Of a stretch of DNA of 64,000 nt, positions 1 through 64,000 are shown piece by piece. Position 1 is the stretch's first letter. Every line of letters starts with the position of its first letter. Position numbers and translations under genes: made by a program. The stretch comes from Candidatus Wolfebacteria bacterium (lineage in GTDB: Bacteria; Patescibacteriota; Minisyncoccia; UBA6257; UBA9933): positions 168,959 to 232,958 of the forward strand of contig JANLIR010000002.1 in the NCBI GenBank assembly GCA_024654025.1. The letters run 5' to 3'. The notes under the pieces were generated by a model. That model did no database searches, had not been told where the DNA came from, and saw nothing but the letters and a program-made list of their open reading frames with translations.

Positions 1-192
1 AAGCAGATTCAACCAAAGATAGTTATCCCTACTTTTTATAAGGTTCCCGGATTGAAAAGGAAAGCGGACGACATTAAAAAATTTTTGGAAGAAATAGACA
101 CCTCGAAAGTCGAAAAAACCGACAAGCTAGTCATAAAGAAAAAAGACATCGAGGAAATTAAGCCGACAAAAGTCGTTGTGCTGGCGATTTAA
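1..192 (+). CDS. 3' end of an unidentified CDS (partial, starts upstream of the window)
   Basis: Frame 1 is open from position 1 to TAA at 190-192 (…KVVVLAI*). No recognisable motif. Confidence 0.3.
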   Translation, partial: KQIQPKIVIPTFYKVPGLKRKADDIKKFLEEIDTSKVEKTDKLVIKKKDIEEIKPTKVVVLAI

Positions 193-218
193 CTAGTTAG
201 TATTATTTACGTAAGTAT

Positions 219-527
219 ATGCGTTGGTTAAGTAAAATAAGGCATTCGAATGAAGAAAAAAAGAAAAAAGTGATTATTTTCTTGAGCGCGGTTTCAATGG
301 TGGTTGTCATTTTTTTCTGGATTTGGTATATGAGTTCCTATATTAAAGAGGTGGGAACTTCTAAAACGGATGAAGCTCGCGAAACGCCGTTTTGGCCGGT
401 TTTTAAAAACGGCGCAACGGTTATCATTCAATCGATCAAATATAAATTTAGCGAATTAACTTCCGATTTGTATTCAAAAATACCAAAAATCGGCGGCGAA
501 AGAGTCATTAATATACAGAATCAATAG
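219..527 (+). CDS. Small hypothetical membrane protein
   Basis: 102-aa ORF with one hydrophobic helix ([21 protein letters not shown]), immediately upstream of gyrA. Confidence 0.3.
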
Positions 528-535
528 CGAAGCGT

Positions 536-3064
536 ATGAAAAAAAATAAATTACCGGAAAACAATCAAAGCAGCCCTCGCGTCGGCTCAGGAATCGAAAA
601 GCGAGAAATATCCGATGAACTTCAAGAGTCTTATCTTGATTACGCGATGTCGGTTATTGTTTCGCGCGCCTTGCCGGACGTCAGAGACGGCCTAAAGCCG
701 GTTCAGCGAAGAATTCTTTGGGCAATGTGGGAAAGCGGTCTTAGAGCGAGTGCCAAACATAGGAAATCCGCCTCAGTTATCGGAGACACATTAAAAAGCT
801 ATCATCCGCACGGCGATATTTCCGTGTACGACGCGTTGGTTAGGATGGCTCAGGATTTTTCTCTTCGCTACCCCTTAATTGACGGACAGGGTAATTTCGG
901 CAGCCAGGACGGAGATTCAGCAGCCGCTTATAGGTATACCGAGTGCCGTTTATCCAAAATAGCCGAAGAGCTTCTTGTTGATATAGAAAAGGATACGGTT
1001 AATTGGCTGGATAATTATGACGGCACAACCAAAGAGCCGGCGGTGCTTCCTTCCAAGCTCCCCCACCTTCTTTTGAACGGTTCTTCGGGTATCGCGGTGG
1101 GTATGGCGACCAGTATTCCTCCGCATAATCTTTCTGAAGTTATTGACGCCACTCTTCATTTAATTGATTCGCCCAAAGCCACAATCGAGGACTTGCTGAA
1201 ATTTATTCAAGGCCCTGATTTTCCGACTGGCGGTATTATTTACGATAAAAAATCCATAGCCGAAGCGTATTCTACGGGTCGAGGTTCTATACCGGTCAGG
1301 GCGGTGGCGGAAATCGAAGAAAGAAAAAAGGATAATTTCAATATAATAATCACCGAAATCCCCTATCAAGTTAACAAGTCCGAGCTTTTGATAAAAATGG
1401 CCGGCCTTGTTACCGATAAAAAAATTCAAGGCATAAAAGATCTGCGCGACGAAAGCGATCGCGACGGGTTAAGGATTGTCGTTGAGCTTAAAAACGACGT
1501 GCCCGCGCAAAAAATATTAAACCAGCTTTACAAGCACACCGACCTTCAAAAGAATTTTAATTTAAACACAATCGCGCTGGTCGGCGGGCTTCAGCCCCAG
1601 CTTCTTTCGCTGAAAGAATTTTTAGCCCAGTATATCGAACACAGAAAAGAAGTTGTTCGCCGAAGAGCTGAATTCGAGCTTCGCAAAGCCAAAGAGCGGG
1701 CGCATATTTTAGAGGGTCTTGCGAAAGCGCTTTCGGTTATCGATAAAGTCATCGAGACGATTAAAAAATCAAAAGACAAAGAAGAGGCGCGCAAAAATTT
1801 AGTTTCCCGTTTCAAGCTTACCGAAATTCAAGCCGAAGCGATTTTAGAAATGAAGCTCTCGACTTTGGCGGCGCTTGAAAGGCAGAAAATAGAAGACGAG
1901 CTCAAAGAAAAAAGAAAATTAATAAACGAACTGGAAATTCTTTTGAACAGCTCGCAGAAAATTTTAAAAGTCATAAAAGACGAACTTTCAGAAATCAAAA
2001 AAAATTACGGCGACGAAAGGCGCACTAAAATTGTCGCCGGCGGCCTCACGGAATTTAAAGAAGAAGATTTGATTACCGAAGAAGAAGTCGTTATCACTCT
2101 TTCTCAAAACGGATACATAAAAAGAGGAAGCCCCGATGTTTTTAGAAGCCAGCAAAGAGGAGGAAAGGGACTTATCGCTTCCGAAGTCGGCGAAGAAGAC
2201 GCATTGACGCATTTTATCGCGGCCAACAGCCACGACAATATTTTGTTTTTCACCGAACGCGGCCGGGTTTTCCAGACAAAAGTTTATGAAATCCCCTCAG
2301 CTTCCAGGCAAGCTAAAGGCAAAGTTATACAAAACTTTTTAGAAATTCCACCTGACGAAAAAGTCAGCGCCGTAGTCGCTTACGCGCCGACTAAAAATCA
2401 ACAACCGCCAACCCATAATTATTTAGTAATGGCCACTAAAAACGGAGTCATCAAAAAAACTCCGCTTCTGGAATTCGCCAATATCAGACGCACTGGAATT
2501 ATCGGCATCAATTTGCAAAAAGGAGATGTGCTTAATTGGGTTATGTCGTCTTCGGGTAAAGACGAAGTTTTAATAGTAACCGCCTTGGGACAGTCAATAA
2601 GATTTAAAGAAAGCCAATTGCGGTCTATGTCCCGAATTGCCACAGGCGTTAAGGCTATCAAGCTCAAAAAAGCCGCGCCCCGTAGCGAACAGGGTTCTGC
2701 TACTGGGGATGATTTTGTCGTTGGACTTGATATAATAAGCACAGAGTCGAAAGAAAAAATTTCTAAGCTAAAAGTTTTAATTGTTACGGAAAACGGTTTT
2801 TCTAAACAAACTTCGCTTGGCCAATACAAAGTTCAGAAGCGAAGCGGTAAGGGAATTAAAACCGCTAAGATTACTTCCAAAACCGGAAGAATTGTCAGCG
2901 CGCAAGTAATTTTCGAAGCGACAGAACTTTTGGCGATTTCTTCCAAAGGGCAGATTATTAAAACGCCTTTAAAAAAAATCAGAACCGCCGGTCGCGCCAC
3001 CTCCGGAGTAAAAATTATGACACTTAAAGGAGGCGACAAATTGGTAGGAGCGGTTACGCTGTAA
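536..3064 (+). CDS. gyrA: DNA gyrase subunit A
   Basis: 842 aa; N-terminal GyrA/topo IV A catalytic region ([34 protein letters not shown], active-site Tyr context [11 protein letters not shown]) plus a C-terminal beta-pinwheel repeat region. Confidence 0.9.
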
Positions 3065-3074
3065 AAATTAACTT

Positions 3075-4358
3075 ATGTATAATAATCGCCTAAAAATAGT
3101 TTTGTTCGGAGCCGGAGTTATTGCACTTATTTTAGTTGTTCTAAGTGTTTTTTGCGTAATTCCGATAACAAAAAATTGTTCAAAAACTTCCGTGTCCGGA
3201 AAATTAATTTTTTGGGGAGTTGACGATGTTTCCGCTTATCAAACCGTTATAGATAATTACAGCAAGTTTTATAATAGAAAAGTTCAAATTCAATACCAGC
3301 AAATCCCCGAAGCGGATTTTGAAAATACTTTTGTTCGGGCAGTGGCTAAAAATCAAGGGCCCGATATTTTAATGTTTCATAACTCCTGGCTTATAAAACA
3401 GGGCGATCTTTTAGCTCCGGCCACTGACGCGCAAATTTCTTTAGCAAATATTCGCCAGCTTTTCCCGCAGGTTGTTGAAAAAGATTTTACTTACCAAAGT
3501 AAGGTTTACGCGCTTCCTTTATATCTCGACACTCTCGCGCTTTTTTACAATAAAGATATTTTTAATGCTAACGCCGTTGTTTTTCCGCCGGCAAATTGGA
3601 GTGATTTTACGAATTTAGCAACGAGGCTTACGAAAAAACAAGCTAACGGCCAGATTTTACAATCCGGCGCGGCTATCGGCAGCTCTGATAAAAATATCGT
3701 AAACGCAACTGATGTTTTAAATACGTTAATGCTTCAATACGGTTCTTTAATAGTTGATCCATCTTTTATGCGAACTGATTTTAGCGGTAAAGCAACCAGC
3801 GCTTTTGATTTTTACACCGGCTTTGCCAAGCCAGCTAGCAGTAATTATGTTTGGAACCAAAATTTAGGAAACTCGTTTGATTTATTCAGCCAGGGGCAGG
3901 CGGCGATGATTTTCGGTTATGCTAACCAGATTTCATATCTCAAACAAAAAAATCCGCTTTTGAATTTCGAGGTGGCGTCTATGCCGCAGGCCGATCCTTC
4001 AAATCCTAAAAATTACGCCGCTTATTGGGGCTTGGCAGTTTCTTCTAAAAGCGCGAATTCCGAACTTGCCTGGAGTTTTATAAAATACCTGACAACTGAC
4101 CCGCAAAACTCTCTTACTTATCTTCAAGCGACAAAACGGCCGCCGGCTTTGAAAATTTTAATCAAACAATATCAGAATGATCCGGATTTAAATGTTTTTG
4201 CAAACCAAGCGCTTGCGGCAACTTCATGGTATCAGCCCGACTCTGACCAAACCAGCCAGATTTTTTCAAGCGCGGTCGAATCGGTTTTAAGCGGCCAGCT
4301 TACTTCTGGGCGCGCGCTGGAAAAAGCCGCTTCTCAAATAAATAATTTATTTAAATAA
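3075..4358 (+). CDS. Extracellular solute-binding protein (ABC-transporter family 1 SBP-like), orphan
   Basis: 427 aa with an N-terminal TM/signal anchor; sequence features resemble sugar-type substrate-binding proteins. No permease or ATPase genes adjacent. Confidence 0.5.
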   Translation: MYNNRLKIVLFGAGVIALILVVLSVFCVIPITKNCSKTSVSGKLIFWGVDDVSAYQTVIDNYSKFYNRKVQIQYQQIPEADFENTFVRAVAKNQGPDILMFHNSWLIKQGDLLAPATDAQISLANIRQLFPQVVEKDFTYQSKVYALPLYLDTLALFYNKDIFNANAVVFPPANWSDFTNLATRLTKKQANGQILQSGAAIGSSDKNIVNATDVLNTLMLQYGSLIVDPSFMRTDFSGKATSAFDFYTGFAKPASSNYVWNQNLGNSFDLFSQGQAAMIFGYANQISYLKQKNPLLNFEVASMPQADPSNPKNYAAYWGLAVSSKSANSELAWSFIKYLTTDPQNSLTYLQATKRPPALKILIKQYQNDPDLNVFANQALAATSWYQPDSDQTSQIFSSAVESVLSGQLTSGRALEKAASQINNLFK

Positions 4359-4363
4359 AATTT

Positions 4364-4702
4364 ATGAATATCGCATACGCTGCTCTAACTCCTTTAGTCC
4401 AATGCGGTCCCGGAACAGCCAAGCTCGAGTGCACTATTTGTGATCTATTTCAATTGGCTCAAAATATTTATAATTTTGTTATTGTTTTTGCGTTTGTTTT
4501 GGCTTTAGGAGCTTTGGTTTGGGCGGGGTTTAAAATAATGACTTCTGCCGGCGATCCGGGAAAATATAAAGACGCGGTTGGAAAAATCAGGACGATTTTA
4601 ATCGGCATAGCCATTCTGCTTTTAGCCGGGTTTGTGGTTGATTTAGTTTTGAAAGTCCTTGTCGGCGGCAGCTTGGGTCCGTGGAATAAATTGCCTTGCT
4701 AA
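4364..4702 (+). CDS. Type IV secretion pilin-like (TrbC/VirB2-like) small membrane protein, paralog 1
   Basis: 112 aa; two hydrophobic helices separated by a Gly/Asp/Lys-rich loop (…GFKIMTSAGDPGKYKDAVGKIRTILIGIAILLLAGF…), the pattern of CPR T4SS-pilin (PF18895-like) proteins. Confidence 0.4.
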   Translation: MNIAYAALTPLVQCGPGTAKLECTICDLFQLAQNIYNFVIVFAFVLALGALVWAGFKIMTSAGDPGKYKDAVGKIRTILIGIAILLLAGFVVDLVLKVLVGGSLGPWNKLPC

Positions 4703-4732
4703 AAAACCAAAAAAAATTTATTATAAATATTA

Positions 4733-5152
4733 ATGAAATCGCTTTTGTTTAAAATTTCTATAGTATCAGCGATAATTTTCGCGGTTTTTACCACGAGTAT
4801 TTTTGTAGAAAAAGTTTTGGCAGTGTCCGGTGGAGGGGTTAATACAGCGGCGCCGGGCGGCGGAGTTGATTCTGTTGGCGGCGGTAACGGACAGCTTTTT
4901 AATTATTTCGGATCCGGTTCGACTCTTGACAGTGTCCTTTCCAAAATAATCGATTATTTTATCGGTGTTTCGGTTTCAGTGGCTGTGATAATAGTTATCT
5001 ATGGAGCGTGGAAAATGATGACCGCGACAGGCGATCCTAAAAAATTCCAAGAAGGCCAAAAAACAGTTTTGTACGCCGCTATCGGGTTGTTGGTAATTTT
5101 ACTCGCAAGAGGGATTATCGGCGCGTTGTATGGGATAATACAAACGTTATAA
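4733..5152 (+). CDS. Type IV secretion pilin-like small membrane protein, paralog 2
   Basis: 139 aa; same architecture (…GAWKMMTATGDPKKFQEGQKTVLYAAIGLLVILLARG…) with a Gly-rich low-complexity insert (GGGVNTAAPGGGVDSVGGGNG). Confidence 0.4.
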   Translation: MKSLLFKISIVSAIIFAVFTTSIFVEKVLAVSGGGVNTAAPGGGVDSVGGGNGQLFNYFGSGSTLDSVLSKIIDYFIGVSVSVAVIIVIYGAWKMMTATGDPKKFQEGQKTVLYAAIGLLVILLARGIIGALYGIIQTL

Positions 5153-5192
5153 TAAATATAAAGAAAAAGGTCGAGAATGAGAAATCAAAAAA

Positions 5193-5558
5193 ATGAAAAA
5201 AGTTTTACAAAAAATTATTTATTCAGGAGCGATTTTATCGCTCGTATTGCCGGTATTTTCGTTTGCCGCGATATTTACTCCGCCAGGCCAGGGGCAACCT
5301 GGAAATATTCCTATAACCGGCCTCTCTAATGTGTATGACACGCTAGATACGGTAGCTAATTATTTGTTGGGATTATTAATTGCTTTGGCGGTTGTTTTCA
5401 TTGTTTGGGGAGCGTTTCAGTTTTTAACTTCCGGTGGAGATGAAGCAAAAACAAAAGCGGCAAGAAATCATATTCTCTGGGCTCTTGTAGCTGTCGCGGT
5501 TGGGTTACTTGCTAAAGGGCTAGTTGCCGCGATAAGAGGAATCGCCGGAAACTTATAA
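5193..5558 (+). CDS. Type IV secretion pilin-like small membrane protein, paralog 3
   Basis: 121 aa; signal peptide plus helix / loop (TSGGDEAKTKAARN) / helix. Followed by a hairpin terminator at 5582-5608. Confidence 0.4.
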   Translation: MKKVLQKIIYSGAILSLVLPVFSFAAIFTPPGQGQPGNIPITGLSNVYDTLDTVANYLLGLLIALAVVFIVWGAFQFLTSGGDEAKTKAARNHILWALVAVAVGLLAKGLVAAIRGIAGNL

Positions 5559-5581
5559 ATTTATTTTCAATGATTCAAAAA

Positions 5582-5608
5582 ATATCCCGAGTGTCGGGAT
5601 ATTTTTTT
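5582..5608 (+). terminator. Rho-independent terminator after the pilin-like triplet
   Basis: ATATCCCGA-GTG-TCGGGATAT hairpin followed by a T7 run. Confidence 0.6.
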
Positions 5609-5668
5609 ACTATTTTCATCCGTATTAATCCGTATGTATTTATAATTCGCACAAATCTGTTAGAAACA

Positions 5669-5716
5669 AAAAAATCCCCGCCTGCGGCCGAAGCCACAAG
5701 CGGGGTGTAAAAAACT
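5669..5716 (-). terminator. Rho-independent terminator (minus strand) after the GC-rich membrane-protein gene
   Basis: On the minus strand: CCCCGC…GCGGGG stem followed by ATTTTTTTG. Confidence 0.5.
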
Positions 5717-5728
5717 AGTTAGTTCACG

Positions 5729-6679
5729 TCAATAAATCTTCAGGAGACCCGGTTGTCCCATGGCCACTTTTATTGGGCCGAGCGGGTTTCCGTTAGTTTT
5801 CCATTTCCAAAAGCCAACCGGTCCCGCTTTCCGTGTTTCGCCGGAGCCCTCGCCAATTATGATCTGGTAAGAGTTTTGGGCGTCAATCGTTATGATTGTC
5901 CCAATGGGCGGGGTCCATGAAGTCACCGCAACGCTCCCGGCCGGAATAAAAACACCATTTCGTCCTTCTTCCGGCGTGACCACGATTTCTTTGAGAACCG
6001 GCGCACTGGGCGCAACCCCCGCTTCCGCGTTAGATGGTTTCATGGTGAGAGTCGTCACGATGCCATTGTCGATTCCCTTTGCTGAGTTCCTTGCGAGCTC
6101 GGCTGTGCGGGGAAGAAACAATGAAATGACGATTGTTATGAAAATCATCGATGCGACAAACGTTATTGCCCTTCCGTTGAAGATGGAAGTGCCTCCGAAA
6201 AGCCGAGTTCCGATAAAGATGATAAAGGCCAAGAGCAGCAGCAACGGGATCAGCTCGGGTCGTTTATCTATCGGAATGATGATAAGCATCAGGGCGAATG
6301 ATAACTCGGCGAATAATACGTGCAGCGTCAGTCGAACATACCGCTCTCCAAACCCCACTGCTGTTCTTCGCCAGATCGCGTCGATTATTAACGCAATCGG
6401 CGCGGCCAGTAAAGAAAGCAAGATCGTGAAGAACGCCCAAACAAGTCCCGCAACCGAAATCCACATCGAGAATCCGAAAATTCCCAGAAGCAGGATTGGT
6501 ATGGGCAGAAGCATCATTACGATTGCGAGCCGCGAAAGCCCGACCCGATATACTTCAAAATCGGTTCTGTTATCGCCCCCAACAAGGGCAATGACCTCGG
6601 CGGCGTCCGCCGCGCCGGTGATGATTGTGTCGAGAATGAGCCGCAGCGTTAAGAGTATTTCACGAAGTGTTTCACGCAT
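5729..6679 (-). CDS. Hypothetical multi-pass membrane protein with a C-terminal extracytoplasmic domain, in a GC-rich islet
   Basis: The tracked ORF is 5729..6784. The likely true start is the ATG at 6679 (MRETLREIL…), preceded by AAAGGAGG and overlapping the upstream stop (ATGCGTGA). About 5 TM helices, then a ~130-aa Gly/Pro/Thr-rich soluble tail. Local GC is roughly 55% against a ~38% background. Confidence 0.5.
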   Translation of the reverse strand: MRETLREILLTLRLILDTIITGAADAAEVIALVGGDNRTDFEVYRVGLSRLAIVMMLLPIPILLLGIFGFSMWISVAGLVWAFFTILLSLLAAPIALIIDAIWRRTAVGFGERYVRLTLHVLFAELSFALMLIIIPIDKRPELIPLLLLLAFIIFIGTRLFGGTSIFNGRAITFVASMIFITIVISLFLPRTAELARNSAKGIDNGIVTTLTMKPSNAEAGVAPSAPVLKEIVVTPEEGRNGVFIPAGSVAVTSWTPPIGTIITIDAQNSYQIIIGEGSGETRKAGPVGFWKWKTNGNPLGPIKVAMGQPGLLKIY

Positions 6680-7373
6680 GAGGAGCCTCCTTTCGATATT
6701 TGGCAGTCTTCCGGCCGCGTGCTGTGCGGCGGTTATTGAGCCATTCAGCCCAACGGTCGTTGAGGGGTTGAAGTTCTGAACCAATTACTCCAAATACTTC
6801 GTTGAGACGGATCCCAAACATTCTTAGCCACTGCATGACGATGTCGTGGTTGAGAAACTCGATTGCGCTGTCGAATTCTTGCGGAGGAAGTTCGCCGAGC
6901 CAGACGAAGAAGTTGATGGTATCTTCATCGGTCGTTTCCTTCCCTTCCTCGGATTCTTTAAGTATTAAAACCTTTCCGAGACAATCCACAAGAAGATTCT
7001 CTTCGCCAGGCCGGTAATTTCCTTCGTCAGAATAAAGCCGGGGCCGACAAAACTGCCGATCTTCCTGCCTCTTTCTGATGGTTTTTGCCGCGACTTTCTT
7101 CTTTTCATCTTCGGAAGATTCCATCTTCTGTAAAAAAACGAGAAGCTTGGCGCGGTAATGGTCACTCATCTTCGCCTGCACTTTTTTAGCCGTTTCTACG
7201 GCTGCCTTGCTCCCGACTTCGCGAATGACCTCGGCGGCAGCGGTTCTTGACCCCATCTTCATAAGCCCCCAGGCTTTTCTGAGGAGTTCAAAAACAGCAA
7301 TACCCCCTGCCGTTATCCCGAGTTCCTTTCCGACTTCGCCAGCGCTGAAATCAGCTTTCTTTTCCTCTGCCAT
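6672..7373 (-). CDS. Hypothetical protein (GC-rich islet), translationally coupled to the downstream membrane-protein gene
   Basis: 233 aa, Lys/Glu-rich, no recognisable motif. Shares the high GC of its neighbour. The antisense ORF 5892..6779 is a GC-driven shadow. Confidence 0.45.
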   Translation of the reverse strand: MAEEKKADFSAGEVGKELGITAGGIAVFELLRKAWGLMKMGSRTAAAEVIREVGSKAAVETAKKVQAKMSDHYRAKLLVFLQKMESSEDEKKKVAAKTIRKRQEDRQFCRPRLYSDEGNYRPGEENLLVDCLGKVLILKESEEGKETTDEDTINFFVWLGELPPQEFDSAIEFLNHDIVMQWLRMFGIRLNEVFGVIGSELQPLNDRWAEWLNNRRTARGRKTAKYRKEAPHA

Positions 7374-7564
7374 GGTCGGCGTCCTCCTTTCAGGATTTAG
7401 ATAGTTTCACTACGGGGTTGACGTAAACTATTTATAAGAGCAAATTTTGGAATAGTTGCCTACCCCAAAATACTTTGATATAATACAATAAAATTATTTA
7501 AAAGTCAACTAATGATTTTGTTAAAAAATAACAGCTAATAATGTATAATTTATTTGTTTAATAT

Positions 7565-7649
7565 GTCCTCGTGGCGGAAATGGAATACGCGCAGCGCTTA
7601 GGACGCTGTCCCGCAAGGGTTGTGGGTTCGACTCCCACCGAGGACACCA
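7565..7649 (+). tRNA. tRNA-Leu (anticodon TAG), class II with long variable arm; CCA encoded
   Basis: Acceptor GTCCTCG/CGAGGAC; anticodon arm CAGCG-CTTAGGA-CGCTG; variable stem CCC-GCAA-GGG; T-arm GTGGG-TTCGACT-CCCAC; ACCA at the 3' end. Preceded by a TATAAT -10 element at about 7543. Confidence 0.8.
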
Positions 7650-7650
7650 A

Positions 7651-7686
7651 ACTATAAATCCCTTCGAGACCGAAGGGATTTATAGT
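7651..7686 (+). terminator. Perfect 16-bp hairpin immediately 3' of tRNA-Leu
   Basis: ACTATAAATCCCTTCG-AGAC-CGAAGGGATTTATAGT. No clean U-tract, so it may be a processing or structure element. Confidence 0.45.
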
Positions 7687-7809
7687 TTATATATCACAAG
7701 GGAGGAGAAGGGTATTTAAAAAAGCAAACTGCTTTGCTTTTTTAAAACCCCGGCTCTGGAGGAGTAATTTTCCATGTTTATTTATGAACGAAAAATTACG
7801 GGGGAAGAG

Positions 7810-7827
7810 GACTCCCACCGAGGACAC
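7810..7827 (+). repeat. 18-bp direct repeat of the tRNA-Leu 3' end (candidate att-site remnant)
   Basis: GACTCCCACCGAGGACAC at 7810-7827 is identical to the last 18 nt of the tRNA body (7630-7647). It lies 4 bp from the stop of the tyrosine recombinase gene. Confidence 0.6.
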
Positions 7828-7831
7828 AAAA

Positions 7832-8827
7832 TTATCCCCTTCTTCTTCCGTGAAATGTTTTGTGTATTTCTTTGAGTTCTTTATTTGTTAAATGCGTGTA
7901 AATTTGGGTTGTGGAAATATTGCTATGGCCTAAAAGTTCTTGCACAGACCTTAAATCCGCTCCTCCGATTAATAAATCAGTGGCAAAGCTATGCCGGAGC
8001 AAATGCGGGTGGATTTTTTGCGGTATCCCCGCTTTTCGGCCGTAAAAATCTATCAAGCGCTGAATTGCGCGAGGAATAATTCTCCCGATAACTTTCGGAT
8101 TTGCTTGCCCTGAGCTCATCGAGTCTGAGACTCTCAGAGTCGAATGACTTGTCGAACGGGTTGCTTTAGTTAAGCTTACAAACAGCGCTTCTTCGGCATC
8201 GGTTCGTTTTCCTAAATAATTTTTTATAGCTTTCTTGGCGGATTCGGATAAAAACACCACTCTTATTTTCCCGCCCTTGCCCCGCACGGAAATTTCTCCC
8301 CTATTCAAATCAAAATACCGGCTCAAAGAACATAATTCTGAAACGCGAAGCCCGGTTGAAAACAAAACTTCCAAAATCGCTTTGTCGCGAAGTCCTTTTA
8401 AATCGTTTGTTTTGGGCGCTGCCATAAGCCGTTCCAAATCCGAGTATTCCATTATATTGATTTGCCGGTTTGGAATTCTAGGAAGCTCGATTTTTTCCGA
8501 AGCTAAAACCCTGTAGTCGTTTTTCGCCAAAAATTTCAAAAAGTTTCTAAGCGCTATTATGTAGTAGCTTTGGGTTGTGCGTTTAAAGTTTTCTCCATCT
8601 CTGGGATTATGAAGCCGCGCCAGATAGATCCGAAAATCTCTTACGTTGTCAGCGGTGATATCGCCCTCGGATTTTATTTTGGCGAAATCAAAAAACTTCG
8701 TTAAATAGTGCTCATAATTTTCCCGCGTGTCTTTAGTCCTGCCTTTTTCAATCTCAAGATAATCAAGATAGTTTTTGAGGAGTTTGTTTATGTCAGCCAT
8801 AGCTTCGCAACCTGTAACTTGTAACAA
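7832..8827 (-). CDS. Tyrosine site-specific recombinase (XerC/XerD / phage-integrase family)
   Basis: 331 aa. N-terminal SAM-like core-binding domain; catalytic motifs LFSTGLRVSEL, HPHLLRHSFATDLL, LGHSNISTTQIYTH (R…HxxR…Y). About 25-aa insertion relative to canonical XerD before the HxxR box. Confidence 0.85.
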   Translation of the reverse strand: MLQVTGCEAMADINKLLKNYLDYLEIEKGRTKDTRENYEHYLTKFFDFAKIKSEGDITADNVRDFRIYLARLHNPRDGENFKRTTQSYYIIALRNFLKFLAKNDYRVLASEKIELPRIPNRQINIMEYSDLERLMAAPKTNDLKGLRDKAILEVLFSTGLRVSELCSLSRYFDLNRGEISVRGKGGKIRVVFLSESAKKAIKNYLGKRTDAEEALFVSLTKATRSTSHSTLRVSDSMSSGQANPKVIGRIIPRAIQRLIDFYGRKAGIPQKIHPHLLRHSFATDLLIGGADLRSVQELLGHSNISTTQIYTHLTNKELKEIHKTFHGRRRG

Positions 8828-9006
8828 TTAACTTATAACAAATCAGTTTTAAATATTTCTCCCTCTAGTTACCAGTCACTGGTTACCAATCACTAGTTAG
8901 ATAATACCATTGTTCTGTCGTAAAATAAATGGTTTTATAACATGTCTTATTAAAGCAGAGCATTTTTATTGACAAATAAACATTAAAATGATACCCTTTA
9001 AAAATC

Positions 9007-9273
9007 ATGTTAACCAAAACTCAAAAGAAAAGTTTGATTAAAGAACATGCTATTAACGAAAAAGACAGCGGTTCTATGGAAGTCCAAGTTGCTTTTTTAA
9101 CTAAGCAAATAAGCGAGCTTACCGGCCATCTTAAAAAAAATCCCAAGGACCATTCTTCCAGAAGGGGGTTGCTTCAAATGGTTGGCAAGAGAAAAAGATT
9201 TCTTGATTATCTTTCAACCAAAAGAAAATCTTCTTACGACAAGATTGTTAAAAAACTCGGACTTAAAAAATAA
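9007..9273 (+). CDS. rpsO: 30S ribosomal protein S15
   Basis: 88 aa; EVQVAFLTKQISELTGHLKKNPKDHSSRRGLLQMVGKRKRFLDYL is the canonical S15 core. Confidence 0.9.
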   Translation: MLTKTQKKSLIKEHAINEKDSGSMEVQVAFLTKQISELTGHLKKNPKDHSSRRGLLQMVGKRKRFLDYLSTKRKSSYDKIVKKLGLKK

Positions 9274-9281
9274 AATTCGGC

Positions 9282-9797
9282 ATGAGAAATAAAAATCAAA
9301 GAGTAGGCATTTTTATAGATGTCCAAAATCTCTATCATTCCGCTAAGCATCTTTACGGCGGCAAGGTAAATTACAGGGAGCTTATAAAAACTCTTGTTGA
9401 CGGCCGTCAGCTAATCAGGGCTTTGGGCTATGTAGTTAAAAGCGAAACCTCCGATAAATCAGCGCCTACCGGCGAGGCGTCGTTTTTTGAGGCTTTGGAA
9501 AAAGCAGGCGTGGAACTAAGAATGAAAGATATCCAGGTTTTTCCGGGAGGCGTTAAAAAAGCCAACTGGGACGTGGGTATGGCTGTTGACGCTCTGAGAA
9601 TGTCCAGTTTTTTGGATGTCATAATTTTAGTTACTGGCGACGGCGATTTTGAACCGCTTGTTGAATATATCCAGTGGGGCATGGGCAGGATTGTTGAAGT
9701 TGCCGCTTTCAGTTATAATACTTCATCGAAATTAAAAGAAGCGGCCGATCTTTTTATTAATTTAGAAAAAAATCCCAGAATAATGATAAAAAAATAA
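9282..9797 (+). CDS. NYN-domain (LabA/PIN-like) predicted RNase, inserted between rpsO and pnp
   Basis: 171 aa; VGIFIDVQNLYHS…ILVTGDGDFEPLVEYIQ matches the NYN/LabA-like fold signature (Asp-rich catalytic positions). 1-nt spacing to pnp. Confidence 0.65.
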   Translation: MRNKNQRVGIFIDVQNLYHSAKHLYGGKVNYRELIKTLVDGRQLIRALGYVVKSETSDKSAPTGEASFFEALEKAGVELRMKDIQVFPGGVKKANWDVGMAVDALRMSSFLDVIILVTGDGDFEPLVEYIQWGMGRIVEVAAFSYNTSSKLKEAADLFINLEKNPRIMIKK

Positions 9798-9798
9798 A

Positions 9799-11910
9799 AT
9801 GCTTGAATCCAAAGAATTTTCAATTGATTTTCAAGGGAAACCCTTGAGCTTAAAAGTTTCCAAAATTGCCGAGCAAGCCAACTCGGCTGTTTTAGGCCAG
9901 TACGGCGATACCGTGGTTCTAGTAACCGCCACGATGGGCGAAAAAGACCGCGATACGGATTATTTTCCTTTGGTAGTTGATTACGAAGAAAAATTTTATG
10001 CCGCCGGAAAAATTATCGGCAGCCGGTTTATTCGGCGCGAAGGCCGGCCTTCGGAAGAAGCTATTCTTTCCGGAAGAATGATTGACCGGGCGCTTCGGCC
10101 CTTTTTTAATTCACGGATGAGAAGAGATGTTCAAATTGTAATCACTATCCTTTCTTACGACGAAGAAAACGATCCGGATTTTATTTCGCTTCTCTCCGCT
10201 TCAACCGCCTTGGCAATTTCCGATATTCCGTGGAATGGCCCTGTTGCCGGAGTAAGATTGGCAAAAATGAAAGGCGGAAATTTAATGATTAATCCGACCA
10301 AGACGGAAATTAGCGGCAGTGAATTTTTATTCGAATCTTTTGTCGCCGGAAATGAAAGTAAAATAAATATGATAGAACTGGCGGCAAACGAAGTTTCCGA
10401 AAAAGAAGTTATTAGTTCATTTGAAACAGCCCAGGAAGAAATAAAAAAATTGATAAAATTCCAAAAAGAAATTATTCCCAAAATCAGCAAACCAAAAGCC
10501 GAAGTGCTTCTTGTTGAGCCGGATCCGAATTTAAAGCATAAAGTTCAGGAATTTTTAAAAAATAAATTAGAAAACGCAGTTTATGTTTCCGATAAAGCCC
10601 AGCAGCGCCATATTTTGCGAAAGTTAAAAGAAGATTTGAAAGAGCATTTGGTTTCTGAGGGGCTAATTCCGGAAGGAATTGATGCTATTGTAGAGGAAGA
10701 AATCGACGCGCTTATCCATAAAAATATTTTGGAAAAAGATATGAGGCCGGACTCTCGAAAACTCGATGAGGTCAGAGCGCTTTTCGGCCAAGTCGGTTTA
10801 TTTAAACGGCTTCACGGTTCCGCCTTGTTTTTTAGGGGTAGTACTCAATCGTTGGCAGTTACAACTTTAGCCGCTCCCGGACAGGAGCAAATGATAGAAA
10901 CAATGGAAGTTTCAGGGAAACGCAGATTTATGCTCCATTACAATTTTCCGCCTTATTCGGTTGGAGAAATAGGCAGACTGGGCGGACCGGGACGCCGAGA
11001 AGTCGGCCACGGCGCTTTGGCGGAAAAAGCCATAAGGTCAATAATCCCCTCAAAAGAGGAATTCCCTTATACTATCCGTGTTGTTTCAGAGATTTTGTCT
11101 TCAAACGGGTCATCTTCTATGGCAACTGTCTGCTCGTCGGTATTATCGCTAATGGATGCAGGTGTTCCTATTAAAAAGCCGGTGGCAGGCATTGCTATGG
11201 GAATTATTATGGGACAAGCGACAAGCGACAAGCGACAAGATTACAAAGTGCTGACCGATATTCAAGGCCCGGAAGATCACTACGGCGATATGGATTGTAA
11301 AGTTGCAGGCACAACCGACGGAATTACCGCCATACAAATGGACGTGAAAATTGACGGCGTTACCACCGAAATTTTAAATGACGTGTTAGTTCAAGCCAAA
11401 AAAGCCCGCCTTGAGATTTTGGAAGTTATGAAATCCGTTATTGATAAGCCTAGGGAAAAACTTTCAGAGTTCGCGCCAATTATTTTGACAATCAACATTA
11501 GTCCGGAAAGAATCGGCGAAGTTATCGGCCCGGGCGGAAAAATGATTAATATGATAATTAAAGACACCGGCGTTACGACAATAGATATCGAACAAACCGG
11601 AAAAGTTTTTGTTTCCGCCACTACTCCCGAACAAGCCCAAGCGGCGATTGGGTTCATCCAATCCTTAACAAAAGAATTCGAGGTCGGCGAAATTATTGAA
11701 GGCAAGATTATCAAACTTTTGGAATTTGGAGCCATTGTCGATTTGGGAGGCGGCAATGACGGAATGATTCACATTTCAGAAGTAAAAAGCGGATTTGTAA
11801 AAGATATTAATGAAGTTCTTAAATTGGGCGATGTTGTGAGGGCAAAAATTATAAAAGTTGAAAACGGAAAAATCGGACTTTCGATAAAAGCCTTGGCGGA
11901 ACAAAAATAG
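9799..11910 (+). CDS. pnp: Polynucleotide phosphorylase
   Basis: 703 aa. Two RNase PH domains, a KH domain (GEVIGPGGKMINMI) and a C-terminal S1 domain (GEIIEGKIIKLLEFGAIVDL). Confidence 0.9.
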   Translation: MLESKEFSIDFQGKPLSLKVSKIAEQANSAVLGQYGDTVVLVTATMGEKDRDTDYFPLVVDYEEKFYAAGKIIGSRFIRREGRPSEEAILSGRMIDRALRPFFNSRMRRDVQIVITILSYDEENDPDFISLLSASTALAISDIPWNGPVAGVRLAKMKGGNLMINPTKTEISGSEFLFESFVAGNESKINMIELAANEVSEKEVISSFETAQEEIKKLIKFQKEIIPKISKPKAEVLLVEPDPNLKHKVQEFLKNKLENAVYVSDKAQQRHILRKLKEDLKEHLVSEGLIPEGIDAIVEEEIDALIHKNILEKDMRPDSRKLDEVRALFGQVGLFKRLHGSALFFRGSTQSLAVTTLAAPGQEQMIETMEVSGKRRFMLHYNFPPYSVGEIGRLGGPGRREVGHGALAEKAIRSIIPSKEEFPYTIRVVSEILSSNGSSSMATVCSSVLSLMDAGVPIKKPVAGIAMGIIMGQATSDKRQDYKVLTDIQGPEDHYGDMDCKVAGTTDGITAIQMDVKIDGVTTEILNDVLVQAKKARLEILEVMKSVIDKPREKLSEFAPIILTINISPERIGEVIGPGGKMINMIIKDTGVTTIDIEQTGKVFVSATTPEQAQAAIGFIQSLTKEFEVGEIIEGKIIKLLEFGAIVDLGGGNDGMIHISEVKSGFVKDINEVLKLGDVVRAKIIKVENGKIGLSIKALAEQK

Positions 11911-11915
11911 AAAAC

Positions 11916-11944
11916 AAAAAACTCGCCACTAGGCGAGTTTTTTA
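11916..11944. terminator. Bidirectional terminator between pnp and rpsT
   Basis: AAAAAACTCGCC-ACTA-GGCGAGTTTTTT. Confidence 0.6.
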
Positions 11945-12183
11945 GTTAAGCGAGACTTAAGCCGAGCCGCCTTATTTTTTGCTATTATCTTCACTTTCGC
12001 GGCCTTGTCTAATTTTTTATAAACGGTTTTTAGCTGCTCTCTTGCTTTTTCTTTGTCTTTGGCTTCAAGGAGATTTTTGTATTCCTTGAGAACTTTTCTT
12101 AAATCAATTTTTCTTTTCGCGTTTATTTTTCTTTTCCGCTCGCTTTGTCTTAAAGCTTTTTTTGCTGATTTTGTTCTTGGCAT
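11929..12183 (-). CDS. rpsT: 30S ribosomal protein S20
   Basis: 84 aa, very basic; AKKALRQSERKRKINAKRK… is typical of S20. Confidence 0.85.
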   Translation of the reverse strand: MPRTKSAKKALRQSERKRKINAKRKIDLRKVLKEYKNLLEAKDKEKAREQLKTVYKKLDKAAKVKIIAKNKAARLKSRLTKKLA

Positions 12184-12338
12184 ATGAATTAAAATTTGTT
12201 TACGTTCGTTATCTTATTATATAAGAGATTAATTGTCAACGCGTCTTTTACCAAAACTTGTGCGGGGTAAAAGAAGGATAAAAAATGGCCAGAGCAAGGC
12301 TCCGGCCAACGGGCGTATTTCTTCTCGGCGTTTTAGGT

Positions 12339-12905
12339 TTATTGTCCGAATTCATCGGATATATAAACCGACATTTCTTGAAATGCTTTATCATACAAGT
12401 TACTGTTCGGGGCGGTGTCGTTTAGGATTTGTACGCACTGATTAAATGTCAGGTGAATATCGCGGCAAATTTTATTCTCCACTTCCTTCTTGACGCATCT
12501 GACCTTTTCACGGAATTCATAACATACATTCAATAATTTAAACAGCGTGTATAGTTTATCAAAGTCATCCCCCGCCTTTTCTTTCATTTTGGAAATTATT
12601 TTATCGCGGCTTTTGCAGGCGGAAATGGTTGATTCATCTCGCGGAGTAAGGTCAAAAAGCGTTTTCCAGTGCCAAAAATCCGAAGCGCGTTTTTCCATTA
12701 AGTCCCAAATAAGCAGTTTACGACCGAAATAAATATTTGCTCGGTAAATTTTGACCAATTGATCAAACTCAAGCGCGGCGATAAAATCTTGGGAGATAAT
12801 TTTTGTGTTGTGGAGCAGTGAAACCGCCAGTCCGAAGTCAAGTCCTTTAAAAGCCAATATTTCGATCGTGTCTTTCAGTTCTTGCGCCCTTTGGTTCTGG
12901 TCCAT
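12339..12905 (-). CDS. Hypothetical protein
   Basis: 188 aa, soluble, no recognisable motif; lies between rpsT and ruvA. Confidence 0.4.
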   Translation of the reverse strand: MDQNQRAQELKDTIEILAFKGLDFGLAVSLLHNTKIISQDFIAALEFDQLVKIYRANIYFGRKLLIWDLMEKRASDFWHWKTLFDLTPRDESTISACKSRDKIISKMKEKAGDDFDKLYTLFKLLNVCYEFREKVRCVKKEVENKICRDIHLTFNQCVQILNDTAPNSNLYDKAFQEMSVYISDEFGQ

Positions 12906-13049
12906 GATTCACCCCCATAGGATTTCGCCATTTTTGGCGTGAAGAGTGTGCCGATTTAAATAAAAACTGATTACAAACTAAGTTAAAAACGCATTGCTGT
13001 CAATTTCCTTCCCTTTATACTTTTTGCTTTCTACTTTATACTATCCATA

Positions 13050-13628
13050 ATGATTTACTCTCTCTCTGGAAAGCTCACCGTAAAAACCAAACTTTTTATC
13101 ATTATTGAAACAAGTGGAATCGGCTTTAAAGTTTTTGTTTCGCGGCGGACAATTAATAAGCTTCCGAAAATAAATTCGAAAGCGAAAATTTTTTGCCATA
13201 CTTACGTCAAACAAGACGGAATCGAGCTTTACGGATTTTACGATAAAACCGAAATGGACGTTTTTGAAATGTTAACTTCAATTAGCGGCGTTGGTCCGAA
13301 AATGGCTTTAAAAATTTTATCGGTCATAAAACCGGAAGAATTAATGTCGGCCGTAAATAAAAACCGCGCCGATCTTCTTACAAAAATTTCCGGAGTCGGC
13401 AAAAAAACAGCCGAGCGGATAATTTTGGAATTAAAAGACAAAATAGCCGTTAAAGAAAGCGAAGAAATTATTTCTATGCTGGAAATCGATATTGACATTT
13501 CCGAAGCGCTCAAAAGAATGGGTTATAGGCAAAACGAAGTGAAGGAAGCCGTAAAAGCTATTTCTTCAAAAAGCGAAAAACCGGAAGAAAGAATAAGGGA
13601 AGCATTGAAATTTTTAAATAAAAGATAG
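13050..13628 (+). CDS. ruvA: Holliday junction DNA helicase RuvA
   Basis: 192 aa. N-terminal OB domain plus two HhH motifs (ISGVGPKMALKIL, ISGVGKKTAERIILELKDK) and a C-terminal domain III. Confidence 0.85.
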   Translation: MIYSLSGKLTVKTKLFIIIETSGIGFKVFVSRRTINKLPKINSKAKIFCHTYVKQDGIELYGFYDKTEMDVFEMLTSISGVGPKMALKILSVIKPEELMSAVNKNRADLLTKISGVGKKTAERIILELKDKIAVKESEEIISMLEIDIDISEALKRMGYRQNEVKEAVKAISSKSEKPEERIREALKFLNKR

Positions 13629-13790
13629 TTAAATTTATTCCCAATCAAATATATTCCCGCTACCGTTCAACCGCCCAGCGAGCGATTTCACTGGCGCCGC
13701 TTCTTCGCTCGGTCGCCACAGGCGACCACCGTGCCCGCTCAGTCGCGGAGCCGCGCTGTGAATATATTTGTTTGAGAATATCAAATAAAA

Positions 13791-15152
13791 ATGAATTTAG
13801 AAAAAATTTTAAATTTAGGAAGGAAAGTTATTCCAAAGCCTGTTTTTGAATTTTTTCAGCCAGCCTACCATTGGATGCTGGCTTTTTTAGGCGCTTTTCT
13901 TTACGGCTCTCCGTCAAAAAATATGATAATTATCGGAGTTACGGGCACAAAAGGCAAAACTACCACTTGCGATCTTATTGCTCAAATTTTAAATTCGTTC
14001 GGCTATAAAACCGCGCTTGTTACCACTGCCTTGGTGCGCATAGGAGACGAGGAGTGGAAAAACGAGCATAAACAAACAATGCTTGGCCGGTTTAAGCTCC
14101 AGAAATTTTTAAGCCAAGCCGACGAGTTAAAATGCCGGTACGCTGTTGTGGAGACATCTTCAGAAGGTATTTTGCAATACAGGCACCGGTTTATAGATTA
14201 TGATGTGGCGGTTTTTACCAATCTATTCCCTGAACACATAGAACGCCACGGCGGTTTTGAAAATTATAGAAACGCTAAAGTAAAATTATTCGAAAAACTG
14301 GCAAAAAAAGACAACGGAATAGGAATTTATAATTTAGATGATTCGGATGTTAATTATTTTTTGGAGCCCGGAATAAAAACAAAAATAGGATATACAATAA
14401 ATAACCAACGACCAACAACTATTAATCAAGAACTCATGGAATCTTTGCAGAAAATTATCGAAGTTAAAAATATTGAACAGGGACTAGACGGATCGAAATT
14501 TTCAATTAATGGCGAGAGATTCAAAACTCCCCTGATAGGAGAATTTAATGTGTACAATGCGGTAGCCGCTATTACTGTTGCGATATCCCAAGGTGTTCCG
14601 CTTAATAAAATAAAACCTATTATTAGCAGAGCAAAACAAACTCCCGGCAGATTGGAAAAAGTAGAAAACGAAAAAGGATTCACGGTCATTATTGATTACG
14701 CGCATGAACCGTTTAGTTTGGAATCGGTTTACAAAGCAGCCGCAAGTTACAAAGCGAAACCTAAAAGTTCTATGTTGTGCCTTTTGGGAGCCCAAGGCGG
14801 CGGACGAGACAGATGGAAGAGGCCGAAAATGGGAAGTATCGCCGCTCAATATTGCGATAAGATAATTTTAACAAATGAAGATCCTTACGACGAAAATCCA
14901 AATCAAATTTTAGACGATATCGAGGAAGGCGTTCGAGCTGGATTTCGCAACAATCCAAAAAAATTCGCAACCGTAAATAAAATTATAGATAGAAAAGAAG
15001 CAATCCAAAAAGCTGTTTCTCTTGCGAAAAAAGGCGATGTTGTGGTTTTAACCGGTAAAGGCGGAGAAACATTTATGTGTATTGAGAATAATAAAAAAAA
15101 TCTCTGGGATGAAAAAACGGTTGTTGAAGAGGTATTGAATAGTTTCTCATAA
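13791..15152 (+). CDS. Mur ligase family protein (MurE-like UDP-N-acetylmuramoyl-tripeptide synthetase)
   Basis: 453 aa. P-loop GVTGTKGKTTT, Mur-ligase middle-domain motifs (VVETSSEG, LFPEHIERHGGFENYRNAKVKLF) and C-terminal domain (LCLLGAQGGGRDRWKRPKMG). MurE vs MurF is not resolvable by eye. Confidence 0.7.
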   Translation: MNLEKILNLGRKVIPKPVFEFFQPAYHWMLAFLGAFLYGSPSKNMIIIGVTGTKGKTTTCDLIAQILNSFGYKTALVTTALVRIGDEEWKNEHKQTMLGRFKLQKFLSQADELKCRYAVVETSSEGILQYRHRFIDYDVAVFTNLFPEHIERHGGFENYRNAKVKLFEKLAKKDNGIGIYNLDDSDVNYFLEPGIKTKIGYTINNQRPTTINQELMESLQKIIEVKNIEQGLDGSKFSINGERFKTPLIGEFNVYNAVAAITVAISQGVPLNKIKPIISRAKQTPGRLEKVENEKGFTVIIDYAHEPFSLESVYKAAASYKAKPKSSMLCLLGAQGGGRDRWKRPKMGSIAAQYCDKIILTNEDPYDENPNQILDDIEEGVRAGFRNNPKKFATVNKIIDRKEAIQKAVSLAKKGDVVVLTGKGGETFMCIENNKKNLWDEKTVVEEVLNSFS

Positions 15153-15217
15153 TGGTGTAGCTTTTTAAAAGTTTATTTGTCAGAAAAAAATCATATTACA
15201 TAGAGGAGGGGGTAGCG

Positions 15218-15718
15218 ATGGATAAGCAGATCTACTATGGGTTGCTGTCTCTTATTCCTATTTCGGGCATTGTTCTAGTTACTGTCACTGCAATTTTATT
15301 GATTGTAAAGTTGAGGGCGGTTAAGGGGCAAACGATAATAGTGCTTTTTATAATTGGAGTTGCTCTATGCGAGCTTCGGCCGCAAGAATTAAAAAACGTC
15401 ACGATTTTTTCTGAGTTGCCAGACAATCGTTATCAAATTGCCGGTCAAGTGCCAACAGTTAATTATGCGATAATTAGCTACAAGGGAAGAAATGGAATCG
15501 ATGTGGTAATGGTTAAGGATGTTCCGGGCGATTTAAAATTAGGCACGATTTTTGTCATTAAAAATGGGCAGGTGGAAATAGAGTGGCAACCGGAAGACCA
15601 ACAAGAGGAACAACAAAAAAAAGAACAAAAAGAAGAGACAGAGGAATATAGATTCGGTCCGTATGATTTTCGTATCAGGGCGGCCTCCAAAGATAAGGAG
15701 GCTGCTTTTTTTGCGTAA
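15218..15718 (+). CDS. Hypothetical membrane protein with acidic C-terminal tail
   Basis: 166 aa; strong RBS (GAGGAGGGGG); two TM helices, then a Gln/Glu-rich tail. Hairpin terminator at 15722-15745 (GGTCCCT-TATGC-AGGGACC). Confidence 0.4.
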   Translation: MDKQIYYGLLSLIPISGIVLVTVTAILLIVKLRAVKGQTIIVLFIIGVALCELRPQELKNVTIFSELPDNRYQIAGQVPTVNYAIISYKGRNGIDVVMVKDVPGDLKLGTIFVIKNGQVEIEWQPEDQQEEQQKKEQKEETEEYRFGPYDFRIRAASKDKEAAFFA

Positions 15719-15729
15719 AAAAAGGTCCC

Positions 15730-16017
15730 TTATGCAGGGACCACCTCAACTCCTTTCTTTTCCGGGGGGTTTCTCCGAAAATATTCTTTGGCCTTGTCGC
15801 AGGCCGCGGCAAAAGCGGCCGGCGCGACAACGTAGTTGTGAGTGTCACGCGTGTGCGCGCCCGGCTTAAATCTCTCATTAAGACCGCCGGCTGTTACGAT
15901 ACGACGACCGAAGCGTGTCTTGTGACGGAAAGGTATAACAACCCCCTCTGTCCAGACCTGAACGATGTTTGGGTTGCCAAGCTTCTTTCCTGTTTCGAAA
16001 ACCCAGACATTCAGCAA
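15730..16017 (-). CDS. Small hypothetical protein in a GC-rich islet (TTG start)
   Basis: 95 aa; start TTG preceded by AGGAGG at a 6-nt spacing. Local GC is about 52%. No recognisable motif. Confidence 0.35.
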   Translation of the reverse strand: MLNVWVFETGKKLGNPNIVQVWTEGVVIPFRHKTRFGRRIVTAGGLNERFKPGAHTRDTHNYVVAPAAFAAACDKAKEYFRRNPPEKKGVEVVPA

Positions 16018-16031
16018 GTTGCGCCTCCTTC

Positions 16032-16214
16032 CTAATAGTGAAAGGTCAGGATCGACTTCATGAAAGCGGGATACCGAGAAGTCAGGATCACCATCATGAA
16101 GGCGAACACGGTCATGATCAGCATCCCTCTGAATATCGGCTGGAAAAACCTGCGAGTGAAGTGGTCATTCCGCTTCCTTTTGCTGTTGTGCTTCTGGTTC
16201 GTATAAATAAACAT
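16032..16214 (-). CDS. Possible small hydrophobic protein in the GC-rich islet (very tentative)
   Basis: Internal ATG (MFIYTNQ…) preceded by GGGGGGTG. The tracked ORF 16032..16229 uses a TTG start. It could also be non-coding. Confidence 0.2.
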   Translation of the reverse strand: MFIYTNQKHNSKRKRNDHFTRRFFQPIFRGMLIMTVFAFMMVILTSRYPAFMKSILTFHY

Positions 16215-16303
16215 TTTCACCCCCCACAAAGATTTTTTACGATCTGGCTAAATAGTAGCATATTTTTTAAAGTTTGTAAAGAGGGGTAAAATAGCCCGTC
16301 TAT

Positions 16304-16687
16304 TCAGAGATTTATATTCTTGTAATGAGAAATGATGGGGTTATTAGTGTTGTTTAGGGTTATAGCAATTAAATCAATTCGCCACCCCATTTCCTTATTT
16401 ATTAAGCCTTGATTAGCGCCTGAATATAAAGAGGCGGTTCTGGCTACTTTTTTAAGCTTAGAAGCAGTTAATTGATCCTCGGGTTTTAGGTTGAAATTGG
16501 TAGATTGTTGGAGGGTTTTGACTTCTATAAAAACAAGAGTTTTGTCGTGGTCTTTAGCTATGATATCTATCTCTCCCCACGGCTTCCTATAATTCCGCTC
16601 AATAATCCGGTATCTATTGTTGATTAAGCACTCGCAAGCCAAATCTTCGCCTAATTGCCCAGTTTTTTGTTTATCTGTTGAATCCAT
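16304..16687 (-). CDS. YraN-family (UPF0102) predicted endonuclease
   Basis: 127 aa; GEDLACECLINNRYRIIERNYRKPWGEIDIIAKD…LVFIEVKT matches the YraN/UPF0102 signature. Confidence 0.7.
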   Translation of the reverse strand: MDSTDKQKTGQLGEDLACECLINNRYRIIERNYRKPWGEIDIIAKDHDKTLVFIEVKTLQQSTNFNLKPEDQLTASKLKKVARTASLYSGANQGLINKEMGWRIDLIAITLNNTNNPIISHYKNINL

Positions 16688-16767
16688 CCAGTATTTTTGT
16701 TAGTATTTTATAAATGTTGCTCGGGTAAACATTATTTAAATTGTACCACGTGTAATACGATAAACAA

Positions 16768-17199
16768 ATGCAAACAAAAAAAATTACAGCAGAATATATT
16801 AGGGGCTTTATTGAGGGCGTGGGAACTTTTACTTTCACAACCTCGTCACGGGGTTTCAATAAAAAGGTTAAAATACCAACTTTTCAATTAAGAATGAATA
16901 TTCGAGATAAACGGTTAATTGAATTGATTAAAGGACATCTCGGACTTAAAAATAGGGTTTATATGTATCATTATCCGGGAACTGATGGCGCAAAACGAGG
17001 GCCACAAGCGATGTTAATAGTCCGAGAAATAGGTAATCTGAAAAATATAATCATCCCTTTCTTTTACGATAAGCTGGTTGGGTATAAAGCAGCCCAATTT
17101 AATAAGTGGCTTGAAAGAATAGGTAAAGACTCGGAAGTGCCAGAGGGATTTAAGATTCTATACCGTCTTCATAAATCCGGTTGGTTTTCAAAGAAATAG
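16768..17199 (+). CDS. LAGLIDADG-family homing endonuclease (single-motif, free-standing)
   Basis: 143 aa; YIRGFIEGVGTF is a LAGLIDADG-type motif (cf. LAGFIDGEGSF). The size fits homodimeric I-CreI-like enzymes. Confidence 0.6.
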   Translation: MQTKKITAEYIRGFIEGVGTFTFTTSSRGFNKKVKIPTFQLRMNIRDKRLIELIKGHLGLKNRVYMYHYPGTDGAKRGPQAMLIVREIGNLKNIIIPFFYDKLVGYKAAQFNKWLERIGKDSEVPEGFKILYRLHKSGWFSKK

Positions 17200-17483
17200 C
17201 ATTAAAATGGTTTAGTAGGTAAAAATACTAATTCGGCAATGGTCATTGCCGAATTAAAATAGGGGTTTTGCCGAATTAAAATGTTGGGAATGTTTTACAA
17301 CCAACACTTTGAATCAAATTTTAAGGGTCTAAAGTGTCAAAAATGTTTATCAAGTTTTGATAAACAATCTTTTACGACAGATTAGCTTAAAATTGGGCTA
17401 AAAAGTGTTTATCAAGTTTTGGCAAACATTTTCGGAAAGTTTAGTAAATAGTTCGGCAATCCGTTATTTGATGGATTGCCGAA

Positions 17484-18137
17484 CTAATAGGACGCGAAAA
17501 TACCCTTTGCCCACCCCCGGATTTTTAAAGATAGCCCAACATTACAGATGTAGATTTCAAAAGTTCCATAAGGAAGGCCCTCTTTTTTGGATTTTGTGGC
17601 TCTTTTTACTGAGAGTTTGAAAAACTGCTTTAAAGGGATGCCGGAAATTTCCGACCAGTATTTTTCTGTTCCCCGATGATCAAGGTGGGGATAGATATAA
17701 ATATGCCCCCGGAATTTCTGTTCCGGAACCTCACAAACATCCCTAAAAAAGGCCATCATTAACCTAACTATATTCGGGTCGCTGTTTGAGAACCGGACAA
17801 GGCCTTTTTGGGTTTTCCCACACCCTGCCCAATACAAAACCGAGCCAATTAGCCAAAGCTCACTTCTAGTTATTTTCTTTACCTGCTTTTGCGCTTGGTC
17901 GATAAGGTTTTCTCGTGTAGCTGTTTCCCGAGCCAGTCTGGTTGCGCGTCTTTTTTCCACTACCGAAAGCTTTACGGCGCGCTTTGATAGCGTTTTCTCC
18001 TGGTCTTTAGTTAGCGCGATGTTGCGGACCCATAAGCTCGCGCTACTTTTTGAAACGTTTAAGTTTTTCGCGATCTCGTTCAGAGAGTAACCATAAGCTC
18101 GGAGTTCTCGCGCTTTTTGTTTTTCAGCCTGCTTCAT
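17484..18137 (-). CDS. HTH plus LAGLIDADG-like domain protein (possible degenerate homing endonuclease / maturase-like)
   Basis: 217 aa. N-terminal sigma70-region-4-like HTH (LRAYGYSLNEIAKNLNVSKSSASLWVRNI). C-terminal segment SELWLIGSVLYWAGCGKTQ…VRLMMAFFRDV resembles a LAGLIDADG helix lacking the acidic residues. Confidence 0.35.
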   Translation of the reverse strand: MKQAEKQKARELRAYGYSLNEIAKNLNVSKSSASLWVRNIALTKDQEKTLSKRAVKLSVVEKRRATRLARETATRENLIDQAQKQVKKITRSELWLIGSVLYWAGCGKTQKGLVRFSNSDPNIVRLMMAFFRDVCEVPEQKFRGHIYIYPHLDHRGTEKYWSEISGIPLKQFFKLSVKRATKSKKEGLPYGTFEIYICNVGLSLKIRGWAKGIFASY

Positions 18138-18220
18138 AATCGAACTGATGAAGATATTTACTATGCTGAATATAGCATACAGGTTCGATTATTACAATAA
18201 AAAGAAGTTTGATTTCTGTG

Positions 18221-18290
18221 CGCGTTGAGGGGATTGAACCCCCGACCTGTCGCCTAAGGCGACCGTTCTAACCAACTGCTCCGACGCTTC
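18221..18290 (-). other. tRNA-like sequence, apparently degenerate (pseudo-tRNA)
   Basis: Minus strand: D-arm-like GAGCAGTTGGTTAGAAC, arm GTCGC-CTTAG-GCGAC with only a 5-nt loop, good T-arm GGGGG-TTCAATC-CCCTC. The 3' strand AACGCGC has no complementary 5' acceptor strand. Preceded by the hairpin CTCCGAC-CGAAGC-GTCGGAG. Confidence 0.3.
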
Positions 18291-18339
18291 GGTCGGAGCC
18301 CCGACTTCGTATTAGCGAACGTCGGAGAGCTAAAAATTG

Positions 18340-18568
18340 TGGACGCGCCCCGACTCGAACGGGGGACCTTCTCGGTGTCCCGCACAAAGTGGGTGCTATA
18401 GGATTCGAACCTATGACCTTCGCAGTGTAAATGCGACGCTCTAACCAACTGAGCTAAGCACCCACTTTAAGCGGGATTGCGATTTGTTTTTAAAAATTTT
18501 ATATCAAATTAAATTTTTAGACAAATCGGGAATAAACGAGACGCTCTAACCAACTGAGCTACGCGTCC
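18340..18568 (-). other. Interrupted tRNA-Val-like gene (outer halves) hosting a complete tRNA-Val in its anticodon-loop region
   Basis: 5' part (plus coords ~18535-18568): GGACGCG-TA-GCTC-AGTTGGTTAG-AGC-G-TCTCG-TTT… 3' part (18340-18384): …ACAC-CGAGA-AGGTC-CCCCG-TTCGAGT-CGGGG-CGCGTCC-A. Acceptor GGACGCG/CGCGTCC and anticodon stem TCTCG/CGAGA pair perfectly across a ~155-nt insert. Confidence 0.5.
18390..18463 (-). tRNA. tRNA-Val (anticodon TAC)
   Basis: GGGTGCT-TA-GCTC-AGTTGGTTAG-AGC-G-TCGCA-TTTACAC-TGCGA-AGGTC-ATAGG-TTCGAAT-CCTAT-AGCACCC-A. Flanked by imperfect inverted repeats CCCGCTTAAAGT / ACTTTGTGCGGG (18464-18475, 18379-18390). Confidence 0.8.
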
Positions 18569-18569
18569 A

Positions 18570-19184
18570 CTATTTGATTTTATCGTCTCCATTGCTATTC
18601 TCTTTGCTTAACGCATTAAAGACTTTTTTCAGAGCGTATTCAAAAAATATAACTCCTATTATTAAAAGCGTCAAAAACAGGGCGGCTCGTTTTAAATCGT
18701 GTTTAAGAATATCGGTTTGGTGCGCAAAAAGGTATCCAAGAGAAATTAATAAAGTTGTCCAGACAGCTGCGGCGGTTGCGCTGTATTTCAAAAGTTTTTT
18801 AAGCGAAATTTTTGAATAGCCGGCGCAGACTAAAACTACTCTGTTTAAATTCCACGCGAACTTGGAAATAAAAATCCAAAAACCGCTTCTTTTTTCCAGT
18901 TTCCGCAAAATCGGCGCGGTGTTTTCGGTTGTAAAAAATAAAAATTTTTTCCGTCCGCTTTCAACCAATCTTTTACCCAAGCTCCAATAAAAAAGATCGC
19001 ACAAGATAACCCCGATAAAAGCCGTTATTAGCGAAGGGAAAAAACCGACAGCTCCGCTTCTTACCAATACTCCGGTCAGTACCAGAATAATTTCTCCCTC
19101 TATGAACATTCCTATAAATATGGCCAAGTACGCGAGTATTCGGTGAACTTCGGAGAGATTTAAAAACAAGGATTCAATATGCAT
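18570..19184 (-). CDS. DedA-family (VTT/SNARE-associated domain) membrane protein
   Basis: 204 aa; multiple TM helices and conserved DedA segments (FIGMFIEGEIILVLTGVLV…GFWIFISKFAWNLNRVVLVCAGYSKISLKKLLKY). Its stop abuts the 5' end of the interrupted tRNA. Confidence 0.75.
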   Translation of the reverse strand: MHIESLFLNLSEVHRILAYLAIFIGMFIEGEIILVLTGVLVRSGAVGFFPSLITAFIGVILCDLFYWSLGKRLVESGRKKFLFFTTENTAPILRKLEKRSGFWIFISKFAWNLNRVVLVCAGYSKISLKKLLKYSATAAAVWTTLLISLGYLFAHQTDILKHDLKRAALFLTLLIIGVIFFEYALKKVFNALSKENSNGDDKIK

Positions 19185-19206
19185 CTCCTTATTATAGCAA
19201 AAAAAG

Positions 19207-19278
19207 TGCGAGTGGCAGGGATCGAACCTGCGACGGCCGTCTTATAAGGGCGGTGCTCTACCACTGAGCTACACTCGC
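19207..19278 (-). tRNA. tRNA with anticodon TAT (reads AUA; Ile-type)
   Basis: GCGAGTG-TA-GCTC-AGTGGTA-GAGC-A-CCGCC-CTTATAA-GACGG-CCGTC-GCAGG-TTCGATC-CCTGC-CACTCGC-A. One C·A mismatch in the anticodon stem. Anticodon UAU, not the usual bacterial CAU-lysidine. Confidence 0.55.
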
Positions 19279-19394
19279 AAATTATTTCATAACCAGCTGC
19301 CTGTCCGCCGCAGTCCGCCTATTGGCGGACGAAGGAGGAAGCTACACGCGCAAAGATAGCAATAAATATAGCAAAAACTTTTGTATAGTCAAAG

Positions 19395-20333
19395 CTACTT
19401 CAAAGTCGTAATCGGCCTGCTTTGGACAATATAAAATTTATTTTTTTCAAAAGCCCATTCAATGTCCTGCGGTTTTTTATAATGATTTTCTATATTTTGG
19501 CATATTTGTGCCAACTGTAAAATATATTTGTCGGCCAGTTTTTGTTTTTCTTGCTTGGCTTTCGGCACGATAGTTTCTTTAACTCCGCTTCCGTCTCGCA
19601 CAACCATCATTTCCTGCTTTGAAATGTTTGAGTCCAAAATATTTCTGTTTGTTTTGTGAATTACGTAAGTGTCAGGAGTGATTTTGCCCCCGACAATCGC
19701 TTCGCCCAATCCATACCCGGCCTCAATTACCATCTGGTCATAATCTTCGGTTACTGGGTGTACCGTAAAACAGATTCCGGAAATTTCCGATTGAATCATT
19801 TTCTGCACCACAACTGCCACTAAAACTTTTTGCTTATGAAGTTTTTTTTCAAACCGATAAAAAATCGCGCGTGGAGTAAATAGCGATGCCCAGCATTTTT
19901 TAACATTTTCCAAAAGATTTCCCTTTGAAGTATTTAAATAACTTTCCAATTCTCCGGCCCAGGAAGCGGTAGAAGAGTCCTCGGCTGTGGCTGAACTACG
20001 TACTGCCACATATTTTGTTTTCAGCTTGGCGAATTCAGTTAAAATTTCTTTGGCGATATCTTTGGGAAATTTAGCGTTTAAAATTAAGCTCCTGATTTCT
20101 TCAGAGACCTTTTCAATGGAGTTTATATCTTTGACTTTTACTTTGTGGAGCTGGGCTTCTATCTCAACGTCAATATCGGTTTCTTCCAAAAACCTATCAA
20201 AAGCCCCAGCCAAAACCACAAATCCGGGCGGCACCGGAATTCCGGATTTTATCATTTCGCCAAGCGAAGCTCCCTTGCCTCCGGCAATAGCAGCGTCTTT
20301 TTTTGAAAGTTTGTTAATTTTTTTAATAAACAT
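19395..20333 (-). CDS. PEP-utilising enzyme N-terminal ATP/nucleotide-binding domain protein (PPDK_N-like; PEP synthase / rifampin-phosphotransferase ATP-grasp module), stand-alone
   Basis: 312 aa. GGKGASLGEM and VAVRSSATAEDSSTASWAGELESYLN match the PEP synthase / PPDK N-terminal domain. No swivel or PEP-binding domain in the same ORF. Confidence 0.75.
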   Translation of the reverse strand: MFIKKINKLSKKDAAIAGGKGASLGEMIKSGIPVPPGFVVLAGAFDRFLEETDIDVEIEAQLHKVKVKDINSIEKVSEEIRSLILNAKFPKDIAKEILTEFAKLKTKYVAVRSSATAEDSSTASWAGELESYLNTSKGNLLENVKKCWASLFTPRAIFYRFEKKLHKQKVLVAVVVQKMIQSEISGICFTVHPVTEDYDQMVIEAGYGLGEAIVGGKITPDTYVIHKTNRNILDSNISKQEMMVVRDGSGVKETIVPKAKQEKQKLADKYILQLAQICQNIENHYKKPQDIEWAFEKNKFYIVQSRPITTLK

Positions 20334-20366
20334 AATCTACATTTTAACAGCCCAAACCGCTTATAT

Positions 20367-21965
20367 CTACCTTCCCAAATGCAAAACTTTTCTATGATGA
20401 GGATTTGATGTTTTTTGGGCTTGAACCGGAATTATCTTAAAATTATTTTTTGATTTTTTTATCACCGTCACCTTCCCGGAATTTGCGTCAACCTCAACCA
20501 GGTCGCCGTCTTTTAATGATTTTGTAGCTGTCTTTGCTCCGATAATGCATGGTGTTTTAAGTTCTCGAGCCACAATCGCCGCATGGCACAATAAACCTCC
20601 CTCATCGGTGACAACGGCGGAAGCTTTTTTTATTAAAGGCACAAAATCCGGCGTTGTCATAGAAGTAACTAAAACGTCTCCCTCTTCAAATTTTCCTTTT
20701 TCTGACCTTGGGTCAAAAATAATTTTAGCTTTTCCTTTGACCCTTCCTTTATATGCAGTAAACCCTTTTAGTATTTGATTTTTTGAGGTTTCTATCTTCT
20801 CGTGCCAGTCTTCTTTTTTGACGCCGGTCCATACTTTAATCGCGTTTCCGACTTGTTTTATGGTGGCTCCTTTTAATATTCTTTCTCTGACTATTTTTTT
20901 TGGATTATTTTTTCCCAAAAGACCCTCAATAATTTCTTTTTTGGAAAGAAGCCAAAAATCGTCCGCTTCTTCCAATTTCAATCTGTCTATAATTTCAAGG
21001 TAAAAATCCCAGCAGTGCACGAAGTAGTTATAATAATTTTCTTCATCGCAGTTGCGGTAGCCCATCATTTTTCTGAGCCAGAAAATATGTTTTGTTATTT
21101 TGGAATGTTTTTTTAGTTCGGATAAAATTTTCCCCACTATTTTTCGGCTCTTTTCTTCTTCATTATTTATTTTTCTTATTTCGGCTTCGGCATCGGTTTT
21201 TAAGTGTTTCAAAAACCGTTTGTCAATGTCCCCAAGCTTGTAATAATTGCCGTCGTGTTTAAAACTGCATCCGCCGAATTTATACCAATGGCCGAAAATA
21301 ATTTTTTTAATCTTTTTGTCCCGCCAGTTTTTTGAAGTCCTGTATATTTTTTGTATCTTAATTAATTTTTTCAAAAAATTCAGCCGCTCGGTCTTAACCA
21401 TTGAATTTATGCCCACAGATGAAAGAGTTTGCAGAATTTTTCCAACATCTTTTATTTTCAGCTCAGAAGAAAATTTGTCCAATTCTTTTTTGACTAGGCG
21501 GGGAAGAAGATTAACCAAGTCGTAGACGACGTAATAGCCGGCCAGCGCCCGGCGGTGATAATAACCGTGCTTTTCCAATATTTTTACCAGATCGCCGTTT
21601 GTCCTGCTTTTGTAAAAACCGGCACCTTTGGTAAATATTTGATCGGTTATTTTTTTAAAATCCGCGTAAGATTTGAAAAAATATTTTTCCAGCCTGCTGA
21701 AATAATTTTTATCTTTCAGTAAATCGCCGGCGACTCCTTCCAGAAATTCGTCTTCAATTTTACTGTCCCAATAAATAAAAAATTCCCTGGGATTGCCCGA
21801 TCTGGTAGAAACGTATTTAACCCAATTGCCGTAATTTCTTTTATAAGGATCTCCTTTCCAATTTAAAATAGTTACTTTTAAAGTTTCTTCTTCAGAAAGA
21901 ATATCCAGTACTCTGACCATTTTTTCAATGTTATCCGGATTGGAAAAGGGTTTATACCTGCTCAT
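20367..21965 (-). CDS. Uncharacterised ~420-aa domain fused to a C-terminal PEP-utilising-enzyme mobile (phospho-histidine swivel) domain
   Basis: 532 aa. The C-terminal ~100 aa (…VTDEGGLLCHAAIVARELKTPCIIGAKTATKSLKDGDLVEVDANSGKV) is a canonical PEP-utilisers swivel domain with the catalytic His. The N-terminal part is Lys/Tyr-rich with no recognisable motif. Start overlaps the upstream gene by 4 nt. Confidence 0.7.
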   Translation of the reverse strand: MSRYKPFSNPDNIEKMVRVLDILSEEETLKVTILNWKGDPYKRNYGNWVKYVSTRSGNPREFFIYWDSKIEDEFLEGVAGDLLKDKNYFSRLEKYFFKSYADFKKITDQIFTKGAGFYKSRTNGDLVKILEKHGYYHRRALAGYYVVYDLVNLLPRLVKKELDKFSSELKIKDVGKILQTLSSVGINSMVKTERLNFLKKLIKIQKIYRTSKNWRDKKIKKIIFGHWYKFGGCSFKHDGNYYKLGDIDKRFLKHLKTDAEAEIRKINNEEEKSRKIVGKILSELKKHSKITKHIFWLRKMMGYRNCDEENYYNYFVHCWDFYLEIIDRLKLEEADDFWLLSKKEIIEGLLGKNNPKKIVRERILKGATIKQVGNAIKVWTGVKKEDWHEKIETSKNQILKGFTAYKGRVKGKAKIIFDPRSEKGKFEEGDVLVTSMTTPDFVPLIKKASAVVTDEGGLLCHAAIVARELKTPCIIGAKTATKSLKDGDLVEVDANSGKVTVIKKSKNNFKIIPVQAQKTSNPHHRKVLHLGR

Positions 21966-22285
21966 TTCAAAATTTTTACGATTCCTTTGTTTAAGTCCAT
22001 TTCAACCCTGTCGCCGTCTTTTAAAATTTTCGTGGCGTTTTTCGTACCCACAATACAAGGAATGCCGAATTCCCGAGCTATAATTGCAGGATGAGAGGTG
22101 ATTCCTCCTCTATCTGTGATTATGGCAGCCGCTTTTATGATAATTGCCGCGAAAGAAGGATTGGTTAATTCCGCAACTAAAATTTCCCCTTCTTTAAAAT
22201 TTTTAAAATCCTTGGGATTTTTAATGATTTTTACTCTGCCCTTGGCTTTCCCTTTGTTTGCAACGATCCCTTTTATTTCTTTCAT
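21962..22285 (-). CDS. Stand-alone PEP-utilising-enzyme mobile (phospho-histidine swivel) domain protein
   Basis: 107 aa; …ITDRGGITSHPAIIAREFGIPCIVGTKNATKILKDGDRVEMDLNKGIV. Overlaps both neighbours by 4 nt (translational coupling). Confidence 0.75.
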   Translation of the reverse strand: MKEIKGIVANKGKAKGRVKIIKNPKDFKNFKEGEILVAELTNPSFAAIIIKAAAIITDRGGITSHPAIIAREFGIPCIVGTKNATKILKDGDRVEMDLNKGIVKILK

Positions 22286-23346
22286 AAATTGTAAATTTTT
22301 TTCAAGTATGCCACCCCTACGTATTTCTCATACTCCTTTTTATTTTTCGGATAGGACATTTTTATAAAACCTGTTTTTAAGCGCTTATCTTTTATTTTTT
22401 TAACCATTTCTTTATCCGGACGCCAATTTAAGCCAGCCAAATTAAATAATCCCCTTAATTCATAAGCTTGCTGTTCTAAAAATTTCAATTTTGTTTTTTC
22501 AAAATTATATCCCTTTGCCTCAAGATAAATTTCTCCGGTTTTCTCCGCTATTTGCCGGATTAATTTTTCAATTTTAAGGCCAGTCGCTGGTTTTCCGTTC
22601 AACAAAACCAAATATTTAAACAATTTTTTGGCATAGTCCTTATCCGCTAAAATATGAGTAGTTACAAAACGCATTTTGAGTCTTGTGTCTTTGTATAAAA
22701 CCAAAATCATTATTTTTTTAAATTTAAAATTTTTTAATTTAGGCCACAGCTCTTTAGGAAACAAATCAAGGTAATTCTTTATAAGCAGAGAATGATTTTT
22801 ATATTTGTAAGGACCTTCGTTAAAATAACCATATTCGGTTGAATAATCGTTGTAAAGCGCGTGGTTATACATCGCTAAAATACCGCTTAATTTAGATATA
22901 TTTGCCTTTTCTTTTTCGCCGGCAACTTTCAATTTTAGGATAATTCTGCTGATTTCTTCTTTTGTTCTTAAAACACAACTTTTTTCATTAAATAGATTTT
23001 TATCTTTGCTTATCCAAAGCATGTACTTTATGAAAAAGTCAAAAATAGTTTTTGCTTTTTCTTTGTCATAATTAAAATAAGCGCCCATATTCACAAGCGT
23101 ATAAAATATATATTTTATGGAGCCATAATTAGAAAGGTTCGCTAAAATTTTCTTTTGGGATATTTTTTTGCTTTCAATTATCTTAATGGCGGAATAAATT
23201 TTATCCATCCAAAGTTTGAAATATAAAGGATAAAATTTAAAGGCATTGAATGGCAGATGAGATGCCGGGTCGTGATCGCCGAAAGTAAAATCCTTTACGG
23301 CATCAGAATAATCCCGTATCCATTTATTTGGATTCCAATTATTCAT
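22282..23346 (-). CDS. Uncharacterised protein (possible substrate-binding partner of the adjacent swivel domain)
   Basis: 354 aa, Lys/Tyr/Asn-rich, no recognisable motif. Same operon position relative to a swivel domain as the N-terminal part of the 532-aa protein. Confidence 0.45.
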   Translation of the reverse strand: MNNWNPNKWIRDYSDAVKDFTFGDHDPASHLPFNAFKFYPLYFKLWMDKIYSAIKIIESKKISQKKILANLSNYGSIKYIFYTLVNMGAYFNYDKEKAKTIFDFFIKYMLWISKDKNLFNEKSCVLRTKEEISRIILKLKVAGEKEKANISKLSGILAMYNHALYNDYSTEYGYFNEGPYKYKNHSLLIKNYLDLFPKELWPKLKNFKFKKIMILVLYKDTRLKMRFVTTHILADKDYAKKLFKYLVLLNGKPATGLKIEKLIRQIAEKTGEIYLEAKGYNFEKTKLKFLEQQAYELRGLFNLAGLNWRPDKEMVKKIKDKRLKTGFIKMSYPKNKKEYEKYVGVAYLKKIYNL

Positions 23347-24196
23347 TTTGTTCTTCTATTTTTACCTCAAATTCTTTTCCGCGCCATACAATTTTTATTT
23401 GATCTCCGCCGATTGTTATGGTCGCGCCTTCCGTGGTGTCTGTAAGCTTTTCATCAGAAATTTCCTTAAAACTTTTAGGAGAAACTTCTCCCGTGATCAG
23501 TTTCAAAATAGCCGCGTCTAAATCCCAGCGGTGGGAAACAGCGCCAATGACCACAGGCCTTTCAGGGAAATATTTTTTTGCAAATTCATGAAGCCTGTCT
23601 AATCCAAATAAGTACTCTTCCGCTACGGTTTCCGGATTTGGACCCTCTGATCCTTCTATGTTTTCTCCTTTGGTATGAGACCATTCTTCAAAAGCTCCTT
23701 CTTCGTTATCGCCATATTTTTTGTCCAAATAATCGTAATATTCAAAATTGTCTTTTTTAGCGTCCCAACGGCGGTCAAATGAAAGTTCTTTAACAAAAAG
23801 AGGAAAATCAACCACTATTTTTTTGTTTTTATTTTCGTCGCTCTCAACTATTTCAATGATTTTTTTAATTGCGGATGAAATTGATCCGGTTTTTCCTGCT
23901 TGGTTTAAAATTTCCTCTTTGATTAAAACCAACACGGTTTCATCGTTTTCATACAACGTTTTCAATCCTTCGCCTGCCGCAATGGCCGTTGATTTGGTTC
24001 TTGCGAGCTCTGTGGCCCCTCCAATATAAATTAAAGCTCTATCAGGAGCGTTATCTATAATTTCTTTTATTTCCCTAGCTTTTTGTTCCTTGGCTTTTTC
24101 AACGCCTTTTTCGCTAAGCCCGGGATGAGTTTGCGATTCCGGGTTTTTCTCATCCGGCTTATCCGAATGTCTTAAAATAAAAAACTTCTTTTCCAT
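23339..24196 (-). CDS. Histidine-phosphatase-superfamily (PGAM/SixA-like) protein, tentative
   Basis: 285 aa. N-terminal FILRHSDKPDE… (RH[G/S] motif) and a later GAVSHRWDLDAAI (second catalytic His). Acidic inserts. 8-nt overlap with the downstream gene. Confidence 0.45.
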   Translation of the reverse strand: MEKKFFILRHSDKPDEKNPESQTHPGLSEKGVEKAKEQKAREIKEIIDNAPDRALIYIGGATELARTKSTAIAAGEGLKTLYENDETVLVLIKEEILNQAGKTGSISSAIKKIIEIVESDENKNKKIVVDFPLFVKELSFDRRWDAKKDNFEYYDYLDKKYGDNEEGAFEEWSHTKGENIEGSEGPNPETVAEEYLFGLDRLHEFAKKYFPERPVVIGAVSHRWDLDAAILKLITGEVSPKSFKEISDEKLTDTTEGATITIGGDQIKIVWRGKEFEVKIEEQNE

Positions 24197-24228
24197 TGAT
24201 AAAATTATACAGAAATCCGGCGGTTAAT

Positions 24229-24257
24229 AAAACAGGTCGCCTGAGGCGACCTGTTTG
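24229..24257 (-). terminator. Terminator downstream of ftsH
   Basis: AAACAGGTCGCC-TGAG-GCGACCTGTTT, a perfect 11-bp stem flanked by A/T runs. Confidence 0.6.
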
Positions 24258-24266
24258 GCTGGCAGA

Positions 24267-26153
24267 TTAAATCGTCAAAGGTTTTAATCTAAATCCTTTT
24301 ATTAGCTTATCAAATTCTTCTCTTTCTATGGTTTCTTCAGACATTAGTTTTTTGGCAATAGCTTCCAAAACGTTTTTTCGCGAAGTGATTATTTTTTTGG
24401 CAGCCGTATAAGCGTGTTCAATAAATTTTTTTACTTCTTCGTCTATTTGCGTGGCCACTTTTTCCGAATAATTTTTTTCAGTGGCAATTTCTCTGCCCAA
24501 GAAAATCAACTCCTGCGTTTTGCCAAAAGTAATAGGCCCCAATTTTTCGCTCATTCCGAATTTTGTGACCAAACGTCTGGCTAATTCTGAAGCCATCTGC
24601 AAATCATTAGAAGCTCCGGTGGAAACATCTTTAAACATTATTTCTTCAGCTGAAAATCCGCCCATCATCACTGCTAAGTCGCTGATAAATTGCGTTTTTG
24701 TTTTTAAATGGACGTCTTCAGTAGGAAGTTTTAAAGTATATCCGCCTGCGTGTCCCCGCGCGACAACGGAAACTTTGTGCACTGGATCAGTGTTTTTTAA
24801 ACTCGCGGCGATTAAAGCGTGGCCTGCTTCGTGATAAGCGGTTATCTCTTTTTCTTTTTGGCTTAATACCCGGCTCCGTCTTTCGGGACCGAGCAGAACT
24901 TTTTCAATTGATTCGTAAAGGGCGTTTTGGGTGATTTCCTTTTCGCCTTTTCGGGCTGTTAAAATTGCGGCTTCGTTCAACATATTTTCTAAATCAGCGC
25001 CGGAAAATCCGGGCGTTCTGACGGCTATTTGTCTTAACACAACGGTTGGCGAAAGCGGTTTGCTCCGGCTGTGAATTTTCAAAATCGCTTCTCTGTCGTT
25101 AATGTCGGGCAGATCAAGAATAACTCTTCTATCAAATCTGCCTGGCCTAAGAAGCGCGGAATCCAAAACATCGGGTCTATTTGTGGCTGCCAAAACAATA
25201 ACATTCGTTTCGTTGTCAAAGCCGTCCATTTCAACCAAAATTTGGTTTAGAGTCTGTTCTCTTTCATCGTGGCCGCCGCCTAGTCCAGCGCCTCTTTCGC
25301 GGCCCACCGCGTCTATCTCATCTATAAATAATATTGCCGGAGATGCTCTTTTGGCTGTGGCAAAGGCGTCCCGAGTTCTTGAGGCTCCCACGCCTACAAA
25401 CATTTCCACAAATTCCGAAGCGGAAATATGGAAAAATGGCACTTCGGCCTCGCCCGCAACCGCCCGCGCCAGCAAGGTTTTGCCTGTTCCGGGCGAGCCT
25501 AGAAGCAAAACGCCTTTTGGAATTTTTGCCCCTATTTCAAGGTATTTTTTTGGATTTTTAAGAAAATCAACAACTTCCATCAATTCTTGTTTGGCTTCTT
25601 TTAGGCCAGCTACGTCGGAAAAGGTAATTTTATTTTTAAAAGACGAAAAAAGTTTGATATTCGCGCGGCCGAAAGTAAAGGCTTGATTCATTCCAGTTTT
25701 GGCCTGCCGGAATGTCATCCAAAAAAATGCTCCTATTAATATAATAGGAAGAAGAATAGGAATTAAAATACCAAGCCAGTATTTCCAGCCTGATTGTTCT
25801 TGGATTTCTAAAGAAACTTTTTGAAGCGCTACTGGGTCAACTCCGTAATTTTTTAGGGTTTCGCTTAATCCGGATTCGGCTTCTTTTTTGGAAACCGCTT
25901 TTTGGTTGTTTTTGAGGTCAATATTCAGGTCATTCCCCAGCACGGCGATTTTGGAAACCTCGCCGCTGTTAATTTTGGTTGCCAATTGGTCCAGAGAAAG
26001 CGTCTGGGTTTTTTCCTGGCCGGTATAAAAAGCTGAAAATAAGAACGCCAGTGCCAAAAGCGAAAAAATTATTCCTAAGATGTTTTTTGTGAGAAGTTTC
26101 ATAAGTGTAAAATTAAAACAAAAGTAAAGTATATTAAGAATATTATCATACAC
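24267..26153 (-). CDS. ftsH: ATP-dependent zinc metalloprotease FtsH
   Basis: 628 aa. N-terminal TM anchor, AAA module (GVLLLGSPGTGKTLLARAVAGEA, Walker B IDEIDAV, SRH), HEAGHA zinc motif. Confidence 0.9.
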   Translation of the reverse strand: MYDNILNILYFCFNFTLMKLLTKNILGIIFSLLALAFLFSAFYTGQEKTQTLSLDQLATKINSGEVSKIAVLGNDLNIDLKNNQKAVSKKEAESGLSETLKNYGVDPVALQKVSLEIQEQSGWKYWLGILIPILLPIILIGAFFWMTFRQAKTGMNQAFTFGRANIKLFSSFKNKITFSDVAGLKEAKQELMEVVDFLKNPKKYLEIGAKIPKGVLLLGSPGTGKTLLARAVAGEAEVPFFHISASEFVEMFVGVGASRTRDAFATAKRASPAILFIDEIDAVGRERGAGLGGGHDEREQTLNQILVEMDGFDNETNVIVLAATNRPDVLDSALLRPGRFDRRVILDLPDINDREAILKIHSRSKPLSPTVVLRQIAVRTPGFSGADLENMLNEAAILTARKGEKEITQNALYESIEKVLLGPERRSRVLSQKEKEITAYHEAGHALIAASLKNTDPVHKVSVVARGHAGGYTLKLPTEDVHLKTKTQFISDLAVMMGGFSAEEIMFKDVSTGASNDLQMASELARRLVTKFGMSEKLGPITFGKTQELIFLGREIATEKNYSEKVATQIDEEVKKFIEHAYTAAKKIITSRKNVLEAIAKKLMSEETIEREEFDKLIKGFRLKPLTI

Positions 26154-26251
26154 TCCCCAAGATTAAAATCAAATTAAAGATATTTTTTATAAAAACAGGG
26201 GAGTCGCTTACGCGGCTCCCCGTCTCCGTTCGGCCGAAAGGAGATTCAGGT

Positions 26252-26506
26252 TCAGGTTACAGAAGGCTTTTTAAGGGGAGGCCTTACTTCGTCCACGACC
26301 TGGGCAAAGGCGGACGAGATCTGATGTTCCTCGGCGCCCACGCGAAAAATGAAGAAATCCCCCAAAGCATTTCTTTTTATCGCGTGAGCACCCACCTCTT
26401 TACCAGCGAACGCTCCCATGTAAATATTTTTCTTGACCCTGGGATTGTTGCTGATACGAATTCTGATTGTGCTCCCTCCCGTGAGTAATGCAATCGCTCT
26501 CTCCAT
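26252..26506 (-). CDS. Small hypothetical protein in a GC-rich islet
   Basis: The tracked ORF is 26252..26617. The internal ATG at 26506 (MERAIALL…) is preceded by GGGAGG. About 48% GC; hairpins at 26190-26245. No recognisable motif. Confidence 0.3.
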   Translation of the reverse strand: MERAIALLTGGSTIRIRISNNPRVKKNIYMGAFAGKEVGAHAIKRNALGDFFIFRVGAEEHQISSAFAQVVDEVRPPLKKPSVT

Positions 26507-26660
26507 GCCCAGATTCCTCCCTGATTTCCTGATTTGGGTTCGTTGCGAATTTCGCCGAAAATCTCTAGCTATTTTACCGCTGTCACCTCCTTTCGATAAG
26601 ATAAGTGCAGATTTCATTATGCCAGAAATTAAATAAAAAGCAACCCCCTAAGGAAAATGA

Positions 26661-27524
26661 TTACGGGATTTTAAAAATTTTTATATTTTCTCCGTTTGCC
26701 TCAATTTTTATCAACCCGTCTTTATCGGTTCTGAAAATTTTAGATTCAACAGAGGCAAGCCGGTTTAAAATTTCTTTTGTCGGATGGCCGTAAGAATTTT
26801 TCCCCACCTCTATTATTGAGATTTTTGGATCAACAGCTTTTAAAAATTCTTCACTGGTTGAAAATTTCGATCCGTGATGGCCGACTTTTAAAATATCAAC
26901 GCTAAGATCGTATTTTCCAAGTAAGTGATTTTCGGTTTTAAAACCGATATCGCCGGTAAAAAGAATTTTAACCATCCGGCTTTCTAAAATTGAAACCAGC
27001 GCCGTTTCGTTTAATGTTTTAGTTGTTTTGGGCAAATTATTTTTTTCCGGCCAGATGAAATTCATGCGGTTGTTCAAATATTTTATTTTGTCTCCGGCCG
27101 ACAAGACAATTATCGGAACATTATTATTTTTTAAAATTTTCAAAAGTTCTGGCCAAGTATTTCCTCTGCCGTTCAGGCCGTTGAAAATAAACGCGCCTAT
27201 CCGGTATCTTTTAGCGACGTCAATTAAGCCGGTGAAATGATCGGCTTCGGCATGGGACAAAATAATCAGATCAATATAGTGATCGGTTGATGGTAAAGAT
27301 TTTGAAAGTTCCGTTAATATTTTTGAGTTCGGTCCGCCGTCCATCAAAATTTTTACATTGCCCGGAAGCACAACCAATTCGCTGTCGCCCTGGCCGACAT
27401 TTAAAAAATACGCTTGAAGATTTTTATGTCCGCCGTCAAATATTATCGAGTTCCAGATAAAAAAGTCAAAAATTATTAAAGCAGAGATGAAAATTTTTAT
27501 CTTGAAGTTCATATTGAAGTTCAT
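26661..27524 (-). CDS. ComEC C-terminal metallo-beta-lactamase-fold domain, encoded as a separate ORF
   Basis: 287 aa. MBL motifs (…LNVGQGDSELV…, ILSHAEADHFTG, GDIGF, VGHHGS). The first 8 codons (MNFNMNFK) come from a 12-nt tandem duplication (27501-27524). 4-nt overlap with the membrane part. Confidence 0.7.
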   Translation of the reverse strand: MNFNMNFKIKIFISALIIFDFFIWNSIIFDGGHKNLQAYFLNVGQGDSELVVLPGNVKILMDGGPNSKILTELSKSLPSTDHYIDLIILSHAEADHFTGLIDVAKRYRIGAFIFNGLNGRGNTWPELLKILKNNNVPIIVLSAGDKIKYLNNRMNFIWPEKNNLPKTTKTLNETALVSILESRMVKILFTGDIGFKTENHLLGKYDLSVDILKVGHHGSKFSTSEEFLKAVDPKISIIEVGKNSYGHPTKEILNRLASVESKIFRTDKDGLIKIEANGENIKIFKIP

Positions 27525-28987
27525 ATTGCGAAATTATGCCGAGGTTGATTAAGCCGGCGCTGAACTTTTCTTTTAATATAGACGACGAATAAAATTAAAA
27601 GAGTGTAATAAATGATTATTCCTAGCGCGCCAAAAGAGATTTTTAAAGGCACTGCGATTTTCCCAAAAAAATTTATTATTGCCAGTTCGTAATACAAAAA
27701 TAAATGAAGGAACCAGCCTAAAATTTGCGACAGAGAATAAGAAAAAAACCCGATAAATCCGGTAAAAAATCCGACGCCCATCGTAAAAGGAATAAGCCAT
27801 AATATTAAAACATTCGCCAATATCGAAAGAAGAGAAAATTTTCCAAAAGAAGAAATAAGAATTGGCAAAACCGCCAGCTGGGCCGAAGCGGTTGATATTA
27901 AAATTTCTTTCCACTGGGCAATTTCTTTTCCCAGTTTCAAAAAATCTTTAATCGCCGGAGAAAGATAAGCAATTCCCATTAAAGCCAAAAAAGAAAGTTG
28001 GAACCCAATATCAAAAGCCAAAATTTTCGGGTTTTGTAAAATCATCAAAAAAGCGGAAACGCTCATCGCGTTTCGAAACGAATAAATCCGGCCGATTTGT
28101 TTTCCTAAAAGCGCAACCGAACCCATAATCGCGGCTCTCGCGACCGAAGCTTCGGCGCCGGTCATCAGCACAAACCCCAAAATAATTATCAGCGTCATTG
28201 CAAAAGCGATGTTTTTTCTAAAATAGAACGCGAATAAAAAAGCGGCCGTGGAAACTATAACGGTTATGTTGTATCCCGAAAGCGCCACAATGTGCGTTGT
28301 CCCGGAATTACTCATCGCATCTTTTAAATTTTTGGAAAATTCCGACCGTTCTCCTAATGTTAGTCCCGAAGCCAAAGCCGCTTCTTCTTGAGGTAAAATT
28401 TTTTGGAGCGCTAAAACAAATTTTTCTTTAAATGAAAACAAGACGGATTTTATTTTCGATCCTTGGTTCGTCTTTATTAAACTCGTTTTCGGATAAACGG
28501 AAACAGCCGATATTTCGTTTTTAGCCAAATAGTTCGCGTAAGAGCCCTCCGGTTTTTTAATTATTCCTTCGAAATTTAATTTATCGCCATAATTGAACTC
28601 AGGATAGGGTTTTAAAGTTATTAAAATTTTTCCTTTATAGGGCGCTTGCAGGGCAACCGCAATTTTTTGGCTCGCCCCTCTTTGCGGATAGTCGCTGACA
28701 ATGCCTAAAAAACTTATTTTCTTGTCAAAGGGAGCGAAAAAACCTTTTTGCATTTGGAAATTTACCCAAAAATAATACAAAGCTCCGGCAACGATAATCA
28801 AAGAAAGAAACGAAAGTTTTTTGAAATCAATTTTCGGTTTTAGATGAAAATAATGAAGCGTCAAAATTAAAGCCGCCAACAAAGCGGTTATAAGAATAAT
28901 TATTAAAAATTTTAAATTCAAACTGGCAAGTAAAACTCCAACGAGAAAAAAGAATATGGAATAAAAAGCGATGTCGTGGATTCTCAT
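27521..28987 (-). CDS. comEC: ComEC/Rec2 DNA-uptake channel, membrane (DUF4131 plus competence) portion
   Basis: 488 aa polytopic. Competence-domain signature …SNSGTTHIVALSGYNITVIV…. Confidence 0.8.
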   Translation of the reverse strand: MRIHDIAFYSIFFFLVGVLLASLNLKFLIIILITALLAALILTLHYFHLKPKIDFKKLSFLSLIIVAGALYYFWVNFQMQKGFFAPFDKKISFLGIVSDYPQRGASQKIAVALQAPYKGKILITLKPYPEFNYGDKLNFEGIIKKPEGSYANYLAKNEISAVSVYPKTSLIKTNQGSKIKSVLFSFKEKFVLALQKILPQEEAALASGLTLGERSEFSKNLKDAMSNSGTTHIVALSGYNITVIVSTAAFLFAFYFRKNIAFAMTLIIILGFVLMTGAEASVARAAIMGSVALLGKQIGRIYSFRNAMSVSAFLMILQNPKILAFDIGFQLSFLALMGIAYLSPAIKDFLKLGKEIAQWKEILISTASAQLAVLPILISSFGKFSLLSILANVLILWLIPFTMGVGFFTGFIGFFSYSLSQILGWFLHLFLYYELAIINFFGKIAVPLKISFGALGIIIYYTLLILFVVYIKRKVQRRLNQPRHNFAI

Positions 28988-29505
28988 TAAAATTCAATAC
29001 CGGCACGAGCTGATTTTTTGTTTTTTTGGAAAGGATGTTTTATTTCTTTCATTTCCGTTACAAGGTCCGCGATCCTGATTAAGGATTTAGGCGCGTTTCT
29101 GCCAGTCAGTATAAGATCTGTTTTTTCCGGAAGGAATTTAATAATTTTTAAAACAGCAGAAGCTTTAAGGAGTTTTAAATCAACCGCGTTATTTATCTCG
29201 TCCAAAATTATTAAATCGTATTTTTTTGAAGCGATTGATTTTTTCGCCAGTTGCAAGCCCTCCTGGGCCGATGCTCGGTGTTTTTTAAAAGGGAGCTTGT
29301 CGCCGAGGATTTTAACGAATCCTTTGCCGGTTTTAATTATCCGGAGATTTTTTATTTTTTTGGCGAATTTATCTTCGCCGGAAATCCAAGGCCCTTTTAT
29401 AAATTGTATTACTAAAACTTTTTTCCCCTGTCCCAATGCCCGAATTGCTTGGCCCAAAGCGGCGGTAGTTTTTCCTTTTCCGTTTCCCGTAAAGACAATA
29501 ATCAT
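28987..29505 (-). CDS. Cob(I)alamin/corrinoid adenosyltransferase (CobA/CobO/BtuR family)
   Basis: 172 aa. MIIVFTGNGKGKTTAALGQAIRALGQGKKVLVIQFIKG is the diagnostic P-loop region of this family. Confidence 0.7.
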   Translation of the reverse strand: MIIVFTGNGKGKTTAALGQAIRALGQGKKVLVIQFIKGPWISGEDKFAKKIKNLRIIKTGKGFVKILGDKLPFKKHRASAQEGLQLAKKSIASKKYDLIILDEINNAVDLKLLKASAVLKIIKFLPEKTDLILTGRNAPKSLIRIADLVTEMKEIKHPFQKNKKSARAGIEF

Positions 29506-29803
29506 ATATATTGTATTTAATCATAAAATTAAGGCTCTATCTACGCCTATTGCCCCGCACTAAAACAGAAATATTAACTCTTGTTTTGAGAAAAGCTAAG
29601 TATTAAGGATGAAATTTTATATAGAAAATTGGGTCTATTTTTTAAAACGTAGTACGAGTTATTTCATTTAATTTCTGTTTAGTGACGGGACTGCGCCCAC
29701 CCCACTTTTAAAGCACCCAAAAAGTAGGGATGGGCTTGCATTCTTTTGTTTTTTCATTTAGACTATTTTTCGTGCCTAAGTGCACTTTTTTATTAATAAT
29801 AAA

Positions 29804-30562
29804 ATGGATACTGAAGTAAAAAATTCAAAAACAGAAGAAATTGCCGAAGAAATAGCCGAAACTTCGCCGGAGGGCGTTGATTTTGAGGTGCTTAAAGAAA
29901 TGGCTGAAGCCGGAATTATGTACGGCCATAAAAAAACCCGAACCGTGCCGAAGTTCAAGCAGTATATATTTATGACTCGAAACGGCATTGAAATTATTGA
30001 TTTGGCCAAGACAGCTAAAGCCATAGAAAAAGCCGCCGAGTTTCTAAACGAGCAAATTAAAAACAAAAAAACCGTTCTTTTGGTAGCTACTCAACCAGCC
30101 GCGTGGGAAGCTGTCCAGTCGATGGCTAAAAAATTCAGTTTGCCGATGATAAAAAATAAGTGGATTGGCGGGCTAATCACCAATTTCAAAGTTATTTACT
30201 CGCGATTGGAATATTATAGGAAAATCGGCCAGGGCATGGAAAAAGGCGAATACGAAAAATATACCAAAAAAGAAAGAACGGTAATAAATAAGAACGCTGA
30301 AAGAATGGGTAGAATGTTTGAAGGTTTAGAACGATTGGAAAATACGCCAGATGCTTTGTTTATTATAGACACTTCTCTTAAAAACCATATGACGGCCGTA
30401 AAAGAGGCAAGAATAAAAGAACTTCCGATTGTTGCCATTATCGACAGCGACGATAACCCCGAGCTTATTGATTATCCCATCCCGGCCAACGATCATTCAA
30501 AAAACAGTATTGAATGGATTATAAATCGGATTATAATGAAAGTCAGCGAAGAAAATTCGTAA
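29804..30562 (+). CDS. rpsB: 30S ribosomal protein S2
   Basis: Conserved S2 core (GIMYGHKKTRTVPKFKQYIFMTRNGIEIIDLAKT…). Start chosen at MDTEVK (29804); the tracked ORF begins at 29780. Confidence 0.9.
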   Translation: MDTEVKNSKTEEIAEEIAETSPEGVDFEVLKEMAEAGIMYGHKKTRTVPKFKQYIFMTRNGIEIIDLAKTAKAIEKAAEFLNEQIKNKKTVLLVATQPAAWEAVQSMAKKFSLPMIKNKWIGGLITNFKVIYSRLEYYRKIGQGMEKGEYEKYTKKERTVINKNAERMGRMFEGLERLENTPDALFIIDTSLKNHMTAVKEARIKELPIVAIIDSDDNPELIDYPIPANDHSKNSIEWIINRIIMKVSEENS

Positions 30563-30563
30563 A

Positions 30564-31004
30564 ATGGTTAATTCAATCCAACAATTAAGAGACATCACCG
30601 GCGCGGGAGTGATGGAGTGCAAACGCGCTTTAGAAGAGGCCGACAACGATTTGGAAAAAGCCAAGGCCATAATTTTTGAAAAAGGATTGGTCAAGGCGGA
30701 CAAAAAAAGCGAGCGTTCAACCGGTTCCGGAATTTTGGAAACTTACGTTCACAACGGAAGAGTCGCGGTTCTTTTGAAGCTTTTGTGCGAAACCGACTTT
30801 GTTGCCAGAAATGATTTGTTTAAAGAATTAGCGCACCAAATTGCCATGCATATAGCCGCGATGAACCCTGAAAACATAGACGAGTTGCTTAAACAGAATT
30901 TTATAATGAACGAAGAAATTACCGTGGAAGATCTTATCAAACAAAGCATCGCCAAACTTGGCGAAAATATGAAACTTGAAAAATTCTGCCGCTACGAATT
31001 ATAG
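30564..31004 (+). CDS. tsf: Elongation factor Ts (short form)
   Basis: 146 aa. N-terminal UBA-like IQQLRDITGAGVMECKRALEEADNDLEKA plus core. 1 nt after the rpsB stop. Confidence 0.8.
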   Translation: MVNSIQQLRDITGAGVMECKRALEEADNDLEKAKAIIFEKGLVKADKKSERSTGSGILETYVHNGRVAVLLKLLCETDFVARNDLFKELAHQIAMHIAAMNPENIDELLKQNFIMNEEITVEDLIKQSIAKLGENMKLEKFCRYEL

Positions 31005-31028
31005 TTCTCATATTGTATAATTAAAATT

Positions 31029-31478
31029 GTGAATATGACTATTAGTTTTGTTTTCGAAATCATATTGATGGCGAGCTTGGGGGCCATGATTTATCTTGTG
31101 GCTCGGGCTGTGCCGCGCGTAAACGACACGGTTTTGGACGAAGGTTCGATAAATAAAGGACTTGGAGAAAGATTCGGTAAATTTATCGATTCTCTTCCTA
31201 TAGAAAAAGCGGACCTGACAATCAGCCGCATTTTGGAGAGGGCGTTAAGAAATTTGAAATTATTGGTAATGAGAGTTGATAACAAGTTAAGCCAGCATTT
31301 GACGAAATTTAAGGCCAAGATTATGAATGGCGAACAAAACGGCAAAAAGCCCACGCTGTTTTCAGTTTCAAACGAGGATAAAGAAAATGGAAATAATTCT
31401 GATATTTCTCCAGCCGAAGAATTATTGAAAGAAACTTCTGATCTTGAAAAAAATAAAAAAGAAGCGGAGGATATATAA
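31029..31478 (+). CDS. Hypothetical membrane-anchored protein
   Basis: 149 aa. N-terminal TM helix, charged C-terminal part; no motif. Confidence 0.35.
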   Translation: MNMTISFVFEIILMASLGAMIYLVARAVPRVNDTVLDEGSINKGLGERFGKFIDSLPIEKADLTISRILERALRNLKLLVMRVDNKLSQHLTKFKAKIMNGEQNGKKPTLFSVSNEDKENGNNSDISPAEELLKETSDLEKNKKEAEDI

Positions 31479-31483
31479 AACTT

Positions 31484-31567
31484 GCGCAGGTGGCGGAGTG
31501 GTCAATCGCAACAGACTGTAAATCTGTCGCCCTTGTGGCTACGGGGGTTCGAATCCCTCCCTGCGCA
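31484..31567 (+). tRNA. tRNA-Tyr (anticodon GTA), class II
   Basis: Acceptor GCGCAGG/CCTGCGC; anticodon arm ACAGA-CTGTAAA-TCTGT; long variable arm; T-loop TTCGAAT. Confidence 0.8.
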
Positions 31568-31579
31568 CACTTTTTTGTC

Positions 31580-31760
31580 GCCGAAGTAGCTCAGTGGCAG
31601 AGCAACTGTTTTGCGTCAGCCCCGTTAGATATGCCGGGATAGCTCAGTGGTAGAGCAACTGTTTTGTAAACAGTAGGTCGTCGGTTCGAATCCGACTCTC
31701 GGCTCTCTCGGTGTATCTAACGGGGTAAATAGGTCGCGAGTTCGAATCTCGCCTTCGGCT
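31580..31760 (+). other. Interrupted tRNA-Thr-like gene (outer halves) hosting a complete tRNA-Thr(TGT)
   Basis: 5' part GCCGAAG-TA-GCTC-AGTGGCA-GAGC-A-ACTGT-TTTG… (31580-31614), nearly identical to the 5' half of the inner tRNA. 3' part …TAAAT-AGGTC-GCGAG-TTCGAAT-CTCGC-CTTCGGC-T (31726-31760). Acceptor GCCGAAG/CTTCGGC pairs perfectly across the insert; the 3' anticodon-stem strand is missing (ACAGT absent). Confidence 0.45.
31633..31704 (+). tRNA. tRNA-Thr (anticodon TGT)
   Basis: GCCGGGA-TA-GCTC-AGTGGTA-GAGC-A-ACTGT-TTTGTAA-ACAGT-AGGTC-GTCGG-TTCGAAT-CCGAC-TCTCGGC-T. Flanked by a perfect 12-bp inverted repeat CCCCGTTAGATA (31620-31631) / TATCTAACGGGG (31714-31725). Confidence 0.8.
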
Positions 31761-31770
31761 CTAGACAAAA

Positions 31771-31842
31771 GCCAGAGTAGTTCAGTGGTAGAACGCTTTC
31801 TTGGTAAGAAAGAGGTCGGGAGTCCGATTCTCCCCTCTGGCT
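31771..31842 (+). tRNA. tRNA-Thr (anticodon GGT)
   Basis: GCCAGAG-TA-GTTC-AGTGGTA-GAAC-G-CTTTC-TTGGTAA-GAAAG-AGGTC-GGGAG-TCCGATT-CTCCC-CTCTGGC-T. Unusual T-loop (TCCGATT, C at position 55). Confidence 0.75.
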
Positions 31843-31960
31843 CAAAATTAACTTTTAACAAGCAATTCGTAACCAGTAACGGATATTTTTATAAAAACTT
31901 GAAAAGTTACGGATTCTGCGTTATAAGTTAATAGTTACAAGTTACTAGTTAATAATTATT

Positions 31961-32131
31961 ATGGCTAAAACAAAAGCAAAAACCCAGTTAATTCGGCTAC
32001 GCTGTCAAATCTGCAAGAGGATTAATTATTACAGCAAGAAAAACAAAGGGTCAGCTGAAAAAAAAATTGAGTTAAAAAAATATTGCAAGTGGTGCCAAAA
32101 ATCCATAGTTCATAAAGAAGCCAAAAAATAA
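31961..32131 (+). CDS. rpmG: 50S ribosomal protein L33
   Basis: 56-aa ORF below the track's size cutoff: MAKTKAKTQLIRLRCQICKRINYYSKKNKGSAEKKIELKKYCKWCQKSIVHKEAKK, with the L33 Cys4 zinc ribbon. Promoter TTGAAA-17-TATAAG upstream. Confidence 0.8.
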   Translation: MAKTKAKTQLIRLRCQICKRINYYSKKNKGSAEKKIELKKYCKWCQKSIVHKEAKK

Positions 32132-32141
32132 TTTTGGCTTT

Positions 32142-32212
32142 GGGAGCTTAGTTAAGTGGCATAATAGTTGTCTCCAAAACAACGGTCGGGGGTTCGATTC
32201 CCTCAGCTCCCG
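32142..32212 (+). tRNA. tRNA-Trp (anticodon CCA)
   Basis: Acceptor GGGAGCT/AGCTCCC; anticodon arm GTTGT-CTCCAAA-ACAAC; T-arm GGGGG-TTCGATT-CCCTC. Confidence 0.75.
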
Positions 32213-32570
32213 CGAAATATTCGATAAAAATCTCGTATTTTGTCAATTGATAGCCCACCCTTTTTTTGCTATACTTCCGACGGAGCTCTGGTAGTGATTC
32301 TCGGATCAAATTATTTGCGAGGGGAGGATAAAAGTGCTTTAACTTCATTGTTAGGGTTGAATCCGCCCACCTGGCACTAGCCGGGATAATCCAACACCAG
32401 GGCTCCTTTTGCGCTTACGCTAACACGATACTAATATACTAATTTTACTAATGATACGAATTGGATACGAATTCGTATTTATTAGTATCATTCGAATGCA
32501 TTCGTCCTTCGACTTACTCAGGACGACCCTGAGTCGGTCGAATGGGTCGTATATTGGTATCACAATCACA

Positions 32571-33815
32571 ATGAGGCGTTTCTATTTTGATTACGCTGCT
32601 ACTACTCCGATTGACCCAGAGGTTTTAAAAGAAATAAATTCTAATTTAAGGAATAATTTTGGCAATCCCGGATCGCTCAATTTTTTCGGGCAAGCCGCAA
32701 TGGCAATGGTTGATAAATCGCGCGAAAAAATCGCCAACGCAATCAACGCTGATTTTCGGGAAATAATTTTTACCGGATCCGCGACGGAGGCAAACAATCT
32801 CGCACTCAGAGGAATACTAAAAAACGCCCGCCTGCGCCAAGGCTTCGGCGGGCAGGTAAAAACTAAAAGCAAAAAACCGAGAATAATTGTTTCAGCTATT
32901 GAACACGAATCTATTTTAGAAACTGCTAGAGATTTATCCGCCAGAGGCGGATCCGCCTTTGGCGGAGAAAAAGAAGGCGTGGAAATTATTTATTTGCCGG
33001 TTGATAAAAACGGCGTTGTGGATTTAAAGAAGTTAGAGAACGCATTGAACGAAAGAACGATTTTGGTTTCAATAATGTACGCGAACAACGAAACCGGAGT
33101 CATACAACCAATAGCAGAAATCGCCGAAATTATAAAAAAATTCAAAGAAAAAAAATACCCTAAACCCTACACCCTAAACCCTACACCCTATTTTCACACC
33201 GACGCTGTCCAGGCGTTCCAATTTCTGGATTGCAATATTAAAAACTTAGGGGTAGATTTAATGACTTTATCGGCTCATAAAATTTACGGACCAAAAGGAA
33301 TTGGCGCGTTATACGTACGCAACTCACAACTCACAACCTACAACTTACAACCAATAATTACTGGAGGAAAACAAGAATTTGGATTAAGATCCGGCACTGA
33401 AAACGTTGCCATGATAGCTGGTTTCGCCAAAGCAATTGAATTGGCAAATGAGAAACGGGAAAAAGAGAAAAAAAGAATTTTTTTGCTGGCGCAATATTTT
33501 TTTAAAGAAATAAAAAAGATTGTTCCGAGCGCCCAACTAAACGCAGGGAAGGCCAAGCGGCTGCCTAATATTTTAAATATCGCTTTCTCGGGTTATGACG
33601 CGGAGAGTTTGCTGATAAAATTTGACCTTAACGGCACTGCTGTTTCCCGAGGCTCGGCGTGTATGGCGCGTTCGTCTCAGTCGTCTTATGTATTAAAAGA
33701 AATGGGACTAAGTGAAAGCGAGCAGCGCTCCAGTTTGCGGTTTAGCTTCGGCAGATTTACAACAAAAGAAGAAATGTCTAAAGCCTTGAAAATTATAAAA
33801 AAAACATTAAAATAG
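32571..33815 (+). CDS. Cysteine desulfurase (IscS/NifS family)
   Basis: Class V aminotransferase fold: SATEANNLALRG, HTDAVQAF, SAHKIYGPKGIGALYV, GLRSGTEN, AVSRGSAC (catalytic Cys). Start chosen at 32571 (MRRFYFDY); the tracked ORF starts at 32451. Contains two in-frame simple-repeat inserts. Confidence 0.85.
   Translation: MRRFYFDYAATTPIDPEVLKEINSNLRNNFGNPGSLNFFGQAAMAMVDKSREKIANAINADFREIIFTGSATEANNLALRGILKNARLRQGFGGQVKTKSKKPRIIVSAIEHESILETARDLSARGGSAFGGEKEGVEIIYLPVDKNGVVDLKKLENALNERTILVSIMYANNETGVIQPIAEIAEIIKKFKEKKYPKPYTLNPTPYFHTDAVQAFQFLDCNIKNLGVDLMTLSAHKIYGPKGIGALYVRNSQLTTYNLQPIITGGKQEFGLRSGTENVAMIAGFAKAIELANEKREKEKKRIFLLAQYFFKEIKKIVPSAQLNAGKAKRLPNILNIAFSGYDAESLLIKFDLNGTAVSRGSACMARSSQSSYVLKEMGLSESEQRSSLRFSFGRFTTKEEMSKALKIIKKTLK
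33157..33190 (+). repeat. In-frame 14-nt tandem repeat (ACCCTAAACCCTAC x 2.4) inside the cysteine desulfurase gene
   Basis: Encodes KPYTLNPTPY; contains the telomere-like heptamer CCCTAAA. Confidence 0.8.
33321..33352 (+). repeat. In-frame heptanucleotide repeat (AACTCAC/AACCTAC/AACTTAC x 4.5) inside the cysteine desulfurase gene
   Basis: Encodes NSQLTTYNLQP immediately before the conserved GG…GLRSGTEN box. Confidence 0.8.
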
Positions 33816-33978
33816 ACCAAAATAATTCACTATAAGTTTGAAGGTTTTACCAAATGGAAAAGAACTCTCTTTTGAGATAACATTAGAAGAGAGGCCAAAC
33901 AATTAATAAGTAAATTAAAAAACTGGAGAATTGAAAGCTTCAAGTATTTCAGTCTTTTAGTATTTTAGTTTTTATAAT

Positions 33979-36651
33979 ATGGATCAATTTCATAGATTTA
34001 CAATTAAAGCTCAGGAAGCGCTTCAGAGAGCGCAGGACTTGGCTGTCCGGGAAAACCACGGCGAACTTAAAGCAATCCACCTGCTCGCTTCGTTAATCGA
34101 AGACGAGCAATCTTTGGTAAAACCCGTAATTTTGAAATCAGGAATAAATCTCGAAGCTTTGACTAACGAAGTTAGCGAAGAAATAAAAAAACAGCCTAAA
34201 ATTTTATCGCGCGGCGGAGTGGGCCAGCTTTATTTATCCCAAGAATTAATGATTATTTTGGACAAGGCCGCTAAAATCGCCCAGCAGCAAAGAGACGAAT
34301 TTGTTTCTTGCGAGCACATGCTTTTGGGAATTTTAGATTTTGAAGGATCAAGCGCGGGAAAAATTTTATCCAAATTTGGCCTCCAGCGCGACACTGCTTT
34401 AAGAATTTTAGCGCAGCTTAGGGGGTCAATGAGAATAACCGACGAAACCCCAGAAACAAAATTCCAGGTTTTAGAAAAATATGCCATTAATCTTACCGAA
34501 TCTGCGCGCCAGGGAAAACTTGATCCGGTTATCGGCCGCGAGGAAGAACTAAAGAGGCTCATCCAGGTTCTTAGCCGGAGAACAAAAAATAATCCTGTTT
34601 TAATAGGAGAATCGGGCGTCGGAAAAACTGCCATTGTCGAAGGATTGGCGCAAAGAATCATTGCCGGAGACGTTCCCGAGCCTCTAAAAGGCAAGGAAAT
34701 TATAATGCTTGATCTCGGATCTCTTATAGCCGGCACGAAATTCAGAGGCGAGTTTGAAGACCGATTAAAAGCCTTTATTAAAGAAGTTCAAAACTCAGCA
34801 GGAAAAATTATTCTTTTTATTGATGAAATTCACATGATTGTGGGAGCCGGTTCAGCGGAAGGCGCGGTTGATGCTTCTAATTTATTAAAACCGGCTCTGT
34901 CTCGGGGAGAGCTTCACGCAATCGGCGCGACAACCACTACCGAATACCGACGCTATATTGAAAAAGACGCGGCGCTCGAAAGAAGATTCCAGCCCATCAT
35001 TGTTGAAGAGCCTTCAATTGACGACAGCATTTCCATATTAAGAGGGCTCAAAGAAAAATACGAAGTTCATCACGGCATTAGAATCAGCGACGAAGCAATT
35101 ATTGCCGCCGTTAATTTGTCGGCGCGTTATATTACCGACAGATTTTTACCCGATAAAGCGGTTGATTTAATAGACGAGGCTGGTTCGGCAAGGAGGCTCG
35201 AAACCGAAAGCTTGCCGGGAGAAATCGATAAAATCAGGCACGAAATTTTACGCTTGGAAATAGAAAAATCCGCCCTTCAAACAGAGAGCGCGAGCAAATC
35301 AAAAGACCGTTTGAAAGAAATAGAAAAAGAACTCAGCGCCTTAAAAGAAAAAAACGACGAATTGTCGGCAAAGTGGCACGCTGAAAAAATAACTTTCGAA
35401 GAATTCCATAATCTTAGAAAGCGCATAGAAACTTTAAAGCGCGAAGCGGAAATGGCCGAGCGGGAAGGCAATTTGGAAAAAGTCGCTAAAATTCTTTACG
35501 GCGAATTGCCTCAAGCGGAAAAAGAAGAGAAAATTTTTGAAAAGAAATTTATGGTCGCTGAAAGAAAAACAGACATTAAAAACAAAAAGGGCAAGGATAA
35601 ATTTATAAAAGAAGCGGTTGACGAAGAAGATATTGCCCGCGTTGTTTCCAACTGGACAGGAATTCCTGTTTCAAAAATGCTTGAAAGCGAAGCGCAAAAA
35701 TTAAGCCGCATTGAAGAAGTTTTATCCAAAAGAGTTGTCGGTCAGGAGCAGGCTATAAAAGCTGTGGCCAATGCTTTGAGGCGCGCCAGAACCGGATTAA
35801 CCGAAGAACAGCGGCCTTTGGGGAGCTTTATGTTTTTGGGTCCGACAGGAGTCGGAAAAACAGAATTAGTAAGGGCGCTTTCGGAATTTATGTTTAACGA
35901 CGAAAAATCGCTTGTAAGAGTGGACATGTCCGAATATATGGAAAGGCATTCTGTTTCTCGGTTGATTGGTTCTCCTCCGGGCTATGTCGGTTATGAAGAG
36001 GGTGGCCGTTTAACCGATTCTATCCGGCACAAGCCGTACAGCTTGATTTTATTTGATGAAATCGAGAAGGCTCATCCCGATGTTTTTAATATCCTTTTGC
36101 AAATTTTTGATGACGGCCGATTGACCGACGGCAAGGGGAAAACCGTTAATTTCAAAAATAGCATAATAATTTTGACTTCAAATGTCGGCAGCGAATATTT
36201 CCAGGAAATTTCCCGCCTCGGTTTTGAGGTTCCGGGCAAAAAAGTGCAATCGGAGGCTAGTGAAAAAGCCGAACTTTTCAAGGAAAAGGTATTGGAAAAA
36301 CTTAAAGAAAATTTCCGACCGGAATTTTTGAACCGCTTAGACGAAATCGTCGTTTTTAATTCTCTGGGCTCGCAAGAGATTGAAAAAATAGTGGAAATTC
36401 AGCTTGAACAGGTCAGAAAAAGGCTGGCGAAAAGAAATCTTAATATCGTAATAGATGAGTCGGTTAAAAAATACATAACCCAAGAAGGATTTGATCCGGA
36501 TTTCGGCGCAAGGCCGATAAAAAGAATGATTCAAAAAGCAATTTTGGATCAATTGGCGGACCAGCTTATAAAAGGAAAATTCGAGAATGTTAAAAAAATT
36601 AAAATCAGCTTCAAAAACTCTCATCTTTCCATTGTTCCCGCCCGCGGTTAA
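33979..36651 (+). CDS. clpB: Chaperone ClpB
   Basis: 890 aa. N domain, AAA-1 ([18 protein letters not shown]), long coiled-coil middle domain (ClpB-specific), AAA-2 ([17 protein letters not shown]), C-terminal D2-small domain. Confidence 0.9.
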
Positions 36652-37342
36652 AGCCGCGGTATTCGGAGCGCTGCTTTTTTGGATAAGCGCTCAAAGGAGT
36701 TTTTTAATCCTCCTTCTTTTTTTAGCAGCTGCTTTTTATTTTTATTTCCGCAAACTTTTGGAGTGGCGGAAGTTTTTTTATGCGTTTCTGGTTTTGATTT
36801 TCTATTCTTTAATCGTAATTAATTTTTTTAACAATCAGTTTTTTTCTGTCGTTTCTTCGATTTTTTTCGCCGCGCTTTTTTTTATGATTTTGGGAATAAA
36901 AAATTTCGTTTTTATAGACAGAGAAACAATTTTTAATTTTTTGTACTGGATTCTTTATTTTGTCGCTTCAATTGTTTTTTTTGCCAGCGACAAAACGGGC
37001 ACTCTCAATCTTTTGGGTTATTCTATTTTAACTTTTTTTGTTTTTTATATTTTATCCAAGGAGTCTCTTGATTTTCTTTATTCCGAAATATCTGTCAAAA
37101 AAAGGCGGCTGTTGGCCTTTGGCGTTTCTTTTATAACCATTCAAGCGGCCCACATAATCCGCTGGTTGCCTCTCGGATTTTTAAATTCCGCCGTAATGGC
37201 GGCTCTTCTTATTATTGTATTGGAGGATTTAATATCTTATCATTTAAAAGGAGCCCTCAACCGCCAGATAATCATAAAAAATGCTGTTGTTTTACTGGTT
37301 ATGGTGTTTTTAATTTTTTTGGCGGTTAGATTTCAAATCTAA
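36587..37342 (+). CDS. Hypothetical polytopic membrane protein (start uncertain)
   Basis: 251 aa, extremely Phe/Leu/Ile-rich, 6-7 TM segments. The tracked start overlaps the clpB 3' end by 65 nt, so the real start may be downstream. Confidence 0.35.
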
Positions 37343-37350
37343 CTTATTGC

Positions 37351-38127
37351 ATGGCTAAAGTTTTTGCCGTTTGTAATCAAAAAGGCGGGGTAGCTAAGAC
37401 AACTACTAGCGTCAATTTATCAGCTTATTTGTCGCTCATGGGGAAAAAGGTTTTGCTTATTGATTTTGATCCTCAAGCGAACGCCACCGCCAGCTTAGGC
37501 CACTTGGCCAAAGAAGACCAAGCCGGAATTTATCACGGCATTTTAGGTTACTCTTCGCCGGAAGAAATAATTCTTCCGACCGCGCTTTTTAACCATCATC
37601 TAATCCCTGCTAGCCAAGGATTAGCAGGCGCCCTTATTGAGCTGGTTGACCAGCCGGAAAGGGAATCATTTTTAAGAAAATTTATAAACAGAATCCGCCA
37701 TTTGTATGATTATATATTTGTCGATCTTCCACCGTCCTTGAGTTTGCTTACCTTAAACGGCCTGGTTGCTTCTGATGAGGTTTTAATCCCCATTCAGTGC
37801 GAGTACTTGAGTTTGGAAGGGCTTGGCCAGCTTTTGGAAACAGTCAATATGATAAACAGGAATTTAGGCAAAAATATAAAAATTGCCGGCGCTGTTTTAA
37901 CAATGTACGACAAAAATAGGGAATTGAATCGTGAGGTTGCGCAAAATATCAGAACTTATTTTCCCCACACTGTTTTCAAAAGCGAGATACCTCGCTGTGA
38001 TGCTTTGGCTGAGGCGCCGAGTTTCGGCAGGCCTGTTGTTTTATATGACCCTAAAGCCGCCGGCGCTCAAGCTTACGAAAAATTAGCAAGGGAAATTATT
38101 GAATTGGAGAAAGGAATAATCGAATAA
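37351..38127 (+). CDS. parA: Chromosome partitioning ATPase ParA/Soj
   Basis: 258 aa. Deviant Walker A (KGGVAKTTT), IDFDPQANAT, IDLPPS. Confidence 0.85.
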   Translation: MAKVFAVCNQKGGVAKTTTSVNLSAYLSLMGKKVLLIDFDPQANATASLGHLAKEDQAGIYHGILGYSSPEEIILPTALFNHHLIPASQGLAGALIELVDQPERESFLRKFINRIRHLYDYIFVDLPPSLSLLTLNGLVASDEVLIPIQCEYLSLEGLGQLLETVNMINRNLGKNIKIAGAVLTMYDKNRELNREVAQNIRTYFPHTVFKSEIPRCDALAEAPSFGRPVVLYDPKAAGAQAYEKLAREIIELEKGIIE

Positions 38128-38131
38128 ATAT

Positions 38132-39208
38132 ATGTTAGGCAAAGGTTTAGAATCTTTAATACCAAAAAAATCTCAAAACGACGATTCGTCGAGTGGTTCT
38201 TTTGATGATCAGAAAACAGATTCTCCGGTTGGCGGAGGTGTTGGGTTTAAAATAGAAAACAAAATAAAAGATATTTCCTTTAGCGAAAAAGAAGAAGAAA
38301 GAAAAGAACTTTTTCAAAAATCGCAAGAAAAAGATCAAGAACAAATTGTAAAACCAGGCAAACACCACCAGGAAGCGATTTTTCATATAGAAACCGAAAA
38401 AATAAAATCTAATCCGCACCAACCGCGAAAACATTTTGACGAGGAATCGTTAAAAGAATTAGCGGATTCAATCCGTGAATTCGGAATTATCCAGCCGCTT
38501 ATAGTTTCTAAAATTGAAAAAGAAACCGATTTTGGCACAGAGGTTGAGTATCAGCTCATTGCCGGAGAACGTCGTTTGATGGCTGCTAAACTTGTGGGCC
38601 TTGAAAGAGTGCCAGTTGTTATAAGAAGATTTTCTCAAAAAGCCGAAGGGCTTGAAGTGGCAATTGTGGAAAATCTTCAGCGAGCTGACCTTAATTCTAT
38701 TGAGGTGGCGCGCGCTTACGCTAAACTTCAAGACGAATTCGGTTTGACTCAAAGAGAAGTCGCCGCTCGAATGGGAAAGAGCCGTGAAACAATCGCCAAC
38801 ACATTACGACTTTTAAATTTGCCAAGCGAAATTCAAGACGCTTTGGCGGATAATAAAATAAACGAAAGCCAGGCGAGGATGCTTTTGGTGGTTGATGATC
38901 ATATAGCGCAGAAAAAACTTTTTGAGGAACTTTTGAACAAGGGTTTAACAGTTCGAGAACTTCGCTCTCGCATTAGGCGTGCCAAGCCGAATTCAGAAAG
39001 CCAAAAAGAAGAAGCCGGCGGTTTTCAAGACGAAGAAACTCACCAGCTTGAAGAAAGATTGGAACAAACGCTCGGCACGCGGGTGAAAATAGACAAGAAA
39101 AATACGTCAGCTGGCGGAGGCGGAAAAATTGTTATATCTTTTTATTCTCCGGAAGAGCTTTATGGTATCGTAAAAAAACTTAATCCGACAGATGAAAATT
39201 TCCAATGA
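38132..39208 (+). CDS. parB: Chromosome partitioning protein ParB/Spo0J
   Basis: 358 aa. ParB box GERRLMAAKLVGLERVPVVIRR, HTH region. About 90-aa low-complexity N-terminal extension. Confidence 0.85.
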   Translation: MLGKGLESLIPKKSQNDDSSSGSFDDQKTDSPVGGGVGFKIENKIKDISFSEKEEERKELFQKSQEKDQEQIVKPGKHHQEAIFHIETEKIKSNPHQPRKHFDEESLKELADSIREFGIIQPLIVSKIEKETDFGTEVEYQLIAGERRLMAAKLVGLERVPVVIRRFSQKAEGLEVAIVENLQRADLNSIEVARAYAKLQDEFGLTQREVAARMGKSRETIANTLRLLNLPSEIQDALADNKINESQARMLLVVDDHIAQKKLFEELLNKGLTVRELRSRIRRAKPNSESQKEEAGGFQDEETHQLEERLEQTLGTRVKIDKKNTSAGGGGKIVISFYSPEELYGIVKKLNPTDENFQ

Positions 39209-40925
39209 ACATATTTCTAAAATTCTTCGAGAGATAGCGGTGTATTTGGAAATGCAAAATGTTCCATTTAAGCCGCGCGCGTACGAAAAAACCGCCATCG
39301 CGGTTGCCGACCTTTCCGAAGATTTGCACGCCCTTTATGAGAAGGGCGGCATTAAAGCTATCGAAGAAATCGAGGGTGTAGGCGTTTCCATTGCCGAGAA
39401 AATTGAAGAAATAATAAAAACCGGATATTTAAAATATTACGACCAGCTGAAGAAAAAAACTCCGGTTGACGTGAGTTCTTTAATGTCAGTTGAGGGTCTT
39501 GGGCCCAAAAAAATCAAAAAACTTTACCAAGAGTTGAAAATTACAAATGTTGAGGAATTGGAAAGATCGGCAAGAGCCGGAAAAATCAGAAGTTTGGAGG
39601 GATTTGGCGAAAAAACCGAGGAAAATATTTTAAAAAGTTTGGAATTTTTACGGCAAGCAGGCGGCAGATTTATTCTGGGCTATATAATGCCCGATATCAG
39701 GAAAATCGAAAGCGATTTAAAAAAATTAAAAGAAGTTAAAAAAATCATTGTTGCCGGTTCAGTCCGCCGCAGAAAAGAAACAATAGGTGATGTTGATATT
39801 TTGATTGTTTCTAGCAAGCCCGCTCCGGTTATGGATTTCTTTGTGAATATGCCAAATGTCGCCAGAGTCGTGACTCACGGAAGCACTAAGTCGGCCGTAA
39901 AACTGAAAAACGGGCTTGATGTTGATGTCTGTGTTGTAGCGGAGAAATCCTACGGCGCGGCTTTAAATTATTTTACCGGCTCTAAATACCACAACATCGC
40001 TTTACGGGAAATCGCGATCAAGTATGGGTTTAATCTAAATGAATACGGGTTGTTTAAAGGTAAGAAAACAATTACTGGGAAAACCGAAGAAGAGATTTAT
40101 AAAAAATTAGGGCTTGATTATATTGAGCCGGAAATGCGTGAAAACGAAGGGGAAATTGAGCTCTCTAGCGAACATAAACTTCCTAAATTGATTGGCTATA
40201 ATGATTTGCAAGGGGATTTGCAGATTCAAACTAATTGGACTGACGGTTCAAACACAATAGAAGAATACGCAGAAGTTGCGATTAAAAAAGGATTGAAATA
40301 TATCGTTATAACTGATCATACAAAAAGGTTGGCAATGACTGGCGGACTTGACGAGAAAAAACTTTTAAAGCAAATCGCTGAAATAGGAAAAATTAATGAA
40401 AAGTTATCAGCTAAGGGCTACAAGTTTAAAATTCTTGCCGGCAGCGAGGTGGATATTTTGAAAGACGGAACTTTAGATTTAAAAGATGAGGCTTTAAAAA
40501 AACTTGATGTTTGCGGGACCGCAATCCATTCTTATTTTAATTTACCAAAAGAAGAACAGACAAAAAGAATAATTCGCGCCATGGAAAATCCGCACGTTGA
40601 TATAATTTTTCATCCCACCGGAAGAATTATTAATCGTCGACCAGCTTATGAGGTCGATATTGACGAGATAATTAAAGCCGCCAAAAGAACCAACACGGTT
40701 TTAGAAATTGACGCATTTCCGGACAGATTGGATTTGAAAGACGACTATATTAGAAAATGTGTGTTTGCCGGAGTGAAATTAGCCATTGATAGCGACGCGC
40801 ACTTGGTCAGCCATATGGATTTTCTGGAATTCGGCATAGCCCAAGCTCGCCGCGGCTGGGCCACTAAAGACGATATTATAAACACAAGGCCGGTAGAAGC
40901 AATGCTTAAATTATTAAAGAAATAA
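39192..40925 (+). CDS. Family X DNA polymerase with C-terminal PHP domain (PolX)
   Basis: 577 aa. HhH lyase domain, pol-beta palm (GSVRRRKETIGDVDILI) and C-terminal PHP domain (DHTKRLAMTGG…AIDSDAH). Confidence 0.8.
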   Translation: MKISNEHISKILREIAVYLEMQNVPFKPRAYEKTAIAVADLSEDLHALYEKGGIKAIEEIEGVGVSIAEKIEEIIKTGYLKYYDQLKKKTPVDVSSLMSVEGLGPKKIKKLYQELKITNVEELERSARAGKIRSLEGFGEKTEENILKSLEFLRQAGGRFILGYIMPDIRKIESDLKKLKEVKKIIVAGSVRRRKETIGDVDILIVSSKPAPVMDFFVNMPNVARVVTHGSTKSAVKLKNGLDVDVCVVAEKSYGAALNYFTGSKYHNIALREIAIKYGFNLNEYGLFKGKKTITGKTEEEIYKKLGLDYIEPEMRENEGEIELSSEHKLPKLIGYNDLQGDLQIQTNWTDGSNTIEEYAEVAIKKGLKYIVITDHTKRLAMTGGLDEKKLLKQIAEIGKINEKLSAKGYKFKILAGSEVDILKDGTLDLKDEALKKLDVCGTAIHSYFNLPKEEQTKRIIRAMENPHVDIIFHPTGRIINRRPAYEVDIDEIIKAAKRTNTVLEIDAFPDRLDLKDDYIRKCVFAGVKLAIDSDAHLVSHMDFLEFGIAQARRGWATKDDIINTRPVEAMLKLLKK

Positions 40926-41005
40926 ACGCGTGCTTGCCCCGCACCAAAACAAGTGTTGGTGCGGGGGCCATTGGAGAAAATGCTAAAAATGTTAAAATAA
41001 AAAAC

Positions 41006-41509
41006 ATGAGAGAAATTTCAGCCGGGATTATTATTTATAGAATAACGGCCCAAGGGCCGAAATTTTTGCTTCTTTACCACGGCAATAATTATTGGAATTT
41101 TCCCAAGGGGAAATTAGAAGTGGCGGAAAGAAGTTTCCAAGCGGCTTTAAGAGAAATAAAAGAAGAAACCGGATTAGTAAGGGGCGATCTCAATTTTAGT
41201 GATTATTTTAAAACCAAAGAGAACTTTTATTTTTACAGAAAAATTGGAGAAAAGAAAATGAAGGTTTTTAAAAATATCACTTTTTATCTTGCCGAGACCC
41301 AAAAAAAACAAATAAAAATTTCCGAAAAAAAAGAGGGCGAACCGCACGAAGGATTTGCGTGGGTTACCTTTCCGGAAGCGATGAAAGTTTTAACAAAAAA
41401 CAAAGACAGCCGGAGAATTTTAACGCAAGCGTATAATTTTTTAAGAAAAAGTAAATCTTCACACGCGCCATCTGATAGAATTGACACCGGTAAGCCCAAA
41501 ATGGTATAA
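41006..41509 (+). CDS. NUDIX hydrolase
   Basis: Nudix box GKLEVAERSFQAALREIKEETGL. Start set at the internal ATG 41006; the tracked 40934 start runs through a GC hairpin at 40933-40968. Confidence 0.7.
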   Translation: MREISAGIIIYRITAQGPKFLLLYHGNNYWNFPKGKLEVAERSFQAALREIKEETGLVRGDLNFSDYFKTKENFYFYRKIGEKKMKVFKNITFYLAETQKKQIKISEKKEGEPHEGFAWVTFPEAMKVLTKNKDSRRILTQAYNFLRKSKSSHAPSDRIDTGKPKMV

Positions 41510-41601
41510 AAGTTTTAGAACTTAAACTTTTTTATATATACGAATAAGATAAAGGCAGTATGCCGCGAACCTTTAATTAACCGATCTTAAGGAGGTGACC
41601 G

Positions 41602-41784
41602 ATGAAAGCAGAACAGATTTCTCGTGTAAACGGAATGCTTCGCCGGCATCGAAAAGTCGTGTGCGTGCTTTGCGGGCAAACTCCGAGAGGCGAAGTCGTA
41701 AAGCGTAAGAAGAAGGACGAGGGAACGTGTTTCCCGGCGCAATGCGGGAAGGTTTTATACTCTCCGGTGCTTCCGCTCCAGTAA
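41602..41784 (+). CDS. Small zinc-ribbon protein (GC-rich islet)
   Basis: 60 aa with C-x2-C…C-x4-C (CVLCGQ…CFPAQCG). Strong SD AAGGAGGTG at 6-nt spacing. GC about 55%. Followed by a strong bidirectional terminator. Confidence 0.4.
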   Translation: MKAEQISRVNGMLRRHRKVVCVLCGQTPRGEVVKRKKKDEGTCFPAQCGKVLYSPVLPLQ

Positions 41785-41813
41785 CTTTAGAACGGACAAG
41801 CGAAACGCTATTT

Positions 41814-41868
41814 AAAAAGGCCACCCCCGAAAGAGGGTGGCCACAGTTTATTTTATTTTTTTCACAAT
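41814..41868. terminator. Bidirectional rho-independent terminator (small zinc-ribbon gene / rplT)
   Basis: AAAAAGGCCACCC-CCGAAAGA-GGGTGGCC followed by TTTATTTTATTTTT. Confidence 0.65.
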
Positions 41869-42192
41869 CTTTTCAAAAACTTTTGGTTCGTTTTGCGCTA
41901 AGTCAGCCAAGATTTTTCTGTCTATCAATATATTAGCTTTTTTGAGTCCGGCAATAAGCTTGCTGTAAGTTAAGCCGTGGGTTCTTGAGGCGGCGTTTAT
42001 CTGGGTTAGCCACAGGGACCGGTAGTCTCTTTTCTTTTCTTTTCTTCCTCGAAAAGCGTGCGTCCAAGCATGAAGCAAGGCTTCTTTGGCTGCCCGCTCT
42101 TTTGATTTTCTGCCCCATTTAAAACCCTTGGTGTATTTGAGCAGTTTTTCTCTTTTCTTATGCGCTGTTTTCCCTCGTTTTACTCGGGTCAT
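41848..42192 (-). CDS. rplT: 50S ribosomal protein L20
   Basis: 114 aa; RVKRGKTAHKKREKLLKYTKGF…YRSLWLTQINAASR is canonical L20. Confidence 0.9.
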   Translation of the reverse strand: MTRVKRGKTAHKKREKLLKYTKGFKWGRKSKERAAKEALLHAWTHAFRGRKEKKRDYRSLWLTQINAASRTHGLTYSKLIAGLKKANILIDRKILADLAQNEPKVFEKIVKKIK

Positions 42193-42206
42193 ATTTTATT
42201 TGGTTT

Positions 42207-42371
42207 TTATCTGGCTTGCATTATTTTTTCACCGTAAACCGACCGCATGCCCTTTCTTCTTTTTCTCTGGGTAGTGCTCTTCTTAGCTCGAAAATGCCCT
42301 TGGCCCATGGCTCTGCGCAGTATTTTTCCCGTTCCGGTTATTTTTATTCTGCTTGTAAAACTTTTTTTCAT
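42207..42371 (-). CDS. rpmI: 50S ribosomal protein L35
   Basis: 54-aa ORF not in the track (MKKSFTSRIKITGTGKILRRAMGQGHFRAKKSTTQRKRRKGMRSVYGEKIMQAR). ATGA overlap with the infC stop. Confidence 0.75.
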   Translation of the reverse strand: MKKSFTSRIKITGTGKILRRAMGQGHFRAKKSTTQRKRRKGMRSVYGEKIMQAR

Positions 42372-42874
42372 TTTTTTGTGATTTGTACGGATAATCCTCG
42401 TCCTCCGATTTTCGGGTCAGAAGTTTTTTTGTGTTCAATCGTTATTAATTTCAAAAAAACATCTAATTTTTTATACGCCAAATCTTTAAACATTTTTTCC
42501 CTGCCCCTCATAACAACCGTCACGTCAACCTTATTGTCTTTTTCTAAAAAGTCGTTTGCTCGTCTCGCCTTGACGTTCATATCGTTTATCGCTTCTTTCA
42601 TGCTGATTTTAACTTGTTTTAATTCTCCGATTTTCTGGGCAGCGTATTGTTTTTTCAACTCTTTTTCTTTCTGGTAGCGGAATTTGTCATAGCTCATTAT
42701 TCTGGCAACCGGCGGCTTGGCGGTTGGCGCGATTTCTATCAAATCAAAACCTCTTTCTAGAGACAATTTTAATGCCACGCTTGTCGGCATTAGTCCCAAG
42801 TTTTCGCCTTTTTCATCAATGACTCTTAATTCAGGCGCTGTTATTTGATTGTTTATTCTTGTCTGTATATTAAT
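42368..42874 (-). CDS. infC: Translation initiation factor IF-3
   Basis: IF3 N- and C-domains (…ITAPELRVIDEKGENLGLM…). The tracked ORF extends to 42922 and would overlap the tmRNA 3' end. The true start is probably a non-AUG (AUU/AUA) codon near 42874, so the 5' end is approximate. Confidence 0.75.
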   Translation of the reverse strand: MNIQTRINNQITAPELRVIDEKGENLGLMPTSVALKLSLERGFDLIEIAPTAKPPVARIMSYDKFRYQKEKELKKQYAAQKIGELKQVKISMKEAINDMNVKARRANDFLEKDNKVDVTVVMRGREKMFKDLAYKKLDVFLKLITIEHKKTSDPKIGGRGLSVQITKK

Positions 42875-42890
42875 TTTTTGTTTTTTATAG

Positions 42891-43204
42891 TGGAAGCGGA
42901 GGGATTGAACCCTCGTCCGCAAATTTTTTTAAAAAAAATCTACAAGCTTAGTTCGTGAGAACAATTTTGCTCCTTATTCTCGTTTCGGATATCGGAGCGT
43001 TTCTCCGAAACAATCCCAATTTATTACACCAGCTAATCCCTTATTGGGAGTCAGAGGCTGATGGCTTAAGCTTTAACCGATTGGTTTAGGCGAAAGCGAA
43101 TGCCGGTTTATTGGCAATTATTTGTTGGTTCGTTGATTAGCGAGGTGACGCGCCATCCTCGGCCTGCATTTTTTTAAGAACAATCTGCGTCGAAACTTAC
43201 ACTC
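42891..43204 (-). ncRNA. ssrA: tmRNA (SsrA)
   Basis: 5' end GGGAGTGTAAGTTTCGACGCAG…; tag reading frame GCC AAT AAA CCG GCA TTC GCT TTC GCC TAA = ANKPAFAFA*; 3' tRNA-like end GCGGACGAGGGTTCAATCCCTCCGCTTCC-A. Acceptor 5' GGGAGTG pairs with 3' CGCTTCC (two G·U). Adjacent to smpB. Confidence 0.8.
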
Positions 43205-43649
43205 CCTTGAATTTAGCCGTTCTCATTTCTTTTTCTACGTCTCTTTTCTTGATCACTTCTCTTTTGTCAGATTTCTTCCGGATTCGCCCAAGACCGAATT
43301 CTATTTTAATCCGGCCCGAAGCGTTTTTAGTATAAACTTTTAAAGGCACCAAAGTCAAGCCTTTTTCATGAGTTTTGCCTATCAGAGTATTGATTTCCGC
43401 GCGTTTCAAAAGCAGCCGTCGAGTTCGTTTAGAATCATAATTTTCCGGCATGTTTTTGGGCTGGTAAGGAGGAACATCGGCGTTAATCAGCCAAGCTTGG
43501 TTTTCTTTTGTTACGACGTATGACCCGGACAAATTAATTCTGCCGCTTTTTATTGATTTTACTTCAAATCCGAGCAGTTCAATGCCGGCCTCGTATTTAT
43601 CGAGGATATCATAATCGAAATATGCGCGTTTATTTTCGGCTAAAGCCAT
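43197..43649 (-). CDS. smpB: SsrA-binding protein SmpB
   Basis: 150 aa; NKRAYFDYDILDKYEAGIELLGFEVKS…RTRRLLLKRAE is canonical SmpB. Confidence 0.9.
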   Translation of the reverse strand: MALAENKRAYFDYDILDKYEAGIELLGFEVKSIKSGRINLSGSYVVTKENQAWLINADVPPYQPKNMPENYDSKRTRRLLLKRAEINTLIGKTHEKGLTLVPLKVYTKNASGRIKIEFGLGRIRKKSDKREVIKKRDVEKEMRTAKFKGV

Positions 43650-43738
43650 GAGTTTAGTATAAAGTATTAGGCGGTAAGTATAAAGAAAATAAAAAAACAG
43701 GGAGCATTTCTGCTCCCCTTTGGAGAAACCGGCTTACT

Positions 43739-43978
43739 TTAATAAGGTGGTTTGGCTGAAGCTTTCCTTCCGTTTGTAACCACGTCTTCCCATTTGGCAT
43801 CAGTTTCCATGATCGCTTCGACCAGTTTGTTGCGACTCATCTCGGTCGGGAACGGCCACGGTTTGCGGTAGTGTTTGCGCCACCTTTTTTTGGCCTTGTC
43901 CTTTTCCGGCCCTTCCGACATAAGAAGTTCAATCGTCATTGCCTCGTCATATTGCTTGGGAGTCAGTTTCGGTCGCAT
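43739..43978 (-). CDS. Small hypothetical protein (moderately GC-enriched, strong SD)
   Basis: 79 aa, basic, no motif. RBS AAAGGAGG. GC about 50%. Confidence 0.35.
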   Translation of the reverse strand: MRPKLTPKQYDEAMTIELLMSEGPEKDKAKKRWRKHYRKPWPFPTEMSRNKLVEAIMETDAKWEDVVTNGRKASAKPPY

Positions 43979-44099
43979 TTGAGCGCCTCCTTTCGGAAAC
44001 TTTTGGAAATTGTAATATGTAGCTGTTATAACTATTTAAGACAATGCGGGTTGTGTCAAGGCTTTAAATTCGTCTCATTTTGCTTTAAACTGATTTTTA

Positions 44100-45722
44100 A
44101 TGATAAAAGAAAGAATCAAGAAAATTATCAAAGACGCTGTTGGAGAGGAAGCCGAGATTTTTGTACCGGAAAATGAAAAATTCGGACATTACTCGACTAA
44201 TGTTGCTTTGAGATTGGCAAAAGAAAAAAGCAAAAAACCGATGGCGATTGCGGAGGACATAAAAGATAAAATATTATCCTTCGATAAACTCAGGACCTTC
44301 GGTAAAATCGAAATTGCTTCGCCAGGATTTATCAATTTTTGGATTTCAGAAAAAACTTTACAAAACGAATTAAAAGAAATTTTAAAAAAGAAAAATTCTT
44401 ATGGTAAAGCGTCAAGTGTCAAGCGTAAAATGGGAAGCATTCAAGTAGAGTTTATTTCCGCCAATCCGACCGGACCTTTAACAATCGGAAACGGAAGAGG
44501 CGGGTTTTTTGGAGATGTTTTGGCGAATATTTTGAAATTTTCCGGAAATAAAATTATCAAAGAGTATTATGTTAACGACGCTAAAAACAGCACGCAAATA
44601 AGGGAATTGGGTAAAACCGGGCTTGGTCTGGGGGAAACTTATTTAACTCCCGGATTAAAAAAAATAATCAAAAAATTAAAGTCGAAGATTAGTAATGTAA
44701 TCCTTCGTTGCGCTCAGGATGCTCCGCAAAGCGTCGCAGGCGAAGTCGGCTATTTGTTGGCAGGCGAAATAAATAAACAAAACAAGAAATTTGTTGAGAA
44801 AGTTTTAAAAATCAAATTCGACAAATGGTTTTCCGAAGAATCTTTGTATAAAAGCGGAGCGGTAAAAAAACTTTTAAGCGATTTGAAGAAGAAAAATTTA
44901 GTTTATGAAAAAGAAGGCGCCTCGTGGTTTAAAGCAAAACAATTTGGCGACACCGAGGACCGCGTGCTTATAAGAAGTTCGGGCGAGCCGACTTATATTG
45001 TGCCTGACCTTGCTTATCACGCGGATAAATTTAAAAAAAGAAAATTTTCTAAAGCCATTGATGTTTGGGGAGCGGATCATCATGGCTATATTCCTCGGCT
45101 CAAAGCCGGATTAAAATCGCTTGGAATTTCCGAAGACCGGTTGAAGATTGTTATTGCTCAGATGGTTCGGCTTGTTAAAAATGGCCAGGAATACAAAATG
45201 TCCAAAAGAAAAGGAGATTACGTGACAATGGAGGATTTAATAAAAGAAGTTGGGCTCGACGCGGCAAGATTTTTCTTTTTAATGAGCGCGCCGGACACTC
45301 ATATGAATTTTGACCTTGATCTGGCAAAAGAGCGTTCAATGAAAAATCCAGTTTATTACGCGCAGTACGCGGCAGTTAGGGCGAACAGTATTCTGCAAAA
45401 AAATAAAAAACTTAAAAACTTAAAAACTAAAAGCAACCCAAATTTAAATTTATTAAGTACGAAAGAGGATGTAAATTTAATGAAAATACTGGCGAGATTT
45501 CCGGAAATTGTCGAAGAAGCGGCCCAAAATTACAACCCGCAAATTTTAGTCAGATATTCAATTGACCTGGCAAGGCAATTTCACAATTTTTACGAGAAAG
45601 AACATGTCATAGGCGAGCGGGCGGATTTGATGTCGGCGCGATTAGAACTTATAAAAGCCACCAAAATAATTTTTGAAATTTTGTTCAAGCTTTTGGGGAT
45701 TAGCTATTCAAGAAAGATGTAA
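44100..45722 (+). CDS. argS: Arginine--tRNA ligase
   Basis: 540 aa. Class I core (SANPTGPLTIGNGRGG), KMSKRKG (KMSK) motif, C-terminal DALR anticodon-binding domain. Confidence 0.85.
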   Translation: MIKERIKKIIKDAVGEEAEIFVPENEKFGHYSTNVALRLAKEKSKKPMAIAEDIKDKILSFDKLRTFGKIEIASPGFINFWISEKTLQNELKEILKKKNSYGKASSVKRKMGSIQVEFISANPTGPLTIGNGRGGFFGDVLANILKFSGNKIIKEYYVNDAKNSTQIRELGKTGLGLGETYLTPGLKKIIKKLKSKISNVILRCAQDAPQSVAGEVGYLLAGEINKQNKKFVEKVLKIKFDKWFSEESLYKSGAVKKLLSDLKKKNLVYEKEGASWFKAKQFGDTEDRVLIRSSGEPTYIVPDLAYHADKFKKRKFSKAIDVWGADHHGYIPRLKAGLKSLGISEDRLKIVIAQMVRLVKNGQEYKMSKRKGDYVTMEDLIKEVGLDAARFFFLMSAPDTHMNFDLDLAKERSMKNPVYYAQYAAVRANSILQKNKKLKNLKTKSNPNLNLLSTKEDVNLMKILARFPEIVEEAAQNYNPQILVRYSIDLARQFHNFYEKEHVIGERADLMSARLELIKATKIIFEILFKLLGISYSRKM

Positions 45723-45814
45723 TATTAACATTTTAAGTTTCTCCCTAGTCTTCGGACACTATGTCTTGTTTTTATTGTTTGAGATTTTTTAAGTTTTAGT
45801 TTATATAATTATGT

Positions 45815-46654
45815 ATGCAAGCTATCAACGGGAAAGAAATTGCCCAAAAAATAATAGAAAATTTAAAAAATAAGCCAAAACCGGAAAAAATTTTGGCGGT
45901 AATTAAAGTTGGCGAAAACCCGGCATCAGAAAGTTTTATAAAGCAAAAAGAAAAAGTCGCCAAAGAATTGAAGGTGGATTTTCGGCTTTACGATCTTAAT
46001 GAGAATATCTCGCAAGATGATTTGAGAAAAGAAGTTGTTAAACTCGCTAATTTAAAAAAAGTAGGCGGAATAATTATTCAACTTCCTTTGCCAAAGCACA
46101 TAAATAATCAATACGTTTTAAACGTGATTCCGCGCGAAAAAGACATTGATGTTTTGGGCGAGCGATCTTTGGGCGCATTTTACGCCGGCCGTAATCCGGT
46201 TTTGCCGCCTTCAGTTGCCACAGTTGAAGAATTGTTGCGAGCTACAAGCTACAAGTTGCAAGTTGTAAAAGTTGCCGTTGTCGGTCTTGGCCAATTAGTG
46301 GGCAAACCAATTGCGGTGTGGCTGATAAAAAAATGTAAAGAACTTTATTTATTGGACCAAGGAAGCGACTTGGGAATATTAAAACAGGCGGATTTAGTGA
46401 TTTTAGGGGTTGGTAAAGCGGAAATTATAAGGCCGGATATGTTAAAGGAAAGCGCTTCAGTTATAGATTTCGGTTATGAAAGAAGCGAAGGACAAACAGG
46501 CGCTATTTCGGGAGATTTTGACGCCTCAGCGTTATTGGCTAGTGGCTATTCATTAATGACTGGGTTTTATACCCGTACTCCCGGCGGTACCGGTCCTGTG
46601 CTGGTGGCGAAAATTTTCGAAAACTTTTATACTTTGAACAATGAAAATGAATAG
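45815..46654 (+). CDS. folD: Bifunctional methylenetetrahydrofolate dehydrogenase/cyclohydrolase
   Basis: 279 aa; GIIIQLPLPKHIN, VVGLGQLVGKPIAVWL, PGGTGPVLVAKIFEN. Confidence 0.85.
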   Translation: MQAINGKEIAQKIIENLKNKPKPEKILAVIKVGENPASESFIKQKEKVAKELKVDFRLYDLNENISQDDLRKEVVKLANLKKVGGIIIQLPLPKHINNQYVLNVIPREKDIDVLGERSLGAFYAGRNPVLPPSVATVEELLRATSYKLQVVKVAVVGLGQLVGKPIAVWLIKKCKELYLLDQGSDLGILKQADLVILGVGKAEIIRPDMLKESASVIDFGYERSEGQTGAISGDFDASALLASGYSLMTGFYTRTPGGTGPVLVAKIFENFYTLNNENE

Positions 46655-47558
46655 GAAGGTGGTGGTTATTTTTATATTGCTAGTGGTAGTAATAGTCGCG
46701 GTTTTTTCGTTGAGGTTCCAGCGAACATTTTTTGTTTTCTCCAGCGGCAACGGAAATAAGGACGCTAGCGAGGGCATTAATTTTTTAGTTCTCGGAAAAA
46801 CCGGCAAAGTAATCGGCTGGAACTTCGCGCCCGATTTGGCTGATTCGATTTTTTTGGTCAATTATGTCCCAAAAATCGGGGTGGTCAATTTGATATCATT
46901 GCCGCGAGATCTTTACGTCAATATTGGCAATGAGCAATTCAAATTGAATGAAATTATCAAGAGAAACAAGATAAATGAATTCTTAAAAGGCAATTTAGTT
47001 GAAATGACAGGAATAAAAACTGACCGCTATGTCGTAATCGACGTTGATTTTGTAAAACAGGTTGTCGATGATTTGGGCGGTATTGAAGTGAATTTGCCGT
47101 CGCCCGCGATTGATTGGGCGAGCGGATATACAATGCCGACCGGCAACCGCCATTTGACCGGAGAAGACGTTGTTTGGCTGGTCAGAAACCGGTATTCTTC
47201 CGAGGGTGATTTTTTCAGGGAGAAAAACCAGCACGCTGTCATAAAATCAATTTTCGAAAAATATAAAAATTTAGGATATTTTGAAAAAGCCAAATTCGTT
47301 TTTAAAGCATTGCCCTTGCTCGCTCAGCTTGAGGGCAATATAAACGTGCAGGAATTTTTAACACCGGCATTTAATGTGAGCAATTTAAGATTCAACGATA
47401 TTGTTTTTGATTTTTCCACGGAGATTCTTCAAAGTTCCGGAGTGGTCGTGCCTGTCGGGACATCAAGCACTTCAACCGCGTATATATTGGTTCCTCGAGC
47501 CGGGCAAAACAATTACAGCGAATTAAAAGATTTCATCCAAAGCAAAATAGAGCGCTAA
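46641..47558 (+). CDS. LytR/CpsA/Psr (LCP) family cell-envelope protein
   Basis: 305 aa. N-terminal TM anchor and LCP core (DSIFLVNYVP…LISLPRDLYV…). Confidence 0.7.
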   Translation: MKMNRKVVVIFILLVVVIVAVFSLRFQRTFFVFSSGNGNKDASEGINFLVLGKTGKVIGWNFAPDLADSIFLVNYVPKIGVVNLISLPRDLYVNIGNEQFKLNEIIKRNKINEFLKGNLVEMTGIKTDRYVVIDVDFVKQVVDDLGGIEVNLPSPAIDWASGYTMPTGNRHLTGEDVVWLVRNRYSSEGDFFREKNQHAVIKSIFEKYKNLGYFEKAKFVFKALPLLAQLEGNINVQEFLTPAFNVSNLRFNDIVFDFSTEILQSSGVVVPVGTSSTSTAYILVPRAGQNNYSELKDFIQSKIER

Positions 47559-47587
47559 AACAGGGTTTAGGGTATAGCCACTAGGGT

Positions 47588-48130
47588 TTAGTGGAAAATT
47601 TCTCGGGAAGCTTTTTCAAAAACAGAACTTATTTTTTTCAGGTCTTCGTTGGAAATTTTTCTAAGTACGAGGTCTCCGGCTTTTTTCCTGCCTCTTAATT
47701 TAACAAGTAATCCTGTTTTTGTACCGTTTATTCCTATTCTTAACCGCCAGAATTTTTGAGTCTTTAACGCATGAATAATAGATTCTACTCCTTTGTGTCC
47801 CGCGCTTGACCGATTAAATTGTAATTTGTATTTTCCCAGTTCAATATCTGCGTCATCGTGGATTATTAAAATTTGTTCCGGTCTAATAGCGCTTTTTTGG
47901 GAAAAATATTTAATCGCCTCCGAAACCGCTTTGCCGGACTCGTTCATAAAAACCGATGATTTAATAATAACAACTTCGCCTTCTTTGAAGTATTCGAAAT
48001 TTTTACTTCTTTTCCATTGGACTCCCGTTTTATTGTTTAGAAAATCGGCAAATAAAAAACCAACATTGTGAAAAGTTTTTTCGTATTCTTTGTCGGGATT
48101 TCCCAATCCGATTGTTAATTTGACATTCAT
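47588..48130 (-). CDS. pth: Peptidyl-tRNA hydrolase
   Basis: 180 aa; LTIGLGNPDKEYEKTFHNVGF…LIIHDDADIELGKYKLQFNRSSAGHKG. Confidence 0.85.
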   Translation of the reverse strand: MNVKLTIGLGNPDKEYEKTFHNVGFLFADFLNNKTGVQWKRSKNFEYFKEGEVVIIKSSVFMNESGKAVSEAIKYFSQKSAIRPEQILIIHDDADIELGKYKLQFNRSSAGHKGVESIIHALKTQKFWRLRIGINGTKTGLLVKLRGRKKAGDLVLRKISNEDLKKISSVFEKASREIFH

Positions 48131-48189
48131 ATCTCCTAATATTAGAATGTAAGCGACATTTTTTCAATTTACCCCTATTTTTAAAAAAC

Positions 48190-48738
48190 ATGAAATCATT
48201 CCTCCTCGCCTTAAAAGAAATATTGGAAATTGTTTTAATCGCTGTTTTGGCGGTCGGTGGAGTTCGGTATTTCCTTATCCAGCCATTTTTAGTCAATGGC
48301 TCCAGCATGGAACCTAATTTTGAAAGCGGAGATTATATTCTCATAAATGAAATATCATACCGTTTTCGCGAGCCTCAAAGAGGCGAAGTTATTGTTTTTC
48401 ATTATCCTAATAACGAAAAGACATATTTCATAAAAAGAGTAATAGGTCTTCCCCAGGAGCGCGTAGTTATTAAAAACGGTGAAGTAAAGATATTTAACAG
48501 CTCTAACGCCAAAGGGTTTGTTATTAAAGAAAGTTACCTGCCATCGATAGAAAAAACTAGCGGTGATATAGACAAGACTCTAGGAAGTGATGAGTATTTT
48601 GTTATGGGAGATAACAGAGGCTTTAGTTTTGATTCCCGACAATGGGGCACTCTTAAAAAAGGCGAAATAGTCGGTATTGCGTGGTTAAGATTATGGCCGC
48701 TTGATAAGGCCAAAGCTTTTGAAAGTCCGGCTTATTAA
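48190..48738 (+). CDS. lepB: Signal peptidase I
   Basis: 182 aa. Catalytic Ser box VNGSSMEPNF and Lys box (GDNRGFSFDSRQWG). Confidence 0.8.
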   Translation: MKSFLLALKEILEIVLIAVLAVGGVRYFLIQPFLVNGSSMEPNFESGDYILINEISYRFREPQRGEVIVFHYPNNEKTYFIKRVIGLPQERVVIKNGEVKIFNSSNAKGFVIKESYLPSIEKTSGDIDKTLGSDEYFVMGDNRGFSFDSRQWGTLKKGEIVGIAWLRLWPLDKAKAFESPAY

Positions 48739-48742
48739 ATAA

Positions 48743-50074
48743 ATGTCAAAAACTTCCAAAAAAGAAAACAAAAAAGAAAAAAGGGTGAAAAAGGTCAGAC
48801 AACTTCCCCAATCTCCAAAAGGAATGCACGATATATTGCCTGAGGACCAGCCTCTTTGGGAAAGAATCAGAAACAAAGCAAGAAGCATTGCCGGTCTTTA
48901 TAGTTTTTCTCGAATCGACACCCACATCGTGGAGAAAGCCGAAATTTTTGAGCGCGGCGTTGGCCAAGAATCGGAGATTGTCCAAAAGCAAATGTTTTAT
49001 ATAAAAACCCCTGCCCGCTCGGCAGGCGGGAAAGACGACGATAAGCTGGCTTTGCAGCCCGAAGGCACCGCTTCGGTAATGAGATCATATTTTGAAAACG
49101 GTTTAAGTCGCATGGGTCAGCCTGTCAAGCTTTATTACGAAGCGCCAATGTTCCGTTACGAACAGCCGCAGCAAGCGAGGTTTAGGCAGTTTTACCAATT
49201 TGGGATAGAAATTTTAGGCGGCGAGAGCGAACCGGCTTATGACGCTCAAGCCATGCTTATTCCTTATAAAATATTGGAAAGTTTAAAAGTAAAAAATATC
49301 ACCATTAAAATAAATAGCATCGGTTGCCATAATTGCCGCGGCAATTTTTTGAAAAAACTCCAGCAGTATTATAAAAGACATCAAAAAGATACTTGCAAAG
49401 ATTGCGAAAAAAGAATCAGCTCTAATCCGATGCGCCTCTTGGATTGTAAAAACGAAAAATGCCAGCCCATTAAAGCCGGAGCGCCGGTAATTTTGGATTT
49501 TTTATGCAGCCAGTGCAAAGCGCATTTTAAAAAAGTTATGGAATTCGCCGATGAATTAAAATTGCCTTATGTAATCGACCATCTTTTGGTTCGAGGCCTT
49601 GATTATTACAACCGCACGGTGTTCGAAATTTTCAGTGAAAAAGCTCCGTTCGCTTTGGTAGCCGGAGGAAGATACGATTATTTGTCGGAAATGCTCGGGC
49701 AAGGGAGAATCGCCGCTGTGGGAAGCAGTATTGGTTTAAACAGGGTTGCGGGAGTTTTAAAAGAGGAGGTGAAAGGGGTTTTAAGGAGCCAGCCGAAAGT
49801 TTTTTTGATTCATCTTGGCGATGCGGCAAAAAAGAAAGGCCTTAGTTTAATCCAAAAACTAGTAGAAGAAGGGATAAGTATCGGAGAGTCTTTCGGCAGG
49901 GAATCATTAAAGTCCCAGCTTCGGATGGCTGACAAGGAAAAAGCGCTTTTAGCGTTAATTATCGGGCAAAAAGAAGTTTTTGAAGAAAGCGTGATTGTCC
50001 GCGATATGACTAGCGGCGTTCAGGAAACGATTCCTTTAACCAAAATTATCGAGGACATTAAAAAGAGAACATAA
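48743..50074 (+). CDS. hisS: Histidine--tRNA ligase
   Basis: 443 aa. Class II motifs (KGMHDILP, FRYEQPQQARFRQFYQFGIE, GGRYD) and C-terminal anticodon-binding domain. Basic low-complexity N-terminus. Confidence 0.85.
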   Translation: MSKTSKKENKKEKRVKKVRQLPQSPKGMHDILPEDQPLWERIRNKARSIAGLYSFSRIDTHIVEKAEIFERGVGQESEIVQKQMFYIKTPARSAGGKDDDKLALQPEGTASVMRSYFENGLSRMGQPVKLYYEAPMFRYEQPQQARFRQFYQFGIEILGGESEPAYDAQAMLIPYKILESLKVKNITIKINSIGCHNCRGNFLKKLQQYYKRHQKDTCKDCEKRISSNPMRLLDCKNEKCQPIKAGAPVILDFLCSQCKAHFKKVMEFADELKLPYVIDHLLVRGLDYYNRTVFEIFSEKAPFALVAGGRYDYLSEMLGQGRIAAVGSSIGLNRVAGVLKEEVKGVLRSQPKVFLIHLGDAAKKKGLSLIQKLVEEGISIGESFGRESLKSQLRMADKEKALLALIIGQKEVFEESVIVRDMTSGVQETIPLTKIIEDIKKRT

Positions 50075-50078
50075 GTTT

Positions 50079-50489
50079 ATGGAGTGCGTTTTTTGCAAAA
50101 TAATCAATAAGGAGATAGGGTCGGAGATTGTTTATGAGGATGAAAATGCAGTTGGTGTTTTGGATATTCATCCTCGTTCGCCCGGCCACGTTATGGCGCT
50201 TCCAAAATTTCACTCCGAAAATATTTTGGATTTGCCCGATGGGGAAATAGCGGGAGTTTTTTTGGCTGTTAAAAAAATAACGGGTATTTTGAAAAAAACT
50301 TTTAACCCTGACGGATTTACCATAGGCATTAATCACGGCAAAGCCAGCGGACAGGCAGTTGATCATCTTCATATTCATATAATGCCTAGATGGCATGGCG
50401 ACGGAGGTGGTTCTATTCATAACGTAGTTAATAATCCTACGGAAAATTCTTTAGGAGAAATCGCCAGTAAAATACGAAAAAATAGTTGA
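50079..50489 (+). CDS. HIT-family (histidine triad) hydrolase
   Basis: 136 aa; CVFCKIINKE…HLHIHIMPR histidine triad. Confidence 0.8.
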   Translation: MECVFCKIINKEIGSEIVYEDENAVGVLDIHPRSPGHVMALPKFHSENILDLPDGEIAGVFLAVKKITGILKKTFNPDGFTIGINHGKASGQAVDHLHIHIMPRWHGDGGGSIHNVVNNPTENSLGEIASKIRKNS

Positions 50490-50573
50490 TTGATTTTTTG
50501 TTTGACATAATTTTTTTTATCTGCTAATTTTATCATCATTAACTAATTAATTATAAGCTATCGGCTATCCACT

Positions 50574-50789
50574 ATGGCTATTTCAGTAAAAAGAAGAGAA
50601 GGGGAATCGGCAAGCTCGTTTTTGTACCGGTTCACCAAAAAAATGCAGCAAAGCGGAGTTTTGCGCGAAGCCAAAAAAAGAAGGTTTACGCATAGAAATA
50701 TAAATAAAAACAAAAGGAAGGCCTCGGCTTTGTATAAGTCCCAAAAAATGAAGGAAGTTTTGGCCGCGAAAAAACTGGGGAAGTTTTAG
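50574..50789 (+). CDS. rpsU: 30S ribosomal protein S21
   Basis: 71 aa, very basic; …RFTKKMQQSGVLREAKKRRFTHRNI… is S21-like. Confidence 0.75.
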   Translation: MAISVKRREGESASSFLYRFTKKMQQSGVLREAKKRRFTHRNINKNKRKASALYKSQKMKEVLAAKKLGKF

Positions 50790-50919
50790 TAGTATCGCGA
50801 AGCCCTTGGGCGAAGCTTATATCGCGCCGAAGGCGCATTTATCAATAAATATCGACAAGGATACTTATAGATATATGTGGATATTTGCTCGCTAACACTC
50901 GCGATATTAATTTTGAATT

Positions 50920-51378
50920 ATGCTTCTCAACAAATTAAACGAGGATTTAAAAATAGCGCTCAAAGGAAGGGATAGTTTCAAAACCGGTGTAATTCGGATG
51001 GTTTTGGCTTCGGTTAAAAACAAGGAAATAGAAAAAAGAGGTAAGGGTCAGGAGCCAGTCTTGGCCGAAGAAGAACTGGTCGATTTGTTGATGAAAGAAG
51101 CGAAAAAAAGAAAAGAATCCGCCGATATTTATAAACAAGGAAATAGAAATGATCTGGCGCAAAAAGAAGAAGAAGAATTTGAATTTATTAAAAATTATTT
51201 GCCCGAGCAGCTAGGCGAGGAAGAAATAGAAAAAATTGTTAAAGTTGCTATAGAAAAAACCAACGCCAAAGAAATTAAAGACATAGGGCGCGTTATGGCC
51301 GAAGCCATGAAAGAATTAAAAGGCAAAGCCCAGCCGGGCGCAGTTAGCGAAATAATTAAAAAACTGCTAACCAATTAA
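50920..51378 (+). CDS. GatB/YqeY-domain protein
   Basis: 152 aa; LNEDLKIALKGRDSFKTGVIRMVLASVKNKEIE…NYLPEQL pattern of the YqeY family. Confidence 0.7.
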   Translation: MLLNKLNEDLKIALKGRDSFKTGVIRMVLASVKNKEIEKRGKGQEPVLAEEELVDLLMKEAKKRKESADIYKQGNRNDLAQKEEEEFEFIKNYLPEQLGEEEIEKIVKVAIEKTNAKEIKDIGRVMAEAMKELKGKAQPGAVSEIIKKLLTN

Positions 51379-51392
51379 TTTTTAAAACCTTA

Positions 51393-51851
51393 TTGGCTAG
51401 TGGCTATTCACAAATGACTATTTTTATAGGCGCGGATCATCGGGGGTTTAAAATAAAGGAGGCGTTGAAGCCGTATTTGAAAGAATTGGGGCTTGAAGTT
51501 GTTGATTTAGGAAACGACCATTTTGATGAAAATGATGATTATCCGGATTTTGCTAACGCGGTGGCGGGAAAAGTTTCTAAAAATCCCGAAACCGACAAAG
51601 GAATTTTAATTTGCGGTTCGGGAATCGGAATGAGCATCGCGGCAAATAAATTCGAAAACGTTCGCGCCGCCCAAGCAGATAAAATTGAAGAAGCGATATT
51701 GTCAAGAAAAGATAATGACGCTAATGTTTTGTCTCTTTCGGGGAACTCTCTTTCGGAGCAAGAGATAAAAGAAATAGTGAGGGCTTGGCTTGAAACCCCG
51801 TTTTCTAAAGAAGAAAGGCATGAAAGAAGAATAAAAAAAATAATCCCTTAA
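51393..51851 (+). CDS. rpiB: Ribose-5-phosphate isomerase B
   Basis: 152 aa; IFIGADHRGFKIKE…GILICGSGIGMSIAANK. Confidence 0.8.
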   Translation: MASGYSQMTIFIGADHRGFKIKEALKPYLKELGLEVVDLGNDHFDENDDYPDFANAVAGKVSKNPETDKGILICGSGIGMSIAANKFENVRAAQADKIEEAILSRKDNDANVLSLSGNSLSEQEIKEIVRAWLETPFSKEERHERRIKKIIP

Positions 51852-51858
51852 ACTGGGA

Positions 51859-52869
51859 TTATTTTTTTAGTCCGGTTGCTTTTTTTACCTCCTCTAGTTT
51901 TTTGTTCGCAATCGCCTCCGCTTTTTTATTTCCAACTGCCATTAATTTTTCTATTTTCCTGATATTTTTGGAAAGCAGATTTTTCTTTTTCTGAAATACC
52001 ATAAAATAATCGATTATCACGTTTGATAAATCTTTTTTAAATTGGCCGTAAGATTTATTTTCGTATTTTTTTTCAATTTTCTTCATCGGCAAACCGCTCA
52101 AGTTTTTGTAAATTCTGAGCAGATTGGAAATCGCCGGTTTTGATTCGGGCAGGTATTTTATTTCTTTTCCGGAATCGGTCACAGCCCGTTTTATTTTCTC
52201 CGTCATAATCTGCGGCGAGTCGTCTAAAAATAAACATCCTTCGGGCATTGATTTGGACATTTTTTTATTTGGGTTGTCCAAGCTCATTATTTTCGGTGTC
52301 TCGGTTAAAAGCGGTTTTGGTTCAATAAAGACCTTGCCGCCTGCCCGCCCGTCTGGCGGGAATTTTTTATTGAATTTTCGCGCCAATGTTCTCGTTAATT
52401 CCAAGTGCTGGAGTTGGTCTTCGCCAACAGGAACAAATTCGGCGTCGTAAAGCAAAATATCAGAGGCCATTAAAACCGGATAATCAAATAACCCGACATT
52501 TATATTTTCTCGCTGGTGTTCGGATTTATCTTTGAACTGCGTCATTCTTTTTAATTCTCCAAACGGCGTAACGGTGTTTAAAATCCAGGCGGTTTCGCTG
52601 TGAGCCGGTATTTTCGACTGGATAAAGATTGTCGATTTTTCGGCGTTTAGTCCCGCTGAAAGATAATCAAGAACCAAATTCAAAACTTGCCCCGGTTTTT
52701 CTTTCGGGTCGTAACTTTCGGTTATAGAATGAAGGTCGGCAACAAAAAAGTAGCATTTGTATCGGCCTGAATTTTGCAGGTCAACAAAATTTTTTAAAGC
52801 CCCTAAATAATTTCCTATGTGAAGTTTCCCTGTCGGCTGGATTCCTGAAATTAAAATCGGTTTGGACAT
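51859..52869 (-). CDS. trpS: Tryptophan--tRNA ligase
   Basis: 336 aa. Class I HIGH-like (GIQPTGKLHIGNYLGA) and KMSKS motifs. Confidence 0.85.
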   Translation of the reverse strand: MSKPILISGIQPTGKLHIGNYLGALKNFVDLQNSGRYKCYFFVADLHSITESYDPKEKPGQVLNLVLDYLSAGLNAEKSTIFIQSKIPAHSETAWILNTVTPFGELKRMTQFKDKSEHQRENINVGLFDYPVLMASDILLYDAEFVPVGEDQLQHLELTRTLARKFNKKFPPDGRAGGKVFIEPKPLLTETPKIMSLDNPNKKMSKSMPEGCLFLDDSPQIMTEKIKRAVTDSGKEIKYLPESKPAISNLLRIYKNLSGLPMKKIEKKYENKSYGQFKKDLSNVIIDYFMVFQKKKNLLSKNIRKIEKLMAVGNKKAEAIANKKLEEVKKATGLKK

Positions 52870-52873
52870 AAGT

Positions 52874-54706
52874 TTAAACCTCTATTACTACAGGCAGCAC
52901 CATCGGCCGCCTTTTTGTTTTATTATACAAAAATTGGCCGATTTGATCACGTATCAATGATTTTAAATAATCCGACTCAATTGCTTGGCGTTTTGGCATT
53001 CTGGTAACGATGCCTTTTATTTTATTTCTAAGTTCTTCTATCAGTTCTTTATTTTCATTGAGATAAATAAATCCTCGCGATATAATGTCCGGATTTTTCA
53101 AAAACCTCCCGCTTTTTCGGTCCAATGTGGCGATAATCACAACCATGCCTTCTTGGGCCAGAAGCCGCCGGTCGCGCATAACTATTTCTCCGACATCGCC
53201 GACACCTAATCCGTCAACCATTATGTAAAATGCCGGCACGGCTTCCTCTGTTGCTTTTGCGTGGTTTTTTGTAAATTTCACGATTTGGCCGTTGTCCACG
53301 AGCAGAGTGTTTTCTTTTGGCAAGCCGACTTCCTGCGCCAACTCAGCATTGATGGATCGCATAAAATAATTGCCATGGATCGGCAAATAATAATTCGGTT
53401 TTACCAGTTTGATGATTTGTTTTAATTCATCGCCGGTTGCGTGTCCCGAAGCATGGAGGTCTACAATTTTCGAATGGTAAACTTTGGCGCCTTGCCTGGT
53501 TAAATTATCTTTAAGCGATTGGACTTGTCGCTCGTTTCCCGGAATAACCGAAGAAGAAAAAATAACCGTGTCTCCAGGCTTAATTTGCAATTGACGGTGC
53601 TCTCCCGTAACAACTTTCATTAAGCTGGCGCTTGGTTCTCCTTGGGCGCCGGTGGATAATACCAAAATTTTATCGTCTTTATATTTATGCAATTCATCCA
53701 AGGAGAGAAGAGTCCCTTTTTTAATTTTTATATATCCAAGATTTTGGGATATCTGAATATTTGTTTTCATTGATAGGCCGGAAATAAAAACTTTACGGTC
53801 GTATTTCTCGGCTATTTTTATTATTTCAGCTAAGCGGGTGAGCATTGACGCGAATGTCCCGATAATTAACCGTCCTTTTGTTTTTTTAAAAATATCTTCT
53901 ATATTTTTTTCCACCAATTTTTCAGACGCTGATAATCCCGGCACTTCGGCGTTGGTGCTTTCTAAAAATAAAGTGTGGATTCCTTTTTGGGAAACCCATT
54001 TAAACTCATCAAGTCCAAGGGTATTTCCTTTTTCGTCGTAATCAAATTTAACGTCCGTGCAGTAAACAAAATTTCCAACAGGGGTTTTTATTAAGGCGCT
54101 TACGATGTCGGGAATGCTATGGATAATCCCGAAAAATTCTATTTCAATATTGTCGGATATTTTAATTATGTCGTGGTTTTTAATTACTTCAAAATAAAGC
54201 TTCGGCGAATTAGAAAAATCTTCCTGGCGTTTTAAAATTATCGCTTTTGTCAGAGCGGTCGTGTAAATAACGGGGTTGCCTAATTTTTCCATTATGTAAG
54301 GGATAGCGCCGATATGGTCATAGTGGGCATGAGTGATTATGAGAGCTTTAATTTTACGTTTATTGATTTCCAGATATTCCACGTTTGGGATTATATAATC
54401 AATGCCAGGCGTGTCTTCTTCCGGAAACTGCAGTCCCGCGTCAATAATAACAATCTCATTTTTATATTCAAAAAAGCTCATATTGCGGCCGATTTCTTCA
54501 AGACCGCCGAGCGCGGCAAATCGCACCGTATTTTCCTTTTCCGCCTCATCCTCTTTTTTATTGGGCATCTCGATAAAGTCTTCCGGGTCGTCAACAATTT
54601 TACGTTTCATGGGTTGAAACCTTTGTTTTATTGTTCCGCGGCTGTTTTCCTGCCTGTTTAGCGGAGTTCTTATATCGGATGGTTTGTTTGTTCTTTTTCT
54701 GATCAT
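52874..54706 (-). CDS. rnj: Ribonuclease J (beta-CASP metallo-beta-lactamase RNase)
   Basis: 610 aa; ITHAHYDHIGAIPY (HxHxDH), beta-CASP and C-terminal domain. Basic N-terminal extension. Confidence 0.85.
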   Translation of the reverse strand: MIRKRTNKPSDIRTPLNRQENSRGTIKQRFQPMKRKIVDDPEDFIEMPNKKEDEAEKENTVRFAALGGLEEIGRNMSFFEYKNEIVIIDAGLQFPEEDTPGIDYIIPNVEYLEINKRKIKALIITHAHYDHIGAIPYIMEKLGNPVIYTTALTKAIILKRQEDFSNSPKLYFEVIKNHDIIKISDNIEIEFFGIIHSIPDIVSALIKTPVGNFVYCTDVKFDYDEKGNTLGLDEFKWVSQKGIHTLFLESTNAEVPGLSASEKLVEKNIEDIFKKTKGRLIIGTFASMLTRLAEIIKIAEKYDRKVFISGLSMKTNIQISQNLGYIKIKKGTLLSLDELHKYKDDKILVLSTGAQGEPSASLMKVVTGEHRQLQIKPGDTVIFSSSVIPGNERQVQSLKDNLTRQGAKVYHSKIVDLHASGHATGDELKQIIKLVKPNYYLPIHGNYFMRSINAELAQEVGLPKENTLLVDNGQIVKFTKNHAKATEEAVPAFYIMVDGLGVGDVGEIVMRDRRLLAQEGMVVIIATLDRKSGRFLKNPDIISRGFIYLNENKELIEELRNKIKGIVTRMPKRQAIESDYLKSLIRDQIGQFLYNKTKRRPMVLPVVIEV

Positions 54707-54787
54707 TTTGTTATTACAACTTCGATTATTTTTTGGGTTAATTCTCGAAATTGATGATTAATTAATATTTTTTTACTTTCATTTATG

Positions 54788-54871
54788 TGGGCGAGAGAGG
54801 ATTTGAACCTCCACAACCTTACGGTTACATGGCCCTGAACCATGCGCGTCTGCCGATTCCGCCACTCGCCC
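54788..54871 (-). tRNA. tRNA-Leu (anticodon CAG), class II
   Basis: Acceptor GGGCGAG/CTCGCCC; anticodon arm CATGG-TTCAGGG-CCATG; long variable arm; T-loop TTCAAAT. Confidence 0.8.
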
Positions 54872-54949
54872 AAATTTACAAAAGGTGCGGGGTGAACCGT
54901 ATGCGGTTGCCAGTTTCACTACCTGCCTTTTTGTTGTTTGCTGGTGGCG

Positions 54950-55876
54950 CTATCTAAATAAGTTTTTTGGGTTAAAAAACTGAATATGTTTCTCCGGATA
55001 TCTTAAAAATTCAAATTTTTTTGGGTTTTTTATAAAAGCTTGATACAACGGCGTTTTGAAAATCTTTTTTGGCTTAACGATTTTAAAGTTAATCTGGTTT
55101 TTATAATTAGGATTTTTTTCTAATAGGAACGATGCTGATTTATGCGGATTTAACTGATTTATACGGATATTTTTCTTAATTTTTTTGTTATTGGTTATAA
55201 GTTGTCGGTTATTAGTTATATAGTAGGCGGCTCCGCGGTGTTTTTTAAAAAAACTATAATCCGATTTAAAATTTGTCGCCTGGATATTGGATAATACCAG
55301 CGGCTCGCTCCCAATATTTATGCTGACATGGCCGAATCCCGGAGGCACAATAACCTTTTCTCCTGTCCCGGCTTTTATTAAATAAATTCTAGCGTTTTTT
55401 CCAAAATGACCTACAGAATGATTTATTTGAGGACTTATTTCTTGAAAAAGAAAAAGCGCTTTTCCTTTTATAACTTCGTATATTTCCGGGTAGGTTGTTT
55501 TTGTTTGCGGTTTATTCGGGTGAGCGTGGCCGATTGTTTTTACGAATTCTTCGCCTAAAAATCCAGGATTGATAACGGTTATGTCGTAGGTCGCGTTGTT
55601 CTTTTTAAAAACCAAACCATCCTTTTTTAATTTGACGCTTCGATACATCAAATAAAGGTTTTTTATTTTGGTTTTGCTAGCGGGATCTTTTAAAAACCTT
55701 TTTGCTTCGCCCAAAGTCCTTTTTTGGACGGGCAATGAGGAGGCGTCTTTTGACAATAACAACTTACCATCTTTTATTGATATTGGCAAGCCCCGTAACT
55801 TAAAAACACCGGTCTTTTTATGACGCGCATTTGAGAGCTTAATATTATTTTTGAAATTGAGTTTACTTTTTGCCAT
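54950..55876 (-). CDS. Cupin-type (archaeal-like) glucose-6-phosphate isomerase, tentative
   Basis: 308 aa. Motifs TIGHAHP … EIYEVIKG … PPGFGHVSIN match the cupin PGI signature (TxGHxH / PPGxxHrxxN). Confidence 0.55.
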   Translation of the reverse strand: MAKSKLNFKNNIKLSNARHKKTGVFKLRGLPISIKDGKLLLSKDASSLPVQKRTLGEAKRFLKDPASKTKIKNLYLMYRSVKLKKDGLVFKKNNATYDITVINPGFLGEEFVKTIGHAHPNKPQTKTTYPEIYEVIKGKALFLFQEISPQINHSVGHFGKNARIYLIKAGTGEKVIVPPGFGHVSINIGSEPLVLSNIQATNFKSDYSFFKKHRGAAYYITNNRQLITNNKKIKKNIRINQLNPHKSASFLLEKNPNYKNQINFKIVKPKKIFKTPLYQAFIKNPKKFEFLRYPEKHIQFFNPKNLFR

Positions 55877-56002
55877 ATATAGTAATATTTAAAAAGCAGC
55901 TATGCGCGTTTTGTGTTTTTAAGTTACGGGGCAAGCCGCTCGCCGCGGATAAATTTTCAATTTTTAATTTTACAACTTTCATTGAATTTTTAATTGGGAA
56001 AT

Positions 56003-57661
56003 TTATTTAAACACTCTTTCTGTTTTGACATACCAGTCTTTGATATTTTCTAATCGGCTGCTTGGTAAGGGGAGTATTTTTTCTTCAAATCCGTTTAAGG
56101 ATTTGCTTTGGATATAAATGTAAGGAGGTGAGAAAAGGAAAATAACCGGCTGGTCATTTTTTATCAGCGACTGCGCTTGCAGCATTTTTTCTCTCCGAGC
56201 GTCGGCGTTAAAGTCGGCTCTTATGGAATTAATCAGAAAATCGACGTCTTTATTTTCATAAAGCGACAAATTAAGGCCGGGATGGAATTTTTGGCTTGAA
56301 TGCCAAAAAGAAAATAAATCAGGATTTTTGCCGTAGATGTTTCCGAATAAAATCATTTCGTAGTCTCTTGGCTTTATAATATCGGGGAAAATTTCGTCAC
56401 TCGGCTTTATATCAAGATTTATTTTCACCCCAATTTTTTGCCAATCCTCCTGAATTATTTTCGCGGAGTCGGTTAAAAAGGGGATTTCTGGGGTAGTCAG
56501 CGAAAATTCAAGACGGGCGTTTTTCTCGCTGTTTTGCCTTATGCCGTCGGATGAAACTTGCCATCCACTTGCCTCCAATAAGTTTTTTGCTCTATCGGGC
56601 GAAAACTCGTTTTGTTGTTTGAAAAAATTTTCGCTGTAACCGCTAATTCCCGGCACGAGCGGTCCGATTAAAGGAATAGCCATTCCTTTAAAAACATCTT
56701 TTATGATTCTCTCCCGGTCAGTCGCTAAATCGAGGGCTTTGCGCACGTTTATGTCGCTCAAAATAGGATTAACGCTTTGGTTGAAAAAAATTCCGTAATA
56801 ACGGGGCATGTTTATAGCCTCAATTTTATGGGGAATAGTTATCTTGTCCAAATTGTTGTAGGAAACGGCTCCGAGGCCGCTGATTAAACCGCCGTTAAAA
56901 GCGTTAAGCGCGTCTTTTTCGCTGGTATAAAATTTAAAAGTGAATTTATTTAAATACGGTTTTTGGTTGAAATAAGTTTCATTTCTCACGAGTTCATAAT
57001 CAGTGATAAATCCATCCCGCCGTTTTTTTAAATCGGAAAATTTAAAAGGGCCGCTGCCCACAGGAGCGATTAAATTGTAATCGGAGAGGCGGATATTGGA
57101 AAACGGGATGTCGCCAAAAATGTGTTTGGGTATTGGCCGGAGATTTATTAATGTGTTTTCAAAAAAGACATAAGGCGCGCTTAAAATTAATTTTATTTCT
57201 CTGGAACTGACCCTTTCTGTTTTTACTCCCTGCCAGTCGGGAAATAATGAGGAATTGGCGTCCTGGTCCTGAATGGCTTTGATTGTAAAAATAATGTCGT
57301 CGGAGGTTATGGGACTGCCATCTTGCCAATTAATATCGCCTTTTATTCTTAATTTCCAAACCTTGCCGTTGTTCTCAATGCCTATATCGCCATCTTTTAA
57401 ATCGTTGATACTCGCGAAGGTTAGCTCAATAATATCCGAATCAACCTCGTTTGCGGCAATAACCGGATTTATAAAAACCGGCTGGCCGACCTTGCCTTCG
57501 GTGTATCCGCCGCCCGCCACCGGTCGAAGAACCGTGGCGGCTCTTACGAAATTAGCGCTTAAATAAATTCCCGCGATTACAAAAAGCGCCAATGAGCTAA
57601 AAAAGGCCATGCGTTCTTTTTTTGAAAAAGCGTTTAAGATTTGGCGGATTTTAAAATTCAA
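56003..57661 (-). CDS. ABC transporter substrate-binding protein, family 5 (peptide/nickel type)
   Basis: 552 aa. Signal anchor plus SBP_bac_5-like length and composition. No adjacent permease genes. Confidence 0.65.
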   Translation of the reverse strand: MNFKIRQILNAFSKKERMAFFSSLALFVIAGIYLSANFVRAATVLRPVAGGGYTEGKVGQPVFINPVIAANEVDSDIIELTFASINDLKDGDIGIENNGKVWKLRIKGDINWQDGSPITSDDIIFTIKAIQDQDANSSLFPDWQGVKTERVSSREIKLILSAPYVFFENTLINLRPIPKHIFGDIPFSNIRLSDYNLIAPVGSGPFKFSDLKKRRDGFITDYELVRNETYFNQKPYLNKFTFKFYTSEKDALNAFNGGLISGLGAVSYNNLDKITIPHKIEAINMPRYYGIFFNQSVNPILSDINVRKALDLATDRERIIKDVFKGMAIPLIGPLVPGISGYSENFFKQQNEFSPDRAKNLLEASGWQVSSDGIRQNSEKNARLEFSLTTPEIPFLTDSAKIIQEDWQKIGVKINLDIKPSDEIFPDIIKPRDYEMILFGNIYGKNPDLFSFWHSSQKFHPGLNLSLYENKDVDFLINSIRADFNADARREKMLQAQSLIKNDQPVIFLFSPPYIYIQSKSLNGFEEKILPLPSSRLENIKDWYVKTERVFK

Positions 57662-57664
57662 GGT

Positions 57665-57874
57665 TTAAAATAAGTTGATTAAAGACAAGGCGGCGAAAAT
57701 AACCGTTAAAACTACGGTGGCTATAAAAATTATTTTTTCGAATCCCCGTCGGGTTTGGTAATAAGAGCTTTCGCTTCCCCCAAAAACTCCCGAAAGGCCA
57801 GAAGATCTTTCCTGAAGTAAAATCAAAATAATCAATATTATCGAAATTATTATTTGAGCAATGGAAAACAACAT
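57665..57874 (-). CDS. secG: Preprotein translocase subunit SecG
   Basis: 69 aa. Two TM helices with Gly-rich linker (LLQERSSGLSGVFGGSESSYY). Confidence 0.6.
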   Translation of the reverse strand: MLFSIAQIIISIILIILILLQERSSGLSGVFGGSESSYYQTRRGFEKIIFIATVVLTVIFAALSLINLF

Positions 57875-58014
57875 GATTTAATTACAAATCCTAAATTCTA
57901 AGCACTAAACTCTAAACAAATTCAAATCACCAAAATCCAAAATTCAAAACGTTTAGAATTTAAAACATTTGAATTTTGATATTGTTTAGGATTTAGATAT
58001 TAGGATTTAGAGTT

Positions 58015-58380
58015 TTATTCCTTGTAAAGCCGTTTTGCGGAAAAATGAACTAAAAGATTGATAACGCTTATTAGTATCGTAGCATAAAGAAGCGGCGTTA
58101 GTCCAGATATTGTAATGTCAGTTGAAAAATAGTCAAGGATGTAGAGAGTAAGCGTGTTAACAATAATAATCCCCAATCCAAGAGTTATAAAGATTATCGG
58201 CGTAAAAATCAATTTTAAAATCGGTCTGATAAACATATTTATCAAAGTGAATATCAGTGTCGCGCTGGCAAGTCCATAAAGGCTGGCGCTGATACTGAAT
58301 CCGGAAATAAAATATTTAGCCGCCAAAAGCGCCAACACATTGGAAAAAAAGGAAAATATAAATTTTGAGATAATCCGCAT
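58015..58380 (-). CDS. Small 4-TM membrane protein (phage-holin-4 / YqaE-like, tentative)
   Basis: 121 aa with four TM segments; the architecture resembles the PF04020 family. Confidence 0.35.
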   Translation of the reverse strand: MRIISKFIFSFFSNVLALLAAKYFISGFSISASLYGLASATLIFTLINMFIRPILKLIFTPIIFITLGLGIIIVNTLTLYILDYFSTDITISGLTPLLYATILISVINLLVHFSAKRLYKE

Positions 58381-58508
58381 TTTATTATTTTATCACATTA
58401 TCCCGGGTGTGGAAAAACCATATTTTGAATGGCGGGGGTTTATGCTATAATTATTTAAAGTGAAAAAGGTCGAAATTCTTAGTTAAAATGAATAACGATT
58501 AAATTTTT

Positions 58509-59192
58509 ATGTGGATTCAGAGTTTGACCGAAGCGACTGTGAGCTCGCTCAGAACTTCTTGGGGTCAGGTTTATAATTTTGTGCCGGCTTTAATAGGCGC
58601 GCTTGTGATATTGGTAATTGGCTTAATCGTCGCGGCTGTTTTGGGTTCTCTAGTCGAAAGGCTTTTCAGGTCCATTAAACTCGACGAATTGCTTAGAAAG
58701 CTTGGCCTAGCAACTTATGTAGAAAGAGCCGGCCTTCGAATGGATTCCGGAAAGTTCTTCGGCGAGATTGTTTATTGGTTCTTTGTAATTGTTGTTGTTT
58801 TGGCGATTTCCAATATTTTGGGGCTCCAAGTATTTTCAGCTTTCTTAACTCAGGTCCTTTTGTATTTGCCTAACATCGTTGTCGCTGCTTTGATTATGTT
58901 GGCCACTTTAGCTGTAGCCAAGTTTTTAAAGGCAGCTGTAAAGGCGTCGGCTCTTAGCGCCAGATTTCATGCGGCGAAATTCTTGGGAACCTTTGTTTGG
59001 TGGGTTGTCGCGATTTTCGGTTTTGTCACCGCTTTGTCCCAATTGGGAATAAACATCTTTATTTTCCAGGTTTTGATTTATGGTTTTGTCGCCATGTTTG
59101 CAATTGCCGGCGGCGTTGCTTTTGGCTTGGGAGGCAAAGATTACGCTTCGCACCTTGTCGATAGATTTAAGCAAGAAACAGAAGGAAGATAA
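58509..59192 (+). CDS. Membrane protein with conserved TM-helix repeats (MscS-N-terminal-like)
   Basis: 227 aa with repeated amphipathic TM helices. Hairpin terminator at 59237-59262. Confidence 0.35.
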   Translation: MWIQSLTEATVSSLRTSWGQVYNFVPALIGALVILVIGLIVAAVLGSLVERLFRSIKLDELLRKLGLATYVERAGLRMDSGKFFGEIVYWFFVIVVVLAISNILGLQVFSAFLTQVLLYLPNIVVAALIMLATLAVAKFLKAAVKASALSARFHAAKFLGTFVWWVVAIFGFVTALSQLGINIFIFQVLIYGFVAMFAIAGGVAFGLGGKDYASHLVDRFKQETEGR

Positions 59193-59312
59193 ATATTGGC
59201 GATTAGTGATTAGCCACTAGTAGGGATAAAATAACAAAAGGCGCCTGTTCGGCGCCTTTTTAGTTTGAGGTGAATAATTGAATTTAGTTTCAGTAGTGTT
59301 AAAATAACGAGG

Positions 59313-61427
59313 ATGGCTAATAAAAAAAATAAGAAGAATAAAAAAAACGCAAAATCTTTATCAAACGAGGAGTCGGAAAACGGAGAAAAACAATTTAGGC
59401 TTCACCCGGATACTAAAAAAAGCGTGTTTGCCATAGGTTTTTTGGCATTAGCGCTTATTTTAATTTTAGCGAGATTCGGAAACGCCGGCCCGGTCGGCGA
59501 TTACGCGTATAATTTTTTTAACTGGCTTTTTGGCGTGGGTTATTTTCTTCTGCCGCTCATTTTTATAATAATGGCAGTTGTTTTTTTGACTTCAGAAAGG
59601 AGAAGAATTTTCGGAGTTACTTTTGTTGGCGCTATTGTTTTTGTTTTGTCGAGTTTGGGGCTGATAGATATTTTTTATTCCGATAAAGCCGGAATTTTTG
59701 GCTGGGTAGTCGGCTCTATTGAGTCGTTGTTTGGCCGGGTTGCTTCGATAATTGTTGTTATCGCGATGATAGTCGCGTCATTTTTAATAACTTTGAATTT
59801 GCCTATAAAGATAAGAAGAAAGCCCAAAGAGTCTATTTTAGAATCAGAAGTTAGCTGGCAAGAGGAAAACGGGGAAACTAAACGGCCAGATGAAAAAAGA
59901 GAAGAAGATATTCAAGGGGAAGAAACAGAAGAAATAGAACCGAAAGTGGAAGTAAAAGAAAGGTTTACTTTGCCTTTTTCTAGGCCTGCCAAAATCCAAA
60001 CCAGCCGGGCGCCCGCTAATTACGTTTTCCCGCCCCTGGATTTATTAAAGTCTTCTGTTGAAAAACCAACCCCCGGCGATCTTCGCGCTAACGCAAATAT
60101 TATTAAAAGAACTTTGGACAGCTTTGGCATTCCGGTGGAAATGGGGGAAATAAATGTCGGCCCCAAGGTAACGCGTTACACGTTAAAGCCTGCCGAAGGC
60201 GTGAAGCTTGCCCGGATAACCGCTTTGTCTTCCGATTTGTCTATGGCTTTAGCCGCGCATCCTATAAGAATAGAAGCGCCGATCCCTGGAAAATCATTGG
60301 TTGGCATTGAGGTTCCCAATAAAGCCGCTTCAATTGTCCGATTGGGGAGTTTGATGGCGTATCCGGAGTTTTCCGCAGCCGGGTCTCTGGGTTTCGCGCT
60401 CGGCCGAGACGTCACTGGCGAGCCGATTTTTGCCAGCCTAGAAAAAATGCCTCATATGCTTGTTGCCGGTTCAACCGGAAGCGGCAAAAGCGTTTCCATT
60501 CACTCGCTTTTAATATCCCTTTTATACAAAAATTCTCCTGATAATCTAAAAATGATTTTAATCGACCCCAAACGTGTTGAACTCACGGCTTATTCGGGAA
60601 TTCCGCATTTGATAGCTCCCGTGGTGACCGAATCTAAAAAATCTTTAGGTGTTTTCAAATGGGCGCTCAGAGAAATGGATGGCCGCTATGAAATACTGGA
60701 AAGCGCCGGTTCGCGCGATATTAAAAGTTATAATAAAAAAAATCCAGATAGCCCTCTGCCTTTCATTATTATAGTAATTGACGAGTTAGCCGATTTAATG
60801 AGCACATACGGACGGGAAGTTGAAGGCTCTGTTGTCCGGTTGGCGCAAATGGCGAGAGCCACGGGTATTCATTTAATTCTAGCTACCCAGAGGCCGTCAG
60901 TAGAAGTTATTACCGGACTCATAAAAGCTAATATTACGACTCGAGTCGCTTTGCAAGTTGCCAGCCAAATAGATTCCAGGACGATTTTGGACAGTTCCGG
61001 CGCTGAAAAGCTTTTAGGCGGCGGCGACATGCTTTATATTACCAGCGATCTTTCCAAGCCAAGAAGAATTCAAGGCGCCTATGTTTCCGAGGAAGAAATA
61101 AATAAAGTTACTCAGTTTATAAGAGAAAACAACGGCGATTATGTTTATGAAAACGCGCCTACTTTTGAGAATGGTTTGCCGTCAGGCGCGATGACGGCTG
61201 ATAGTTTATTTGATGGATTTGAAAACGACAACGACGATGAATTGCTTGAGGAAGCGATAGCCGTTGTAACGGAGGCTCAAAAAGCGTCAGCGTCCTTACT
61301 TCAAAGACGTTTGAAAGTAGGTTATGCTAGAGCTGCCCGGCTTTTGGATATAATGGAAGCTAAAGGCATTATCGGCCCGGGCGATGGAGCAAAACCTCGG
61401 GAAGTTTATGTAAAAAGAGAAATTTAA
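59313..61427 (+). CDS. ftsK: DNA translocase FtsK/SpoIIIE
   Basis: 704 aa. N-terminal TM domain, linker, motor domain with Walker A (GSTGSGKS) and a C-terminal gamma wHTH domain. Confidence 0.85.
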   Translation: MANKKNKKNKKNAKSLSNEESENGEKQFRLHPDTKKSVFAIGFLALALILILARFGNAGPVGDYAYNFFNWLFGVGYFLLPLIFIIMAVVFLTSERRRIFGVTFVGAIVFVLSSLGLIDIFYSDKAGIFGWVVGSIESLFGRVASIIVVIAMIVASFLITLNLPIKIRRKPKESILESEVSWQEENGETKRPDEKREEDIQGEETEEIEPKVEVKERFTLPFSRPAKIQTSRAPANYVFPPLDLLKSSVEKPTPGDLRANANIIKRTLDSFGIPVEMGEINVGPKVTRYTLKPAEGVKLARITALSSDLSMALAAHPIRIEAPIPGKSLVGIEVPNKAASIVRLGSLMAYPEFSAAGSLGFALGRDVTGEPIFASLEKMPHMLVAGSTGSGKSVSIHSLLISLLYKNSPDNLKMILIDPKRVELTAYSGIPHLIAPVVTESKKSLGVFKWALREMDGRYEILESAGSRDIKSYNKKNPDSPLPFIIIVIDELADLMSTYGREVEGSVVRLAQMARATGIHLILATQRPSVEVITGLIKANITTRVALQVASQIDSRTILDSSGAEKLLGGGDMLYITSDLSKPRRIQGAYVSEEEINKVTQFIRENNGDYVYENAPTFENGLPSGAMTADSLFDGFENDNDDELLEEAIAVVTEAQKASASLLQRRLKVGYARAARLLDIMEAKGIIGPGDGAKPREVYVKREI

Positions 61428-61438
61428 TTACGTTTGAA

Positions 61439-62092
61439 ATGGAACAAAGCGTTTTTCCTAAAAGTTTTAAAGAGGAAGTTGAGGAAGCCATGGCGTTGAA
61501 AGGTATGAATGTGCTGAAATTGTCAGAAGCCACAAATATTCCAGAACACTATCTTACGGCGCTTGTCAGCCACCAGTCAAAGAATCTTCCGCCGCCGCCT
61601 TATACAAGAGGATATATTTTAAAGATGGCGGAGGTTTTGAATTTGGACGGCGGTTCTTTGTGGCAGTCATATAGCAAAACTTTAATTTCTAAAACCTCCG
61701 GCAGCGAAGATATTTTACCGTTTAATAGATTTGCCTTAAAGCCGGTAAGCAAAGCGAAAATAGCAGTTGGAATAGTGGTGCTATTTGCTATAATTTATTT
61801 TGGGTGGCGAGCGGGCGGATTTTTTGGAACGCCGGCGATAGAAATAACTAATCCGGCAACTGATAATTTTATTATAAAAGATCCGATTATAAATTTAACC
61901 GGGAAAATAAATCCGCAGGACAAGCTGACAATAAACGGCGAAGAAGTAACTACTGACGGAAAGGGATATTTTGAAAAATATTGGGATTTTCATTTTGGTC
62001 CGGATAACATAACCGCGAAATTGGAATTTAAAGTTAAAAGATTATTAGGCAAAGAAGTCGTAGTTGATAGGCAAATAATTTTTCGGCCGTAA
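61439..62092 (+). CDS. RodZ-like HTH-domain membrane protein
   Basis: 217 aa. N-terminal HTH_25-like region (PPPPYTRGYILKMAEVL), single TM helix, C-terminal beta domain. Confidence 0.5.
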   Translation: MEQSVFPKSFKEEVEEAMALKGMNVLKLSEATNIPEHYLTALVSHQSKNLPPPPYTRGYILKMAEVLNLDGGSLWQSYSKTLISKTSGSEDILPFNRFALKPVSKAKIAVGIVVLFAIIYFGWRAGGFFGTPAIEITNPATDNFIIKDPIINLTGKINPQDKLTINGEEVTTDGKGYFEKYWDFHFGPDNITAKLEFKVKRLLGKEVVVDRQIIFRP

Positions 62093-62234
62093 ACCCCGCA
62101 CCTTTTATGGATATATTTTTTTCGAAGCGGCAAAATGGGGTAAAATTTAATCACTTAAAAATAAATATTTGGAAATTTGAATGCTATAATGCTAAGTAAG
62201 CTTCGCAATCCATAAAAGGTGCGGGGTAAATAAT

Positions 62235-63257
62235 ATGACAAAAAAAGAAGACAAAAAAACTGCCGTCAGTTCGAAAGACATAGACGAACTTTTGGAATCT
62301 CTTCAGGGTAAATTTGGCGAAGGGGCGATAATGAAACTCGGAGACGCCAAAAAAGTAAATGTTTCGGTTGTGCCGACAGGCTCGTTTTCGCTGGACTTGG
62401 CTTTGGGCGTAGGCGGTTTTCCCAGAGGAAGAATCGTGGAGATTTTCGGGCCGGAATCATCGGGCAAAACCACGTTGGCTTTGCATGCCGTAGCTGAAGC
62501 GCAGAAAAAAGGAGGCAGAGCGGCTTTTATTGACGCCGAACACGCAATGGATCCTGACTACGCCAAACGTTTGGGAGTAAAAATAAACGACCTTTTAATA
62601 TCACAGCCAGACAGCGGAGAAGAAGCGCTTAATATTTTGGAAAATTTGGTGCGTTCGGGGATTATAGATATTGTCGTTATTGATTCGGTTGCGGCGCTTA
62701 CGCCTAAAGCGGAGATAGAAGGGGAAATGGAACAGCAGTCAATCGGCCTTCAAGCGCGGCTGATGTCCAAAGCGCTTCGAAAAGTCACGGCTTTGGCGCA
62801 CAATACCAACACTTTGATAATTTTTATAAACCAGCTTCGGGAAAAAATCGGAATTATGTTTGGCAATCCCGAAACAACCCCCGGCGGACGGGCTCTAAAA
62901 TTTTACGCTTCGGTTAGAATTGATATCAGGCGTATCGCCCAGATAAAAAAAGGCGATGAAGCTGTGGGAAACCGCGTTACCGCTAAAGTGGTAAAAAATA
63001 AAGTTGCCGCGCCGTTTAAAAAGGCGGAATTTGATATTTTATTCGGCCAAGGGATTTCTTACGAGGGCGATGTTTTGACCGCCGCAATCAAATACAGTGC
63101 GATTACAAAATCCGGAAATACTTATATATTTGACGGAGAAAAATTAGGTGTTGGGTTTGACGCCTCCCGTGAAAAACTCAAAGAAGACAAAAAACTTGTG
63201 GAAGAAATTAAAAAGAAAATTTTAGCATTAATTTCTTCTCAAAACGCCGCCAAATAA
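62235..63257 (+). CDS. recA: Recombinase RecA
   Basis: 340 aa. Walker [11 protein letters not shown]1/L2 loops, [33 protein letters not shown]. Confidence 0.95.
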
Positions 63258-63290
63258 TTTTTAACAACTGTAATTGCGGTTTTGAAATTT

Positions 63291-64000
63291 ATGCGTTTCA
63301 TCGCGGATTTTCATATTCACTCCAAATACTCCCGAGCGACCAGTAAGGATATGATTTTGGAAGAGCTTGACCGCTGGGCTGATGACAAAGGGATTTTGGT
63401 TATGGGAACCGGAGATTTTACGCACCCGGTGTGGATTAATGAAATTAAAACCAAGCTTGAATCTGCGGAGCACGGGCTTTATAAACTTAAAAAAGAACTA
63501 AAACTTCCCACTATAAAAGGAACCTTCAGCGACACGCGTTTTATTTTAACCGCGGAAATTTCCGGAATTTACAGCCGCGGAGGGAAAACAAGAAGGATTC
63601 ATAACATACTTTTTTCTCCAAGCATTGAAGTCGTAGAGAACATCAACAGCGCTCTCTCGGCAATCGGAAATTTAAAATCCGATGGCAGGCCAATTTTGGG
63701 CTTAGACAGTGAAAAGCTGGCGGAAATTGTTTTTGGCATAGATGAAAACGTTGTTATTATTCCGGCGCATGCCTGGACCCCGTGGTTTTCAATATTTGGG
63801 TCAATGTCCGGGTTTGATTCTATAGAAGAATGTTTTGGCAAATACGCGGATAAAATTTTCGCAATTGAAACCGGGCTCTCAAGCGACCCGGCAATGAATT
63901 GGCGGTTGTCCAAGCTCGATAAAATTGCTTTGATTTCCAATTCAGACTCGCATTCTTTGCAAAAAATTGGCAGGGAAGCGAATGTATTAGATACGGAATT
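63291..64000 (+). CDS. PHP-domain metal-dependent phosphoesterase-like protein (5' part; continues beyond the window)
   Basis: Frame is open from ATG 63291 to the window end. MRFIADFHIHSKYSRATS… (DxHxHS PHP signature) …IIPAHAWTPWFSIFG. Confidence 0.55.
   Translation, partial: MRFIADFHIHSKYSRATSKDMILEELDRWADDKGILVMGTGDFTHPVWINEIKTKLESAEHGLYKLKKELKLPTIKGTFSDTRFILTAEISGIYSRGGKTRRIHNILFSPSIEVVENINSALSAIGNLKSDGRPILGLDSEKLAEIVFGIDENVVIIPAHAWTPWFSIFGSMSGFDSIEECFGKYADKIFAIETGLSSDPAMNWRLSKLDKIALISNSDSHSLQKIGREANVLDTE

Follow-up and report, generated by a model that had tools for sequence, protein, structure and literature searches.

Tandem arrays of divergent pilin genes are already known as a kind in Patescibacteria, where they were catalogued in 2025. 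Quinonero-Coronel et al. (2025, PMC12102498) counted 441 of them, with 2-11 genes each and a mean identity of 25%, and defined an array as at least two pilin genes that stand in tandem, or with one non-pilin gene between them, and show high internal divergence. Of 1948 assemblies, only 1135 had a pilin gene close to virB4, and the arrays were most abundant in Microgenomatia and Saccharimonadia (PMC12102498); Wolfebacteria belong to the Paceibacteria. The same survey speculates on adaptation to different host strains. In Southlakia epibionticum, a six-pilin array lies inside the T4SS locus and is essential (Wang et al., 2023, PMC10633639). One oddity of the patescibacterial T4SS, a system required for epibiotic growth in the only species studied in this respect, is the presence of VirB2-like pilins in a monoderm lineage, and T4SS pilins rank among the highest-expressed secreted-protein genes in Paceibacteria parasites.

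Here, we describe a pilin array from a Candidatus Wolfebacteria bacterium, located in a stretch of 64 kb that was analysed as a whole and is called the window below. With three adjacent genes, spacers of 30 and 40 nt and pairwise identities of 21-31%, the locus falls under the published array definition (PMC12102498), and taken alone it is a small addition to the array catalogue. The fresh point is its setting, as the array is found in what gene order indicates to be a widely conserved chromosomal operon led by the gene of a solute-binding protein (SBP), remote from the genes of the secretion machine. In the literature searchable here, including main texts on patescibacterial pilins, we found no report of an SBP gene tied to pilin arrays.

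Gene order, family membership and topology of the pilins

The array consists of pilin 1 (4364-4702), pilin 2 (4733-5152) and pilin 3 (5193-5558), all on the + strand. The initial annotation had described three tandem, mutually diverged paralogs of 112, 139 and 121 aa, respectively, and their divergence was confirmed, as were their exact coordinates and sizes. The SBP gene (3075-4358, + strand, 427 aa), which has gyrA and the pilins as its neighbours, ends 5 nt ahead of pilin 1 and heads the predicted SBP-pilin operon. A terminator-like hairpin with a 14-pair stem and a T-rich tail (5577-5607, + strand), detected by a consensus scan only, starts 19 nt past the stop codon of pilin 3 and likely closes a transcription unit of gyrA, the SBP gene and the pilins. 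Another terminator-like site from the consensus scan (5705-5676) is convergent and appears to serve the gene on the opposite strand.

The pilin-family HMM search suggested with the initial annotation placed all three ORFs above the gathering score of PF18895 (T4SS_pilin, 26.6 bits). Pilins 1, 2 and 3 reached 37.2, 38.8 and 43.3 bits (E 3e-9 to 4e-11, model positions 3-71 of 71), pilin 3 being the top match, and the precomputed Pfam annotation assigns PF18895 to 46 of 47 homologues. When a family HMM of 50 members was run against the 670 six-frame ORFs of the window, it retrieved only the three pilins, with the next candidate at E 0.19. The label of a TrbC/VirB2-like T4SS pilin, under which these genes were first described, holds with respect to PF18895, but not for TrbC/VirB2 proper (PF04956, gathering score 27.9 bits). 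Here, pilin 1 (24.0 bits, E 5e-5) and pilin 2 (21.9 bits, E 2e-4) stayed below the threshold and pilin 3 had no match; a precomputed PF04956 match is present in some close orthologues. Within NCBIfam, the top match of all three pilins was NF045849, the pilin-like protein of Mycoplasma ICEs, with scores of 29.0, 35.6 and 29.7 bits (E 6e-7 to 6e-9) that all lie below the cutoff of 40 bits.

Hydropathy gives two TM helices around a K/R-rich loop in each pilin, in agreement with the helix, charged loop and helix design originally proposed, and the loop motif TSxGD(P/E)xK is conserved. The VirB2-type plan of a leader, two helices and a basic loop is displayed by pilins 2 and 3, in whose loops K and R are at least as numerous as D and E. 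Pilin 3 has a signal peptide ending SFA|A and two TM helices connected by the loop QFLTSGGDEAKTK; exact copies of it occur in two Hainich groundwater assemblies.

Pilin 1 departs from this plan by having no leader, a detail absent from the initial annotation. No signal peptide was found in it, as just MNIAYA stands ahead of the mature N-terminus, which is conserved, and a stop codon in frame is located upstream at 4352-4354. Its TM helices (38-56 and 78-96) enclose the basic loop KIMTSAGDPGKYKDAVGKIRT, which holds five K/R against two D/E; they are preceded by a 37-aa N-terminal tail with three Cys and followed by a C-terminal PWNKLPC. The distant members P0024 and P0040 of the pilin 1 subtype possess full signal peptides and the same pattern, LVQCGxG..C..CDL ... 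PWxxxxC. An AF2 model of pilin 1 predicts a helical hairpin with helices at 25-60 and 65-100 (mean pLDDT 66, moderate confidence). Foldseek of this model against the PDB gave no match at E <=0.001, a two-helix hairpin being poorly discriminating; the conjugation pilus of A. pernix (8dfu) appeared at rank 14 with E 2.3 and TM scores of 0.49/0.62. In a profile search of PDB sequences, VirB2 (8cue) was found at a non-significant E of 1.2, and neither type of PDB search returned a PF18895 pilus structure; no pilus is known for a protein of this family.

Divergence and selection within the array

The initial annotation had read the variability of the array as a sign of diversifying selection, which the comparison with relatives contradicts. 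In five syntenic relatives (L003-L007), the pilins have one-to-one orthologues at the same positions, and each paralog is conserved, with dN/dS values of 0.03-0.24. For pilin 1, orthologue identities amount to 86-96% and dN/dS to 0.03-0.12, and for pilin 3 to 84-98% and 0.05-0.12; as a reference, gyrA displays 0.07-0.09, and gyrA and the SBP gene together 0.07-0.12. Judged by these ratios, each paralog is shown to be under purifying selection. Because orthologue identity is high and dN/dS is low, the divergence among the paralogs is taken to be old, with copies that are specialised and not now diversifying.

Pilin 2 begins with a signal-peptide-like segment ending VLA|V, which is followed by a variable Gly-rich linker (aa 27-53) and a near-invariant two-helix core (aa 54-139). 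While the core is 92-99% identical among orthologues, aa 1-53 are merely 37-59% identical and carry differing short peptide repeats. Variation within the array is confined to this Gly-rich leader/linker. The segment had been described as a poly-Gly insert; it is indeed Gly-rich, but instead of a poly-Gly run it contains a stretch with three GGG runs, VSGGGVNTAAPGGGVDSVGGGNG. Over its whole length, pilin 2 has the same sequence as NUV83_00890 from a Candidatus Wolfebacteria MAG at NCBI, which places the source among the CPR bacteria.

The SBP gene and its distance from the secretion machinery

No partner of the array is more conserved than the SBP gene, which was overlooked in the initial annotation. 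Its product contains a full-length SBP_bac_1 domain (PF01547, 107.4 bits, threshold 26) and an N-terminal TM segment at residues 8-26; a lipobox was looked for and none was found. The nearest solved structures are maltose-binding proteins (E about 1e-17) and maltodextrin-binding proteins. By homology, the gene product is a MalE-like extracellular solute-binding protein with a predicted membrane anchor. No cognate ABC permease or ATPase genes are adjacent to it in the window, nor were any present in the annotated clusters that recur in at least four of 55 related loci.

The SBP gene and the pilins travel together. Among relatives of the SBP with 28-88% identity, the gene is followed by a pilin array in 40 of the 46 GTDB species genomes that could be tested. 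A called SBP ORF stands directly ahead of pilins in 32 loci, with a median of 5 nt between SBP stop and pilin start; the upstream neighbour of the SBP in these loci is GyrA (12 loci), NTP_transferase (12 loci) or, in the remainder, another gene, and the downstream neighbour is variable. The pilin that comes first behind the SBP gene is as a rule rich in Cys, and the order of a Cys-rich pilin followed by Cys-free ones is kept across distant lineages. Genes of the sugar-nucleotide and glycosyltransferase type (NTP_transferase, DUF2079, PMT and GT87) recur near SBP-led arrays. Gene order compared in this way shows the predicted unit of an SBP gene and a following pilin array to be conserved across many patescibacterial lineages.

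Two candidates were rejected in the course of these comparisons. SBP loci without pilins, considered as canonical ABC operons, turned out to be a separate clade with the order VanW-SBP-298aa-GroES-GroEL, and a gene ahead of a pilin pair in another locus (L009), considered as a divergent SBP, is unlike the SBP of the window and has a C-terminal pilin domain.

That no T4SS core genes lie near the array, as initially annotated, was confirmed for VirB4, VirB6, VirB3 and VirD4, homologues of which are all absent from the 64-kb window. When nine proteins from a complete T4SS locus of a patescibacterium were used as phmmer queries against the window, no match resulted, and all window ORFs of at least 440 aa are housekeeping genes. 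The gene unkA (5729-6679, - strand) was tried as a VirB6 candidate; it had no Pfam, PADLOC or phmmer match, and its single-sequence AF2 model reached a pLDDT of 48. Within 10 kb of the array, T4SS genes were found neither in the five syntenic relatives nor in any of the 55 related loci. In another patescibacterium, six pilins of the family adjoin two TrbL_3 genes, PrgI, a TraC-like gene, VirB4, VanY and M23 (locus L069). With the VirB4 of this locus as query, the best 120 of 8000 matches were all Saccharimonadales-like, and none of these was on a contig of the lineage of the window. Metagenome scans found nothing with PrgI and two loci with a VirB6 alignment, neither of them with VirB4.

Of 3035 Patescibacteria assemblies, 2417 (about 80%) contain VirB4. 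All four Wolfebacteria assemblies encountered are VirB4-positive, including the carrier of another SBP-pilin array (L027; PMC12102498, Table S1). Three assemblies with an unlinked array could be cross-checked, of which two are VirB4-positive and the third, which may be incomplete, is VirB4-negative (PMC12102498, Table S1).

Possible functions and comparison with known systems

We lean towards reading the three proteins as specialised VirB2-like subunits whose assembly would be carried out in trans by a T4SS from another part of the genome, and the SBP as their partner. The pilins would sit in the cytoplasmic membrane, their two ends exposed on the outside and their basic loop facing inwards. 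For pilins 2 and 3, entry would proceed via cleaved signal peptides, and pilin 1 would be inserted N-out, its external tails possibly disulfide-bonded. A T4SS of the MPF-FATA-like type (VirB4, VirB3/PrgI and VirB6), as appears to be encoded elsewhere in most Patescibacteria and often near dnaA, would then extract and polymerise the pilins in trans, and the product may be a surface filament or channel for host-cell contact. Such a host-contact role had also been put forward in the initial annotation and agrees with the current hypothesis in the literature (PMC12102498, PMC12857230, PMC10936435). We posit that the Cys-rich first pilin may be a specialised subunit of a minor, tip or base type, with the Cys-free pilins as the bulk. 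The presumably co-transcribed SBP could act as an accessory by docking on the structure, aiding its assembly or capturing a carbohydrate ligand there; its role as a pilus partner is one that we infer from synteny alone.

A wider reading, which we regard as possible but doubtful, holds that SBP-led PF18895 arrays form an ancient module of their own in Patescibacteria, in which an orphan MalE-like SBP would be the obligate structural or functional partner of a VirB2-like filament and physically couple the recognition or capture of host carbohydrates to the pilus or channel. In such a module, a Cys-rich adaptor or tip subunit would come first and the bulk subunits next, at a site remote from the T4SS machine and in many cases next to genes for sugar activation or glycosyl transfer, and the pilus or channel would be the route by which auxotrophic epibionts deal with their hosts.

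The lack of T4SS genes within 10 kb of SBP-led arrays throughout the 55 loci would fit a T4SS-independent role too. The SBP and the two-helix proteins could form an envelope complex of their own, the name pilin then reflecting shared ancestry only; the small proteins might, for instance, anchor or arrange in the membrane an orphan carbohydrate-binding protein that captures nutrients or recognises host glycans, or they would build a VirB4-free filament. We consider this unlikely, even though the lack of an ABC permease/ATPase partner among the recurrent clusters annotated, the retention of the SBP-array pair while both flanks change, the sugar-related genes nearby and the one VirB4-negative carrier all speak for it. 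PF18895 pilins also occur inside bona fide T4SS loci and are essential there, and VirB4 is found in the great majority of assemblies as well as in two of the three checkable ones with unlinked arrays; to our knowledge, moreover, two-TM hairpin proteins are not partners in any SBP system, all of which argues against a complex of this kind.

The low identity among the paralogs and the hypervariable leader/linker of pilin 2, whose short repeats differ between close relatives, could instead point to a contingency or antigenic-variation array under diversifying selection for different hosts, as others have suggested for VirB2 copies in Bartonella and Anaplasma, and the speculation on host-strain adaptation in the 2025 survey (PMC12102498) is in line with it. 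Here, however, we consider it very unlikely, and for the mature cores it is largely refuted by the comparisons made. These cores are 83-99% identical between one-to-one positional orthologues, dN/dS is at most about twice that of gyrA, and the Cys-rich-first order persists across distant lineages. The array contains no DNA repeats or recombination substrates save a trivial A-rich 9-mer, and a seeming loss of pilin copies in two relatives (L004 and L005) was traced to N-runs in their assemblies and rejected. Finally, short proteins with mostly two TM helices, comparisons with solved pilins that are not significant and the lost signal peptide of pilin 1 might suggest small Sec-dependent membrane proteins of a generic kind, or what is left of a decaying former T4SS locus, with Pfam matches that reflect hydrophobic composition. 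This we regard as hardly tenable, since all three proteins pass the curated PF18895 threshold with no other window ORF coming close by the family HMM, the TSxGD(P/E)xK motif and the operon structure are conserved, purifying selection is strong and the ORFs are intact in all relatives compared.

Two points emerge from the locus: the divergent copies are fixed and specialised subunits, not a variation cassette, and a large class of arrays travels with a dedicated MalE-like SBP and not with the secretion machine. If the SBP is a true pilus partner, its soluble domain with a probable ligand pocket would open an experimental way to learn what is recognised or transported by the structure, and the succession of an SBP gene and a Cys-rich pilin could serve as a simple genomic marker for the module.

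Several known systems share parts of this arrangement. With the binding proteins of carbohydrate ABC transporters (MalE/SBP_bac_1), the SBP has the full-length domain in common and MalE-type structures as its closest relatives, but its downstream partners are conserved pilin genes and not a permease and ATPase. VirB2, TrbC and TraA of diderm T4SSs (PF04956; 8cue) resemble the present pilins in leader, two hydrophobic helices, short basic loop and a size of about 70-90 mature residues. Unlike in those systems, there is no VirB5, TraF-type cyclase, TraQ or TraX near the array, the host is taken as monoderm from the literature, and pilin 1 has external Cys in place of a cleaved leader. The small two-helix proteins Mbov_0395 and MMCAP2_0565 of Mycoplasma ICEs (NF045849), which belong to a monoderm system of the MPF-FATA type, are alike as well, whereas the window has no relaxase, coupling protein, VirB4 or other ICE context. 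In Bartonella and Anaplasma, divergent VirB2 copies likewise stand in a row and, as cited in PMC12102498, lie in virB operons and are read as antigenic or host-range variation; the copies described here are under purifying selection, judged by dN/dS, and their array is unlinked to the machine. The patescibacterial VirB2-like arrays are closest, with PF18895, tandem small genes, low identity and the host phylum all shared. While the arrays of S. epibionticum and of locus L069 reside within a T4SS locus, that of the window is at least 58 kb from T4SS genes on one side and, unlike both, forms the downstream part of a predicted operon led by a MalE-like SBP.

The pilin triplet and its genomic background

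The three adjacent forward-strand ORFs, pilin 1 (4364-4702, 112 aa), pilin 2 (4733-5152, 139 aa) and pilin 3 (5193-5558, 121 aa), agree exactly in position and size with the initial annotation. They show operon-like spacing (intergenic spacers of 30 and 40 nt), and a terminator-like hairpin (5577-5607) lies 3' of pilin 3. Their assignment to a T4SS-pilin family was confirmed by a search with PF18895 (T4SS_pilin), in which pilins 1, 2 and 3 scored 37.2, 38.8 and 43.3 bits, all above the curated Pfam threshold of 26.6 bits. Scores against TrbC/VirB2 (PF04956; threshold 27.9 bits) were sub-threshold for pilin 1 (24.0 bits) and pilin 2 (21.9 bits), and the top NCBIfam match, the Mycoplasma ICE pilin-like family NF045849, was below cutoff. 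Pairwise identity among the pilins is 21-31%. According to hydropathy, each has a K/R-rich loop between two TM helices, within which the motif TSxGD(P/E)xK is conserved, and signal-peptide-like N-termini end at VLA|V in pilin 2 and SFA|A in pilin 3. AF2 models pilin 1 as a helical hairpin (helices 25-60 and 65-100; pLDDT 66), a fold too simple for comparisons with solved pilins to be informative. Of the window's 670 six-frame ORFs, only pilins 1-3 were matched by an HMM trained on 50 members of the family. The triplet is therefore a real observation, far beyond chance.

The window is a stretch of ordinary CPR chromosome, encoding GyrA, PNPase, Mur ligase, FtsH, ComEC, ClpB, ParAB, PolX, several tRNA synthetases, RNase J, FtsK and RecA together with 8 tRNAs and one tmRNA. 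The CPR origin stated at the outset is upheld by pilin 2, an exact match to NUV83_00890 from a 'Candidatus Wolfebacteria bacterium' MAG; exact copies of pilin 3 occur in Hainich groundwater 0.1-um assemblies. ComEC is apparently split into two ORFs (26661-28987, reverse strand), one of 488 aa with Competence and DUF4131 domains and an overlapping one of 287 aa with the metallo-beta-lactamase domain. A PEP-utilising enzyme is present as two adjacent ORFs (19395-21965, reverse strand) whose order is unusual: the mobile PEP-utilizers domain is on the first (532 aa) and PPDK_N on the second (312 aa).

The initial annotation had also found no other T4SS genes nearby, and this holds. All window ORFs of at least 440 aa are annotated housekeeping genes. 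In a complete, Saccharimonadia-like T4SS locus (L069; GCA_040384045.1, JAWVHH010000471.1), six PF18895 pilins are divergent from the machine side, which is ordered 386-aa ORF, TrbL_3, 261-aa ORF, TrbL_3, PrgI, TraC-like, VirB4, VanY and M23. None of these nine machine-side proteins had a match outside the L069 lineage in the window or any fetched locus (1.15 Mb). The VirB4 of this locus has relatives of at least 67% identity in more than 100 clusters among the matches listed, which is unusually strong for a T4SS ATPase.

Selection on the paralogs and the adjoining genes

The order gyrA, SBP (the MalE-like gene at 3075-4358), pilins 1 to 3, two reverse-strand unknown genes, integrase, S15, NYN and PNPase is kept in five related contigs (L003-L007). 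Where L004 and L005, both JGI contigs, lack pilins, N-runs interrupt the arrays (L004:10940-11726; L005:10558-10581 and 10869-10975). These are therefore assembly gaps, and the apparent copy loss and fragmentary pilin ORFs there are artefacts of assembly.

Estimated by the Nei-Gojobori method against the syntenic relatives (dS about 0.3-0.9), dN/dS was 0.03-0.12 for pilin 1, 0.19-0.24 for pilin 2 and 0.05-0.12 for pilin 3, with gyrA (0.07-0.09) and the SBP gene (0.08-0.12) for comparison. Identity across relatives is 92-99% in the pilin 2 core (aa 54-139); variation in this protein is confined to aa 1-53, the signal peptide and Gly-rich linker (37-59% identity), where short peptide repeats such as APGTYNS x2 or SGGQPT x2 differ between genomes. 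The three paralogs are thus old and specialised, and purifying selection acts on each. The DIVERSIFYING selection suggested earlier is not borne out, given dN/dS values of 0.03-0.24 and the synteny kept in L003-L007. The linker proper (aa 27-53, window 4811-4891) is of low complexity, rich in Gly/Ser/Thr/Pro, and wholly different in close relatives, with lineage-specific repeats in the orthologues of L003, L004 and L006; it could serve as a propeptide or be a site of glycosylation.

The two unknown genes, unkA and unkB (5729-7373, reverse strand), are flanked by the array on one side and by tRNA-Leu (7565-7649) and the XerC-like integrase (7832-8827) on the other, in a region of elevated GC (0.47 at 6001-8000, about 0.40 elsewhere). 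They encode about 316 aa (from Met36) and 233 aa, overlap by 8 nt and had no Pfam, NCBIfam or PADLOC match; a single-sequence AF2 model reached a pLDDT of 48. The pair is kept in L004-L007, is apparently one fused 514-aa protein in L003, and has the C-terminal beta-rich domain of unkA replaced in L006.

SBP-led pilin arrays

The SBP gene encodes a TM-anchored, MalE-like SBP_bac_1 protein and stops 5 nt 5' of pilin 1. An SBP is again found upstream of a three-pilin array containing the distant homologue P0036, with 29% identity to the window SBP over its full length (E 6e-38). An SBP-alignment search of GTDB species genomes yielded 55 loci (28-88% identity) in lineages including Wolfe-, Harrison-, Lipton-, Brenner-, Yanofsky-, Uhr-, Komeili- and Kerfeldbacteria. 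Enough downstream sequence was available for 46, and 40 of these carry a forward-strand pilin array 3' of the SBP gene, in most cases immediately adjacent to it. Among the exceptions, four make up a clade of their own, arranged VanW-SBP-298aa-GroES-GroEL. Explicit gene calls placed pilins directly after the SBP ORF in 32 loci, with arrays of 1-11 genes and a median distance of 5 nt (range -11 to 177) between SBP stop and first pilin start, codons that often overlap. The gene 5' of SBP in these loci is GyrA in 12, a sugar-nucleotidyl-transferase (NTP_transferase) in 12 and another gene in the rest, and the gene 3' of the array differs in almost every locus. The SBP-array pair is thus the unit that was retained as both flanks changed. 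No T4SS core genes were found within 10 kb of the 55 loci, and no ABC permease or ATPase among the annotated clusters of recurrent SBP neighbours.

The first pilin-domain protein after SBP is typically Cys-rich (4 to 68 Cys) and often long, carrying Ig, fn3, PKD, SLT or PG_binding domains in fusion with the pilin domain; most later members, though not all, contain 0-2 Cys. The Cys counts in the window (4 in pilin 1, then 0 and 0) fit this pattern. Fusion examples are L029:3292-5577, L046:2347-5160, L011:7739-8968 and L061:7988-9202, the partners being Ig-like (He_PIG), fn3, PKD, SLT lytic-transglycosylase and PG_binding_1; such a protein is in effect an adhesin-like or wall-active module with the pilin domain as its anchor. 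Sugar-activating and glycosyl-transfer genes recur near the arrays (L011, L032, L034, L038 and others): NTP_transferase in 18 SBP loci (directly 5' of SBP in 12), DUF2079 in 8, and PMT-type protein O-mannosyltransferase and MptA/GT87 in some. Their recurrence hints at glycosylation of the pilins or SBP.

Proposed role and comparison with known systems

We posit that each pilin inserts into the membrane so that its basic loop faces the cytoplasm and its two termini lie outside, and that a T4SS encoded elsewhere would extract the pilins and polymerise them into a filament or channel used in dealings with the host. The first subunit, which bears Cys, would be a specialised minor subunit and SBP, linked to the pilins by synteny, an accessory or ligand-recognition partner. 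The chance that this reading is correct as a whole seems slightly better than even. Two of three array-carrying assemblies cross-checked with Table S1 of PMC12102498 are VirB4-positive (Wolfebacteria and Harrisonbacteria), the Yanofskybacteria assembly being listed as negative. The main rival, a T4SS-independent module of SBP plus membrane hairpins, sits easily with the T4SS unlinkage and less so with the PF18895 membership, and we consider it fairly unlikely. An array for antigenic variation, which the variable pilin 2 N-terminus could serve, is quite improbable, and low dN/dS largely refutes it as far as the mature proteins go. That the locus is spurious or decaying is very unlikely in view of the HMM matches and kept synteny.

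Quinonero-Coronel et al. (2025; PMC12102498) applied PF18895, PF04956 and other profiles to 3,035 Patescibacteria genomes. VirB4 was present in 2,417 assemblies; VirB2-like pilins occurred in 1,948 VirB4-containing assemblies, near virB4 in only 1,135, and 441 arrays of 2-11 pilin genes had a mean intra-array identity of 25%. In S. epibionticum, a pilin array within the T4SS locus is essential (Wang et al., 2023; PMC10633639), and in methanogen-parasitic Paceibacteria the T4SS pilin genes rank with the most strongly expressed genes for secreted proteins. Because such arrays are already described, the triplet adds one more ordinary case to a kind described only recently. SBP or ABC transporter vocabulary is absent from the main text of PMC12102498, and in the 2023 Cell and 2024 mBio papers such terms stand in unrelated contexts, never tied to pilin arrays. 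With no report of an SBP gene-pilin array link found in the open-access literature searched, the conserved architecture of an operon led by SBP offers a lead of modest interest.

At its N-terminal end (window 4364-4480), pilin 1 has just MNIAYA ahead of the conserved mature N-terminus ALTPLVQCGPGT, with an in-frame stop at 4352-4354; full signal peptides are present in P0024 and P0040, more distant members of the pilin 1 subtype. Three N-terminal Cys and one C-terminal Cys (PWNKLPC) are conserved in pilin 1, which suggests external disulfides that could tie both ends together. Pilin 1 with its ends so tied would, in function, recall the cyclised form of TrbC/VirB2.

Follow-up and report, generated by a model that had tools for sequence, protein, structure and literature searches.

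Two genes, here called A and B, lie on the minus strand in the most GC-rich part of the 64-kb stretch of DNA that was analysed (the window), which comes from a Candidatus Wolfebacteria MAG, between an array of pilin genes and a tRNA-Leu gene. Features are listed by window position, with the strand in brackets where one was assigned.

4364-4702 (+), pil1, a VirB2-like pilin
4733-5152 (+), pil2, a VirB2-like pilin whose mature N-terminal tail (~4820-4900) is the variable part
5193-5558 (+), pil3, a VirB2-like pilin
5577..5607 (+), terminator of the pilin array, kept in relatives, and left-hand boundary of the segment that is exchanged
5608..7356 (-), segment subject to exchange, rich in GC (0.504) and without DNA similarity to clade member L096
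5705-5676 (-), intrinsic terminator of the A-B operon, a 13-pair stem (10 of the pairs GC) ahead of a T-run
5729-6679 (-), gene B, 316 aa counted from ATG; 5 TM segments and a predicted extracytoplasmic tail
5729..6061 (-), C-terminal cassette of B, residues ~206-316, predicted to be extracytoplasmic; hypervariable and exchanged as a unit between lineages
6062..6679 (-), N-terminal amphipathic helix and 5-TM domain of B, residues 1-205; conserved core of an unannotated family
6672-7373 (-), gene A, 233 aa (E 11.6%, K 9.4%); all-helical cytoplasmic partner of B
7374..7564, divergent control region that is rich in AT and conserved in the clade
7471-7444, leader hairpin in the control region
7508-7480 (-), promoter-like site for A-B in the control region
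7521-7549 (+), promoter-like site for the tRNA in the control region
7565-7649 (+), tRNA-Leu(TAG), which is conserved and anchors the slot on the right
7832..8800 (-), Xer-type tyrosine recombinase, matching XerC/XerD/XerA models at E 1e-66 to 1e-69

The pilin array (4364..5558) converges tail-to-tail on the A-B module, and its three genes match PF18895 T4SS_pilin (E 1e-9 to 4e-11), which agrees with the pilin-like triplet described in the initial annotation. Much else in that description was borne out, including two translationally coupled minus-strand genes (A and B overlap by 8 nt, ATGCGTGA), a Lys/Glu-rich protein of 233 aa, a 5-TM protein with a Gly/Pro/Thr-rich tail (G 13.5%, P 9.9% and T 9.0% in the last 111 residues of B), an operon terminator, and a promoter-like site for tRNA-Leu near the end of the segment. 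A strong AGGAGG ribosome-binding site precedes each gene, and A and B are expressed from one operon and form a single polypeptide in some relatives. B has five hydrophobic segments and a cytoplasmic loop that is positively charged, and AF2 pLDDT is ~90 over the helices of its TM domain; hydropathy, loop charge and the natural fusions together suggest that its C-terminal domain of ~110 residues faces outwards. Neither protein has a Pfam, NCBIfam, PHROG or PADLOC match (PADLOC 0 at E<=1; PHROGs none better than E 0.05), and a search of the locus against Rfam returned the tRNA only. Substitutions obey the minus-strand frames (omega 0.1-0.2), and a long ORF on the opposite strand (5892-6779, +) was therefore discounted as an effect of the high GC.

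Composition of the segment and its conservation in the clade

GC content is 51.0% at 5690-7400 and 51.1% at 5729-7373, versus 39.8% for the whole window, with flanks at 0.402 and 0.404. Among sliding 1.7-kb windows over the 64 kb (mean 0.397, sd 0.027) the highest-GC stretch starts at 5701, ~4.2 sd over the mean. The sliding-window check proposed in the initial annotation thus upheld a real anomaly that is the maximum of the window, although the ~55% quoted there was too high, since even windows of 400 nt peak at 52.7%. GC3 is 0.526 in gene A (z 3.5) and 0.585 in gene B (z 5.0) relative to 44 background ORFs of the window, and GC1 and GC2 are elevated as well. By base composition (51% versus 40%, z ~4; GC3 z 3.5-5) the segment is atypical in the way genomic islands are, and a rise at all three codon positions is expected of genes that evolved in a higher-GC genome. 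Synonymous changes in the segment, polarised by parsimony in a small sample, lean from GC to AT (50 versus 32 in the opposite direction, p=0.06; core genes 205 versus 222), and the excess sits in the TM domain of B (28 versus 12), with none in gene A alone (22 versus 20). The amelioration signal is weak. Per AT site, changes from AT to GC run at 0.41 in the segment and at only 0.30 in core genes, from which an equilibrium GC3 of ~0.50 follows.

In other lineages the GC of the module departs from that of the host in either direction. Genes of the slot are also GC-elevated in five of them (L089, L061, L074, L044 and L048), the module lies below host GC in L092, L084 and L094, and it is neutral in L091, L093, L095 and L049, the first three of which are low-GC relatives in which the elevation is absent. 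Within the window's clade, both deeply divergent allele classes and every cassette type are GC-rich, a pattern that import alone does not predict.

The initial annotation had named conservation in related genomes as grounds for giving up an acquired islet, and the module does occupy the same slot in all five sampled clade lineages (gyrA 88-96% and NYN 99-100% identical), in the order gyrA-SBP-3 VirB2-like pilins-[B-A]-tRNA-Leu-Xer. No relative has an empty slot; relatives carry alternative alleles between conserved flanks. The TM domain of B is 82-88% identical in four lineages, and its synonymous divergence resembles that of core genes (dS 0.42-0.74 versus 0.3-1.0). Purifying selection acts on both genes, with dN/dS of 0.12-0.17 for A and 0.11-0.19 for the TM domain of B; in the C-terminal cassette dS is saturated. 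The two-gene module as a whole is conserved but evolves very fast, and the GC-rich segment is the allele of it that resides here.

Exchange of alleles in a conserved slot

Pairwise comparisons within the clade locate the edges of exchange. Over exactly 5608-7356 the DNA of the window has lost its similarity to L096, and over 5608-5997 alone its similarity to L001; one clade lineage carries a deeply divergent fused allele whose bounds are exactly those of the GC-rich segment. L001 and L096, in turn, have cassettes that are 78% identical in DNA, joined to TM domains that are 26-32% identical in protein and unrelated in DNA. Alleles that cannot be aligned as DNA, conserved flanks and mosaic breakpoints in all three comparisons identify a polymorphic locus that is replaced by homologous recombination in its flanks, either as a whole module or as the C-terminal cassette only. 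The flanks used are the pilin terminator on one side and the start codon of A, its promoter and tRNA-Leu on the other.

At least four types of B cassette occur within the clade, the fourth in P0009, which is encoded on a 6.9-kb NCBI contig. In the five lineages the pil2 tail sorts into the same types as the cassette, grouping the window with L008, L001 with L096, and L002 by itself. This grouping conflicts with the core tree, with the intervening pil3 and with the TM domain of B; it is based on five lineages and three types, for which the probability of chance agreement is ~1/15.

Loci for O-antigen, capsule and pilin antigenic variation likewise hold non-homologous alleles between conserved flanks, with atypical GC, breakpoints at the edges and a surface-exposed product. 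The A-B locus resembles them in its flanks, its GC, its edge breakpoints and the probable surface exposure of its product, and differs in comprising only two genes, whose alleles are homologous at the level of the protein family. No silent store was found nearby either, as the 64-kb window contains no second copy of the segment and none of the various cassette types.

The origin of the unusual composition can be read in several ways. The initial annotation took the segment for a recently acquired insertion, that is, a foreign, tRNA-associated islet of two orphan genes unrelated to their neighbours. The GC maximum, the adjoining tRNA gene and tyrosine recombinase, and two proteins that match nothing in Pfam, PHROG, NCBIfam or PADLOC are what such an islet would show, and in GC and position the segment is indeed like tRNA-associated integrative genomic islands. 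We nevertheless regard this account as extremely unlikely. A repeat search found no direct or inverted repeats bracketing 5600-7400, and there are neither mobility genes nor an empty site in relatives, which leaves "inserted" without support. Unlike such islands, the segment is placed 5' of the tRNA, lacks an att duplication and shows no presence/absence polymorphism; the sole att-like pair (7630-7647 / 7810-7827) flanks another insert, of 180 bp, on the 3' side of the tRNA. The recombinase was considered as an island integrase and rejected, being a Xer-type housekeeping gene on the far side of the tRNA, kept in syntenic position at 83-94% identity in all relatives and also conserved in synteny across Paceibacteria, where the slot itself also holds homologous A-B modules. 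A foreign origin remains plausible from the anomaly at three codon positions and the lean from GC to AT, whereas "recent" finds no support, because all five lineages carry the module in the same slot and the dS of the B TM domain is core-like. Alternatively, high GC might be made at the locus, either through selection or through GC-biased gene conversion in a hot spot of recombination, with no higher-GC donor involved. This is somewhat unlikely in our judgement, although it would account for the GC-richness of unrelated allele classes and of all cassette types in the clade, for the elevated slot genes of five other lineages and for the higher AT-to-GC rate and its implied equilibrium, and the locus is visibly recombinogenic. 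Against it are the rise in GC1 and GC2, the modules that lie below host GC or are neutral, and, within the limits of a small sample polarised by parsimony, the net change from GC to AT in the TM domain of B. Most simply, the 51% GC in a 40% genome would be the incompletely ameliorated mark of alleles imported from relatives of ~55% GC, an import that would predate the split of the four window-type lineages.

The wider A-B family and its T4SS neighbours

The initial annotation had called the products unrecognisable, a description that wider searches do not support. An exhaustive HMMER search recovered at least 129 distant cluster representatives of B at E<=1e-3 (72 at E<=1e-10), with lengths of 130-649 aa (most ~300-650), which match the TM domain only. 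Profiles of A match only ORFs directly upstream of B genes and the N-termini of two natural A-B fusions (P0052, 55-56 bits; P0045, 46.7 bits), so that relatives of A are always paired or fused with B; a further profile search added only three more proteins. Iterated local HMMs singled out the slot ORFs only, among 5,500 ORFs. Neither A nor B was found in IMG/VR viral contigs, and a metagenome scan gave no loci beyond those already known.

Across Paceibacteria the module stands tail-to-tail with a VirB2-like T4SS pilin array, and in most loci B lies 50-430 bp from the last pilin gene, including L091 and also L092, where the other flank is different. B is present in 13 of 30 pilin-bearing loci versus none of 50 pilin-free loci, a difference that is confounded by synteny (Fisher p=4e-7). 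Adjacency of B and the pilins could be inherited synteny with no functional link. Elsewhere, B homologues are found beside VirD4-type, coupling-protein-like ATPases; in L094, L097 and L099 the same-strand neighbour is a protein of 845-1022 aa that matches TrwB_AAD_bind, T4SS-DNA_transf and TraG-D_C. L097 is also near CRISPR adaptation genes, and small ORFs beside its B gene were considered as pilins and rejected. In the window, a Pfam scan of ten ORFs, all of at least 453 aa, found no VirB4 or T4CP gene. Together, A and B make up a widespread two-protein family that lacks annotation and stands in physical linkage with pilin arrays and with coupling-protein-like ATPases.

The known protein most like B in general design is VirB6/TrbL. 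A polytopic domain followed by a C-proximal hydrophilic domain is the VirB6-type architecture (PMC12857230), and B, with five hydrophobic segments, has the five or more TM helices expected of that family; the likeness extends to the "extended VirB6" proteins and the N-domain of the F/SXT TraG proteins, and to genomic linkage with VirB2-like pilins and T4CP-like ATPases. VirB2 is not incorporated into pili without VirB6 (PMC6120205), and B may have a role of this kind. Even so, membership of B in VirB6/TrbL (PF04610) or in the PrgH-type VirB6-like proteins found support in neither profile nor fold. None of 104 B-family members matched a TrbL/VirB6 profile at E<=0.01 in Pfam and NCBIfam, and the same comparison gave no T4SS family, only scattered weak matches, among them one lone match each to pLS20_p028 (7e-4) and IcmT/TraK (7e-3). 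The B profile has no sequence relative in the PDB, and comparison of its fold with the solved VirB6 (TrwI, 7O3V) showed no convincing similarity. Also unlike VirB6, B has in A a cytoplasmic partner or fusion domain of its own and carries a C-terminal domain that is swapped as a cassette; among the ten scanned ORFs of the window no virB4 turned up beside it.

A candidate specificity module

Patescibacteria have T4SSs with variable VirB2-like pilin arrays, essential in a Saccharibacterium (PMC12102498, PMC10633639, PMC12857230), and in the one genetically tractable patescibacterium both the T4SS and the pilin array are essential (PMC10633639). Quinonero-Coronel et al. proposed that these arrays have a role in adaptation to host strains (PMC12102498). 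The module shares its locus, its organisms and the hypervariability of a probably exposed segment with the arrays (such arrays are also found in Bartonella and Anaplasma), differing in that A and B are not pilins. Published surveys cover pilins and canonical T4SS parts, and two sections, on T4SS gene repertoire and on chromosomal context, make no mention of the A-B module.

It seems probable that A-B is a specificity module associated with the T4SS or pilus and replaced by homologous exchange from higher-GC relatives. As an accessory part, in the membrane, of the T4SS/pilus apparatus of Patescibacteria, it would place the extracellular domain of B where it could act jointly with the exposed N-terminal tail of pilin 2, by docking or presenting pilin 2 or because both touch the same outside partner, and A might connect the TM domain to cytoplasmic machinery. 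A more specific version, which we offer tentatively and consider doubtful as it stands, is that the outward domain of B and the pil2 tail are a matched pair setting "specificity types" of the T4SS-pilus, for host range or for partner or self recognition, that are reassorted by cassette recombination at a fixed slot, with A tying the module to a VirD4-like ATPase.

Other functions can be weighed on the same observations. The outward domain of B and its matched pilin tail might be recognition types in a self/non-self or exclusion determinant and not part of an assembly, comparable to the entry or surface exclusion specificity of conjugative systems or to kin recognition, with diversity kept by frequency-dependent selection. 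Deeply divergent allele classes, the number of cassette types in one clade, their reshuffling across unrelated TM backbones and their agreement with the pilin tail all accord with this, and the TraG proteins of F and SXT offer a precedent in combining a polytopic VirB6-like domain with a specificity-determining region. Still, we hold it to be rather unlikely, given that the TM domain of B and A are strongly conserved in the manner of machine parts; moreover, no "exclusion" gene that could be its partner came to light, these organisms give no sign of cell-cell discrimination, and the data do not separate exclusion from recognition of a host surface. A two-gene system for phage defence, abortive infection or receptor masking, sited in a variable hot spot near a tRNA, is very unlikely. 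Fast evolution of a coupled membrane and cytoplasmic pair, atypical GC, a demonstrable integration hot spot in the 3' flank of tRNA-Leu and the CRISPR adaptation genes near one B homologue would fit such a system, but PADLOC and PHROG gave no matches, viral contigs in IMG/VR contained neither gene, and a syntenic position held over order-level distances is not patchy mobile spread. Natural A-B fusions and adjacency to pilins and T4CP-like ATPases point instead to a machine.

The locus illustrates that a strong GC anomaly can signal that an allele at a conserved locus was replaced, not that a new island was inserted. Patescibacteria rely on host cells, and the A-B locus is a candidate source of T4SS/pilus specificity. 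If the proposed role is correct, host or partner specificity in the CPR could be tested with nothing more than sequence, by comparing the types of pilin tails with those of cassettes.

The gene pair and its relatives

The GC-rich segment at 5690-7400 holds two minus-strand genes, A and B, in a slot between three VirB2-like T4SS pilin genes (pil1, pil2 and pil3), which converge on it tail-to-tail, and tRNA-Leu. The features of the slot are:

5705-5676, minus strand: terminator after B
5729-6679, minus strand: gene B, 316 aa counted from ATG, with five hydrophobic segments and a Gly/Pro/Thr-rich tail
6672-7373, minus strand: gene A, 233 aa, Glu/Lys-rich, without a hydrophobic segment
7508-7480, minus strand: promoter-like site of the A-B operon
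7521-7549, plus strand: promoter-like site for tRNA-Leu(TAG)
7565-7649, plus strand: tRNA-Leu(TAG)

The genes overlap by 8 nt (ATGCGTGA), and an AGGAGG-type ribosome-binding site precedes each. The initial annotation had described this translationally coupled pair, a 5-TM protein with a Gly/Pro/Thr-rich tail beside a 233-aa Lys/Glu-rich partner, with its own terminator, and all of this was borne out. The terminators of A-B and of the pilin array and the control region upstream of A are conserved in relatives. The stretch from the promoter-like site to the A start codon contains a 12-pair hairpin (7444-7471, minus strand) and, after it, a T-rich run; this may be a regulatory leader, and relatives carry an additional palindromic insert at this position. 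A 295-aa antisense ORF inside gene B (5892-6779, plus strand) was rejected because substitution patterns track the minus-strand frames; it most likely arose as a side effect of high GC.

The products had been called unrecognisable, but both have relatives. A hypothetical protein from a Candidatus Wolfebacteria MAG matches B at 100% identity, and word-indexed searching of 5.8 billion proteins gave just 5-6 relatives each for A and B. An exhaustive HMMER search with the B profile reached 129 distant cluster representatives at E<=1e-3, of which 72 passed E<=1e-10. Every match was confined to the TM domain (about 5-220 of the profile), and family lengths were 130-649 aa, mostly about 300-650, indicating a conserved membrane core with varied C-termini.

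With the neighbouring NYN gene as anchor we collected 80 species-level loci, and the order gyrA, solute-binding protein, pilins, slot of about 3 kb, tRNA-Leu, Xer, S15, NYN, PNPase proved widespread in Paceibacteria. Over ~5,500 ORFs, an iterated B-family HMM found only minus-strand slot ORFs (L027, L044, L048, L049, L061, L073, L074, L083, L084, L087, L088), bar one ORF in L028, 2.9 kb from its pilin array. The A-family HMM matched solely ORFs immediately upstream of B genes (L092, L055, L084, L049, L088, L087, L073) or the N-termini of two natural A-B fusions, P0052 (514 aa, A profile 55-56 bits) and P0045 (501 aa, 46.7 bits). Given this restriction, A and B are, on sequence evidence, an old functional pair.

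Other slot contents were also seen. Where a VirD4-like ATPase adjoins B, a conserved ~80-aa protein ending ...DNSLRNLxDxYQRKEGFR precedes the B homologue in place of full-length A (L094 6762-7004, L099 795-1043). The slot of some Paceibacteria holds, alone or in addition, a Band_7/SPFH-like protein and a small membrane partner (L025 5443-7355, L041 6199-7782, L095 4582-6251).

Age and composition of the segment

GC content is 51.0% over 5690-7400 and 39.8% over the 64-kb window as a whole, confirming the anomaly at a lower level than the ~55% first proposed. Among 1.7-kb windows across the 64 kb (mean 0.397, sd 0.027) the maximum falls on the segment, ~4.2 sd above the mean. GC3 is 0.526 in A and 0.585 in B, where 44 other ORFs give 0.388 +/- 0.040. 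GC1 and GC2 are likewise elevated, and every clade lineage compared shows the module's high GC3. Slot genes of 61-63% GC occur within 45-50% genomes in L089 (6231-7615) and L061 (6043-8300). The lowest-GC stretch of the window, 21000-24000 (0.32-0.36), contains a 354-aa unannotated ORF (22282-23346, minus strand).

The composition had been read as recent acquisition, and a recent foreign island is contradicted by the comparative data. The close A and B relatives share one order, gyrA, solute-binding protein, three PF18895 T4SS_pilin genes, B-A, tRNA-Leu, Xer recombinase, S15, NYN, PNPase. Among these lineages gyrA is 91-96% and NYN 99% identical, yet A is 60-85% and B 64-76%. Purifying selection acts on both genes, with omega of 0.12-0.17 in A and 0.11-0.19 in the TM domain of B. 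At 0.42-0.74, dS of this domain is comparable to that of core genes (0.3-1.0). The same slot, core-like dS and high GC3 in all lineages indicate that the module predates the lineage split, an outcome that the initial annotation had named as grounds for refuting its reading. A repeat search found no direct or inverted repeats bracketing the segment, and the neighbouring recombinase, an Xer-type housekeeping enzyme syntenic across the class, also speaks against an island.

A feature unrelated to the GC-rich module lies at the tRNA-Leu 3' end, whose last 18 nt are repeated exactly 180 bp downstream (7630-7647 and 7810-7827; 0 expected by chance). Two palindromes, perfect or nearly so (7649-7688 and 7705-7756), lie in the insert between (7648-7809). 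The insert also occurs in L002, L001 has an empty site, and it looks like a remnant or miniature tRNA-targeting integrative element. At this hot spot L008 (1528-1923) and L096 (6149-6541) instead carry a homologous 130/131-aa ORF with CxxC...CxxC motifs and no Pfam match on record.

As for the origin of the high GC, the shift extends to all three codon positions, matching genes evolved at about 50-55% genome GC. Polarised synonymous singletons number 205 GC->AT vs 222 AT->GC in core genes and 50 vs 32 in the module (p=0.06; Fisher vs core 0.04), with 28 vs 12 in the B TM domain and just 22 vs 20 in A. Simple two-state back-extrapolation would place ancestral module GC3 near 0.65, the background GC3 of several family-carrying Paceibacteria (L092, L049, L084, L044, L048). 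Module GC lies above that of the host in L089, L061 and L074, below it in L092, L084 and L094, and equals it in L091, L093, L095 and L049. The composition shift, singleton bias and two-way host deviation lead us to favour import, in which homologous replacement would bring in alleles from higher-GC relatives and slow amelioration would follow. A tenable alternative is GC bias specific to this locus, arising at a recombination hot spot, as both unrelated allele classes (described below) are GC-rich, which import alone leaves unexplained.

Nested cassette exchange and the pilin 2 tail

Residues 1-205 of B are 82-88% identical across four lineages, and the last ~110 residues, here called the cassette, sort into four or more barely alignable types, with dS saturated. 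The slot of a fifth clade lineage, L096 (NYN 99-100%, gyrA 88-91%, common synteny), holds the fused protein P0052, whose TM domain is merely 26-32% identical to the others; this allele is also GC-rich (0.517, GC3 0.596). DNA comparisons revealed two nested exchangeable units. Between the window and L096, similarity is absent exactly across 5608-7356, the GC-rich segment, and returns in the first codons of A, where both proteins start MAEEKK. Between the window and L001 it is missing over 5608-5997 alone, the terminator and cassette, and L001 and L096 have a common 76-78% block from pil3 through the spacer to the cassette, ending at the TM boundary. No silent cassette copies were found in the 64-kb window. 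At this conserved slot, the GC anomaly is the mark of allele replacement.

Over their C-terminal 80 residues the pil2 proteins are identical; the differences lie in the mature N-terminal tail, where a motif of 7-9 aa occurs in tandem: GGGV(N/D)(T/S)AAPGGGVDS in the window and L008, APGTYNSAPGTYNS in L001 and L096, and SGGQPTTSGGQPTG in L002. In the window this tail (4820-4900) is a tandem duplication of a short Gly/Ser/Thr/Pro-rich motif, and the motif varies from lineage to lineage. The three tail groups are exactly the three cassette groups (window/L008 67% identity, L001/L096 79%, L002 alone at 20-28%), and this grouping conflicts with the core tree, the B TM domain and pil3, which separates pil2 from B and shows 97-99% identity among the window, L001 and L002. 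With five lineages and three types, two such partitions would match by chance at ~1/15, making this a lead rather than proof. The match suggests that the B domain, predicted to face outward, interacts with the pilin tail, or that both face one external partner. The pilin array of L095 is followed by two genes for PMT-type O-mannosyltransferases, raising the possibility that pilin tails are glycosylated.

Association with type IV secretion

Distant B homologues fall into two context groups. In L091, L093 and L096 B converges on a pilin array, as it does in L092 although the other flank differs, and in L095, where the pilins are 5.5 kb distant; in most loci 50-430 bp separate the end of B from the last pilin gene. 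In L094, L097 and L099 B directly adjoins a same-strand ATPase of 845-1022 aa matching TrwB_AAD_bind, T4SS-DNA_transf, TraG-D_C and DUF87, and thus VirD4/coupling-protein-like. Among NYN-anchored loci, B occurs in 13/30 with pilins and 0/50 without (Fisher p=4e-7, confounded by shared synteny and contig ends). None of the ten window ORFs scanned against Pfam (all at least 453 aa) is a VirB4 or T4CP gene. A published survey describes a distinct patescibacterial T4SS whose variable VirB2-like pilin arrays have 2-11 genes, with T4CP homologues mostly away from virB4 and VirB6 scarce or highly divergent in some classes (PMC12102498). The T4SS and pilin array are essential in a Saccharibacterium (PMC10633639, PMC12857230).

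B resembles 'extended VirB6' in having 5 or more TM helices and a C-proximal hydrophilic domain (PMC12857230). We did not file it as VirB6, since profile, fold and PDB-relative comparisons all came out negative: 0/104 B-family members matched TrbL/VirB6 in Pfam or NCBIfam, the AF2 model (pLDDT 79.6, about 90 in the TM part) had no Foldseek match better than E 0.47, and neither the B nor the A profile had sequence relatives in the PDB. The A model is all-helical and poor (pLDDT 61.7), and no fold match was found for it. B may still act in the manner of a VirB6-type platform. The pair is unlikely to serve defence or abortive infection, as the genes lack PADLOC and PHROG matches, were not found on viral contigs, have fixed synteny and occur as natural fusions. 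The main functional rival, a determinant of recognition or exclusion, fits the data as well; from context, we infer a T4SS- or pilus-related function.

The GC-rich segment is real and more interesting than proposed, though for another reason: A and B are a new, unannotated family associated with patescibacterial T4SS pilin arrays and subject to nested cassette exchange.

Follow-up and report, generated by a model that had tools for sequence, protein, structure and literature searches.

The DNA analysed here is a stretch of 64,000 nucleotides from a Candidatus Wolfebacteria contig, referred to below as the window. In it, the 3' end of a tRNA-Leu gene is repeated a short distance downstream, beside the end of a gene for a tyrosine recombinase. 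This arrangement raises two questions: whether DNA has been inserted at the tRNA, and whether the neighbouring recombinase was responsible for it. The first-pass annotation took the recombinase to be the integrase of an inserted element with very small or mostly lost cargo, and offered as an alternative that the gene is a chromosomal Xer and the repeat a coincidence. The elements of the locus are these:

7565-7649, + strand: intact tRNA-Leu(UAG) gene, with CCA encoded in the window's allele (ARAGORN; Rfam tRNA, 52.9 bits)
7630-7647, + strand: repeat copy 1, attL-like, comprising the 3' half of the T-loop, the 3' strand of the T-stem, the 3' strand of the acceptor, the discriminator and the first C of CCA
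7648-7809, + strand: insert of 162 nt that has no counterpart in the sister genome L070 (empty-site comparison and BLAST)
7810-7827, + strand: repeat copy 2, attR-like, the displaced original tRNA 3' end on its native flank (comparison with L070)
7832-8800, - strand: Xer-family tyrosine recombinase of 322 aa, outside the insert (Pfam, NCBIfam), with the start MADINK as in its homologues

The 18-mer GACTCCCACCGAGGACAC has exactly two matches in the 64-kb window (7630-7647 and 7810-7827) when up to 3 mismatches are allowed, with no third copy anywhere in the 64 kb, and it had 0 matches in 100 shuffled controls. The 18-bp direct repeat of the tRNA 3' end is thus real. Both copies lie on the + strand with 18/18 identity, so that an intact tRNA is followed by a displaced 3' fragment in the same orientation, as in Islander-type islands. 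Similarity between the copies reaches 26 nt with 2 mismatches, and one allele from a related species has an exact repeat of 21 nt, GACTCCCACCGAGGACACAAA. The copies are 180 nt apart from start to start, which leaves 162 nt between them rather than the 160 bp initially given. From the end of copy 2 to the stop codon of the recombinase gene (TTA on the + strand, 7832-7834) there are 4 nt, as the first-pass annotation had it.

The sister genome L070 offers a version of the locus without this DNA. It carries the same tRNA-Leu(UAG), identical also in L068 and L071, and 3 nt separate the end of this tRNA from the stop codon of the same recombinase gene. The sequence at this empty site, ...GGTTCGACTCCCACCGAGGACAC-AAA-TTATCCCCTTCTTCTTCCGTG, equals copy 2 and its flank in the window, where positions 7810-7855 match the L070 tRNA 3' end and flank except for AAA versus AAAA. 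Since the gap between tRNA and stop codon is only 3 nt in L070, the window carries an insertion of 180 bp, made up of the 162 nt and one repeat copy. An unoccupied site in a related genome, equal to the displaced fragment plus flank, is also a mark of Islander-type islands, and it shows that the repeat truly records an insertion at the tRNA 3' end and is no coincidence; the other half of that alternative, a chromosomal Xer-type gene, holds. In the more distant genomes L015, L022, L030 and L032, tRNA-Leu(UAG) is found 5-11 nt from the recombinase stop. These comparisons show that, ancestrally, 3-11 nt separated the tRNA 3' end from the stop codon of a chromosomal Xer-family gene convergent with it. 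They also show copy 2 to be the original tRNA end on its native flank, copy 1 being the one that arrived with the insert and that now completes the tRNA. The empty junction has the form tRNA-AAA-TTATCCCC, and the predicted circular junction would read ...GGGGGAAGAG-GACTCCCACCGAGGACAC-CAAACTATAAAT... (GAAGAG-core-CAAACTAT).

The content of the insert is limited to two hairpins and a short open reading frame, without cargo, phage or conjugation genes in the interval:

7649-7688, + strand: hairpin 1, a perfect 18-bp stem with a 4-nt loop, immediately 3' of the tRNA
7705-7756, strand unassigned: hairpin 2, a GCAAA(CTGC)TTTGC stem-loop between an A-run and a T-run (from folds)
7774-7875, + strand: open reading frame of 33 codons, with GGAGGAG (7758-7764) 9 nt upstream, crossing repeat copy 2 into the recombinase gene in antisense

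Hairpin 1 is probably a tRNA terminator contributed by the insert. Hairpin 2, whose sequence is the same in the window and in the more distant species represented by L001, resembles in its predicted fold a bidirectional terminator lying where the tRNA and recombinase genes converge, and a predicted terminator-like site for the recombinase spans copy 2 and the end of the insert. The 33-codon frame is probably a truncated gene start or non-coding: the L001 version has the first 19 codons in common, diverges beyond them and ends after 25 codons, and no other copy was found in any of the fetched DNA. It was rejected as a gene, as was a 46-codon frame on the - strand whose stop codon is lost in L001. 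In all, the insert supplies the tRNA with a probable terminator hairpin, adds a second hairpin of bidirectional terminator-like form and contains no credible gene; the description of the cargo as very small was accurate. Matches to known RNA families in Rfam were all below threshold. A transposon or MITE was also considered and rejected, because the two ends of the insert, AAACTATAAAT... and ...GGGGGAAGAG, bear no relation to each other and form no terminal inverted repeats, and the duplication is of 18-21 bp; such ends fit the signature of a regenerated target plus a displaced 3' fragment.

By BLAST against all fetched DNA, the 162-nt insert is present only in the window, in L073 and in loci of the L001 species, and there are no further copies of it in the 64 kb. 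In the L001 species (n = 9 places), every locus whose contig reaches far enough has the insert, 7 have both repeat copies, and the contigs of L080 and L082 end before the tRNA. Insert identity between the window and the L001 group is 95-98% (95% overall), with only 3 changes in the 120-140 nt to the right of hairpin 1 between the window and L001. For the recombinase, rpsO, NYN and pnp genes taken together, the window and L001 are 87.6% identical in nucleotides and 71.9% at third positions (silent sites differ by ~28%), and the window and L070 are 90.6% and 79.7% identical, respectively. Such a near-identical insert at ~72% third-position identity points to recent spread or strong constraint. 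Homology between the window and L001 stops exactly at copy 2 plus AAAA; to the right of copy 2 the window has the recombinase stop, versus 116 unrelated bp in L001.

We hold with moderate confidence that the two 18-bp copies are the attL- and attR-like ends of the 180-bp insertion, which would be an integrase-less, CIME-like remnant at tRNA-Leu(UAG). We infer insertion by site-specific recombination of the tyrosine-recombinase type because the block of identity begins in the T-loop and stops just beyond the tRNA end, the usual T-stem-region class, an attachment class described for tRNA islands (PMC4383910). What remains may be an integrase-less element, or a remnant with both att ends that could be mobilized in cis. 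Its spread would be recent, because it is near-identical in a non-sister species and absent from the sister species, and a larger element using that site may have brought it along, or homologous exchange covering the tRNA region may have transferred it. In the tRNA promoter spacer, the window and L001 share three derived states (ATTTG..AAT-AT, versus GTGTG..AATAAT in L070, L068 and L072), so that the highly similar block begins upstream of the tRNA, at ~7536. Homologous transfer of the entire promoter-tRNA-insert block explains this sharing better than would site-specific movement of only the 180-bp unit, which counts against the CIME-like reading.

Compared with known systems, the locus resembles Islander-type tRNA islands and prophages in its regenerated tRNA, displaced 3' fragment in the same orientation, T-loop-to-end identity block and empty site. 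It differs from them in that the interval is only 162 nt and lacks cargo and an integrase, the recombinase lying outside at 7832-8800, whereas Islander-type definitions demand an integrase gene within the interval (PMC4383910). A CIME, in turn, is defined by attL and attR being kept and the integration and transfer genes being lost (PMC5704250): here both att-like repeats flank the insert, recombination and transfer genes are absent, and near-identity in a non-sister species fits carriage by another element. However, the insert is far smaller than the CIMEs on record, no parent ICE or IME, helper or accretion was seen, and the literature that we searched documents no CIME-type element in CPR bacteria.

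Against the CIME-like reading stand the lack of a match for an attP-bearing parent and of an integrase linked to the insert. Neither an attP form nor a circular junction turned up in 85 fetched loci and the databases, and the insert had no other genomic context there; an insert-internal 24-mer had no match in IMG/VR, nor were relatives of the recombinase present in it, INPHARED phages and PLSDB plasmids had no blastn match to the insert, and the exact right-junction pattern was found in JGI metagenomes only in the same species (L073). Likewise, no ICE or IME parent with the same att site was present among IMG/VR, phages, plasmids, the JGI metagenome scan and the 85 fetched loci. The 18-mer core matched in IMG/VR only a phage tRNA-Lys, which has the same 3' end and is not an att site.

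Among the alternatives, one concerns function and is compatible with any origin: the insert may be a selected terminator or insulator between convergent genes that would otherwise be 3 nt apart, or a small RNA. We regard this as possible, if somewhat doubtful. The two strong hairpins and the terminator-like site of the recombinase speak for it, as do the stem of hairpin 1, which compensatory changes preserve in L076 and L074 (three alleles in all), a fold of the insert far stronger than that of shuffled sequence (z = -7.3 for the + strand, -9.7 for the - strand), and the 3 changes in about 120 nt against ~28% silent-site divergence. An RsaE-like Rfam match on the - strand (34.7 bits versus a gathering score of 79) is far under threshold. 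The sister genome and many others do without the insert, conservation is spread evenly and takes in parts without predicted structure, and with four alleles only, a covariation test outside hairpin 1 has no power. The L070 state could itself have arisen by simple slippage between the repeats, in which case the high conservation would need selection, for instance for terminators, a point against the CIME-like reading.

Another explanation, which we consider unlikely, dispenses with an integrase: a tRNA-Leu taken up from a related bacterium with its 3' flank, comprising terminators and the start of the next gene, would have replaced the resident allele, by homologous exchange on the left in promoter or tRNA and by illegitimate or short-homology exchange on the right in the resident T-loop. 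The old tRNA end would then survive as a "fossil" of 18-21 nt, and the next gene of the donor would start MFIYERKITGEE. The derived promoter-spacer states common to the window and L001, as opposed to L070, L068 and L072, agree with such a replacement, and so does the right end of the insert, which resembles a truncated gene start (GGAGGAG, 9 nt, ATG). The insert opens with a tRNA terminator, as do the native tRNA flanks in L068 and L083. Moreover, L072 and L084 show exactly such a swap, in which the whole tRNA has been exchanged for another allele behind the same promoter and is followed by a fossil 3' fragment of 36-47 nt from a third allele. Yet the junction lies in the T-loop and identity extends precisely as far as the tRNA end plus AAA, as is classic for an integrase (PMC4383910), and no donor genome with the flank in its native context was found in the fetched DNA or the JGI metagenome scan. 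In addition, the same junction occurs in two lineages with different right flanks, so one illegitimate event would have had to spread via only ~22 bp of right-hand homology.

The remaining alternatives turn on the recombinase, whose surroundings include these features:

8102-8161, - strand: DNA for a lineage-specific, S/T-rich loop of 19 aa in the recombinase (alignment)
9007-11910, + strand: rpsO, an NYN-domain gene and pnp, housekeeping genes by which the recombinase is anchored in the chromosome (synteny, 22 species genomes)

The protein has Phage_integrase and SAM-like domains, and the catalytic residues R-K-H-R-H-Y are present (R152, K175, H266, R269, H292 and Y301, invariant across the alignment). 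It scores below the equivalog cut-offs of XerC (234.1 bits; cut-off 335) and XerD (228.8; cut-off 329.6) and above that of the XerA model (228.8 bits; cut-off 220), and its best PDB relatives are XerA (4a8e) and XerD (1a0p). Orthologues with ~60-90% identity occur in many Patescibacteria genomes (Wolfebacteria/Paceibacteria), and a pattern scan, which sees close relatives only, gave one match per genome in ~50 Patescibacteria species. In 22 of 50 related Patescibacteria species genomes the gene adjoins rpsO-NYN-pnp, and in 19 it is convergent with tRNA-Leu(UAG). It is a vertically inherited, conserved chromosomal Xer-type gene and not cargo, and its adjacency to the tRNA is older than the insertion. 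Part of what the first-pass annotation named as refuting its reading is seen: the recombinase groups with conserved chromosomal CPR Xer-like genes, and the spacer and repeat recur in a relative without mobile cargo; a closer relative, however, lacks them. The insertion before the HxxR box that the first-pass annotation put at ~25 aa exists, but measures 19 aa net (T214-A233) and varies between close relatives: it has 8 aa in P0004 and 17 aa in P0002, and is missing in P0003, P0006, P0007 and more distant homologues; orthologues at 86-89% identity lack it. PDB alignments are interrupted at residues 212-240. On this alignment, the 19 residues are a variable, low-complexity loop and not a family-defining domain.

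Given such a resident enzyme, the insertion could have been catalysed by it, with the gene and the tRNA-Leu 3' end forming a fixed module like xerS/difSL at which DNA would dock in the manner of an IMEX; we give this little credence. In its favour, the gene ends 3-11 nt from the tRNA end in lineages that span 60-88% protein identity, junction contents vary among close relatives, and inserts and neighbours encode no other tyrosine recombinase (phmmer over all ORFs of the window and 73 loci returned only the orthologue itself). There are precedents: in the single-recombinase XerS and XerH systems the recombination site lies beside the gene (PMC5357621), and integration of a mobile element in Legionella revealed a new dif/Xer system (PMC9765430). 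The kinship of the protein with XerA and XerD recalls XerS/difSL, XerH/difH and archaeal XerA, and an integrase-less insert with a duplicated site-like sequence and a host Xer-family recombinase recalls the IMEX CTXphi, TLCphi and Legionella LME-1. Unlike in those systems, the site here is a tRNA 3' end and not a terminus dif, and the XerC/XerD cut-offs are not reached. Against this reading, clean repeats are found in one lineage pair only, the tRNA end sequence differs among lineages that keep the adjacency, so that no conserved site is evident, and in many relatives a different gene lies downstream of the recombinase.

Dif sites are located at the replication terminus. At this locus (7.6 kb) there is no turn in GC skew, and no dif site, sought as a dyad with a 6-11-bp centre by eye rather than by a formal search, was recognised in the examined DNA. 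The search for a conserved dif-like element beside the recombinase gave a conserved TTTTGCGACAG element in the promoter region of the gene, which is read as a putative promoter or operator and not a recombination site.

A broader version, in which the CPR resident recombinase and the tRNA-Leu(UAG) end would act as a capture module that integrase-less DNA enters and leaves by mimicking the tRNA end, in IMEX- or integron-like fashion, is more doubtful still. As in integrons, a resident Xer-related recombinase stands beside a site where short DNA segments have accumulated, and the loop insertion is roughly where IntI has its extra domain; unlike in integrons, attC-like cassettes are absent. An integron proper was rejected, with TIGR02249 at 109 bits versus a cut-off of 265 and a loop that is low-complexity and missing in close orthologues. 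The first-pass reading of the recombinase as the integrase of an element that lost its cargo is highly improbable and was not upheld, for although a 3' end facing a tRNA-derived att core is the classic arrangement of a prophage end, and the protein matches phage integrase families (PHROG 1, 160.8 bits), the gene lies outside the repeat-bounded interval, holds the same position beside tRNA-Leu(UAG) in the empty-site genome L070 and in many repeat-free genomes, has the rpsO-NYN-pnp flank in 22 species and a housekeeping-like conservation of 60-89%, and is accompanied by no third repeat copy in 64 kb.

For annotation, the recombinase is to be treated as a resident Xer-family gene of Wolfebacteria/Paceibacteria and not as a mobile-element marker, and the repeat as an insertion scar that is precisely mapped and whose empty site is known. 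Since the recombinase stood beside the tRNA before the insertion, this is a small case of a well-known, ordinary kind of scar. It also provides a clean, small example in which integrase-less, att-flanked DNA has apparently moved between CPR species, and to our knowledge mobile elements and gene flow in CPR are poorly described. Were the resident Xer to act on the tRNA end, the range of sites exploited via host Xer recombinases would widen, and a recombination site would be at hand for a CPR Xer.

The tRNA locus is locally variable. We searched the interval between tRNA and recombinase for decayed repeats as exact matches of at least 8-9 nt and as 18-mers with at most 4 mismatches, and only the window and the L001 species were positive; other relatives with DNA in this interval have no tRNA-end repeats there, which counts against the CIME-like reading. 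Much of the variation consists of ordinary genes, such as those for a 130-aa CxxC protein and a PaaX/Cas2-like protein. The contents of the junction differ among close relatives, which makes hotspot a reasonable term. The 130-aa protein and two proteins of the adjacent GC-rich islet have no Pfam or PHROGs match. The islet itself, noted in the first-pass annotation as part of the same region, exists (0.47-0.53 GC at ~5600-7400, versus ~0.40), but it is situated 5' of the tRNA, beyond the repeat-bounded interval, and is conserved in four relatives.

The att-like scar at the 3' end of tRNA-Leu(UAG) is real and precisely bounded, and its content is a 162-nt remnant or mini-element. The features of the locus are as follows.

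Features at and around the scar (window coordinates, strand, feature, basis)
4733-5558, +, two adjacent small T4SS_pilin genes (PF18895, E = 1e-9 and 4e-11), family match
5729-7373, -, GC-rich islet with two overlapping ORFs of 233 and 351 aa, GC 0.47-0.53 vs ~0.40
7565-7649, +, tRNA-Leu(UAG), ARAGORN, with which Rfam concurs
7630-7647, +, repeat copy 1, GACTCCCACCGAGGACAC, pattern match in the window
7648-7809, +, insert, empty-site comparison
7649-7688, +, hairpin 1, perfect 18-bp, directly after the tRNA, inverted-repeat search
7705-7756, no strand, hairpin 2, A-run/stem/T-run, inverted-repeat search
7810-7827, +, repeat copy 2, GACTCCCACCGAGGACAC, pattern match in the window
7832-8800, -, tyrosine recombinase, domain search and Xer model scores
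8916-8925, -, and 17370-17379, +, the only two occurrences of TTTTRCGACAG in the 64-kb window, motif match

The two repeat copies start 180 nt apart and are separated by 162 nt. They span the 3' half of the T-loop, the 3' strands of the T-stem and the acceptor, the discriminator and one C; the similarity runs on for 8 more bases, 2 of them mismatched, and a related species has an allele with 21 nt of exact repeat. The stop codon of the recombinase gene, which lies on the - strand, falls 4 nt past the end of copy 2, as the first-pass annotation had accurately described. The search for further copies of the 18-mer that it proposed was run over the 64-kb window and returned these two alone, with no third copy at up to 3 mismatches and 0 matches in shuffled sequence. 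Separately, a phage contig (L085, IMG/VR UViG_3300028800_000066) carries a 14-tRNA-gene array including a tRNA-Lys(CTT) (5316-5391) whose last 31 nt (GGGTTGTGGGTTCGACTCCCACCGAGGACAC) are the same as those of the window tRNA-Leu.

The tRNA-Leu(UAG) gene is convergent with the recombinase gene in 19 GTDB species genomes, and in four loci (L015, L022, L030 and L032) it ends merely 5-11 nt from the recombinase stop. We retrieved the loci of the closest relatives via their recombinase proteins. In the sister genome L070, whose recombinase is 88% identical to that of the window and whose tRNA-Leu(UAG) is identical, the tRNA 3' end reads GACTCCCACCGAGGACAC-AAA-TTATCCCCTTCTTCTTCCGTG, which matches window copy 2 and its flank base for base except for one A. 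Measured against this unoccupied site, the window therefore has 180 bp inserted: copy 2 is the tRNA end that was there originally, whereas copy 1 came in with the insert. Integration into tRNA genes typically leaves these marks, the target being rebuilt and a 3' fragment of it displaced; the case here falls in the T-stem-region class (PMC4383910). The scar shares this with tRNA-integrated islands but differs in that the interval is without an integrase and the recombinase lies outside. Of the integrase-type insertion scar first proposed, the insertion at the tRNA end is thus borne out by the L070 site, whereas the interval holds no integrase. The comparisons establish that tRNA and recombinase were already adjacent ancestrally, where the insertion begins and ends, and that the recombinase is chromosomal.

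The recombinase (322 aa) scores ~230 bits on the XerC, XerD and archaeal XerA models, passing the XerA cut-off, and its closest solved structures are XerA (4a8e) and XerD (1a0p). All six catalytic residues are invariant across the aligned homologues. Homologues 68-89% identical are plentiful in Candidatus Wolfebacteria and other Paceibacteria, and a 100% match is a Wolfebacteria MAG. A pattern scan for close relatives, run on one GTDB genome per species, found one relative in each of 50 Patescibacteria genomes. In 22 of the 50 the recombinase gene has a divergent rpsO-NYN-pnp cluster immediately upstream, the arrangement seen in the window, and these include genomes whose recombinase is just 44-48% identical. 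No second tyrosine recombinase was found in the window or in any fetched locus. The gene is a resident chromosomal Xer-family gene and not the integrase of the inserted element; the proposed link between the two is not supported, since the gene stands outside the repeat-bounded interval. The annotation's own alternative was half right: the Xer is chromosomal, as the rpsO-NYN-pnp synteny indicates, but the repeat is no coincidence, given the L070 empty site.

The insertion of ~25 aa noted earlier in this protein exists, but measures 19 aa by alignment (T214-A233). This S/T-rich segment occupies a loop that holds a few residues in XerA; it has 8 aa in the closest relative and 17 aa in another, is absent from the remaining aligned orthologues, and is a variable low-complexity expansion. 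An integron-type domain was rejected (109 bits vs a cut-off of 265). The loop-coding DNA (8102-8161, -) is made of nested short palindromes, GAGTC-TGA-GACTC-TCA-GAGTC, and the varying lengths (8, 17 or 0 aa in close orthologues) suggest hairpin- or slippage-driven expansion within the coding region.

Upstream of the recombinase start, TTTTRCGACAG is followed 6-8 nt on by a TATAAT-like hexamer. The motif is found within 2 mismatches in 41 of 68 related loci (range L002-L047, with an inverted copy nearby in L014, L027 and L033); about half of the 41 have it 23-37 nt before the start, and most of the others farther upstream. A -35 hexamer is unexpected at this position, so the motif may serve as an operator or as a promoter element of an unusual kind. 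The leader from promoter to start codon varies greatly in length: L070 has 8 nt, against ~100 nt in the window, L001 and L068. That of the window contains tandem GTTACCAGTCACTG / GTTACCAATCACTAG (8828-8900), and L001 and L072 have similar CTAGTGGCTA-type motifs close to the recombinase stop. The same-species strain L073 has ~450 bp extra separating recombinase from rpsO (1253-1882).

The suggestion that the cargo was mostly lost or very small holds, the 162 nt containing no credible gene. Both insert ORFs were rejected as genes. At the right end, GGAGGAG is followed after 9 nt by an ATG at 7774, opening a 33-codon + strand frame that reads through copy 2; just its first 19 codons are shared with the related L001 species, in which the - strand ORF loses its stop codon. 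Compared with shuffled sequence the insert folds far more stably (z = -7.3 and -9.7), the stem of hairpin 1 is maintained via compensatory changes in three alleles, and a weak site resembling a terminator of the recombinase gene spans copy 2 and the insert end. Rfam families gave sub-threshold matches alone. The sole small-RNA hint in the insert is an RsaE/RoxS match (7652-7753, -; 34.7 bits vs a gathering score of 79, E = 0.0016), most likely due to chance; on the - strand a C-rich CCCTTCTCCTCCC separates the two hairpins. The insert has no terminal inverted repeats and no further copies in the window.

The insert was found in three places: the window, L073 (same species, one base different) and the more distant L001 species. 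In the latter it is present in all nine places, with both repeat copies in 7; the other 2 contigs end before the tRNA, so that the distal copy alone is visible.

Divergence from the window, taken as reference, over 3.3 kb of recombinase, rpsO, NYN and pnp (locus, site, nucleotide identity, third positions)
L070, empty site, 90.6%, 79.7%
L001, occupied site, 87.6%, 71.9%
L068, no repeat copy, 87.4%, 72.7%
L071, no repeat copy, 84.8%, 67.1%

Since the empty L070 is closer to the window than the occupied L001, the occupied genomes are not mutual closest relatives. Over the block 7536-7831 window and L001 are 96% identical, with three differences in the ~120 nt right of hairpin 1, and homology breaks off exactly after copy 2 and AAAA, beyond which the window has the recombinase stop and L001 has 116 unrelated bp resembling near-recombinase sequence of L072. 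We favour a recent spread of the insert into two lineages. Homologous exchange of the entire promoter-tRNA-insert block, instead of site-specific movement, is a serious alternative, because the tRNA promoter spacer has three derived states common to the window and L001. A single old insertion also fits, if the insert was under very strong constraint and L070 lost it precisely, for which slippage between the repeats would be an easy route; recent spread is favoured over this history because the tRNA itself has 3 changes in 85 nt between window and L001, and most of the insert is without known function.

As to mechanism, we infer that a tyrosine recombinase would have inserted the unit by site-specific recombination, what remains being an integrase-less unit that would keep both att ends. 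Such a unit corresponds to a cis-mobilizable element as defined in PMC5704250. Searches of IMG/VR, phages, plasmids, a JGI metagenome scan and the fetched loci returned no parent element, attP form or linked integrase. Catalysis by the adjacent resident Xer is improbable: it is an obvious suspect, given that the site adjoins the gene in single-recombinase Xer systems (PMC5357621) and that integrase-less elements can use the host Xer (PMC9765430), but the tRNA end sequence is not conserved among lineages retaining the adjacency, no dif-like dyad was recognised by eye and the locus has no GC-skew turn. Scars of this kind are known, and the present one adds a small case of modest interest; most unusual are its size, its apparent recent interspecies spread within the CPR and its location abutting a resident recombinase gene.

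The region had also been said to look like a hotspot, which holds in part, as the contents of the junction do vary. A gene for a 130-aa CxxC protein separates recombinase and tRNA in L068, L072, L083 and L084, and a PaaX/Cas2-like gene does so in L004, L006, L010, L014 and L031, lying beyond the tRNA in L071 and L083. No interval with either gene has a tRNA-end repeat, and we therefore regard these as ordinary gene-content differences. In L072 (1317-2192) and L084 (1158-1899) the entire tRNA-Leu(UAG) is swapped for a different allele, with the promoter conserved, and is followed by a fossil 3' fragment (36-47 nt) of a third allele (…CGCAAGGCTTGAGGGTTCAAGTCCCTCCCTGCCCAC); L072 has an extra ~205-bp GC-rich insertion with several hairpins immediately after the tRNA end. 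A ~116-bp segment just downstream of the recombinase stop, common to L001 (4916-5035) and L072 (near 1320-1440) and missing from the window and L070, contains the perfect palindrome CGCGTTGTATAGTATACTATACAACGCG, which may be a small repeat element or terminator. Loci without a downstream tRNA-Leu(UAG) (L040, L046, L047, L048 and others) often have another tRNA, Val-CAC, Val-GAC or Met, within ~70-120 nt of the recombinase stop.

The GC-rich islet lies outside the repeats, on the 5' side of the tRNA. Its ORFs, the 351-aa one membrane-like, match no Pfam, NCBIfam or PHROG family; L001, L070, L071 and L072 retain them (57-82% aa identity), and L068 has an unrelated 514-aa ORF in their place. The T4SS_pilin pair is conserved beside the islet in relatives. 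Elsewhere in the window, two ORFs flank an intergenic region near a tRNA-Val (16768-18137), the first with a start that presumably resembles a LAGLIDADG homing endonuclease, and a tRNA-Ile with anticodon TAT (19206-19278) recurs in L019, L028, L033 and L064.
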